The translations under genes and the position numbers were made by a program. Below the pieces are notes generated by a model. The model ran no database searches, had not been told where the DNA came from, and saw only the letters and a program-made list of their open reading frames with translations. This document shows positions 1 through 37,520 of a stretch of 37,520 bases of DNA, piece by piece (position 1 is the stretch's first letter; each line of letters opens with the position of its first letter). Source of the stretch: Deltaproteobacteria bacterium UBA796 (lineage in GTDB: Bacteria > Myxococcota_A > UBA796); assembly GCA_002296975.1 (NCBI GenBank), contig DBIS01000230.1, positions 1 through 37,520 of the forward strand, given 5' to 3'.

Positions 1-81
1 CAGACCCGTTGCGAGAGCCGCGGCCGCTTCAGGGCCGAGGTTCATCTTCCAATTTCCGGCGATAAACCGCCGGCGGCTCAT
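1..81 (-). CDS. tpiA: Triosephosphate isomerase, N-terminal fragment (runs off the window start)
   Basis: The reverse complement of 1..81 reads MSRRRFIAGNWKMNLGPEAAAALATGL. IAGNWKMN is the TIM N-terminal hallmark. Its ATG (79..81) overlaps the pgk stop (78..80) as ATGA, fitting a gap-pgk-tpiA operon. Confidence 0.85.
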   Translation of the reverse strand, partial: MSRRRFIAGNWKMNLGPEAAAALATGL

Positions 82-1262
82 GTGGACCGCCGTTTGTCGA
101 TGACGCGAATTCCTGGAAGGACCGATCCCTCAACGAAGGCCAAAGATGCCCCGCCACCGGTAGACACATGGCTGACCTTATCTGCTAAGCCAAACTGTTT
201 GATGGCTGCGGCCGAGTCTCCACCGCCGACGACCGAGTAGGCATCGGCCTCTGCGACCGCCTCTGCCACGGCCTTTGTGCCGGCACTGAATGCCTCAATC
301 TCAAAGACGCCCATTGGCCCATTCCAAAAGATGGTTTGTGCAGCTTTGATGGCTTCGGTGAATAAGGCGATCGTTTCGGGTCCAATGTCCAGTCCCATCA
401 TGGCCTCGGGAAGCTCAGAGACGATTTCTGATTCGGCATTAGGGGCAATATTGGCGGCAACCACATGGTCGACTGGCAGCAAGACTGTCACGCCCTTGGC
501 TTCGCAGCGTTCCAAAACCCGTTTTGCATGGCTGACTTTTGCAGGCTCCACTCGGCTGCCTCCGACATCTACCCCTTGGGCCTTAAGGAAGGTGTACGCC
601 ATCGCACCACCAATAATGAGGGTGTCGCAGCGCCGAGCCAAAGCGTCGACGATGTTGATTTTATCCTGGACCTTTGCGCCCCCAAGAATGCCAACAAATG
701 GACGCTTTGGGCTGCCTGTGAGCTTGCTCAATGCCTCGATTTCTCCGGCGACCAACAAGCCTACAGCGGCATGTTGCACCAAGGTGGGGACCCCAACAAT
801 TGACGCATCTTTACGGTGCATGGTGCCAAAGGCATCGTTGACGTAGACCTTTCCGAGTCGGGCTAGTTCGCCTGAGAAGTCTAAGGCACCTGTCTTCTCG
901 CCAGGGTGAAACCTGAGGTTCTCCAAGACCATGATGCCGCCGCTCTTCAGCGTCCGTGCGATCTCCACAACGCCAGGGCCTGTAATCTCTGGTGAAAAAA
1001 TGATTTCGGTGTCCAGCAATTCAGCCAGACGGGAGGCGGCAATCTCGAGAGATGCATTTGCGTCTGACCGACCGTCGGGGCGCCCGAGGTGGCTACAAAT
1101 TACTGTTTTACAACCTTGGTCCTGCAGGTACTCAATGGTGGGTATCGCGCGGCGGATGCGCGTGTCATCCGTGATTTTTCCGTCGGCGATGGGGACATTG
1201 AAGTCCACCCGTAAGAGTACTTCTGCATTTTTGAGGTCGAGGTCGCGAATGGTAGCGGTCAT
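78..1262 (-). CDS. pgk: Phosphoglycerate kinase
   Basis: 394 aa. Contains LLRVDFNVP, CSHLGRP, GGAKVxDKI and STGGGA motifs, with typical PGK length. Confidence 0.97.
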   Translation of the reverse strand: MTATIRDLDLKNAEVLLRVDFNVPIADGKITDDTRIRRAIPTIEYLQDQGCKTVICSHLGRPDGRSDANASLEIAASRLAELLDTEIIFSPEITGPGVVEIARTLKSGGIMVLENLRFHPGEKTGALDFSGELARLGKVYVNDAFGTMHRKDASIVGVPTLVQHAAVGLLVAGEIEALSKLTGSPKRPFVGILGGAKVQDKINIVDALARRCDTLIIGGAMAYTFLKAQGVDVGGSRVEPAKVSHAKRVLERCEAKGVTVLLPVDHVVAANIAPNAESEIVSELPEAMMGLDIGPETIALFTEAIKAAQTIFWNGPMGVFEIEAFSAGTKAVAEAVAEADAYSVVGGGDSAAAIKQFGLADKVSHVSTGGGASLAFVEGSVLPGIRVIDKRRST

Positions 1263-1265
1263 GTT

Positions 1266-2267
1266 TTATCCAAGGTTTCCGGCCAGCTTGGCCAAATCGT
1301 TCATGCGGTTGGAGAAACCCCACTCGTTGTCGTACCAGGCCAGAACTTTGGCCATGTGCGTGCCCATCAACTGTGTCGATAGACCGTCGATGATGCAAGA
1401 GTGTGGGTTTCCGATGAGGTCTGAAGAGACCAAGGGTTCGGTGCTGAACTCAAGGATGCCCGAAAGGGCTGAGTCTGCAGCTTGTTGTAGGGCAGTATTG
1501 ATGCGCTCGACGGTCATTGGTCGTTCGGATTGAAAAACCAAGTCGACCAGAGACACGTTTGGGGTTGGGACGCGAATAGACATACCGTTTAGCTTTCCAG
1601 CGAGCCCGGGGAGGACCAAGCCAACCGCAGCGGCAGCACCCGTGGTGGTCGGGACGATGTTCTGAGCGGCAGCTCGCGCCCGACGAAAGTCGCTGTGGGG
1701 AGCATCCAGGAGCCGCTGGTCCATCGTGTAGCTATGGATTGTGGTTATCAACCCGCCTTGGATGCCAAAGGTCGCGTCTAGGACCTGCGCCATCGGTGCC
1801 AAGCAGTTGGTGGTACACGAAGCGTTGGAGATAATCGTATGCCCCGCGTGGAGGGCTGAACTGTTGACGCCCACGCATATCGTGGCATCGGGGTCGTTGG
1901 CCGGCGCGGAAATGATGACCCGCTTTGCTCCCGCTTTGAGGTGCAAGCTCGCATCCTTGCGCGACCGGAAATGTCCGGTGCATTCCATCACGACATCCAC
2001 ATTTAGGGCAGCCCAGGGAAGGGCGGCTGGATCGCGGGATGCGCTTGTGGGGATGGTTTTCCCGTTTACCCGGATACCACCGTCGACGGCCTGGACGTCT
2101 GCATCAAAGGTTCCGTGGACCGTGTCACGCTTCAACAAATGGGCCAATAGTGCATCATCAGCCAAGTCGTTGATGTGGACGAACTCAATGGTGGGGTCGT
2201 CATGGGCCGACCTCAAAATGTTTCTTCCGATCCGACCAAAGCCGTTCAGTGCAACACGAATAGCCAT
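1266..2267 (-). CDS. gap: Glyceraldehyde-3-phosphate dehydrogenase (type I)
   Basis: 333 aa. N-terminus is NGFGRIGR and the active site is SNASCTTNCLAP, followed by WYDNEWGFS. It lies 3 nt upstream of pgk on the same strand. Confidence 0.97.
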   Translation of the reverse strand: MAIRVALNGFGRIGRNILRSAHDDPTIEFVHINDLADDALLAHLLKRDTVHGTFDADVQAVDGGIRVNGKTIPTSASRDPAALPWAALNVDVVMECTGHFRSRKDASLHLKAGAKRVIISAPANDPDATICVGVNSSALHAGHTIISNASCTTNCLAPMAQVLDATFGIQGGLITTIHSYTMDQRLLDAPHSDFRRARAAAQNIVPTTTGAAAAVGLVLPGLAGKLNGMSIRVPTPNVSLVDLVFQSERPMTVERINTALQQAADSALSGILEFSTEPLVSSDLIGNPHSCIIDGLSTQLMGTHMAKVLAWYDNEWGFSNRMNDLAKLAGNLG

Positions 2268-2400
2268 GGTTTAAATCCTCAAAGACGTTGGACTGAAGCG
2301 CTGGTTGGGTGCGAAACCCGTGTGGCCCACGCTTGGTCCTCACACATTGGCCCGCTGAATAACACGGAGGCGGGTCTGGTCCAATCTGTTAGGCAGGCAT

Positions 2401-4008
2401 ATGTCTTTGTTGGTCGCAGAAGTGGTGTGGCCGGGTGCCGATGGGGACCCGGTGGATGAAATCGCCAGCCGTCTGGGGATCTCGCCGGATATGGTCGTGG
2501 ACTGGCAGTTAATTCGGCGTTCGGTTGACGGGCGACGTCGTCCACCCCGTTGGCTCGCCAACTATCTAGTGACACTGAGGGCCGGCGAGGCTGCGGTTTT
2601 GGCTGCGGGCTTTCACGGCGTGAGAAAGACGACAGAACGCGATCACAATCGATTTTCGGTCGAAGACCCTCCCGAGGCCCATCGGCGAGCTTGGGACCGT
2701 TCTTGTCGGCCCATCGTCGTGGGCGCAGGCCCGGCGGGTATTTTCGCAGCCTTACGCTTAGCAGAGGCGGGGGCGCCTGCCATTCTTCTTGAACGGGGAG
2801 ATGCGGTCGCGGGTCGCCATCATGCGGTCCGCGATTTTTGGCGGCATGGTCGCCTCAATTCCGAAAGCAATGTGGTCTACGGTGAGGGGGGCGCCGGGGC
2901 CTTCTCGGATGGAAAAATCTATACCCGACGGCGCGATGGCGATTTGGGGTGGATTTTTAGACGCTTGGTGTTGGCGGGTGCAGACCCCGATATTTTGGCT
3001 GAGGGGTACGCCCATCTCGGTACAGATAAAATCAGGGAAATTTTACCCCGCTTGAGGAAACGGATGATCGACCTGGGCGTTGAACCTCGTTTTAACACCC
3101 GGGTTGACGGTCTGATCGTAGAGGATGGTGTCGCCGTCGGAGTCCGGCTTGCGGACGGTGCTGGACTCCGCGGTGGGCCAGTGATTGTCGCCACCGGTCA
3201 TTCCGCCCGAGATACCTGGGCTTGGATGCTGGATGCTGGAGCGGCCGCAGAGGCCAGGCCTATTCATATTGGGGCACGGATCGAGCATCCTCAGAAATTG
3301 ATCGACAGAGGCCGCTATGGACAGGCCCGGGGTGAGTTTCCTCCAGCGAGCTATCGGCTTCGGTCCAAGCCATCTGATGCTCGGGCTGCGCACACCTTTT
3401 GCATGTGTCCAGGGGGCACCGTGGTTCCTGCGAGCAATCACCAGGGGCGTGTGGTGGTCAATGGCATGAGCTACTCTAAGCGTGCGGCGCCATTGGCCAA
3501 CTCGGCGGTGATCGTGGCTGTAGAGGTGGCGGACTATGATGGCTCAGATGCCCTCGCCGGTGTGCGCTTTCAAGATGCCATCGAGGCCAAAGCCTTTGCC
3601 CTTGCCGGTGAAAATTTTGGGGCCCCCGCTCAACGGGTCGAGGATTTCCTAAACGATAGGCCCAGTACTGTTTTACCAAAAACCTCATACATTCTGGGGA
3701 CCCAACCTGTGGAGCTTAACCGTGTGCTCCCACCGTTTATTATCGACGGAATGAAGGCGGCGATTCGGCAGTTTGAACGCGCTGTACCGGGATTTTCAGG
3801 GCCGGAAGGCGTGATTATCGCGCCAGAGACCCGCACCACAGCACCGCTACGGTTTTTGCGCGACGACACGATGACGTCGACAACCATTAAAGGCTTAATG
3901 CCGATTGGAGAGGGCGCTGGCTATGCCGGTGGGATCATCTCTGCTGCGCTTGAGGGCTACCGGGCAGCGATGGTACTCGTGGAGCGTTTCAGTCCCGTGG
4001 AGGATTAG
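2401..4008 (+). CDS. FAD-dependent oxidoreductase (COG2509-type uncharacterised FAD-dependent dehydrogenase)
   Basis: 535 aa. Has a Rossmann motif VVGAGPAGIFAAL..LLERG and a C-terminal GEGAGYAGGI motif typical of this family. Confidence 0.8.
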   Translation: MSLLVAEVVWPGADGDPVDEIASRLGISPDMVVDWQLIRRSVDGRRRPPRWLANYLVTLRAGEAAVLAAGFHGVRKTTERDHNRFSVEDPPEAHRRAWDRSCRPIVVGAGPAGIFAALRLAEAGAPAILLERGDAVAGRHHAVRDFWRHGRLNSESNVVYGEGGAGAFSDGKIYTRRRDGDLGWIFRRLVLAGADPDILAEGYAHLGTDKIREILPRLRKRMIDLGVEPRFNTRVDGLIVEDGVAVGVRLADGAGLRGGPVIVATGHSARDTWAWMLDAGAAAEARPIHIGARIEHPQKLIDRGRYGQARGEFPPASYRLRSKPSDARAAHTFCMCPGGTVVPASNHQGRVVVNGMSYSKRAAPLANSAVIVAVEVADYDGSDALAGVRFQDAIEAKAFALAGENFGAPAQRVEDFLNDRPSTVLPKTSYILGTQPVELNRVLPPFIIDGMKAAIRQFERAVPGFSGPEGVIIAPETRTTAPLRFLRDDTMTSTTIKGLMPIGEGAGYAGGIISAALEGYRAAMVLVERFSPVED

Positions 4009-4448
4009 CGAAACAGGGCGGAGCTGATTCCGGCTTTGCCGACTGTCAACTGTGCGCGGGATGAGGCACCTTTGTCTCGGCCAACGCATGATGTGTCATT
4101 GACCGTCCAAGAGATGGTTCCGACGGTCGTCGACGAAGCTTCCTCGACGGCCCAAGTTCCAGCCTCGGTACATTCCATTTTTTCATCCATGGCTTCGACA
4201 TACCCGTCGGCAGCCCACGTACCATCCCCCCGAAACTGAAATCGGGTGTAGACGAAGGTCGCACCGTCAGAGTCCGTTGGTGAAAAGTTGGCCGTTGCCG
4301 AGGCGATGAGTGTGGTGATGAAGCCGCCAGTACCGTCTGGGGTGGGCATGGTAATCGCCGGCCCAGCTTTGGCAGCAGGGATGGCGCCCGTGGCTTTCTC
4401 GCCGCAGCCTAAGAAAGTGAGTGCGAAGATTAATGGAATGGTGGTCAT
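4005..4448 (-). CDS. Small lipoprotein, unknown function
   Basis: The track ORF 4005..4853 was trimmed to the internal ATG at 4446..4448, which is preceded by GGAG. The protein starts MTTIPLIFALTFLGC (signal peptide plus lipobox). The upstream extension is Arg/Pro/His-rich and looks non-coding. Its stop overlaps the convergent FAD gene stop (TTA/TAG at 4005..4008). Confidence 0.6.
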   Translation of the reverse strand: MTTIPLIFALTFLGCGEKATGAIPAAKAGPAITMPTPDGTGGFITTLIASATANFSPTDSDGATFVYTRFQFRGDGTWAADGYVEAMDEKMECTEAGTWAVEEASSTTVGTISWTVNDTSCVGRDKGASSRAQLTVGKAGISSALFR

Positions 4449-4508
4449 GGTGGCTCCAAGTCTGATTGCCGTGTATCGTGGTCGACCGCCTCGCTCCACT
4501 GGCGTTAG

Positions 4509-6182
4509 TTGTTGGCCATGTATCGGCTTCTGATCACCTCGTTGGTTTACCTCGGCCTGGCCATGGTTCTCACCTGGCCAGCTGTGGCCCTGGTGGGGCA
4601 AGCGGTACCTGGGGCAGCCTCGACAGAGGCATGGAATGGTTTGTGGGCTCTGAATCATTGGGCTGATGCGCTTTTCTCTTTTCGAGTTCCTTGGCGCGTC
4701 GAAAGCCTCAACTTTCCAAACGGTGGTACTTTTCTTGTTGGCGACCCGGTGGGGTGCACCCTCGTTTCCCCGATTGTTTGGGGCTTCGGGCCCACGGTTG
4801 GCTTTTCGGTGTTGGTTTGGTTTCAGCTGAGTTTGGCGGGCGTGGTCACTCACAAGTTCGCGGAAGATTTTTTGCTGTGGCGCCGAGGTGGTGGAAAGGT
4901 GGGCTTTGGTCCGTGGGTGAGCGGTACAGCCATGATGGTTGCACCGCTATTGGCGAGCCATGTCCATAACGGTGCAACCGAGGCATTATGGGCCGCACCC
5001 GCAGTGTGGTCGGTTTGGATGTTTTGGCGTGCAGCCACTCGCCCGGGTGTTGCTTATGGGCTGTGGGCGTCGGTGGCTTTGGTCGTGGCCACGGTGTGCC
5101 ATATCGAAAGTGGATTTGTAGCGGCGGTCTTTGGGCTTTCGTTGACCATCTTGGGTGCCGGGGGGGGCGTGGCCACCTACACTTGGAGGCGTTGGTGGCC
5201 CCTCGTGACATCTTTCGCGCTGGCTGGATATTCAGTGTGGGCAGTGGGGATCGTCCTGGGTGCCGATGATGGGTTTTCTGGGCAAGATTCTGCAGCATCC
5301 ATCGCGACCATTTTACGGACCAGCGGTGCGGCTGATCCCCTCAGCTATTTGTGGCCGGGGTCCCATTGGTCACCTGATTTTCGAATCACGTCTGATGATG
5401 GCGAACGCTTTATGCATGTCCATTATCTGGGCTTTATCTCGCTTGGCCTCGGTTTTTGGGCATGGCTGCGCCGACGGCGGCACACAGGATTTTTGATCGC
5501 TGGGGGGGCCGTCTGTTTGGTCTTGTCCTTGGGGCCGGTGTTGATGCATGCGGCTCGCCCAGTGCTGATGTCAGGAGAGCTTGCCGTGCCGCTGCCATAC
5601 TATTTGCTCGAGGCGCAGATCGGGTTTCAAAGAATTGACGCCACCTGGAACTTCAGCTTGGGGCCAGTGCTCTGCTTGTCTTTGTTGGGTGGGCTCGCTG
5701 TTGATTTAAGAGGGAAGCGCTTGGCACTTTTGGCCGTGGCGTTGCTCATGTTTGAGGCTCGGGTGATTTCGCCATCATCCGCCCTGCCTGGGACCCTTTC
5801 CACGGTGCCGGAGGCCTCGATTTTGGCTTTGAAACGTGCACCACCAGGAGCCGTAATTAATTACCCGCTTTTGGCTGCGCGTTCCTATTTGGCCGAGCAA
5901 AGTGTTCATGGAAAGCCCGTCGCTGGAACGCCTACGGAGGTTGCTAACCCTCAGGCGAAGCGCCTTTGGGCTCGGATGTTGGCCGAGGCGCACAGCGATC
6001 CAGACACCTTTCATCGGGCGGTTTCAACGACCGCAGAACGTCTGGGGATACGGTATCTCGTGATTCATACAGACCCCGACGCGCCACCGGATATATACAC
6101 GACCATGGTGAGAGAGCTTGAAATGTTGTTCGGTGTGCCCGGTTGGGGAAGCGGTCAAACAAGGGTGGTGGTGTTGTGGTGA
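4509..6182 (+). CDS. Polytopic integral membrane protein, possibly a GT-C-fold glycosyltransferase
   Basis: 557 aa with many hydrophobic helices (Trp/Gly/Leu-rich) followed by a soluble C-terminal domain of roughly 150 aa. The start is TTG at 4509 or, more likely, ATG at 4518. The stop overlaps the next gene's ATG (TGATG at 6180..6184). The functional family was not verified. Confidence 0.6.
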   Translation: MLAMYRLLITSLVYLGLAMVLTWPAVALVGQAVPGAASTEAWNGLWALNHWADALFSFRVPWRVESLNFPNGGTFLVGDPVGCTLVSPIVWGFGPTVGFSVLVWFQLSLAGVVTHKFAEDFLLWRRGGGKVGFGPWVSGTAMMVAPLLASHVHNGATEALWAAPAVWSVWMFWRAATRPGVAYGLWASVALVVATVCHIESGFVAAVFGLSLTILGAGGGVATYTWRRWWPLVTSFALAGYSVWAVGIVLGADDGFSGQDSAASIATILRTSGAADPLSYLWPGSHWSPDFRITSDDGERFMHVHYLGFISLGLGFWAWLRRRRHTGFLIAGGAVCLVLSLGPVLMHAARPVLMSGELAVPLPYYLLEAQIGFQRIDATWNFSLGPVLCLSLLGGLAVDLRGKRLALLAVALLMFEARVISPSSALPGTLSTVPEASILALKRAPPGAVINYPLLAARSYLAEQSVHGKPVAGTPTEVANPQAKRLWARMLAEAHSDPDTFHRAVSTTAERLGIRYLVIHTDPDAPPDIYTTMVRELEMLFGVPGWGSGQTRVVVLW

Positions 6183-7387
6183 TGCCGAAAATGAAAAAAG
6201 GCGTTGTGGGCAGTCGGTTTGAGGGTGTCGTAAGGGTGGAGGGCCTTGCGGGGCCTGCGACCCGCCGTACATGGCTAGGGCGGCCCCTCGGAGAGCGCGT
6301 GGAGTGGGCCTTTCTAGAGGCGGGTATTCCCTTCGTTGGCGATAAGCAGCCCGCCGAAGACCTCGGTCGATTTTTGGTCCGCGCCGATGTGGTGGTGACC
6401 AAGGATGCGTTGCTTGCCTTCTCTGAACTCACCGATGGCGAGGATATCCGCTTTGTGTCGAGTGGACGCCTTGGCAACTTTATTAGCGATTTGGCCTTCG
6501 GCGACGACGACCCTTGGTTGGTTTTTTTGGCGCCAGGCGGTCCAGTGACGGCTGAGCGTATGGCTACTGCTCGTCCCGTGGTGCTTGATCCAAAGGAGCG
6601 GCTCATCGAATTTCAGTTGTCTGAGGCGCATCACGGTGCATCAGCTGTGGAATTGCCCATTTCAGATCGGTTGGTCATGCCCACTTGGCATTGGTCCCAG
6701 CTTTTGTGGGCGAACCTGCTCGGCCTAGGGCCCTTTCTGTGGCGCGGACTCATCGGGAAAAATATTATTGAGGTGGCTGTAAAGGCTTCCGCTGCTGCCG
6801 TTCGGGCGGGTTCGTTTAGGGCGCATAGGATTGGCGCCAAGCTCGGTCGCAAAGGAAAGGGCTGCCGAATCCATCCGTCTGCAGTGGTGGAGGGGTGTTG
6901 GCTTGGCGATGACGTCCAAATCGGGGCCAATGCCGTGGTGCGCGGGTGTATTTTAGGGAACGGCGCAGCGGTCGAGGATTTGGCGATGGTCGAGTTTTCG
7001 GTATTGGATGCTGGGGCGCGGGTGCAGCGGCAGGCGATGGTGAAATTCTCCACCTTAGGGGTCGGCAGTGCCGTGGGCGGGCTGATGCAGTTGAGTGTTT
7101 TGGACCAACATGCAGCCCTAAAGAGGACGGGCGTACTGATGGATGTATCCTTTGGCCAAGGGGTTTCGGTCATGGCCAACGGCCAACGTTTTCCCGCCCC
7201 GCTGGCCATGCTGGGCTGCTGTATTGGCGAACGGTCCACCGTCGGGGCAGGGGTGGCGATCGCGGCTGGGCGTTGCATCCCGCCGAACCTGCAAGTCGTT
7301 TGTGGGCCTGCATCAATGGTGACCCGCATACCCGAAAACCTTGAGGGTTTGGTTGTGGTCTCCGAAGGCAGTTTGGCCCCCCTGTGA
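6182..7387 (+). CDS. Left-handed beta-helix (hexapeptide-repeat) transferase-like protein
   Basis: The C-terminal half carries imperfect hexapeptide repeats: IHPSAVVEGCWLGDDVQIGANAVVRGCILGNGAAVEDLAMVEFSVLDAGARVQ... The start was set at the ATG overlapping the upstream stop. The track ORF begins at 6143, inside the previous gene. Confidence 0.65.
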   Translation: MPKMKKGVVGSRFEGVVRVEGLAGPATRRTWLGRPLGERVEWAFLEAGIPFVGDKQPAEDLGRFLVRADVVVTKDALLAFSELTDGEDIRFVSSGRLGNFISDLAFGDDDPWLVFLAPGGPVTAERMATARPVVLDPKERLIEFQLSEAHHGASAVELPISDRLVMPTWHWSQLLWANLLGLGPFLWRGLIGKNIIEVAVKASAAAVRAGSFRAHRIGAKLGRKGKGCRIHPSAVVEGCWLGDDVQIGANAVVRGCILGNGAAVEDLAMVEFSVLDAGARVQRQAMVKFSTLGVGSAVGGLMQLSVLDQHAALKRTGVLMDVSFGQGVSVMANGQRFPAPLAMLGCCIGERSTVGAGVAIAAGRCIPPNLQVVCGPASMVTRIPENLEGLVVVSEGSLAPL

Positions 7388-8619
7388 GTCCGATGGAAGA
7401 CGCCGGTACATCCGCCATGATTTTAGGGAGCTATCTCGGCCTCCTGAGCTTGGTGTGGCTGGGCCTGATCGCGGGTGTGCAACGGTGGGGTAGTGCCTGG
7501 CAGCTTAAGCGGCCAGGCTTGGATGAGGGAGAAGGGGCCGATGCGATGCGGGTCAGTGTCTGCATTCCGGCCCGAAATGAGGCAGAAAACATTGGTGCTT
7601 GTGTGCGCGCTGCGCTGTCCTCACGATGGCCGAATCTTGAGGTGATCGTCGTCGATGATCGCTCGGATGATGGCACGGCGGATGTGGCAAAGGCCGTCGG
7701 GCTAGGAGATGAGCGCCTTCATGTCGTTGAGGGCACACAACCGCCGAGAGGATGGGCCGGAAAGCCTTGGGCTTGTGTGCGGGCGGCGGGTGAGTCCCAG
7801 GGACAGGTGTTGTGTTTCGTCGATGCTGACGTTCGCCTTGCTCCGGATGCAGTCGGTGCGCTGGTTGGGGAGATGGTCCGCTCAGATCTGCGTCTGATCA
7901 GCGCGTATGGCTCATGGGACCTGCGGGGTTTTTGGGAACGCTTGTTGGTGCCCGCCGTGGGATGGTTGATTCGTGGTGCTGTGAATCTAGATTGTGTCAA
8001 CGACCCTGGCCGGCCGGAGGCCTTCGCCAATGGACAGGTCATCATGGTGGAGCGAAATGCATACGACTCGATGATGGGGCATCAGGTTGTAAAGTCCGAA
8101 GTGCTGGAGGATGTCCGTTTGGCCGAGCAGTTCAAACGCCGTGGGCACTCAGTGGGGATGAGGGTGGCGCCATGGGCCTTTCAGGTGCGCTTGTACGATT
8201 CTCTGGGGGCCATCATCAACGGCTACAGTAAAAACCTATATGAGGGCATGGGGCGGCAACCGAGCCTGGCCTTGGGTGCGGTGCTTTTTATTTTTGTGGG
8301 GGCGCTGCTGCCTTGGTTGGCCCTGTTCGTTTCGTTGTGGGGTCGGCTGGCTTGGGGATGGGCGGTGCCTGGCGATACTTGGCTGTTTTGGTGCGCTGTG
8401 GTGTGCGCTTTACAGCTGGTATTCCGGTGGCGGCTCGAGCTCAAAGATGGACGCCCGGGCACCATTGCTTTGTTGCACCCAATTGCCAATATATTGTTGG
8501 TGTGGATACTTTTTCGTTCGATGTTCGGGATGGAGGCCACATGGAAGGGCCGCAGATTCGTCGATGGGAAGGCCGTCGATGATCCAAGCAAAAACGCCGA
8601 CCCAGAAGGCCGGCGTTAA
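7384..8619 (+). CDS. Family 2 glycosyltransferase with a C-terminal membrane domain (CrtQ/HpnB-like lipid glycosyltransferase)
   Basis: 411 aa with VCIPARNEAENIG, VVDDRSDDGT, PPRGWAGKPWAC, FVDADV and LEDVRLA motifs, plus C-terminal TM helices. The architecture matches CrtQ/HpnB-type GT2 enzymes. The GTG start at 7384 overlaps the upstream stop (GTGA); an alternative ATG lies at 7393. Confidence 0.8.
   Translation: MSPMEDAGTSAMILGSYLGLLSLVWLGLIAGVQRWGSAWQLKRPGLDEGEGADAMRVSVCIPARNEAENIGACVRAALSSRWPNLEVIVVDDRSDDGTADVAKAVGLGDERLHVVEGTQPPRGWAGKPWACVRAAGESQGQVLCFVDADVRLAPDAVGALVGEMVRSDLRLISAYGSWDLRGFWERLLVPAVGWLIRGAVNLDCVNDPGRPEAFANGQVIMVERNAYDSMMGHQVVKSEVLEDVRLAEQFKRRGHSVGMRVAPWAFQVRLYDSLGAIINGYSKNLYEGMGRQPSLALGAVLFIFVGALLPWLALFVSLWGRLAWGWAVPGDTWLFWCAVVCALQLVFRWRLELKDGRPGTIALLHPIANILLVWILFRSMFGMEATWKGRRFVDGKAVDDPSKNADPEGRR
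8590..8617 (-). terminator. Putative intrinsic terminator for tRNA-Gly, embedded in the 3' end of the convergent GT2 CDS
   Basis: On the minus strand, AACGCCG (8611..8617) pairs with CGGCGTT (8593..8599), with two extra inner C:G pairs. A U5 run follows (plus-strand AAAAA at 8590..8594). The structure starts 4 nt after the tRNA CCA end. Confidence 0.45.
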
Positions 8620-8621
8620 AG

Positions 8622-8697
8622 TGGAGCGGGAGACGGGATTCGAACCCGCGACATCCAGCATGGCAAGCTGATGCTCTACCAACTGAGCTACTCCCGC
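8622..8697 (-). tRNA. tRNA-Gly (anticodon GCC), CCA encoded
   Basis: The reverse complement is GCGGGAGTAGCTCAGTTGGTAGAGCATCAGCTTGCCATGCTGGATGTCGCGGGTTCGAATCCCGTCTCCCGCTCCA. It folds as a cloverleaf with acceptor GCGGGAG/CTCCCGC, D-arm GCTC..GAGC, anticodon loop TTGCCAT and T-loop TTCGAAT. Confidence 0.95.
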
Positions 8698-8707
8698 GAC
8701 GGCTGCG

Positions 8708-8735
8708 TTTCTAACAAGTGGCTAGGCGGTGTCAA
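8708..8735 (-). promoter_or_regulatory. Candidate sigma70-type promoter for tRNA-Gly
   Basis: On the minus strand, TTGACA (8730..8735) is followed by a 16-nt spacer and TAGAAA (8708..8713). The -10 element ends 10 nt upstream of the tRNA 5' end. Confidence 0.4.
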
Positions 8736-8782
8736 GGCCCAAGCGCAGACCTGATGTCGAATGCCTTGAGGTGCTCGGCCAG

Positions 8783-10111
8783 TCAAGGCTTATCAATGGC
8801 GCGTTGAGCACGTAGACGGATACGCTGAACTGGCTCGATTATGGTATCTGGAAGCGCCATTGAGATGGCCTGATCGCAAAGCGAGATCAATCGTGACCGG
8901 ACGGCGTCGAGCGCCGCATCTTTGTCGTTTACGTCGGGCCCACCGGCCATTCTAGAGATGGACATGAGTAGCGCAGGGGATTGCACCCTATTTCGCAGGA
9001 AAGCCAGGTTGGTGGGTTGGAGATTGAAGCCATTCAATGCGTCTGCCACTTGTGGGAGGCGCTTGGATAGTGATGGGTGCACCAAGGCGATCTCGAGGGT
9101 ATCCAAGGCTTGCTTTGTGGCGATCAATGTCCAGATCAACGCAGCTATTTCTGCATCGGCACCCCAAAGTTTTGCCCGCTGAAGGGTCGCTACCCGATCG
9201 AGGCCCTCACAGGGTGTGTCTGGACATGAGCCCTCCAGTCGCTGAGCGATGATCGCGACCATCGCTAGTCCCGTGGAGTCGTCTGCACCCGCATTTGTTT
9301 TGAGCGCGGCGTAGGCCAACTGAAGGGCCATGGCAGTCGGCGTTCCACCGTGTGTGTCTCGGCTAAGCTGTCGGGCAGATTGCATGGCGGTCTGCTCGGT
9401 ATTGGTATCCGCACCCACCCAGTTCAGAGCGTGGGCGCTTGCTCGCCAAAGGTGTGCTTTTCCTTCTTCGTGGGCGCCGGGTGTGCGTTCATGGTTTGAC
9501 CGGGCGACGATCAATGCCCCCATGGGCGTGTCTGCAAGTCCGGTGTAGGCCTCGCCCCCGAGGGCCTGGCCCACTTCGCTAAGGTCAATTTTTGGTCCAT
9601 CTAGCCAGCCACTCAACACCATTCGGGTGGCCATATGCCGAGCGTTCGCTACTTTCGTCTTTGGTTCCAAACCGGGTAGCCATGCACCCGGTGCGCTGGG
9701 TCGAACACCAATGGGTCGAACACCCACAGCGGTGAGCCCAAGGTAGGCTGACAGGCGTGCTTGTTGGGGGTGACCCCAGTCGCCATGGCTGCTTTCCACC
9801 CCGGCGAGCATGGCGCCTCGAGCCAGCGCGACGGCGATGGTGCCCCGGTTTTGGCTTTCAAGGGCCAGCCAATCCGATGGTTCTGGCCGGCTCAGTCTGG
9901 CCACCGAGGCCCAAGCGTTTAAAGCGGAGGACTCCTCCAGAGAGTCCCATGCCCCAGCGCCTCGGGAGTTTGGCCGTCGAACGAGAGGGTCAGAGGCCAG
10001 CAGGCTTTTTAGGCTTGGAGGCGCGTGCAAATCTTGAGGGGTATAGTCGACCCGTAAATGGGGTGGGACCTCCTTGTTGCAAGAGAAAATCAACAGGAAA
10101 AGCCACATCAT
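8783..10111 (-). CDS. Hypothetical lipoprotein, about 442 aa, apparently alpha-helical
   Basis: The track ORF was trimmed to ATGATG at 10106..10111, which overlaps the pyrD stop (ATGA). The N-terminus MMWLFLLIFSC has a lipobox. I recognise no family. Confidence 0.6.
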   Translation of the reverse strand: MMWLFLLIFSCNKEVPPHLRVDYTPQDLHAPPSLKSLLASDPLVRRPNSRGAGAWDSLEESSALNAWASVARLSRPEPSDWLALESQNRGTIAVALARGAMLAGVESSHGDWGHPQQARLSAYLGLTAVGVRPIGVRPSAPGAWLPGLEPKTKVANARHMATRMVLSGWLDGPKIDLSEVGQALGGEAYTGLADTPMGALIVARSNHERTPGAHEEGKAHLWRASAHALNWVGADTNTEQTAMQSARQLSRDTHGGTPTAMALQLAYAALKTNAGADDSTGLAMVAIIAQRLEGSCPDTPCEGLDRVATLQRAKLWGADAEIAALIWTLIATKQALDTLEIALVHPSLSKRLPQVADALNGFNLQPTNLAFLRNRVQSPALLMSISRMAGGPDVNDKDAALDAVRSRLISLCDQAISMALPDTIIEPVQRIRLRAQRAIDKP

Positions 10112-11145
10112 TCGGTCGGCTTGAGCCCATCGTTGATTTGGTGGATAAGTCCAGGGCCTTCGAAGATGAGCCCGGTGTAGAGTTGGACGGCTGCACATCC
10201 GGCATCCAACAGTTCTTGGGCTTGAGCAGCTGTGCGGATTCCCCCGGCTCCGATCACCGGAATCGCGCCGTTTGCTTCATCGAGGATTAACTGCAAACGG
10301 GCCCGGGAGAGCGGCCATAAGGGAGCCCCGGACATACCTCCGGTCTCATCCAAACGGCCAGTGGTCAAAGGACGGGAACATGTGGTGTTGGTGGCGATAA
10401 TTCCAGAGCAGCCCGAGGTGATGGCGACTTTAACGGCACCCGACAGGGCACTATCGTCGAGGTCTGGAGAAAATTTGACGAGCACCGGGAGTTCCTTGGC
10501 GGCTGCAACCACAGCGCTGAGCAGCGCATGCAGTGGCTCGGCCTCTTGGAGCTTTCGGAGACCTGGGGTGTTGGGTGAGCTCACATTTACAGTGAAGTAG
10601 TCGACCACTGGTGCGAGAACACGGACAGACTCTAGGTAGTCATCGATGGCATTTTCCAACGGGGTAATCTTCGACTTTCCAATATTCGCACCGACCGGAA
10701 TGTTCGGCCATCGACCAGCAGCGCGAATCGCAGCCAACCGCTCGGCCAAGGCGGCAGCACCTTCGTTGTTAAAGCCCATTCTGTTGATCAGGGCCCCTTC
10801 CGGCTTAAGCCGAAAAAGACGAGGCCCAGGGTTTCCTTCTTGAGCATGGCAGGTGACGGTGCCCATCTCGATGAAGCCAAAGCCGAGTGCTGGCCAAAAA
10901 GAGACCGCCTCTCCATCTTTGTCGAGTCCTGCGGCGAGTCCAACCGGGCCTGCCAGCCGAAGCCCTCCGACCATGATCGGTGAAAACCGCCGAGGCGGCC
11001 CTACGAGAATGCGAATGAAAAATCCGTGAAGCCGGGGTGCTGCCGAAAGGGTGGACATCACCAAGCGGTGGGCCCGCTCTGCGTTCAACATGAATAAAAA
11101 AGGACGGGTGAGCCGCCACATCAAAGACAGTAGGATTCGACGCAT
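10108..11145 (-). CDS. pyrD: Dihydroorotate dehydrogenase (quinone), class 2
   Basis: 345 aa with GLAAGLDKDG, GFIEMGTVT, NRMGFNN and NVSSPNTPGLR (catalytic Ser, class 2) motifs, plus an N-terminal amphipathic membrane-association segment. Confidence 0.95.
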   Translation of the reverse strand: MRRILLSLMWRLTRPFLFMLNAERAHRLVMSTLSAAPRLHGFFIRILVGPPRRFSPIMVGGLRLAGPVGLAAGLDKDGEAVSFWPALGFGFIEMGTVTCHAQEGNPGPRLFRLKPEGALINRMGFNNEGAAALAERLAAIRAAGRWPNIPVGANIGKSKITPLENAIDDYLESVRVLAPVVDYFTVNVSSPNTPGLRKLQEAEPLHALLSAVVAAAKELPVLVKFSPDLDDSALSGAVKVAITSGCSGIIATNTTCSRPLTTGRLDETGGMSGAPLWPLSRARLQLILDEANGAIPVIGAGGIRTAAQAQELLDAGCAAVQLYTGLIFEGPGLIHQINDGLKPTE

Positions 11146-11211
11146 AAGGCATACCTAGCACGGGGACCTATGATGGGGGTCGGCAGGGGGTGTCCATGAT
11201 ACGTTACTCCA

Positions 11212-11691
11212 ATGGCCATTCAGTTTTTACAGTTATTGCCCATGCTTTTTATGCTCGGGTGCTCCACCGCCATTGCCACTGGGCCTTTCGAGGGCTTGGC
11301 TGCCCCTGGGTTTCAAGCACCAACAATGGACGGCGGTAATTTTCGCCTCGAGCAAACCCAGGGCAAGCCAACGGTTTTGGTGTTTTGGGCCTCTTGGTGT
11401 GGCCCTTGCCGGAAAGAGGCGCCCGAGGTGGCTCGTATCGCCCACAGCTATGGGGCCGCTATCAATGTGGTCGGGGTTAATGCCGGGGAGACCCTCAGTG
11501 TTGCTCGCCGGGCTGCGGCCGAGATGGGGGTCACATGGCCGGTTGTGATGGATTCAGACGGAAAAATTCAGTCTCAATACAAGGTTACAGGCATCCCCTT
11601 GGTGTTGGTCCTCGACAAAGATGGTTTGGTGCGGCACCGAAATAACGGCGTCCCCACGGATATCCATCGTTTGCTCGATGGGCTGTCATGA
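11212..11691 (+). CDS. TlpA/ResA-like thiol:disulfide oxidoreductase lipoprotein (thioredoxin fold)
   Basis: 159 aa with lipobox MLGC, active site WASWCGPC and the cis-Pro region TGIPLVLVLDKDG. Confidence 0.85.
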   Translation: MAIQFLQLLPMLFMLGCSTAIATGPFEGLAAPGFQAPTMDGGNFRLEQTQGKPTVLVFWASWCGPCRKEAPEVARIAHSYGAAINVVGVNAGETLSVARRAAAEMGVTWPVVMDSDGKIQSQYKVTGIPLVLVLDKDGLVRHRNNGVPTDIHRLLDGLS

Positions 11692-11743
11692 TGGTGCAGT
11701 CAGTCTTAGCTTACCGTGTGGTTCAACAAGCAATGGTGCAGTC

Positions 11744-12667
11744 ATGAAGGTCTTGGTGACAGGCGGCGCAGGATTTATCGGCTCGCATTTGGTGCGCGCA
11801 TTGTTGGGCCGTTCAGATGTGGTGACGGTGCTCGACAATTTTGATGATGCATACGACCCGGCCATAAAATTGGCGAATATCGAGGGCTTGGACATCCGCT
11901 TGGTTCAGGGAGATGTTCGCGATCGGTCTGTGGTTGAATCGGCGCTAGCTGGGGTCGATGCCGTGGTCCACCTGGCCGCCTTGGCGGGGGTTCGTGAATC
12001 GCTTGAAGACCCTGCACGCTATGCGAGTGTCAACGTTGGCGGTACCGTGACTTTGCTAGAGGCTCTCCGCAGTCGGGGTGACATTCCTTTGGTGTTTGCG
12101 GGATCGAGCAGTGTATATGGAGAACGGCAGTCTGGGCCGTTTCGCGAGACAGATGCCCTCGGGTTTCCATCGAGCCCCTACGCTGGGAGCAAGCGCGCAG
12201 CGGAGTTGATGTGTCATGGTGCCCATCTAAGTTGGGGACAGGTTGTGACCATTTTGAGATTTTTTACGGTGTATGGGCCCCGGCAACGCCCGACAATGGC
12301 CATCTCTAAGTTCATCTCTATGGCCAAGTCTGGGCAGACCATTCCCTTGTTCGGCGGTGGACTCTCTCGCCGGGATTACACCTATGTCAGTGATGCAGTC
12401 TCATCGGTCTTGGCAGCCCTCGCAAAGCCCACGGGCTTTTCGCTCTTTAATGTTGGCGTGGGCGAGCCGGTGACCCTCAATGGCCTCGTGGATGCGATTT
12501 TCGAGGCCACAGACTGTACGGTACCGGTTGAGCGCTTCCCGGAACAGCCTGGTGATGTGTCGCTCACCTGGGCAGACCCTTCAGCAATAGAGGCGGCTTT
12601 GGGCTGGCGAGCTGAGGTGGGCCTTATTGCGGGCCTTGAGCGAACGGTTGCAGCGGGTGAAACCTAG
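11744..12667 (+). CDS. NAD-dependent epimerase/dehydratase (extended SDR, nucleotide-sugar epimerase-like)
   Basis: The track ORF was trimmed to the ATG at 11744. The protein starts MKVLVTGGAGFIGSHL and carries the YAGSK catalytic YxxxK motif. It is 307 aa. Confidence 0.85.
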   Translation: MKVLVTGGAGFIGSHLVRALLGRSDVVTVLDNFDDAYDPAIKLANIEGLDIRLVQGDVRDRSVVESALAGVDAVVHLAALAGVRESLEDPARYASVNVGGTVTLLEALRSRGDIPLVFAGSSSVYGERQSGPFRETDALGFPSSPYAGSKRAAELMCHGAHLSWGQVVTILRFFTVYGPRQRPTMAISKFISMAKSGQTIPLFGGGLSRRDYTYVSDAVSSVLAALAKPTGFSLFNVGVGEPVTLNGLVDAIFEATDCTVPVERFPEQPGDVSLTWADPSAIEAALGWRAEVGLIAGLERTVAAGET

Positions 12668-12673
12668 GCGCTG

Positions 12674-13237
12674 CTAAGCGACCAGCTTGGTGTTGCGCAC
12701 GAACTCTCGGAAATAATGCAGTCCGCTAAACAGGGAGCAAAAGGTCGCAATCCACAGCAGGATGATGCCGATGGAGTGGACATTCAATCCCATGAGTTCG
12801 TGGTGATACAGTAAAAATCCAATCGCAGCACCCAGGTAGGCGGTTTTCAATTTGCCCAATGAGCTGGCAGCGATGACCAGACCTTCTTGGCTTGCGATAC
12901 CACGCAATCCGGTGATCGCGATTTCTCTGCATAATAATAAGGCGACAATCCAAGCGGGAGCGCGGCCCAAGGGGACGAGCATCACCAAGACAGTAATCGT
13001 CATGAGCTTGTCGGCGAGTGGGTCCAAGAATGCACCGACTGGGCTGACCAAGTCCCACCGTCGTGCGAGCCAACCATCGACGATGTCGGTGATCATGGCG
13101 ATCACGAAGATGACCAGTGAGACCAGTGCCTCTTGTTTGGTCGGCTCTGTTAGCAACAGCCACACCATCACTGGGATCACAGCGATGCGTGCCACTGTCA
13201 GGATGTTTGGCAGGTTCCAGAATCCTTTACTCTTCAC
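12674..13237 (-). CDS. pgsA: CDP-diacylglycerol--glycerol-3-phosphate 3-phosphatidyltransferase
   Basis: 187 aa with NLPNILTxxR and the CDP-alcohol phosphatidyltransferase motif DxxDGxxAR..G..LDPxxDK. It has multiple TM helices. Confidence 0.9.
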   Translation of the reverse strand: MKSKGFWNLPNILTVARIAVIPVMVWLLLTEPTKQEALVSLVIFVIAMITDIVDGWLARRWDLVSPVGAFLDPLADKLMTITVLVMLVPLGRAPAWIVALLLCREIAITGLRGIASQEGLVIAASSLGKLKTAYLGAAIGFLLYHHELMGLNVHSIGIILLWIATFCSLFSGLHYFREFVRNTKLVA

Positions 13238-13887
13238 GGTCTCTCCGGCACATAGATGATGGGGCGCGTATTTTTGAAGTAACGCCGCAGGGCCAGCACG
13301 CGCTTTACATATGTTTGAGTCTCTGGAATATTGGGTACGGTCATGGTGCGCTTAACCCTGTTCGGACCTGCATTATAGCCCGCAAGCGCAAGGCGTAGAT
13401 CACCCTGAAAAATATTGAGCATTTTGGCAATATACCGTGTGCCGCCGTCAATACATTGGGCCGGGTCGAAGGGGTCAGTCACCCCGAGGTCTGCTGCTGT
13501 GGGGGGCATCAGTTGCATTAGGCCCTGGGCGCCTGAACGGGAGACGGCGTTTGGGTTCATACCGCTTTCGGCCAATACCACTGCCTTGATGAGCGAAGGC
13601 TCCACAGTGTAACGGTGCGCCGCTGCGGTGATCAGCCCATCAAAGGTGTCGAGCGAAGGGAAGGACTTCAGGTTGACCCTTCCAACTTTGGGTGGCGGAC
13701 CTTCGACATCAAAAATTGCGTATGCCACAGCACTGCTGGGTGAGTCTGTGAACGAAACCGAACCGTCGCTGTGCTCAGCACGCCAAACATCTCCTGCAAT
13801 GGCCATCGGTATCACAAAGAATATCCACATGACCTTCAGGTATGGAGGGGAAACAAATACTGCAAGACGAGATACAGACATTGGCAT
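13234..13887 (-). CDS. Lytic transglycosylase (SLT domain)
   Basis: Carries the SLT motifs ESGMNPNAVSRSGAQGLMQLMP and AGYNAGPNRV. The stop overlaps the pgsA start (ATGA). The start is uncertain: the ATG at 13887 overlaps the divergent nadB ATG, while the ATG at 13830 gives a signal-like N-terminus, MWIFFVIPMAIAG. Confidence 0.8.
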   Translation of the reverse strand: MPMSVSRLAVFVSPPYLKVMWIFFVIPMAIAGDVWRAEHSDGSVSFTDSPSSAVAYAIFDVEGPPPKVGRVNLKSFPSLDTFDGLITAAAHRYTVEPSLIKAVVLAESGMNPNAVSRSGAQGLMQLMPPTAADLGVTDPFDPAQCIDGGTRYIAKMLNIFQGDLRLALAGYNAGPNRVKRTMTVPNIPETQTYVKRVLALRRYFKNTRPIIYVPERP

Positions 13888-15487
13888 GAATCAAAGCACT
13901 GACACAGTTGTGGTCGGCTCTGGCATCGCCGGCTTGTTGTTCGCTTTGGAAATGGCCAAAGTCGGCTCCGTCCTCGTGATCACCAAGGTCGATCGGAGCG
14001 TGACCAATACTGTAAAGGCCCAGGGCGGGATCGCTGCTGCTTGGGCAGAGGGTGACTCCTGGGAGGAGCATGTTCAGGACACGCTCACAGCAGGTGTAGG
14101 ATTGTGTCGGCAGGCTGTTGTGGAGCAAGTGGCGTCAAAAGCGCGAGAAACCGTTCAGGGGCTCATTTCTTTGGGGTGCGCCTTTGATGAAACGGAAAAT
14201 GGCTACGACCTTCACCGAGAGGGCGGGCATTCTGCGCGTCGTATTTTGCACAGTAAGGACAGCACTGGTGCGGAGATTATGCGGGCTTTGCTGGTCCGTG
14301 TAGACGCCCATCCTGAGATTGAAATCAGGGAGCACACGATGGCTGTCGACCTGATTACCCAGGGCACCTTGGCGCGTCGGGCAGGGAGACTTCCCCCTTC
14401 TGACGACCGCGTCTTGGGCCTGTACGCACTCGATACGCAAAGTGAGATGGTTTTTGCTGTTCCGGCCAAGGTTGTGGCGTTGTGTACAGGGGGTGCGGGC
14501 AAGGTGTATTTGTATACATCCAACCCTGATATCGCCTCTGGGGATGGTGTGGCCATCGCCTGGCGAGCTGGTGCCACCGTGGCCAATATGGAGTTTGTCC
14601 AGTTTCACCCGACCTGCTTGTTTCATCCCCAGGCCCGCAGTTTTCTGATCAGTGAAGCGCTTCGCGGAGAGGGTGGGGTTTTGCGGAATGGGAGCGGCGA
14701 GGCTTTCATGGCTCGGTATGACCCCAGAAAGGAGCTTGCTCCCCGTGACATTGTCGCCCGTGCCATCGACGCCGAGATCAAGCGCACAGGCGAGGATTGT
14801 GCGTGGTTGGATATGCGCCATATGGACCGTTCGGCGATTGCACACCATTTTCCCACTATCGATGCCCGATGTTGTGCCTTGGGAATTGACATGGCGAAGG
14901 CGCTCATTCCCGTGGTGCCCGCTGCGCACTATTTTTGCGGTGGAGTCGTGACCGACATTCACGGTGAAACGGATATTGAAAACCTATTTGCCCTCGGTGA
15001 GGTCGCTTGCACAGGGTTGCATGGGGCCAATCGCTTGGCGAGCAATTCGCTGTTGGAGGGCGCGGTGTTTGCGAAAGCGGCAGCATTGGTGGCCCATGGT
15101 CGACTGGAGTCGATCGCGACACCACCCGGCCTCCCCACATGGGACTCTGGCGAAGCCAGTGAGCCAGACGAGCAGGTTGTTATCACCCAAATCTGGGATG
15201 AAGTACGTCGATTTATGTGGAATTACGTTGGTATCGTCAGAACGAATAGACGATTGTTGAGAGCCCGAAAGCGCATAGAGCTGGTTCAAGAGGAAATTCA
15301 GACCTATTATTGGGACTTTAAGCTGACCGGTGATCTGGTGGAACTAAGGAACTTGGCGACTGTTGCTGAGCTTGTGGTGGAATGTGCGCTCCGCCGCCGA
15401 GAGAGCCGAGGACTGCACCACAACACCAATTATCCGGAGTCAGATGCACGTTTGGCCCATGACACCATTCTGAAGCGACGGTGGTGA
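13886..15487 (+). CDS. nadB: L-aspartate oxidase
   Basis: The track ORF was trimmed to the ATG at 13886, giving MNQSTDTVVVGSGIAGL. It has succinate dehydrogenase/fumarate reductase-type flavoprotein motifs (HPTC.., GLHGANRLASNSLLE) and typical NadB length (533 aa). Confidence 0.92.
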   Translation: MNQSTDTVVVGSGIAGLLFALEMAKVGSVLVITKVDRSVTNTVKAQGGIAAAWAEGDSWEEHVQDTLTAGVGLCRQAVVEQVASKARETVQGLISLGCAFDETENGYDLHREGGHSARRILHSKDSTGAEIMRALLVRVDAHPEIEIREHTMAVDLITQGTLARRAGRLPPSDDRVLGLYALDTQSEMVFAVPAKVVALCTGGAGKVYLYTSNPDIASGDGVAIAWRAGATVANMEFVQFHPTCLFHPQARSFLISEALRGEGGVLRNGSGEAFMARYDPRKELAPRDIVARAIDAEIKRTGEDCAWLDMRHMDRSAIAHHFPTIDARCCALGIDMAKALIPVVPAAHYFCGGVVTDIHGETDIENLFALGEVACTGLHGANRLASNSLLEGAVFAKAAALVAHGRLESIATPPGLPTWDSGEASEPDEQVVITQIWDEVRRFMWNYVGIVRTNRRLLRARKRIELVQEEIQTYYWDFKLTGDLVELRNLATVAELVVECALRRRESRGLHHNTNYPESDARLAHDTILKRRW

Positions 15488-16852
15488 TCAGCCGCCGTAG
15501 GCACTCTCGAGTTCCAGGACGGTTTTTGGGATGGACCCGGTAAGTACTTCAGGCTTGTCATCGGTGACGAGCACATCATCCTCGATGCGAATTCCGCCAA
15601 AACCACGCCAGGCGGCTGCTCGCTCAAAGTCGACTGTTGATGAAAAGGTGGACCGAAACTCGGGCGCATCGAGGATTGCTGGGATCACATAAAATCCTGG
15701 CTCTACGGTGACGACCATTCCAGGCTCTAGGTCCAAGTCCAGGCGGAGATAGCCCAGGCCAAATTGCTCAGAGCGGACGCGGCCAGGCGCATAGGCCGCC
15801 TGGTCGCCAAAGTTTTCGAGGTCGTGAACGTCGAGGCCGATCAAGTGCCCAACACCGTGGGGGAAAAATAAGGCATGGGCTCCACATGCGACCGCGTCCT
15901 CTGGGCTGCACTTCACCAGTCCTTCATCAGCCAAGAACTGAGCCAACACGAGGGCACTTTCGATGTGAACATCTCGGTATCGGGTGCCAGATCGGACGAG
16001 AGCGATACCGCGTAACTGGGACTCCAGCACAGCTTCGTACGCTGCTTTTTGCCGGGGAGAAAATCGGCCTGATACTGGCCAGGTTCGGGTAACGTCGGTG
16101 GCATAGCCGGACTTCGACTCAGCACCGCCATCTAAGAGCAACAGTTGCCCATCTTGGAGGGTGTTGACGTAATTGAAGTTGTGTAAGACCTCTCCCCGAA
16201 CGGTGACGATGGAGGGGTAGGCCAGGCTGAGCCCTGCGCGCATAACCACATCATGAAAAGCGGCGGCGATGTGTTGCTCGTGTGCGCCGTGGTGAGTGGC
16301 AGCGATCGCAGCAAGGTGGGCTGCTCGTGTCACTTTGGCGGTGGAGCGCATCTCATCAACTTCTGAGGTGTCCAGGCGGCGACGCATGGCGATGATCGCA
16401 CTGATCAGGCCCTCGTGGCCATTTTTTGAACCGAATTCCAAGCTGGATTTGGAGAGTTGGCTCGCTTTTTGAGTTTGAGCGAGGTCCGGCACGGCGATCG
16501 TGGCGAGCCCGTTTAAGGCCTTTGCGTCTATTTCAAGTTGAGTGCTTGGTCGGACATTCGAAAACCCGAGCGCGGTGCCCAAGGCTTGGATGCTGTGGCT
16601 GGCCCCGTGCCAAAGCGCATCGTCGTGGCTCGGCTTCGGCAGGTATAGGACCGATTGGCCCTCGACGATCAACAGGGCGGCGCCCGGGTGAGTACAGCCT
16701 GTGAAATACAAAAAGCTGGAGTCTTGTCGAAAAGGCAGCGGCGACATGGGCAGATTGCGTGGACGGTGGCCATGGCCCATCAATAAAATGGGGGCATCCA
16801 GGGCCTGACTCAAGTGGGTCCGACGGCGGGCGTGAATGATGGGGTCGAGCAT
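15488..16852 (-). CDS. pepP: Xaa-Pro aminopeptidase (M24B, aminopeptidase P family)
   Basis: 454 aa with a pita-bread fold and metal ligands in DGGAES..GYATDVTRTWP, HGVGHLIGLDVHD, VVTVEPG and IRIEDD. Its stop codon abuts the nadB stop with zero spacing. Confidence 0.88.
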   Translation of the reverse strand: MLDPIIHARRRTHLSQALDAPILLMGHGHRPRNLPMSPLPFRQDSSFLYFTGCTHPGAALLIVEGQSVLYLPKPSHDDALWHGASHSIQALGTALGFSNVRPSTQLEIDAKALNGLATIAVPDLAQTQKASQLSKSSLEFGSKNGHEGLISAIIAMRRRLDTSEVDEMRSTAKVTRAAHLAAIAATHHGAHEQHIAAAFHDVVMRAGLSLAYPSIVTVRGEVLHNFNYVNTLQDGQLLLLDGGAESKSGYATDVTRTWPVSGRFSPRQKAAYEAVLESQLRGIALVRSGTRYRDVHIESALVLAQFLADEGLVKCSPEDAVACGAHALFFPHGVGHLIGLDVHDLENFGDQAAYAPGRVRSEQFGLGYLRLDLDLEPGMVVTVEPGFYVIPAILDAPEFRSTFSSTVDFERAAAWRGFGGIRIEDDVLVTDDKPEVLTGSIPKTVLELESAYGG

Positions 16853-16859
16853 GGTGGCC

Positions 16860-17393
16860 TCAAATAATATCGGCGCGGGTCACCAGGGCTTCCAGTGTGT
16901 AGCCCGCATTTTTAAACATCTCAGAGGCACCTTCGCACCGGTCGACGACGCAAAGAATCTGGACAACCTCCAGCCCCGCAGCCTCGACGGCCTTGATGGC
17001 CCTGAGCAAGCTGCCGCCGGTGGTGACAGTGTCCTCGATCATGGTGACTTTTGAGCCGTCGGGTAGGCCGAAGCGTCCCTCGACCTGGTTGCCAGCACCA
17101 TGGCCCTTGGGCTCTTTTCGGACCATAAACCCATGGAGAGGTCGGCCTTGGAGCCAGCTGTGTGTGATCACTGCGCCGGTAATTGGATCTGCTCCAGTGA
17201 CAGGGCCGCCGATGCCGACGGCCTGTGGGTGAAGATTCTCCAAGATTAGCTTGGCTAAAACTGTCGCCCCTTCCGGGCTGAGTGTGGTCTGCCTAGCATC
17301 AACATAGAGGTCGCTGGTTTTTCCGCTGGCCAAGGTGAAGGTGCCTGTTCGGACCGACCGTTTCTTGAGAATCTCTACCAGACGTTCTTTCAT
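16860..17393 (-). CDS. pyrE: Orotate phosphoribosyltransferase
   Basis: Contains FTLASGKTSDLYVD and the PRPP loop VTMIEDTVTTGGS. The start was set at the ATG overlapping the hydrolase stop (ATGA, 17390..17393). The track's alternative start is 17411. Confidence 0.92.
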   Translation of the reverse strand: MKERLVEILKKRSVRTGTFTLASGKTSDLYVDARQTTLSPEGATVLAKLILENLHPQAVGIGGPVTGADPITGAVITHSWLQGRPLHGFMVRKEPKGHGAGNQVEGRFGLPDGSKVTMIEDTVTTGGSLLRAIKAVEAAGLEVVQILCVVDRCEGASEMFKNAGYTLEALVTRADII

Positions 17394-18193
17394 GCGAGGG
17401 TGTCCATCCATTTGATCATGTCTTTAATGACCGTCTCCCCTTCAAGCTCGTTGAATATCTCGTGGTAAAGCTCGGGATAGCTGATGGTCTGCGCTTTTCC
17501 GCCCCAGTTGCGGGCCAAGGCAGCAGAGGCCTTCCAGTCGCAGATGGCATCGGCTTCACCCAAAAGCATCAACAAAGGAGTCGTGTACGCTGTGGCATGG
17601 TCAATCACGCGGGCCTGGGACTTCACCATTTCGGTGAACCACCTCGGGGTTATTGTTGAAAAAACCATGGGGTCTGCGAGGTATTTGTCGACCACTGGCT
17701 GGTGACGGCAAATCAGGCTGGGGTCGACCTCGTTGTCCAAGTTTAGTCCTGGGAGCACCTTGGAGAGCAACCTTGCCCCCAAGACTTTAAGGGCGGGGGC
17801 CTGGATCGCGACGGCCACGTTGGGATCGGAGAGCGCAAGGCCGCGGATACCATTGTCTAGCCCTTCGATCGCCACATCTAGGGCGACCAAGCCCCCCATG
17901 GAGTGACCGATGAGCACAAGCGGGCCATCGATGGTGGCGGCTGCGGCTCGGACATCCTCAAGGTACTGCCTCCAGCGGTCTACATGCCCGCGCTTGCCCT
18001 CAGATTGTCCATGCCCTCGAAGTTCGACCAAAGTCACAGCCCAGCCGGCGTGGTTGAGGGCCTCTACCACGTGTTCGTAGCGGCCGATATGCTCCGCTAA
18101 ACCATGAACGATAAGTGCCTGCTTGTCTCCTTCTCCGGATTTTCCGAGACGGAGTTTGGTGCCATCGGCAGAATGAATGGTGGTGGTGTTCAT
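17390..18193 (-). CDS. Alpha/beta hydrolase, lysophospholipase/monoacylglycerol-lipase-like (COG2267-type)
   Basis: 267 aa with HGLAEHIGRY, RGHGQSEG and the nucleophile elbow GHSMGG. It begins 11 nt downstream of the TRAP permease stop on the same strand. Confidence 0.8.
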   Translation of the reverse strand: MNTTTIHSADGTKLRLGKSGEGDKQALIVHGLAEHIGRYEHVVEALNHAGWAVTLVELRGHGQSEGKRGHVDRWRQYLEDVRAAAATIDGPLVLIGHSMGGLVALDVAIEGLDNGIRGLALSDPNVAVAIQAPALKVLGARLLSKVLPGLNLDNEVDPSLICRHQPVVDKYLADPMVFSTITPRWFTEMVKSQARVIDHATAYTTPLLMLLGEADAICDWKASAALARNWGGKAQTISYPELYHEIFNELEGETVIKDMIKWMDTLA

Positions 18194-18204
18194 GATTGCA
18201 TGTC

Positions 18205-20748
18205 CTATCGGAGTAAAAAGAGTGAGAGGTCTTCGAAAGTGGCGATGACCGCGAGGCAGAAGAGCATCATCAGCAAGAAGGGTGCGGTGGCTTTGATAAC
18301 CGTGATGATATTCTTATTGAACACAGTCGACGAGACGAAGAGGTTTACGCCCATTGGTGGGGTGAGGTAGCCCAGCTCCAAGTTGACGATGAACATGATT
18401 CCGAAGTGGATGGGGTCCATGCCGTAGCTGACGGCGATGGGAGCCAACAGGGGCGCCACGATCAAGATGGCGCTGATGATCTCCATCACGCAGCCGAGGG
18501 CAAGTAAGAACAAATTGCAGAGAATCAGGAACTGCCACTTGGAGCTGACGACCGTTTGCAGCCATTCTGCGGCAGCTTGGGGCACCATTTGCTCGGAGAG
18601 GAATTTGTTGAATGCGATGGCGAGCACAATGATCAAAAACAATGAGCCCATCATCACGCCGGAGTCAGCCAAGATTTTAGGCAGGCGTCGAATGGACATT
18701 TCGCGGTGAATAAACAGCTCGACGAACAAAGCGTAGACAACCGCCACTGCGGCCGCCTCGGTCACTGTGAATTTGAGGGGCCCTAAGATTCCGTAAATGC
18801 CGCCTAAAATCATCACTGGGAGCATCAGGGAGGGGATGGAGCGTTTGAGCTGCTTAAAGACATTATTGCTGTAGCTACCGTCATATTCGACGGGGCGGAT
18901 ATTGTTTCCAGGGGCATCGGGGCGGGTTTGGTACATCGTGTAGATCACCAAGACTGAAGCGATAAATAAGCCAGGTAGGATTCCCGCAATAAACAGATCG
19001 TTTGGCGACACTTGGAAGTCTTGACTGGACACCATGATCGCAAAGATGATCATGGGTACCGATGGTGGGATGATGATGCCCAGAGATCCGGCGGAAGTCA
19101 GCACCCCGAGTGAGTAGTTTTCTGGGTAGCGCTCTTCGACCAGCATTGGAAACATAATCGAGCCCACCGCGATGACGGTGACCGGGCTCGAGCCAGAGAT
19201 GGCGGCAAAGATCACGCAGGCGAAGATGGTGGCGATCCCGAGTCCACCTGGGGTTTTACCCATGACGGCTCGGGCGAGTGCCACGAGGCGGTTGGCGATG
19301 GACCCTTGGGTCATGATGTTGCCCGCCAGCACGAAGAATGGAATGGCCAGTAATTCTTCCTTTTTGACGGCCTCGTACATGTCTTTGGCGACGATGTAGC
19401 CCGAGATGTCCTGAATGAGGGTGACGCAGGCCACCGAAGCAACACCGACGGTCAAAAACAGGGGTGCACCCACCAAAATAAGCAGGACCGCACCCATAAA
19501 GATGAGGGTAGGTGTGCCGATTCCAAGGGTGGCGACCAGGCCGATCAGGATACCTGGAAGCAGGCCTGCGATGATGAGGTCTCGGGCGGCTCGCTTGTTC
19601 GGTGGCTGAAGTTCGATGGCCACCCCGTCCTTGCCAGGGGGAGGCAGGATATGAGTCTCCTCAAAAGTTCCGCTAAATGCGAGGCCCAAAAAGCGCAGGG
19701 CCATGATGAGAAAGGACAATGGAATGACGGCCTGAGCAAGCCACAGGGGGAACTTTTGGCCGGCGGCTGTCTCCTCTTGGAGTTGCTCTACCGATGGGCC
19801 ATCGACGAGCCCGAGAAGGGCGTCGAGTTCGGCGTCGAGTGCGTCTGCGCCCATGGCGTCTTCGGCAACCTTTTCTGCCTGGGTTTGGAGGTTGGACCAG
19901 ACATGGGCCTCGCCGTCAGCGTTGCCCGGTGTCCACCAGGCGCCGAGCATTGCGAGCGCAAGTAAAAACAGGCTGACCGAACCCACCACTGACAAGGCCA
20001 GCCTGTCCCAAACAATGGGTGTGAGCGGGGCCTTGTCATCTGCCTCTGGGGTGGGGATGTCCATTCGCCGCATGCGACGGAGCGCAAGGCTCGAGCCAAA
20101 AAACCCGATGACCGCTGCAAGTGTAAGAACGACGCCAATCCCAGTCTGACCTAAAATTGCATCGCCCAATAAATTGACCGGGCTGATTAGCCAGCCCCAT
20201 AGGGGTAGGGCATCTTGGCCCGAGCCACTCACCAAACTTTCGTCGACAAGGGCGATGGCGTAGTCCGAAAATGTCCAGCAAAATCCAGCGGCAGTCAGGG
20301 CTGAAAATCGCTTTGCCAGGCGTGCTGCTTTGCCTGATAAAAGGCGCTCGGTGGCATCCACAGCCAGATGCTTGCGCTCTCGGGCGGCCAAAGATGCGCC
20401 TAAAAACCCGACCCATACCATCAACACAACCGCCATATTGGGGCCGCCCTGAATCTCTAGATCGACGAAGGAGACCTCTCGGCGCAGATAGTCCAAAAAG
20501 GACAGGCCGGTCATCGCGAGCATGGCGACACCAATGAATGCCTTTTCGACATTGGCCCACATGCGATCAGCCTCAGTGGCCACGGCCTTGACGATGGCGA
20601 GCGCTCCGGACACGACCAATATGATGCCGAAAACCAGGTTTGACAGCGGGCCGTCGGCCAAGCTGCTCCAGGTGTTGGCGATGGTGCGGTCGAGGGTGTT
20701 TACCGCTCGTTCGACCTGCTTAAATACAGCGTTGATGGGCGATGCCAT
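18205..20748 (-). CDS. TRAP transporter fused small/large permease (DctQ-DctM fusion), unusually long
   Basis: 847 aa. The N-terminal part has the DctQ-like signature RERKHLAVD, and the C-terminal roughly 460 aa is DctM-like (FFVLAGNIM, GSSPVT, LTPPMGVNLF). A hydrophilic acidic insert lies at about aa 271-333. Confidence 0.88.
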   Translation of the reverse strand: MASPINAVFKQVERAVNTLDRTIANTWSSLADGPLSNLVFGIILVVSGALAIVKAVATEADRMWANVEKAFIGVAMLAMTGLSFLDYLRREVSFVDLEIQGGPNMAVVLMVWVGFLGASLAARERKHLAVDATERLLSGKAARLAKRFSALTAAGFCWTFSDYAIALVDESLVSGSGQDALPLWGWLISPVNLLGDAILGQTGIGVVLTLAAVIGFFGSSLALRRMRRMDIPTPEADDKAPLTPIVWDRLALSVVGSVSLFLLALAMLGAWWTPGNADGEAHVWSNLQTQAEKVAEDAMGADALDAELDALLGLVDGPSVEQLQEETAAGQKFPLWLAQAVIPLSFLIMALRFLGLAFSGTFEETHILPPPGKDGVAIELQPPNKRAARDLIIAGLLPGILIGLVATLGIGTPTLIFMGAVLLILVGAPLFLTVGVASVACVTLIQDISGYIVAKDMYEAVKKEELLAIPFFVLAGNIMTQGSIANRLVALARAVMGKTPGGLGIATIFACVIFAAISGSSPVTVIAVGSIMFPMLVEERYPENYSLGVLTSAGSLGIIIPPSVPMIIFAIMVSSQDFQVSPNDLFIAGILPGLFIASVLVIYTMYQTRPDAPGNNIRPVEYDGSYSNNVFKQLKRSIPSLMLPVMILGGIYGILGPLKFTVTEAAAVAVVYALFVELFIHREMSIRRLPKILADSGVMMGSLFLIIVLAIAFNKFLSEQMVPQAAAEWLQTVVSSKWQFLILCNLFLLALGCVMEIISAILIVAPLLAPIAVSYGMDPIHFGIMFIVNLELGYLTPPMGVNLFVSSTVFNKNIITVIKATAPFLLMMLFCLAVIATFEDLSLFLLR

Positions 20749-20754
20749 ATCGAA

Positions 20755-21759
20755 TCAGTCCCCGAGTTTGCCGACCACAGACTTATAGGTGGGGATCAGG
20801 TCGCGGTGTGTGGCCAAAAAGCTCTTGTGGACGGCTCTGGTTTTTGCTTTGAGCACAGCCCGCTCGGCATCGGTCAGGGCGATGACCTTCTTGCCCATGC
20901 TTCGGATGGTATCCAGAAGCTCGTCTTCAAGGGCGCGAACAGCCAAGCGACCGCGGGCAGACTCGGCGAGTGGGTCGCCGATGACGACCTTTTGAAGCTC
21001 TGGAGGCAGGGAGTCGAGAAAGACCTTTGAGTAGACCACGGCTGCGGGTTGATAAATATGCCTGGACAAAGTGTAGTGGCTGACAGGCTCAATCCACCCA
21101 GCAGCTAGAGAGAACAAAGCGGTGTTGTCGAAGCCGTCAACGATGCCGGTGTTGAGCGCAGGGAGGACCTCGGAGGTGGGCTTGGCCACGGCCTGAACAC
21201 CCAACATCTTGTACATATCCAAGTGTACTGGGTTTTCTTGGGCCCGCATTTTGTATTTGGAAAGCTGCTCCGGGTTTGAGGCGGGGCCGTTGGTCGCAAA
21301 GTTACGCCATCCGTTTTCGGCCCACCCGCCCAATACGAAACCCTTGGCCTCAAGTGCAGACTTTGTGGGCTCAAACAAGACCTCATCCAAGACAGCATCA
21401 GCTTGGGCGTTGGTGGAAAACAAGTATGGAAGCTCGATCATGGACAAGATGGGTATGTCCAATGCCTCGCCCATTGCACCCGTTGAAAAGCCTCCGCCTT
21501 GGATACGTTCTCCGCGGGCGACATCCTGAATGCACTCGATCTCGGAGCCCAATGACCCGCCCAAGAACAGCTTGACCTGAATCCGACCGCCACTCTCTGA
21601 CTCGATCCGCCGTTCGACATCTCGGAGTTGCTTGGCCCAAGGCGTGTTGTCAGGGGCGACGGTAGCGAAGTTCATGACGAACTCCGCCTCGGCGTGGGCC
21701 GTTGAGCCAAGGGCGGCGAAGGCAGCCAGAGAAGCGATGAGAATGGCGGGTGTGCGCAT
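20755..21759 (-). CDS. TRAP transporter substrate-binding protein (DctP family)
   Basis: 334 aa with signal peptide MRTPAILIASLAAFAALGSTAHA and DctP-family features, including an ENGWRNF segment that appears to hold the family's conserved Arg. Confidence 0.85.
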   Translation of the reverse strand: MRTPAILIASLAAFAALGSTAHAEAEFVMNFATVAPDNTPWAKQLRDVERRIESESGGRIQVKLFLGGSLGSEIECIQDVARGERIQGGGFSTGAMGEALDIPILSMIELPYLFSTNAQADAVLDEVLFEPTKSALEAKGFVLGGWAENGWRNFATNGPASNPEQLSKYKMRAQENPVHLDMYKMLGVQAVAKPTSEVLPALNTGIVDGFDNTALFSLAAGWIEPVSHYTLSRHIYQPAAVVYSKVFLDSLPPELQKVVIGDPLAESARGRLAVRALEDELLDTIRSMGKKVIALTDAERAVLKAKTRAVHKSFLATHRDLIPTYKSVVGKLGD

Positions 21760-21769
21760 GATTGTGTCC

Positions 21770-22639
21770 TTAGTTGACGAAGAGGTCTGAGCGTTTGGCT
21801 TTCAGGTTCTTGGCCTTGAGTTGCTCTGCGCGATTCTCTGGTGCGATTTCGGGGATGGCTTCAGGATCGGCGGCAAGCACTTCGTCGAGGAGCTTGATGA
21901 ACAAGGCAGCGTCTTGCTTTTTAGTGGCGTAGTACTTGGCCTTGAGCACCTTGGTGCCAAGATAATTTGGCTCAATGGAGATGGACTCATCCATTTTCAA
22001 CAAGGCTTTGTCGATATCACCGCCTGCAAAGCCAGGAGCAACAGCGTAAACAACGCCGAAGTACCGGTCTGGTCCCGCGTAGAAGTAGTTTTCGTCGAGC
22101 TCCTCTACCTTGGCGATATATCCTTTAACGGTGTCCTTGTGCTTGATTAGCGTGGAGAAGCCTTTGAGCTTCGCCCACTTACCGAGGGCAGAGGCGGCCC
22201 AATACAAACAACCCGCGTCGTCGATGCTCATCACTCGAATGGCGGTGCGCTCGGTCTCGTCGCCTTTTTGAAGCAGGTCTGTGAACTCGGTGTTCACGGC
22301 CATACAGCGTCCACCCCATTGGACGGCAGTGTCCCAGGCAGCCAGCTTTTCTTCCTCGACATCTGTTTTTACATCGCCCCAAAAGTACCACCCTCGGGTG
22401 AGCAATGTGGCGGCCTCGCGGTTGGTGGGGTCGGCCGTGTATGCGGCTTCAAATTTGTCCAATGCAGCTTTGAGCTTTTGGGCGTCATCGCGACCTTGCC
22501 ATAAGGTGAGTCCTTCTTGGTACAAGGTCGCAGATTCTGCTGCGGTACCGCTGGCAGAACCTTGTTCATAGGTGGCGGAGTGCTTTTCGAAGCAGCCGAC
22601 AAGGCTGAAGGACAGGGCGAAACAGGAGAAAATACGCAT
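21770..22639 (-). CDS. TatT-like TPR lipoprotein (TRAP-T-associated TPR component)
   Basis: The track ORF was trimmed to the ATG at 22637..22639, preceded by GGAG. The N-terminus MRIFSCFALSFSLVGC has a lipobox. The protein is helical and repeat-rich, with YWAASALGKWAK and GPDRYFGVVYAVAPGFAGGDIDKA, which resemble the TatT family. It sits directly upstream of dctP. Confidence 0.7.
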   Translation of the reverse strand: MRIFSCFALSFSLVGCFEKHSATYEQGSASGTAAESATLYQEGLTLWQGRDDAQKLKAALDKFEAAYTADPTNREAATLLTRGWYFWGDVKTDVEEEKLAAWDTAVQWGGRCMAVNTEFTDLLQKGDETERTAIRVMSIDDAGCLYWAASALGKWAKLKGFSTLIKHKDTVKGYIAKVEELDENYFYAGPDRYFGVVYAVAPGFAGGDIDKALLKMDESISIEPNYLGTKVLKAKYYATKKQDAALFIKLLDEVLAADPEAIPEIAPENRAEQLKAKNLKAKRSDLFVN

Positions 22640-22810
22640 GGATGCTCCGATATTAGGGGTAACTGTTGGCACAGGCTGAGTATTGGTCCTCTTGAACCAT
22701 GTCAACGGGTGGGGGTGCGCCATGGTGACATCCTTACATCGCTGTGACCGGAGGACTTGCCCTGGTACCCCTCAGGGGCTACAACTGGCCTCCCGAATGA
22801 GAACCAATAG

Positions 22811-24292
<1,482 letters not shown>

Positions 24293-24319
24293 GTATTGGG
24301 CCGCCTCAGGGTAGACCTC

Positions 24320-24351
24320 AAAAAAAACGCCGGCGTAATGCCGGCGTTTTT
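24320..24351. terminator. Bidirectional intrinsic terminator between convergent guaB and rplC
   Basis: A perfect 12-bp stem pairs AAAAACGCCGGC (24323..24334) with GCCGGCGTTTTT (24340..24351) around a 5-nt loop, GTAAT. The A-run on one side and T-run on the other allow termination in both directions. Confidence 0.85.
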
Positions 24352-24368
24352 AATTGAAAACCGAGGAC

Positions 24369-25010
24369 CTATTTGATGGCCTTTCGGATTTCGAGGACGG
24401 TACCGATGGCGCCGGGGACTCCGCCCTTGACGAACAAGAGGTTGCGCTCAGTATCGATCTTGGCGACTTCGATGTTCTGAATGGTCACCCGTGCATTGCC
24501 GAGTTGCCCAGGCATTTTCTTACCCTTGAGAACGTGACCCGGGGTAAGCCGGCAACCGATTGAACCACCGTGACGGAAGAACTCGTGAGTACCGTGGGTC
24601 CGAATGAAGCCCTTGAAGTTGTACTTTTTCATGACGCCGCCGAAGCCGCGCCCCTTGGAGATACCCGATACGTCGACGAGCTCGCCCTCGGTAAATACAT
24701 CAGCGACAGCGACATCAGCGCCCACTTCGAAGCCGGCGGTGTCGGCCAAGCGAAATTCGCGGACGGTGGCCCGAGGCGTGACGCCAGCTTTCTGGAAGTT
24801 ACCGAGTTGTGCTTTGGTGAAGCCCTTCTCGCTCTTCTTGCCGTGGCCGAGTTGAACTGCACTGTAGCGGTCGTTGCCGTCAGCGGATTTGATTCCGAGA
24901 ACAACATTCGATGATGCGTCGAGTACGGTGACGGGAGTGACGACGCCACTCTCGGCGAATAAGCGGGTCATACCGATCTTTTTGGCCAAAAGGCCCTTCG
25001 TTGCTGCCAT
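24369..25010 (-). CDS. rplC: 50S ribosomal protein L3, encoded outside any S10-operon context
   Basis: 213 aa, full-length L3 with GLLAKKIGMTRLF, VSGISKGRGFGGVMKKYNF, HGGSIG..TPG..KGKKMPGQLG and NLLFVKGGVPGA. It has a strong RBS (GAGGTAAATC-ATG). No rpsJ lies upstream and no rplD lies downstream. Confidence 0.93.
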   Translation of the reverse strand: MAATKGLLAKKIGMTRLFAESGVVTPVTVLDASSNVVLGIKSADGNDRYSAVQLGHGKKSEKGFTKAQLGNFQKAGVTPRATVREFRLADTAGFEVGADVAVADVFTEGELVDVSGISKGRGFGGVMKKYNFKGFIRTHGTHEFFRHGGSIGCRLTPGHVLKGKKMPGQLGNARVTIQNIEVAKIDTERNLLFVKGGVPGAIGTVLEIRKAIK

Positions 25011-25108
25011 GATTTACCTCGCATTGGACGGCGTCTTGCGCCTTCTTACGTGTTGGGTCTGCGAATTGAGACCCCGCGATTTAGCCCGGCATGGGTCGGA
25101 CAGCAAAT

Positions 25109-26293
25109 TTAACCGCCGCAGTACAGGGCTGATGCGCTCAGGGCGACCGGCCAATCGCTGGTGGCTGGGTCACTGCTGAGTATGTGGAGGATATTTTGGT
25201 CGCTCTCGGGGTAACTGGATTCCATGCATGGGGAGGTGGCGATATAGTCCACGCCGACCGTGGTGTTGGCGCCGGGCTCAAGGGTGAGAGGCCCTGCCCA
25301 TGAGAGCCAAAATTCGCCACAGGCGCTAATGATGTCGTTATTGAGAATCAGAGACGAGACCGTCAGGGGCATATCGCCGGCGTTGCTCAGGACCACCGCA
25401 CCATTGGCGGTGCAGCCCATGCCCGAAGGTGGAGACATGCTCAGGGTGTCTGAGCCGCCCGAAGCGGAGGACACCGCGAGCATCGGAGCGCAGACGGTGC
25501 AATCAGAGTCTGAGCCCTCGCCTGATAAGGGGATTAAAATCCCACCATCGGCAGTGTCGGCATCGATGTCGAGTACGGCATTGTAGCTCTGGATCTCGAA
25601 GGGGCTAAAACCCACTTGTACGGTCTGGGTTTGACCTGGGCGAATCACGATGGGCACTGAAAAATCCGCTTCAATCTGAAACACATATGTATTCGATGAG
25701 GTCAGGCGAGAAATCAACAGATCACCGGCGCCGGTGTTGGTCAACTGAAGCGCGCGCCAGGAGGTCTCTGCGATGGCGATCGGGCCGAAATCCAAGGACT
25801 CAGGAAATGGGGTGATGGTTCCGGCGGTGGGGCTGGTGCCTGAATCGGTGCCTGTGCCCTCTTCTACACCCGAGCCTTTGAGTTGAAGTTCGGCATATCC
25901 GACCTCACCGGCGATACCGATGCTCAGTTTTCCTGAATATGGACCCAGAGACGGTGGTGCGAAAGTAACGCTCCCAGTCGCGATCGTACCTGAGGACAAC
26001 TCCATGGGCAGAACGAGGTCCGAGCCCAGGGAAAAGCCGGTCCCTTCAATAAATGCCGTAGAGATGGTGATTGCATCTGCGCTGTCATTATCGATAATCA
26101 GCGTGTCGGTCATTTCAGAGCCGAGTGCCACCGAGCCGAACTCAAAGGTGGCAGGGAGGATCTGAAGTCCGCCAAAGGCGATAACGTCGTCACTGGTGTT
26201 TGAGCCACCAGAGTCAACAGCATCCTTTTGAGGCAGTGGGCCGCCACATGCAAAGAGGAGGCAGCTTGCGATGATGTTCAGATGATGGCGCAT
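25109..26293 (-). CDS. Lipoprotein with three Ig-like (choice-of-anchor D / ASH-type) repeats
   Basis: 394 aa starting MRHHLNIIASCLLFAC (lipobox). Three modules of about 110 aa each begin FEFGSVALGSEMTDTLIIDNDSADAITI, LDFGPIAIAETSWRALQLTNTGAGDLLI and CTANGAVVLSNAGDMPLTVSSL. Several Cys pairs sit in the last module. It lies 57 nt downstream of the GltH-like gene. Confidence 0.65.
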   Translation of the reverse strand: MRHHLNIIASCLLFACGGPLPQKDAVDSGGSNTSDDVIAFGGLQILPATFEFGSVALGSEMTDTLIIDNDSADAITISTAFIEGTGFSLGSDLVLPMELSSGTIATGSVTFAPPSLGPYSGKLSIGIAGEVGYAELQLKGSGVEEGTGTDSGTSPTAGTITPFPESLDFGPIAIAETSWRALQLTNTGAGDLLISRLTSSNTYVFQIEADFSVPIVIRPGQTQTVQVGFSPFEIQSYNAVLDIDADTADGGILIPLSGEGSDSDCTVCAPMLAVSSASGGSDTLSMSPPSGMGCTANGAVVLSNAGDMPLTVSSLILNNDIISACGEFWLSWAGPLTLEPGANTTVGVDYIATSPCMESSYPESDQNILHILSSDPATSDWPVALSASALYCGG

Positions 26294-26350
26294 GGTGCCC
26301 AGATTAGCCTGTCTTATGCGTCACGCCACATGGCGAAGCGCCTCGCACCA

Positions 26351-27064
26351 TCAAAAAGTGTACTTGATGGTGGCTGTAGCTGACAGGCCGAAGTCGAACC
26401 CGACGGCATATAGCGCGTCGATATCTGCACCCACTGAAAAGTGTGACATCTTGGTGTAGTACTCAAAAGTTGGGCCACCCATGACCACCGGGTGCGGCTC
26501 TTCGTGGACCGTAGGGACATACCCCCACTCTTTGCCCGTGACATCCTCTTCGTAGGTCTGGCGGTCCATCAAGAGCGGCGTGAACATCATCCCGCCACCG
26601 ACGCGCATACCAATGCCGAAACGCCGTGTTGGGTAGACGCTGAATTCGTAGAGCCCGACGATGGTGTAGCTTCGAATATCGCCCTGAATACAGTTTTGCT
26701 TTTCTACACAACCGGCGAGCGTTTGCTCATCAAAAGCGGTGCCATTATTGATGCCTTGGAAGAAGCTGACCTCCCATGCCATCGACATATCTTCTTGGTC
26801 GTAAAAGTCTTGGCCCACCGCCAAGGCGATGGATGTGCCCGGCTGGAGCCACTCAGCATGGGGTCCGAAGGAAAGGCCCACGCCGACATTTGTCTTGGCG
26901 TAGGTACCCTTGATGATTTCGCGGACTGCGCGCTTTACTTTTGGCTTTTCGCCCCGCTCCTCCGCATCATATTCTTCATAGCTCTGCGCCATGGCGTCGG
27001 TGGTGCCGAAGAAGGCGGTAAGGCTGAGGAGTGCAACTGTTTTCATGGTGCTCATGTGCGTCAA
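26351..27064 (-). CDS. Outer-membrane beta-barrel protein (GltH/NfsH-like by position)
   Basis: Signal peptide MKTVALLSLTAFFGTTDAMA, alternating hydrophobic strands and a C-terminal ...ATIKYTF with an aromatic terminus. The true start is probably the ATG at 27055 or 27046, because the track start is TTG. Confidence 0.65.
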   Translation of the reverse strand: MTHMSTMKTVALLSLTAFFGTTDAMAQSYEEYDAEERGEKPKVKRAVREIIKGTYAKTNVGVGLSFGPHAEWLQPGTSIALAVGQDFYDQEDMSMAWEVSFFQGINNGTAFDEQTLAGCVEKQNCIQGDIRSYTIVGLYEFSVYPTRRFGIGMRVGGGMMFTPLLMDRQTYEEDVTGKEWGYVPTVHEEPHPVVMGGPTFEYYTKMSHFSVGADIDALYAVGFDFGLSATATIKYTF

Positions 27065-27103
27065 ATCCGTGGCTTCGCGTCATTAACCCGTTGGGTCAGC
27101 AGA

Positions 27104-29065
27104 TTAGGATGGCTGGAAGATGAACGGGTAGGAGACGATAACGATACCGCCGCCCTTGGGCTCGGGGAACTTGAAGCGCATAAACCGGCTGTTGATGCAC
27201 CCTTCCACGGCTTTATTATTCATGGTGGTGGTCTTGGTAGATGCCCTGGACACAGAGCCGGTCTTGGAGATAACGAATTTGACCGTGACCTTTCCGCCCA
27301 AGGATGGGTCTTTAGGCAGCTCACGCTGGTAGCAATACCGGATCTGGTTCATATGCTTCTTGATGACTGCATCGATGAGTGACTTGTCGAGGGCGCCGAG
27401 GATGATGGGGTCTCCACCGATCCGGCCGATGCCACCTTCGCCCTTCGCACCGAAGTTACCGCCGCCTGAGCCATAGCCTGAAGCGCCTGACCCTCTGCCC
27501 TTTGTGCCGAGTCCGCCGAGGCCGGCTGCTGTACCGCCGCCGCCGAGACCTGAACCACGGGCCCCAAGGCCGCCAGAGCCAATCTGTGTACCCTTGGCAC
27601 CGATGAGACCACCAATGCCGCCGGCGAGATCAGAACTGAGGTTCGCAGATCCGAAGACACCGTCGAGTTCAGCACCATCGCGGAGGGCACCGAGCACCCC
27701 TGCATTTTCAGCGACCTCTGTGTCGAGTTTCTTCTTTTGGAGTTCGACTTTATTGCCCTTGGCCTTCTCCATTTTGGCGTCTTTCTTGCCGACTTTGCCT
27801 TCTTCCTTCTTGGCCTTCGCACCTTCACCTGCGTCAGGATTGGCGTCTGGTTTGTTTTTCTCTTTTTGCGGTTCTGGTTCAGGTTGCTGAAGCAGCATCT
27901 CCACAAAACGGTCTGGGACCTCCAAAATCTCACTCTCGCTTGGGGGCGGTGAGTTGAGGAAGATGACCATAATCATGGCCAGCAAGAAGCACATAAAGGA
28001 CATCATGCCCAAGAAGATGGGGTCCTTTTGTCCACCGCCGCCCTTGGCTACCTTGGCGCCAGGAGCAACCATTTGGCTAAAAAAGATGACATGGCCCAAG
28101 TCGGCCACAACACGGGTGTCGTCGGTGAGCGGGACCTGATAAGCGCCAGGACCGTTCGGGCTTGCCTTGCCAGACTCAATCAAGTCTTGGAAGGTGTGGC
28201 GCTGATCGCCGATGTCCACGAATCCGGACCATTTGTCGGACATATTGAACAAAAAGTGGTCGCCGGCACTCTCGAACATGACGAAATCATCATGGGGGAG
28301 GTCTTCGGGGGGGACGTAAAAGTCATTGCGCCGCTCTTCTGATGCCTCAGACAAAGTCGGGGCAAGTATCCATGCAACTTTGGCGAAGCCGGGCGGGACC
28401 CAACCCATGGGAAGCCCGACAAAGCGCCATCGGTAGCCGGTTGATGAGCCAACAGGGATGTTCGGGCCGCCAGTGGGATAATGCTTGACGTCCATTACGG
28501 AGTCGGCCCAAATCTCAGCGACCTCGAGGATTTTGGCTTTTTTACGGTCGACGCCAGCGTTGCTGCTGGCTGTGCCTGAGCGCATAACGAAGGCCATGAC
28601 GTCTTCGCCGGAGTCGACGATCGACTCGCCGCCTTCGTCTTCACCGGCATTACGGTCGGGGACTTGGTCGGTCCGCTCGACATCTTCCTCGGGCCAGTCA
28701 GCTTGGGCTGCGGCCGCGGCACTTGCACCTGTGGCCTTGGCGGCGGGGAGGATGGCTAAAGCGATCGTGATCGGACCAATGGTGATGGTGTCACCGTTGG
28801 CGAGGTCCACACTGCCGTCGACGGCAGTGCCGTTTACCTTGGAGCCTGTGTCGCTTCCAAGGTCTAGCAGCTGAACTTGGCCGTCGTCTTTGACGTTGAC
28901 CACAGCGTGGAGGTCTGCGAGCGCCTCGTCGTCGATGCGCAGCATTGCAGCTGGACCACGGCCGATGGTGACGCTCTCCGCAGAAATTTCCTCGCTGCGT
29001 AGGGGAACATCTCCGTTGGAGATATCAAAAGACAGCCGAATGTTGCCGTTGGCTTCGTTCGCCAT
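27104..29065 (-). CDS. FHA-domain / single-TM / TonB-C-like (AgmX/PglI C-terminal domain) protein, GltG/NfsG-like
   Basis: 653 aa. It has an N-terminal FHA domain (TIGRG..L.IDD..L.DLHAVV...LLDLGS..GSKVNG..V..L.NGD.I.IG) and a TM helix at about aa 349-370. Next come a Pro/Glu/Lys spacer (aa ~395-446) and a Gly-rich tract (aa ~481-551). The C-terminal domain reads LDKSLIDAVIKKHMNQIRYCYQRE...VSYPFIF. Confidence 0.8.
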   Translation of the reverse strand: MANEANGNIRLSFDISNGDVPLRSEEISAESVTIGRGPAAMLRIDDEALADLHAVVNVKDDGQVQLLDLGSDTGSKVNGTAVDGSVDLANGDTITIGPITIALAILPAAKATGASAAAAAQADWPEEDVERTDQVPDRNAGEDEGGESIVDSGEDVMAFVMRSGTASSNAGVDRKKAKILEVAEIWADSVMDVKHYPTGGPNIPVGSSTGYRWRFVGLPMGWVPPGFAKVAWILAPTLSEASEERRNDFYVPPEDLPHDDFVMFESAGDHFLFNMSDKWSGFVDIGDQRHTFQDLIESGKASPNGPGAYQVPLTDDTRVVADLGHVIFFSQMVAPGAKVAKGGGGQKDPIFLGMMSFMCFLLAMIMVIFLNSPPPSESEILEVPDRFVEMLLQQPEPEPQKEKNKPDANPDAGEGAKAKKEEGKVGKKDAKMEKAKGNKVELQKKKLDTEVAENAGVLGALRDGAELDGVFGSANLSSDLAGGIGGLIGAKGTQIGSGGLGARGSGLGGGGTAAGLGGLGTKGRGSGASGYGSGGGNFGAKGEGGIGRIGGDPIILGALDKSLIDAVIKKHMNQIRYCYQRELPKDPSLGGKVTVKFVISKTGSVSRASTKTTTMNNKAVEGCINSRFMRFKFPEPKGGGIVIVSYPFIFQPS

Positions 29066-29126
29066 GATGCGTATTCCTTCGATTCATCCACGGGGTATTG
29101 ACCCGTGTTGGGGGATTCCTGCGGGT

Positions 29127-29381
29127 TTATTTGACTTCGTCGACGGATTTGTCCATCTCATCATCGAAGTCTTTCCGAATTTGAATGAGTGGGTTGAAGT
29201 TGGCGCGCTTGCGGTCGAGGAGCAATGCCCCTTGTGGCTTCACCAATTCTCCATCCACTTCAACCCCATCAAAGTCAATCTCGGTACGGGACTTGTAGAT
29301 AACTTTAGGCTCCTCACCGTCCTGCGCGAAGGCAGGAAGAGAGAGGAATGCAGCGGTTAACATCAGGCATCGTCGTGTCAT
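29127..29381 (-). CDS. Small secreted protein, 84 aa (GltF/NfsF-like by position and size)
   Basis: The track ORF was trimmed to the ATG at 29379..29381, preceded by GGAGAAATTC. It has a canonical signal peptide, MTRRCLMLTAAFLSLPAFA-QDGEE. The upstream 57 codons are Trp/Pro-rich and look non-coding. Confidence 0.6.
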   Translation of the reverse strand: MTRRCLMLTAAFLSLPAFAQDGEEPKVIYKSRTEIDFDGVEVDGELVKPQGALLLDRKRANFNPLIQIRKDFDDEMDKSVDEVK

Positions 29382-29644
29382 GAATTTCTCCGAGGGGGTC
29401 GGCAGCTTTAGAGAACAAGTCTCGGGGGCTACCGCTGTGGGCTGTGTTGCCCAGGGGGTGATGATAAAAACCATGACCCACCATGTCCAGTTTGCCTTCT
29501 TAGGGCCGTTTGGACAACGAAAGATGGGCAAAGAGGCTGTCAAAAGGACCATGTAAAAAATGTTTCTTGATTTTATGGGATGAAAGCGGCCGTTCTACCG
29601 CCACTTAAAGCGGACGGGTCTTTGGTGCTTGTGGGGGTAAAACG

Positions 29645-29685
29645 AAAGCCGCCGAGGATGGCTTACACCCTCGGCGGCTTTTTTT
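29645..29685. terminator. Strong hairpin terminator inside the Glt/Nfs-like cluster, between the E-like and F-like genes
   Basis: A 13-bp perfect stem pairs AAAGCCGCCGAGG (29645..29657) with CCTCGGCGGCTTT (29669..29681) around an 11-nt loop. On the plus strand it is followed by T7. On the minus strand it is followed by UUUCGUUUU and sits 24 nt after the E-like stop. Confidence 0.7.
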
Positions 29686-29708
29686 AATCTGAACGATCGT
29701 GACGGGAG

Positions 29709-31190
29709 CTATTCTGTGGCTTCGGCCGGTGCCGCTTCAGCCGGTGCCGCCTCAGCAGGTGCCGCTTCAGCAGGTGCCGCAGCAGCTTTTGCCGAAAACT
29801 CGTCGTCGCAGAATGCGGTGTTGCTTTGCAGTTGAGGCAAGAGGTCGTCCATAAAGGTCATGACGTCTGCGGCCATGTCAATCTCTTCGGCCTCGACGAC
29901 CATTTGGGCCTGCTCTAGAACCATTTGCCCCATGTCGATGCCGCCCATCTCAATCATCAGTTCGCAACTGCCATATTTGGTCAACAGCGCATCCAATGAG
30001 GCGACCTTAACTTTGAGGTCCTCGAAGACTTTTCTCTGGCGCTTCTTCCGTTCTTCGGCTTCTTGCTTGCGGCGATTCGCCTCTGCCTTTTTGGCAGTCT
30101 CAGCATCGATGGCTTTTTGCACCAATGCTTTCCGTTCGAAGACGGGGTGGCCGGGGTCGATTTGGCCTTGAAAGGCGGCAACGTAGGCGTCGAGGTACTT
30201 GGATGCCTTCTTGAAGTTTTTGGTGTACTTTCGGTGCAGGGTTGCTGCATTAAAGTAGGCGGCCTCATTTTTGGGATCTGCAGCGATGACTTCGTCGTAG
30301 AGCTTGCCCGCGGCTTCGAAGTCCTTTTTACCTCTTAAGCTGACGGCCAGGCCAAGTTTACCCGCGATGTTTCCGGGCTCTGAGCTCGCGACAGCGGAGA
30401 AGGACTTGAAGCCCAACTCATAATCGCCAGAGTCGATGGCCAAATATCCCAAGTTAAGATTGGCGGGCACATTCGCGGGGTCTAGCTTGGTGGCGGTCTT
30501 GAATTCACTGATGGCGGCTTGCTTGTCGCCCATCACCAAAAAGGTGACACCAATATTGTTGTAGATTCCAGAGTCTCCCTTCGCGAGGGTCTTGGCCTTT
30601 TCAGCACAGAGTTGGCTCATCTCGAGCTTGCCCATCTTGAAGTAAATCCGGGAGAGGTTTCGGTATGCGCCAACATTAGTGTTGTCTGCACGCAGTATGA
30701 CCCGGATATTATCGAGTGCCTCTTCGTACGCCTGGGCGCCTGTCAGTGCCTCGACCAAATTGTTTCGGACGGCGATGTCGTCTGGCGTCTTCTGAAGATA
30801 ATCTTTATAAAGTTCGGCGGCCTCGGCACCTTTGCCCAACTCGGTGAGCACGATGCCCAGGCTGAATAGTGCGTTGCTGTAGCCAGGGCTCAGGTTGAGC
30901 GCTGTACGGTAATGCTGGGCAGCTTTTGCTTTGAACCCTTGCTGTTCAGCTGTCCACCCTGCGTTGTACTGGGCCTTTGCACGCCCAGGATCGGCGGTGA
31001 TGGATGCCTCGAACATGGTGTATGCCGCACCAAAATCTGCAGCGCTACCCTCGGGTGCGCTTTGGAGAAGTCGGACTCCTTCATTGAAGGTGTCCACGGG
31101 GCTGGTGAGGTCGGGCCCCTTTTTAGGGCAGCCCATGAGCGAGGCTGCAAGGACCAAGGCGATTGATGTGTTGCTGAACATGGTTTGCAT
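29709..31190 (-). CDS. TPR-repeat lipoprotein (GltE/AglT / NfsE-like)
   Basis: 493 aa with lipobox ASLMGC and multiple TPR-like repeats. It also has a basic coiled segment (AETAKKAEANRRKQEAEERKKRQRK) and a C-terminal (PAEAA)x4 tail. It begins 4 nt after the D-like gene stop. Confidence 0.7.
   Translation of the reverse strand: MQTMFSNTSIALVLAASLMGCPKKGPDLTSPVDTFNEGVRLLQSAPEGSAADFGAAYTMFEASITADPGRAKAQYNAGWTAEQQGFKAKAAQHYRTALNLSPGYSNALFSLGIVLTELGKGAEAAELYKDYLQKTPDDIAVRNNLVEALTGAQAYEEALDNIRVILRADNTNVGAYRNLSRIYFKMGKLEMSQLCAEKAKTLAKGDSGIYNNIGVTFLVMGDKQAAISEFKTATKLDPANVPANLNLGYLAIDSGDYELGFKSFSAVASSEPGNIAGKLGLAVSLRGKKDFEAAGKLYDEVIAADPKNEAAYFNAATLHRKYTKNFKKASKYLDAYVAAFQGQIDPGHPVFERKALVQKAIDAETAKKAEANRRKQEAEERKKRQRKVFEDLKVKVASLDALLTKYGSCELMIEMGGIDMGQMVLEQAQMVVEAEEIDMAADVMTFMDDLLPQLQSNTAFCDDEFSAKAAAAPAEAAPAEAAPAEAAPAEATE
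29718..29774 (-). repeat. 15-nt in-frame tandem repeat, about 3.8 copies, encoding (PAEAA)n
   Basis: The plus strand reads ggc ttc ggc cgg tgc cgc ttc agc cgg tgc cgc ctc agc agg tgc cgc ttc agc agg. This encodes APAEAAPAEAAPAEAAPAEA at the extreme C-terminus of the E-like lipoprotein. Confidence 0.85.
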
Positions 31191-31194
31191 CCTC

Positions 31195-34100
31195 TTACAG
31201 GTTGGGCTCGAAGGTGGATTCGACGACCGCGGTCGATGTGAATCGCGGTGTGATCAGGTCTTCTGAGAGCCCTGGGTAGTCGTGAGGTCTAAGAACACCG
31301 AGCGCCCGAACAGCGAGGGCGGTGTTCTTGTTGTAGAGGTTGAGCTCGTAGGACTTACCCAAGGCTTGGGAGTAGGCTTGGACCGCCTTCTCCTCGTTGG
31401 GGTATGCCTTGTCCTCTAGACCCATCCGGTAAATTTCTACCTGTTCCTCGGTGAGTGAAGGCGGGGCGTAGGCACTGCGCAAGGTCTGAGCGAGGTTTTC
31501 ATAAAGCCCACCAAGGTCGACCAATGCTGCGAGCCCGTATTCACCGGCCCCGAGTCGAATGATGTCGATGTACGAGGCCTCGATGGCCTGGACGGCCTTG
31601 GCCTTGGCGATGAGTTGCCCCGTGAGGATTTCAGTCTCCTTCTTTGTGTTGACCGGTCGATCTGGACCGCTGATGTCCAAGGCCAACGCAGCCTCCAGTT
31701 TGGGTTTGGCGAGCTTCATCATGACTTGCGCTGCAAACTCGGTCGCCAGGCCCATTTCAGCCCCGCTGGCCTTCACGGCATCATACTCGGACACCAGTTT
31801 TTTCCAATGAGACTGAGCTGAGCGCTTCTGTTCTTCAAGCGCCAGCCCATATTGGAGCTTGGCGAAGAAAATTTGCTCCGTGGTTTTACCCTCGGGTGAG
31901 GAAGCATAGCCCTGGTAGATTTTTGCAGCTTCAGCCCACTTGCCGTGTTTCTCCAAAATCTTACCGATGGTGAGCTTCACATCAGAGATACGCTCGTCCT
32001 TGGGGTAGGTTTTGATGAAGAGTTGGTAGTTTTTGATGGCCTGGGTGGGGTGGCCCATGGCCGCCTGAAAAAGGGCGGCGGAGTAGATGGCCTCTTTGGA
32101 GCTACTGTGCTTGGTGTCCAAACCAAATAGCTGTTCATAATAGGACGCAGCGCTCGCAAAGTCGGCGATGTTTTCGTAGTCGAAGCCCAAGTTTGCGATG
32201 GTGTCTTTATAATATTTGCTTTTGGGGAAGTCCGTGACCAAGGTCAGGCGGGTGTCCATCGCCTGTTGGGGCATCTTTTCCTGGTGGTAGTAAACAGCGG
32301 CGTTGTTGAGCGCTGTGTCGGCCACTTCGGACTCGGGGAACTCTGCATAGAAGGCCATGAATGAGCCGGCTGCAGCGACGCTATTTTTGTCTTTCCCAAG
32401 GTTGATTTCGATCAGTTTGAAAGAGGCACGTTCATAAACATTGTATACGGACTTCTTGAAGGTGGCCCGGCCCAGTCCCTGTTGGTCATAAAAAGCCTTC
32501 GCGACCTCTTTGAGGTTTTGCCAGTCTTCGACAAGGTTGAAGGAGTCGAGGATAAGGTTGGCTGCTTGTTCAGCCTCTTTCGACTTGGGGTTCATGTTGA
32601 TGACTGTCCGGAAACGGTCAGATGCCTCTTTGAACTGGTTCTTGTGGTACAGCAAGTAGGCCGATTTATAGATGACGTTTCGTGTATTTTTGTCGTCAGG
32701 AAAAATGCGGGACCATTGGTCGCATGCTGCCAATGACTTGCTCTCCCAGTCGACCAATTCCATGCGTTGAGTCTTGGTCTCAGGTTTTGGAATGCGGCCA
32801 GCCCGTTTTTCGCTTGCAACCATCTTGTCGGCAGCGAATATGGCGGACTCTGCACAGAAGCGTGAGTGTTTGCCCTTGGGGTCGATGCTGACCACCTTCA
32901 TGTATTGGACATAGGCTTGGTCATACTTTTTAAGCTTGTAAAGCAGCTCGCCAAAGGCGTAGCGCATATCGTAGCTGTATTTGGATGTCGGGAACTCCGC
33001 GATGTAGACAGTGTATGCCCGCTCAGCGAGGCTGTAGGACTCCCTGGCGCTGCGCCCTGTGCCTAGTTTTTTCGCATCGCTGTGGTAGTTGATGGCCACA
33101 GTCCGAAGGCTCTTTTCGATGTATCGGGTGGCCTCATTGATGGCGTCTTGGTCTGCGGAGTTGGCCCGGGCCCAAGCGGAGCTCTTGCCGTAGTTGTCCA
33201 ATAAGCGCTTGATTTCGTTGAGCGTGTCCTTTTTCCGGCCAATTTTCTGATAGGCAAGGATGATCTCGTTTTGGTAATCTGGAGCCTTCGGGCTTTGGGG
33301 GTCTTCTGCAACTAGCCGCCGATAGGTTTGGATGCATTGCTCGAATTTACCTTGTTCGAAATACATGCTCGCCAGGCGCGAGAGCATTTTACGAATGAGG
33401 TCGGTCTTGCCAAGCTTCGTGAAGTATCCATAGGCTTCGTCCATCTCGCCAGCGTCTGCGAAGAAGCGAACCAGGTCCTTGAGTGCCTCGTCTTGGAGGG
33501 TGAGTTGGGATTTTTTCCCGCCATTTTGCTGGGCAGCCATAGAGAAGGCGACAACCGACTTCATGGTGTCGATTCCCTTGCCGAACTCGCCAACATTATA
33601 ATAGCACCACGCCAATTTATATAGGGCAAAGGCGTATTTTGTTGAGTTCTTGTACTTGGTGGCCTTTTGGTAGGCAAGCAGCGCCTTGTAGGCGTTGTTC
33701 TTGTCGAAATAGTACTCACCAATCATGACATAGGCGTCTGCGGTGTACCGGCTTTGTGGGTAGCTTCGGACCAGCTTGGTGAACTCCTTGACTGCGTCAT
33801 CAGCCCGGTCAGTATCTTGAAGCGCGGAGGCCAAATAGAATGTGGCCTCGTCTGCCCGGCGGTATTGAGGGTAGCTTCGCAGGATGTTTCGGTACAATTT
33901 GATGGACTTGTTTTGCCAGACCATTGAGCCGTCATTGTCGGCGATCATATTTTCTGTGGAGCAGCCTGGGGTGTTGAAACAATTGTCGAACTGGGTTCGA
34001 AAGGCGCCCATTTCGTTGAGGTAAACGTCTCGACCTTCTTCAAAAAAGAGGTCGGCCAGACGAAGGAGCATCTCTGCCTTCTGCTCGCCCCGAGGCGGGT

Positions 34101-34323
34101 TATTTCGCAGGAGATCTTTTAGGAAGTTGATGGACTCATGGCGTTTTTCTCTCGCTTTTTGGCGATAGAATTCAGATTGTGTCTCGACACCGACATCGTC
34201 GAGCTTGAGTACCCGACGTTTGTCATCATCTTTGGCCCATGCTGAACCAATGGTGAGGGCGAACAGGGCCACGATTGTAGGTATACGCATCATTTTGCTT
34301 CTCTCTCGTATGGGTGGGGGCAT
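31195..34323 (-). CDS. Large TPR-rich secreted/periplasmic protein (GltD/AgmU / NfsD-like)
   Basis: 1042 aa with TPR-like helical repeats throughout (Tyr/Lys/Ala-rich A-Y-x-x-A patterns). The likely true start is ATGATG at 34293/34290, giving signal peptide MMRIPTIVALFALTIGSAWA. Confidence 0.7.
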   Translation of the reverse strand: MPPPIRERSKMMRIPTIVALFALTIGSAWAKDDDKRRVLKLDDVGVETQSEFYRQKAREKRHESINFLKDLLRNNPPRGEQKAEMLLRLADLFFEEGRDVYLNEMGAFRTQFDNCFNTPGCSTENMIADNDGSMVWQNKSIKLYRNILRSYPQYRRADEATFYLASALQDTDRADDAVKEFTKLVRSYPQSRYTADAYVMIGEYYFDKNNAYKALLAYQKATKYKNSTKYAFALYKLAWCYYNVGEFGKGIDTMKSVVAFSMAAQQNGGKKSQLTLQDEALKDLVRFFADAGEMDEAYGYFTKLGKTDLIRKMLSRLASMYFEQGKFEQCIQTYRRLVAEDPQSPKAPDYQNEIILAYQKIGRKKDTLNEIKRLLDNYGKSSAWARANSADQDAINEATRYIEKSLRTVAINYHSDAKKLGTGRSARESYSLAERAYTVYIAEFPTSKYSYDMRYAFGELLYKLKKYDQAYVQYMKVVSIDPKGKHSRFCAESAIFAADKMVASEKRAGRIPKPETKTQRMELVDWESKSLAACDQWSRIFPDDKNTRNVIYKSAYLLYHKNQFKEASDRFRTVINMNPKSKEAEQAANLILDSFNLVEDWQNLKEVAKAFYDQQGLGRATFKKSVYNVYERASFKLIEINLGKDKNSVAAAGSFMAFYAEFPESEVADTALNNAAVYYHQEKMPQQAMDTRLTLVTDFPKSKYYKDTIANLGFDYENIADFASAASYYEQLFGLDTKHSSSKEAIYSAALFQAAMGHPTQAIKNYQLFIKTYPKDERISDVKLTIGKILEKHGKWAEAAKIYQGYASSPEGKTTEQIFFAKLQYGLALEEQKRSAQSHWKKLVSEYDAVKASGAEMGLATEFAAQVMMKLAKPKLEAALALDISGPDRPVNTKKETEILTGQLIAKAKAVQAIEASYIDIIRLGAGEYGLAALVDLGGLYENLAQTLRSAYAPPSLTEEQVEIYRMGLEDKAYPNEEKAVQAYSQALGKSYELNLYNKNTALAVRALGVLRPHDYPGLSEDLITPRFTSTAVVESTFEPNL

Positions 34324-34337
34324 GCCCCAAAAAAGCT

Positions 34338-36224
34338 CTACTTGCAGGAACCCTGCTCGGTGTAGTGGTAGTAGCCGAGTTCATCTCGCCAGAACTCGCC
34401 GTTGAATGGCCAGTAAATAAAGTCCGTCGCTGTTGCGAAGTCCAAGTCGACTTGGCCTGAAAGGTTTGCCAAATCGGGGTTTTGGAATTTGTATTGGTAG
34501 TCAACCCGCTGGGCATCGATGACCTCAAAGCGGACCATCTCAGAGTTTGAAAGCAGGTCCTGCAGGTTGTTGGCCCACTGTGCCATTTCGGCAAGCATAA
34601 AGCGGCCGGCGCGTCGCTTGAGTTTGGACCTGTCCTTTTCGATGACCTTCTTCAGGAGCGCCCCAACGGTGTCTCTCCACTCGGCCTTCTGACGGTTGAT
34701 GAGGTCGATCTCGTCATCGAGTAGGTCGAGGTGGGAGACGATGCCCGCGATGTCTCGGTTACGAAGTAGCTTTGTGAAGAAGCGTGTCGGGATTTGTGTC
34801 TCGACTGCGGAAGGACCAAAATAGGTATCCCAAGCTTGTTCGGCCATTTTGAGCTGCTCTTTGGATGCATAGCCCTTCACAAAGGTCTTCAACTCTTGTT
34901 GGATTGGGCGGGTTTCACCCTCGAAACCGAGTAAAATCCGGTTGACCTCTTTGTATTCACACAAGTTGAAGAAGGTGAGCGCCCGAAGATAGTCGACCTC
35001 TGGGATGAAATCCTGAGTGTTAAAGAAGGGGCTTCGGATGGTTAGCAACTGACCCAGCGTGTGGTTCAAGTTGTTCTGCATAAAGTTGGCCCAAGCACCG
35101 GAGAAAAGAGATTCTGGCCAGGTGGATGAGTCGTGGTCGACGAGATCAAAATATTTTGATGCGTTGTCAAAGCGCTCGATTTTGTAGTACATCCGCCCAA
35201 TGTTCATGAGGGCCATGTTGACCAAACTCTTTTGCGCTGCGAGTTCTGCCTTGTTTTTGGCCTCTAATGGGTGGCGTACCACATCCATAAAGGCACGCTT
35301 AGCGCTCTTATATTTGGCCTGCTTGTAGTAGGTGATGGCCTCGAGGTAGCGGGCCTGTCTGTACAAATTGGACTTGCTGGAGATTTGGCCGAAGAACTTC
35401 CGCGCCTCATTGAGGTCGCTGCCTGCGAAGCTGCGAAGGCCCATCAAATAGAACATCTTGTTTTTTGAGCCCCGAGGATAGGACTCGACAGGGACCTTGG
35501 GCGCGATCTTGAGGATCTCAGTTTCGTCACCGGTAAATCGGGCCATCCGCACCAATTTTGGCAGGGCGTACTTGAAGTAAGCGGTGTTAGGGCCCTTGTT
35601 GACCACCTTTAAAAAGAAGTACTGCGCGGTGTGGTACATCTCGAGCTGTTCTAAGCTCCGCGCGAGGTAATATTTGATTTGCGTGTCTTGGTCAGGATAG
35701 TTTCCGCTCCTGAGCAAGTCGTAAAATCGTAAAGATGCGCTGAGGGTCTTTTTGTTCCGCATCAAGCGGACGGCCTCTTTGACGGCGTCTGGGCTTGCTG
35801 CGGCCGATTCGGGGCTGCCGCCTGCGCTGTCGTCTTCGAGTGTACGGACTGTTGAGGCCCGAGCGCCGATCAGATCAGAGGCGGCGTCGATACCGCTTGG
35901 GGCCGCGGTGGGGGCATCGGTGTAAACAGGAACGGCTGGCTGAGCGGCGCCGGTCATGGTGCGGGCAATGGCCAAAACTGCAGCAGGTGCGCCGGCTTGG
36001 GTCAAGCAGCTGATATCTGAGGCGGTGTACTGTGCACCGGAGTCGCGGACTGCGCTGGCCACGATGTTAGCGGGCACGCCGGCGGCGAGCATGCTGGCCA
36101 CTTCTTGGCATGGGATGGCCTGAGCGGCGGTGGAGAACAGGGCGAGGGCGATGGCTGTGATGGGAGCGAGTGCGCGCTTCATGAGCTTGGGACCTCGGGG
36201 TGAAGTGTGTTGAACTGACTTCAT
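34338..36224 (-). CDS. TPR-rich periplasmic protein (GltC/NfsC-like)
   Basis: 628 aa. The signal peptide MKRALAPITAIALALFSTAAQA fits an alternative start at 36182. A small Cys-pair N-terminal module and an Ala/Pro linker precede a helical-repeat body. Confidence 0.65.
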   Translation of the reverse strand: MKSVQHTSPRGPKLMKRALAPITAIALALFSTAAQAIPCQEVASMLAAGVPANIVASAVRDSGAQYTASDISCLTQAGAPAAVLAIARTMTGAAQPAVPVYTDAPTAAPSGIDAASDLIGARASTVRTLEDDSAGGSPESAAASPDAVKEAVRLMRNKKTLSASLRFYDLLRSGNYPDQDTQIKYYLARSLEQLEMYHTAQYFFLKVVNKGPNTAYFKYALPKLVRMARFTGDETEILKIAPKVPVESYPRGSKNKMFYLMGLRSFAGSDLNEARKFFGQISSKSNLYRQARYLEAITYYKQAKYKSAKRAFMDVVRHPLEAKNKAELAAQKSLVNMALMNIGRMYYKIERFDNASKYFDLVDHDSSTWPESLFSGAWANFMQNNLNHTLGQLLTIRSPFFNTQDFIPEVDYLRALTFFNLCEYKEVNRILLGFEGETRPIQQELKTFVKGYASKEQLKMAEQAWDTYFGPSAVETQIPTRFFTKLLRNRDIAGIVSHLDLLDDEIDLINRQKAEWRDTVGALLKKVIEKDRSKLKRRAGRFMLAEMAQWANNLQDLLSNSEMVRFEVIDAQRVDYQYKFQNPDLANLSGQVDLDFATATDFIYWPFNGEFWRDELGYYHYTEQGSCK

Positions 36225-36236
36225 GTCGTCACCACC

Positions 36237-37130
36237 CTATTTGATGGTAGGGAAGAAGATGGACACAGCGGCCTGGACGATGAAGTTGTTTTTCATTTCC
36301 AGTTGCGTTGCGTTGACGGTTTCGATGTAAACCATCGAGCGGCCCTCGAGTCGGAATGCCATATTCTCGTTGAATATGACCCGTGCTCCCCCGCCAAAGT
36401 TTGTGGTGGGGTGTACCTGCTCACTGGTTTTCGCTGCGAGGGTCTTTCCGTCGGCGTCATCCAAGCACTCGAGGCATTCGCTGGTTTGAGTGAAGCCCAT
36501 GCCGAAAGATGTGTAAATGTCGAAGTTGATGATGTTTCCGCCCATCACTGCGACCTTCCCGTAAATCGGGGAAAACAACAAACTGGCTGAGCTGAAGTAG
36601 GTCAGGCGCGAGATGTCTGGGCTGACGGAGTTCTTGTCTCGAAGCTGCTTTGTGATTGCGGTGTAGTCGGCTTCACCGAGATCGGGCGAGAAATCAAAGC
36701 TCAATTCCACCGCAAAGATCTCGGTGACATTGTAGTTAATGCCAGACCCAACGATGTAGCGCTTCAAAAATGGGTCGTTGGCCACAAAGGCAACGTGGGG
36801 CGATGCCTCCCAGCGGCCTTTCTTGAAGAAGCTTTTGCGCTGGATGGTTTTAATGGTCCGGTCTTTAGCGCCGTCATCTTCTTGGATGAGCGGGCTATCG
36901 TCGCGGGCACCGATGGTGCTGCCGGTGGAGCCAGATGCAAAATCTTGGCCTTCTTGGGCGGCGGATTGCTCGGTGTCATCTGAGGGTCCGCCCAAGATGT
37001 CTCCGAGGTCGTCGTCCTCAGCGCTGGAATCGTCTTGGGCGATGCCATCGTGAGTTGATGTGTCGTTGGCCCAAGCCAAACCGCCAAGGTTGGCAGAGAG
37101 CAGGACGAGGAAAGTGCGAACAGTCAGCAT
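36237..37130 (-). CDS. Outer-membrane beta-barrel protein (GltA/GltB / NfsA/NfsB family-like)
   Basis: 297 aa with signal peptide MLTVRTFLVLLSANLGGLAWA and an acidic disordered segment of about 70 aa. The barrel begins QRKSFFKKGRWEASPHVAFVANDPF. It is a paralogue of the next gene: GGNIINFDIYTSFGMGF aligns with GESVLNFDAYGTLGMGM, and NNFIVQAAVSIFFP aligns with NNFVATVGLSFFIP. Confidence 0.7.
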   Translation of the reverse strand: MLTVRTFLVLLSANLGGLAWANDTSTHDGIAQDDSSAEDDDLGDILGGPSDDTEQSAAQEGQDFASGSTGSTIGARDDSPLIQEDDGAKDRTIKTIQRKSFFKKGRWEASPHVAFVANDPFLKRYIVGSGINYNVTEIFAVELSFDFSPDLGEADYTAITKQLRDKNSVSPDISRLTYFSSASLLFSPIYGKVAVMGGNIINFDIYTSFGMGFTQTSECLECLDDADGKTLAAKTSEQVHPTTNFGGGARVIFNENMAFRLEGRSMVYIETVNATQLEMKNNFIVQAAVSIFFPTIK

Positions 37131-37149
37131 GGAATTGTCCCCCTTTGGC

Positions 37150-37520
37150 CTAAAAGTTGTACATGCGTTTCTTCATCTCGGGGATGAAGAAACTAAGACC
37201 GACGGTGGCCACAAAGTTGTTGTAAAGGCGTTGGCCATCGGGTGGATTTTCAGGGTCGTATGCGGGTTCGTTGGCAATATAAAAATAGTTGCGAGCGTCC
37301 AACTTGAGGGCCATGGATTGGTTTAGGAAAAAGTTGAAGCCGATGCCGATGGTGGGCGCGATGACAACCTTGTCTGGGTTGGGGGCGGGGTTGAGCTTGA
37401 GGTCTTTATCAGGGTCGTCTGTGTTCTCGACCGCCAAGTAGGACTTCAAGGTGAGCATGCCCATGCCGAGGGTGCCATAGGCGTCAAAGTTCAGTACCGA
37501 TTCGCCAATCAAGTTAATTT
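37150..37520 (-). CDS. Outer-membrane beta-barrel protein, C-terminal part (GltA/GltB / NfsA/NfsB family-like); N-terminus lies beyond the window
   Basis: The frame stays open to the window edge. It ends ...FFIPEMKKRMYNF with an aromatic terminus and is clearly paralogous to 36237..37130. Confidence 0.7.
   Translation of the reverse strand, partial: INLIGESVLNFDAYGTLGMGMLTLKSYLAVENTDDPDKDLKLNPAPNPDKVVIAPTIGIGFNFFLNQSMALKLDARNYFYIANEPAYDPENPPDGQRLYNNFVATVGLSFFIPEMKKRMYNF

Follow-up and report, generated by a model that had tools for sequence, protein, structure and literature searches.

A deep-branching Glt/Nfs-type gene set in A-to-H order, probably for an envelope-spanning machine, in an uncultured aquatic myxobacterial lineage

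In Myxococcus, the Glt machine is used for gliding and the Nfs machine for spore-coat assembly. An eight-gene cluster of this type on the minus strand (37518 -> 26351) of a 37,520-nt stretch of DNA from Deltaproteobacteria bacterium UBA796 (the window) raises two questions: Is a complete machine encoded here, and what might it do? With a probability of about three in four, the eight genes specify a full transducer of the Glt/Nfs family that crosses the whole Gram-negative envelope. A first-pass annotation, made from the letters alone, had listed the eight genes in A-to-H order. All ORFs, their lengths and their order were confirmed (Table 1).

Table 1. Coordinates of the cluster genes, the internal hairpin and a neighbouring lipoprotein gene.
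Feature	Position	Strand	Basis or remark
A, GltA/NfsA-position OM beta-barrel	37150..37518	(-)	truncated by window end; C-terminal 122 aa inside
B, GltB/NfsB-position OM beta-barrel, 297 aa	36237..37130	(-)	TIGR04565 profile
C, GltC/NfsC-like secreted TPR-containing protein, 628 aa	34338..36224	(-)	NF033756 profile
D, GltD/NfsD (AgmU)-like secreted TPR-rich scaffold, 1042 aa	31195..34323	(-)	blastp to M. stipitatus GltD
E, GltE/NfsE (AglT)-like TPR lipoprotein, 493 aa	29709..31190	(-)	NF033758 profile, lipobox
Intrinsic-terminator-like hairpin and U tract	29635..29690	(-)	RNA fold, shuffles
F, GltF/CglF/NfsF-like small secreted protein, 84 aa, signal peptide	29127..29381	(-)	NF033764 profile
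G, GltG/NfsG (PglI)-like inner-membrane protein, 653 aa	27104..29065	(-)	NF033760 and NF033768 profiles
H, GltH/CglE/NfsH-like OM protein, signal peptide	26351..27064	(-)	NF033755 profile
Possible accessory lipoprotein, 394 aa	25109..26293	(-)	choice-of-anchor D / HYDIN-ASH Ig-like domains

From A to H, the intergenic gaps measure 19, 12, 14, 4, 327, 61 and 39 nt, so that all but the E-F gap lie between 4 and 61 nt, as the first reading had it. Full-length A (273 aa) is found on contigs L001, L002 and L004 and carries a signal peptide on L001. C is 614 aa long in public gene calls, which start at an internal ATG, and H comprises 237 aa from a TTG or 234 aa from an ATG. The ATG of F is preceded at a distance of 8 nt by GGAG. 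The protein sizes from A to H (273/297/628/1042/493/84/653/237 aa) parallel those of M. xanthus GltA-H (256/275/673/1191/471/89/640/209 aa; PMC3169522), which supports assignment to the Glt/Nfs family.

Searches with models of the Glt/Nfs families, the myxobacterial outer-membrane barrel and the AgmX/PglI domain yielded significant matches for seven of the eight proteins (A, B, C, E, F, G, H), while D was assigned by blastp. Each gene assignment of the first-pass annotation was thereby borne out. B, H and full-length A score above the curated cut-offs. For the barrel domain model TIGR04565 (cut-off 60), B reaches 95.4 bits, full-length A from L001 100.1 bits and the A fragment in the window 58.9 bits. 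A and B are paralogous barrels with 29% identity over 223 aa. In B, the signal peptide is followed by an acidic, poorly conserved N-terminal extension of ~70 aa and then by the barrel domain, which also gives a weak OMP_b-brl/OmpA_membrane match in Pfam; among 49 orthologues, conservation begins at the motif TIQRKxFxKxxRxE. H covers the full CglE model NF033755 (1-172 of 172) with 102.6 bits (cut-off 70) and has a weak blastp match to M. stipitatus GltH (43% over 46 aa, E = 4e-4), a protein previously designated CglE or AgmV (PMC9946355). F matches the CglF model NF033764 over its full length with 56.4 bits (E = 2e-15), below the cut-off of 90, and shares 37% identity over 89 aa with M. stipitatus GltF (E = 7e-11). 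CglF is identical to GltF (PMC4488436).

Among the TPR proteins, C matches the GltC model NF033756 with 248.8 bits (E = 1e-73; equivalog cut-off 450), its residues 79-627 aligning with model positions 60-619 of 622. E reaches 150.8 bits on the GltE model NF033758 (E = 5e-44; cut-off 225) and is 26.6% identical to M. stipitatus GltE over 319 aa (E = 8e-26). It contains the lipobox LMG|C and ends in an APAEA repeat tail. D shows 26.6% identity over 1071 aa to the 1194-aa GltD of M. stipitatus (from L098; E = 7e-107). In addition, D displays multiple YbgF/BamD-type TPR matches, among them one to BamD, and 139.8 bits on tol_pal_ybgF (cut-off 90.1).

G combines a cytoplasmic FHA domain (32-97, Pfam), one transmembrane helix (~350-368), a long, flexible linker that is first Lys/Glu-rich and then Gly-rich, and a TonB-C-like AgmX/PglI tail (559-651). 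The tail scores 110.5 bits on NF033768 (cut-off 40) and gives a weak match to the TonB C-terminal profile. The GltG model NF033760 is matched over its full length with 344.9 bits, below the cut-off of 650. G shares 31-33% identity with named GltG proteins and falls into a different clade, outside theirs, in the NJ tree.

The cluster is not a chance arrangement, since its order recurs in independent related loci: A-B-C-D-E-F-G-H is kept in 80 of 80 of them wherever the contig covers it. These loci stem from a wide range of related uncultured aquatic bacteria, most of whose genomes bear the label Myxococcota or Deltaproteobacteria. Exactly A-H is present in 29 loci, and others add only F- or G-like duplicates. 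At the level of sequence, the eight-gene set was confirmed to be real and complete, and its products are predicted to form a Glt/Nfs 'gliding transducer', i.e. an envelope-spanning machine. E, F, G and H each find a match in the corresponding protein of the M. stipitatus G1 cluster. Nevertheless, C, E, F and G remain below the NCBIfam equivalog cut-offs, and G is only ~31% identical to and stands apart in the tree from named GltG. Judged from these comparisons, the cluster is related to Glt and Nfs through a deep branch and is an orthologue of neither. The wording of the first-pass annotation, an Nfs-like or ancestral core version whose output is unknown, was therefore apt, and a function cannot simply be transferred from Glt.

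The 327-nt E-F gap had been noted as terminator-containing. Directly 3' of the gltE-like stop codon, it contains a strong hairpin, GCCGCCGAGG...CCTCGGCGGC, with UUUCGUUUU immediately behind it. The folding energy is -32.1 kcal/mol (z = -5.7 against shuffles), and none of 200 shuffles reaches this stability; a scan for consensus terminators did not flag it. In 58 related loci, the best hairpin behind the E stop codon has a median of -27 kcal/mol compared to -21 kcal/mol in an intragenic control; many of these loci have a U tract behind it. The terminator-like hairpin divides the cluster into two units, A-E and F-H. Downstream of H, at a distance of 57 nt and on the same strand, the gene for a lipoprotein with Ig-like Pfam domains is located (NF012200, 86.8 bits). 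A possible accessory gene of the system, it follows H in most related loci but is missing in many others (e.g. L011, L029, L031, L043, L044).

How might such a machine be energized? Neither GltI/J/K-like genes nor motor genes had been seen in the window, and both observations held: phmmer detected no MotA/ExbB/TolQ or ExbD/TolR ORF in the window, and homologues of GltI/J/K or CglB were not found nearby. Among the genes called in the 10 kb beyond 37520, none belongs to the MotA_ExbB or ExbD Pfam families. On L001 and L002, phmmer found no match with E. coli TolQ/TolR, and 79 of 80 related loci lack a TolQ/TolR-like motor gene within +/-10 kb; in one relative, L086, a TolQ/TolR pair is located immediately 3' of the G-like gene. 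In a Myxococcota MAG, a TolQ-like gene adjoins a GltG-like one; starting from it, AglRQS-like ExbB + ExbD + ExbD triplets were retrieved that occur by themselves on contigs from metagenomes and MAGs. In M. xanthus, nfsA-H form a single cluster without GltI/J/K paralogues, AglRQS is encoded at another site, and AglR interacts with GltG as well as with NfsG (PMC3858216). The lack of a local motor gene suggests that the motor of this cluster would likewise act in trans, as in Glt and Nfs. The missing motor and the missing GltI/J/K and CglB homologues nevertheless weigh against the transducer reading.

By analogy to the Myxococcus systems, a proton-driven TolQ/TolR-like motor of the AglRQS type, encoded elsewhere, would bind G in the inner membrane. 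G would span the periplasm in the manner of TolA or TonB. Together with the TPR scaffolds C, D and lipoprotein E, it would pass force to an outer-membrane platform of A, B and H, which in turn may move surface-bound cargo or an adhesin along the cell. Among the conceivable outputs, surface translocation, i.e. gliding on particles or surfaces, ranks first, albeit tentatively, followed by an Nfs-like handling of secreted polysaccharide. Many source samples are lake or sea water. Gliding has no obvious use in such water, which speaks against a machine for gliding.

In an Nfs-like role, a polysaccharide secreted for a capsule, cyst or spore coat would be transported or compacted around the surface while the cell is not moved, comparable to Agl-Nfs and the Exo polymer. 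The architecture, a contiguous A-H cluster that has no I/J/K paralogues and does not itself encode the motor, is that of nfs (PMC3858216), and glycosyltransferase genes are found a few kb upstream on L001 as well as elsewhere in the window. However, Wza/Wzc-type export genes are not adjacent, and no sporulation is known for the host lineage. Moreover, Nfs reportedly goes back to a recent Glt duplication in one terminal branch of the myxobacteria (PMC3858216), and G is far removed in the tree from the clade that the named GltG proteins form. Hence, the cluster is not an Nfs orthologue, and such a role appears rather unlikely. Somewhat less likely still is a Glt-like paralogue with an envelope function other than motility, for instance in integrity, in the transport of lipids or outer-membrane proteins, or in contact with prey. 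Precedents are the uncharacterised Glt-like paralogous clusters G4 and G5 of M. xanthus, mutation of which leaves motility unaffected, and the 'core complex' known from Gammaproteobacteria, which occurs in non-gliders (PMC3169522). The sub-cut-off scores and a very large and diverse G family (1271 representatives at E <= 1e-30) would fit. By contrast, the cluster includes the outer-membrane module in full (A, B, F and H), H exceeds the CglE/GltH cut-off, and Luciano et al. tied the addition of this module to the core complex to the step towards a motility machine (PMC3169522). A Tol-Pal, Bam or TonB accessory set, to which the YbgF and BamD matches of D, the TonB-like tail of G and a TonB-dependent receptor that is encoded upstream on L001 and bears a TonB_C domain at its N-terminus might point, is effectively refuted and highly improbable, because the YbgF score of D adds up from seven TPR stretches repeated along a protein that aligns full-length with GltD, tolQ, tolR, tolB and pal genes are locally absent, the receptor is not syntenic in relatives, and C, E, F, G and H all score best with Glt-specific models.

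The preferred Glt/Nfs-family transducer belongs to an already known kind of system, in this case in a myxobacterial lineage that is aquatic, uncultured and divergent. Several of its proteins are already named by NCBI's own models, and contiguous A-H (nfs), grouped G1/G2 homologues in Anaeromyxobacter and Glt-like sets elsewhere have been described (PMC3169522, PMC3858216). With Tol-Pal and TonB-ExbBD, it shares a TolA/TonB-like inner-membrane protein with a TonB-C-like tail, YbgF-like TPR proteins, outer-membrane barrels and presumably the logic of a TolQR/ExbBD-type proton channel that energizes them. It differs in the absence of TolB/Pal and of a local TolQ/TolR, in the FHA domain of G and in family matches to Glt. 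Bdellovibrio, likened here by description, has four expanded core-complex sets, in which A, B and F are added to a C/D/E/G core; one of them, Bd0828-0838, was placed phylogenetically by its agl components (PMC3169522). GltH is absent there (PMC3169522) and present here, where the motor is locally missing. In Anaeromyxobacter, G1 and G2 homologues are grouped on the chromosome (PMC3169522). With Myxococcus Glt (gltA-K, G1 and G2, with AglRQS), the cluster shares homologues of GltA-H with matching sizes and domains and, presumably, a motor encoded elsewhere. However, Glt is split into gltK-B-A-C and gltD-E-F-G-H-I-J, whereas the cluster here is contiguous and divided after E, has C, E, F and G below equivalog cut-offs, and is not adjoined by GltI (~4100 aa), GltJ or GltK (cf. 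L097, L098). M. xanthus Nfs (nfsA-H, MXAN_3371-3378) was compared by published descriptions, and sequences were compared with M. stipitatus Glt proteins and named GltG. Nfs is the reported closest Glt paralogue (PMC3169522), while G here is ~31% identical to Myxococcus GltG; the E-F hairpin and the lack of a known link to sporulation or an exo locus are further differences. Both share eight genes in one A-to-H cluster with the same gene-by-gene domain content, no GltI/J/K paralogues and a motor outside the cluster (PMC3858216).

By sequence comparison, the predicted products of the eight genes A to H match the parts list of the Glt gliding transducer of Myxococcus and its spore-coat paralogue Nfs one to one. 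Full-length A (273 aa) is encoded on L001, L002 and L004 (the last from GCA_002425435.1), public contigs whose proteins are identical to those of the window. The sizes of the A-H proteins are close to those of M. xanthus GltA-H (comparison sizes: PMC3169522).

Coordinates of A-H and of features discussed in the text (window positions unless a contig is named)
Feature	Position	Strand	Description
A	37150-37518	-	fragment, cut at window end
B	36237-37130	-	297 aa
C	34338-36224	-	628 aa
D	31195-34323	-	1042 aa
E	29709-31190	-	493 aa, lipobox LMGC
E, C terminus	29709-29790	-	short tandem APAEA repeat
F	29127-29381	-	84 aa
G	27104-29065	-	653 aa
H	26351-27064	-	237 aa
cAD	25109-26293	-	394-aa lipoprotein, choice-of-anchor D / HYDIN-ASH Ig-like domains
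rplC (ribosomal protein L3)	24369-25010	-	TIGR03625, 242 bits vs cut-off 143
tRNA-Gly(GCC)	8622-8697	-	sole RNA gene in the window (Rfam and tRNA scans)
Upstream lipoprotein gene	L001 7557-8501	+	directly 5' of A, immediately past the window end
Outer-membrane receptor	L001 4891-7560	+	889 aa, N-terminal TonB_C, CarboxypepD_reg and TonB-dependent-receptor barrel regions
G-like gene, then directly TolQ-like and TolR-like genes	L086 3151-4515		Myxococcota MAG

The proteins were compared with NCBIfam profiles using curated cut-offs, with full-length A taken from L001. Such a profile-HMM comparison with Glt/Nfs families had been proposed in the first-pass annotation, and it yields specific matches for A, B, C, E, F, G and H. 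The paralogues A and B (29% identity over 223 aa) carry the TIGR04565 barrel domain (100.1 and 95.4 bits, respectively, cut-off 60). C, E and F find their best, nearly full-length matches in the models for GltC (248.8 bits, cut-off 450), GltE (150.8 bits, cut-off 225) and CglF (56.4 bits, cut-off 90); CglF is GltF (PMC4488436). G is a GltG/NfsG-type protein. It matches the GltG model NF033760 over its full length (344.9 bits, cut-off 650), and its tail matches the AgmX/PglI C-terminal domain NF033768 (110.5 bits, cut-off 40). It has an FHA domain (Pfam, 46.8 bits) and one TM helix (~350-368), followed by a linker, first Lys/Glu-rich and then Gly-rich, and a TonB-C-like tail. H scores 102.6 bits with the model for CglE (cut-off 70); CglE/AgmV is GltH (PMC9946355). 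Together with H, the predicted GltA/GltB barrels would supply the outer-membrane module. A search among solved structures returned generic FHA and TPR matches only.

As D had no match to an NCBIfam model named for GltD, it was compared with a true Myxococcus G1 cluster, which was reached via named GltG proteins. The reference locus L098 comprises M. stipitatus gltD-E-F-G-H followed by gltI (~4100 aa). D is a secreted TPR protein of the GltD/NfsD type (~1000-1200 aa) and aligns with M. stipitatus GltD over 1071 residues with 26.6% identity (blastp, E = 7e-107). For E, F, G and H, blastp against the M. stipitatus counterparts yields E-values of 8e-26, 7e-11, 4e-33 and 4e-4, respectively. The alignment of E with GltE covers E residues 35-351; the APAEA tail of E (AAAAPAEAAPAEAAPAEAAPAEATE) lies past it.

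The intergenic distances from A to H are 19, 12, 14, 4, 327, 61 and 39 nt, in agreement with the first-pass annotation, which had given 4-61 nt and one terminator-containing gap. At the start of the latter, between E and F, a GC-rich hairpin precedes a U tract. This hairpin has a predicted folding energy of -32.1 kcal/mol (RNA fold, z = -5.7), and none of 200 shuffled sequences folds equally well; a consensus terminator scan did not pick it up. Because a hairpin downstream of E recurs in many relatives, often with a U tract after it, the split into A-E and F-H seems to be conserved.

Close relatives of G number in the hundreds, every one from metagenomes or MAGs; those with names carry the title 'AgmX/PglI C-terminal domain-containing protein [Myxococcota bacterium]'. 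Among species-representative genomes, a scan yielded 80 loci, all in MAGs and most labelled Myxococcota or Deltaproteobacteria bacterium. The names of MAGs and samples point to lake water, sea water, an anoxic spring and activated sludge among the sources. For many cluster-bearing MAG records, the organism given is implausible, e.g. 'Klebsiella pneumoniae', 'Bifidobacterium breve', 'uncultured Enterobacterales' or 'Cognaticolwellia sp.'; these records (L007, L017-L019, L025, L035, L039-L042, L048, L053, L054, L057, L058, L062, L074, L078, L079, L085) look like mislabelled submissions.

In the related loci, the order A-B-C-D-E-F-G-H is the same wherever the contig reaches, down to ~50% G identity. 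The flanks are conserved, too: an upstream lipoprotein gene is located 5' of A, and cAD, the gene for a choice-of-anchor D lipoprotein, followed by rplC is found 3' of H. So constant a chromosomal setting speaks for vertical inheritance of the cluster within this clade. The sole variations in A-H content are extra F-like copies and FHA-less G-like paralogues beside G in some lineages, with the extra copies placed after G (L052, L056, L059, L060, L063, L066, L067, L072, L074-L076, L078) or before F (L043, L044, L046, L048, L050, L071). The FHA-less paralogue retains the TM region and the AgmX/PglI tail, a domain of a kind that GltJ has as well; with the GltJ model, the paralogue reaches only weak scores. 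Unlike some relatives, the window has neither this paralogue nor a second F-like gene.

cAD is situated directly 3' of H in most relatives and is missing from many others. The lipoprotein may be a partner of the machine at the cell surface, or cAD may be no more than a syntenic neighbour. In the window, rplC starts 98 nt 3' of cAD with no obvious terminator between them. It is an isolated gene, not part of an S10-type ribosomal operon, and ends at a bidirectional terminator that it shares with the convergent guaB. The adjacency of H/cAD and rplC is kept across the whole clade. The lipoprotein encoded directly 5' of A, on the same strand in ~30 related loci, comprises ~290-314 aa and has no match in Pfam or NCBIfam, including the NCBIfam gliding-protein models. 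In M. xanthus, a lipoprotein gene, gltK, is part of the G2 cluster together with gltB, gltA and gltC.

The first-pass annotation had reported neither an ExbB/TolQ-like motor nor GltI/J/K-like genes in the window and had advised looking for both past 37520. Both absences hold. Searches with E. coli TolQ and TolR (phmmer) find no motor in the window, and TolQ/ExbB- or TolR/ExbD-like ORFs are likewise lacking in the 10 kb beyond 37520 on L001 and L002 and within +/-10 kb in 79 of the 80 related loci. Nothing similar to GltI (~4100 aa, TPR), GltJ or GltK is encoded in the window or on L001/L002. L086 is the sole locus among the 80 in which TolQ-like and TolR-like genes directly follow a G-like gene. 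Its TolQ-like protein was used as query for motor homologues, and four homologue loci were inspected. All four are stand-alone triplets, on metagenomic or MAG contigs, of ExbB (216-225 aa), ExbD (169-174 aa) and ExbD (187-195 aa), which is the architecture of AglR/Q/S (245/162/194 aa in M. xanthus; PMC3169522). None of them originates from the window's samples (JGI 3300003514, ERZ9265xx, ERZ1740923, GCA_002425435.1). After the triplets on L088, L090, L092 and L094, a conserved 333-342-aa protein without Pfam family is encoded that could be an unrecognised motor-associated component. In M. xanthus, the motor of Glt and Nfs is provided in trans, and AglR binds both GltG and NfsG (PMC3858216). 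By analogy, we infer that an AglRQS-type motor would act in trans in the window's genome.

The best-supported model for A-H, whose parts are observed in the window, is a pmf-driven, TolA/TonB-like force transducer. The motor would act on G, and G would work through the TPR scaffolds C, D and E together with F. These, in turn, would act on the outer-membrane platform composed of A, B and H. As to the output of the cluster, gliding or surface translocation is our first choice, with a probability of about 40%, because, according to a proposal of Luciano et al., possession of AglRQS and GltA-G makes any bacterium a potential glider (PMC3169522). Alternatively, the output may be an Nfs-like handling of polymers; Nfs proper is a single A-H cluster without I/J/K, as in the window (PMC3858216). 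The cluster may also have a role like that of the M. xanthus G4/G5 clusters.

The profile scores speak against orthology of the cluster to Glt proper, the gliding machine of M. xanthus. C, E, F and G all score well under the NCBIfam equivalog cut-offs (450/225/90/650) by which the Glt proteins of Myxococcus are defined. With the GltG model, one representative close to true GltG reaches 599 bits vs 345 bits for the window's G. An exhaustive search for the G family yielded 1271 representatives at E <= 1e-30. In NJ trees, which are rough, the window's G belongs to a large clade apart from the named GltG proteins of Myxococcus, Corallococcus and Anaeromyxobacteraceae (bootstrap 76 for the window subclade, 100 for Myxococcaceae GltG); its identity to named GltG proteins is 30-33%. 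Luciano et al. (PMC3169522) and Wartel et al. (PMC3858216) report that the paralogue closest to Glt is Nfs, which arose by a recent duplication. Since the window's G is far from GltG, orthology to NfsA-H is unlikely, and the cluster would be an outgroup to both Glt and Nfs.

A Tol-Pal/Bam reading of D was rejected because its YbgF/CpoB and BamD matches stem from repeated TPR units (seven with the YbgF model). For a tolQ-tolR-tolA-tolB-pal-cpoB set, phmmer with E. coli TolQ/TolR gives nothing in the window, where each ORF of at least 140 aa is otherwise explained or lacks a TolB/Pal-type Pfam match. The TonB_C-fused receptor, which has an N terminus like that of MxcH and is encoded ~1.6 kb 5' of A in the window's species, was dismissed as a system component because it is not syntenic in relatives.

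The literature already describes contiguous A-H clusters (nfs), the grouping of G1 and G2 homologues in Anaeromyxobacter, and Glt-like sets in bacteria other than Myxococcus (PMC3169522, PMC3858216). Several A-H proteins are already named by NCBI models, and uncultured classes of Myxococcota have been surveyed for A-motility homologues in a recent preprint. A new mechanism is not revealed by the cluster. All that is added here is the record of a divergent and strongly syntenic version of eight genes, one of them GltH-like, across an uncultured aquatic clade. The full set, i.e. the core of C, D, E and G and the outer-membrane module of A, B, F and H, is kept as one compact locus in a wide clade of aquatic Myxococcota. 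This calls for caution in surveys that declare 'A-motility genes absent' based on close M. xanthus homology.

The cluster also bears on the timing of the origin of GltH and the outer-membrane platform. Luciano et al. (2011) regarded GltH as a late acquisition (PMC3169522); the presence of a GltH-like gene here suggests that it arose earlier. A tentative and rather doubtful extension is that the undivided A-H cluster including the GltH-like gene represents the ancestral Glt/Nfs layout, kept in deep-branching uncultured marine/freshwater Myxococcota. If this were true, the outer-membrane platform including GltH would be older than the duplication that gave Glt and Nfs, and older than the G1/G2 split in Myxococcus. 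Furthermore, myxobacteria of water column and sediment would glide on particles or perform motor-driven surface transport by means of an eight-protein minimal transducer without GltI/J/K. The window locus is a natural 'minimal' eight-gene form of the machine: whereas the Myxococcus machine is split and enlarged, the version found here is one compact eight-gene locus.
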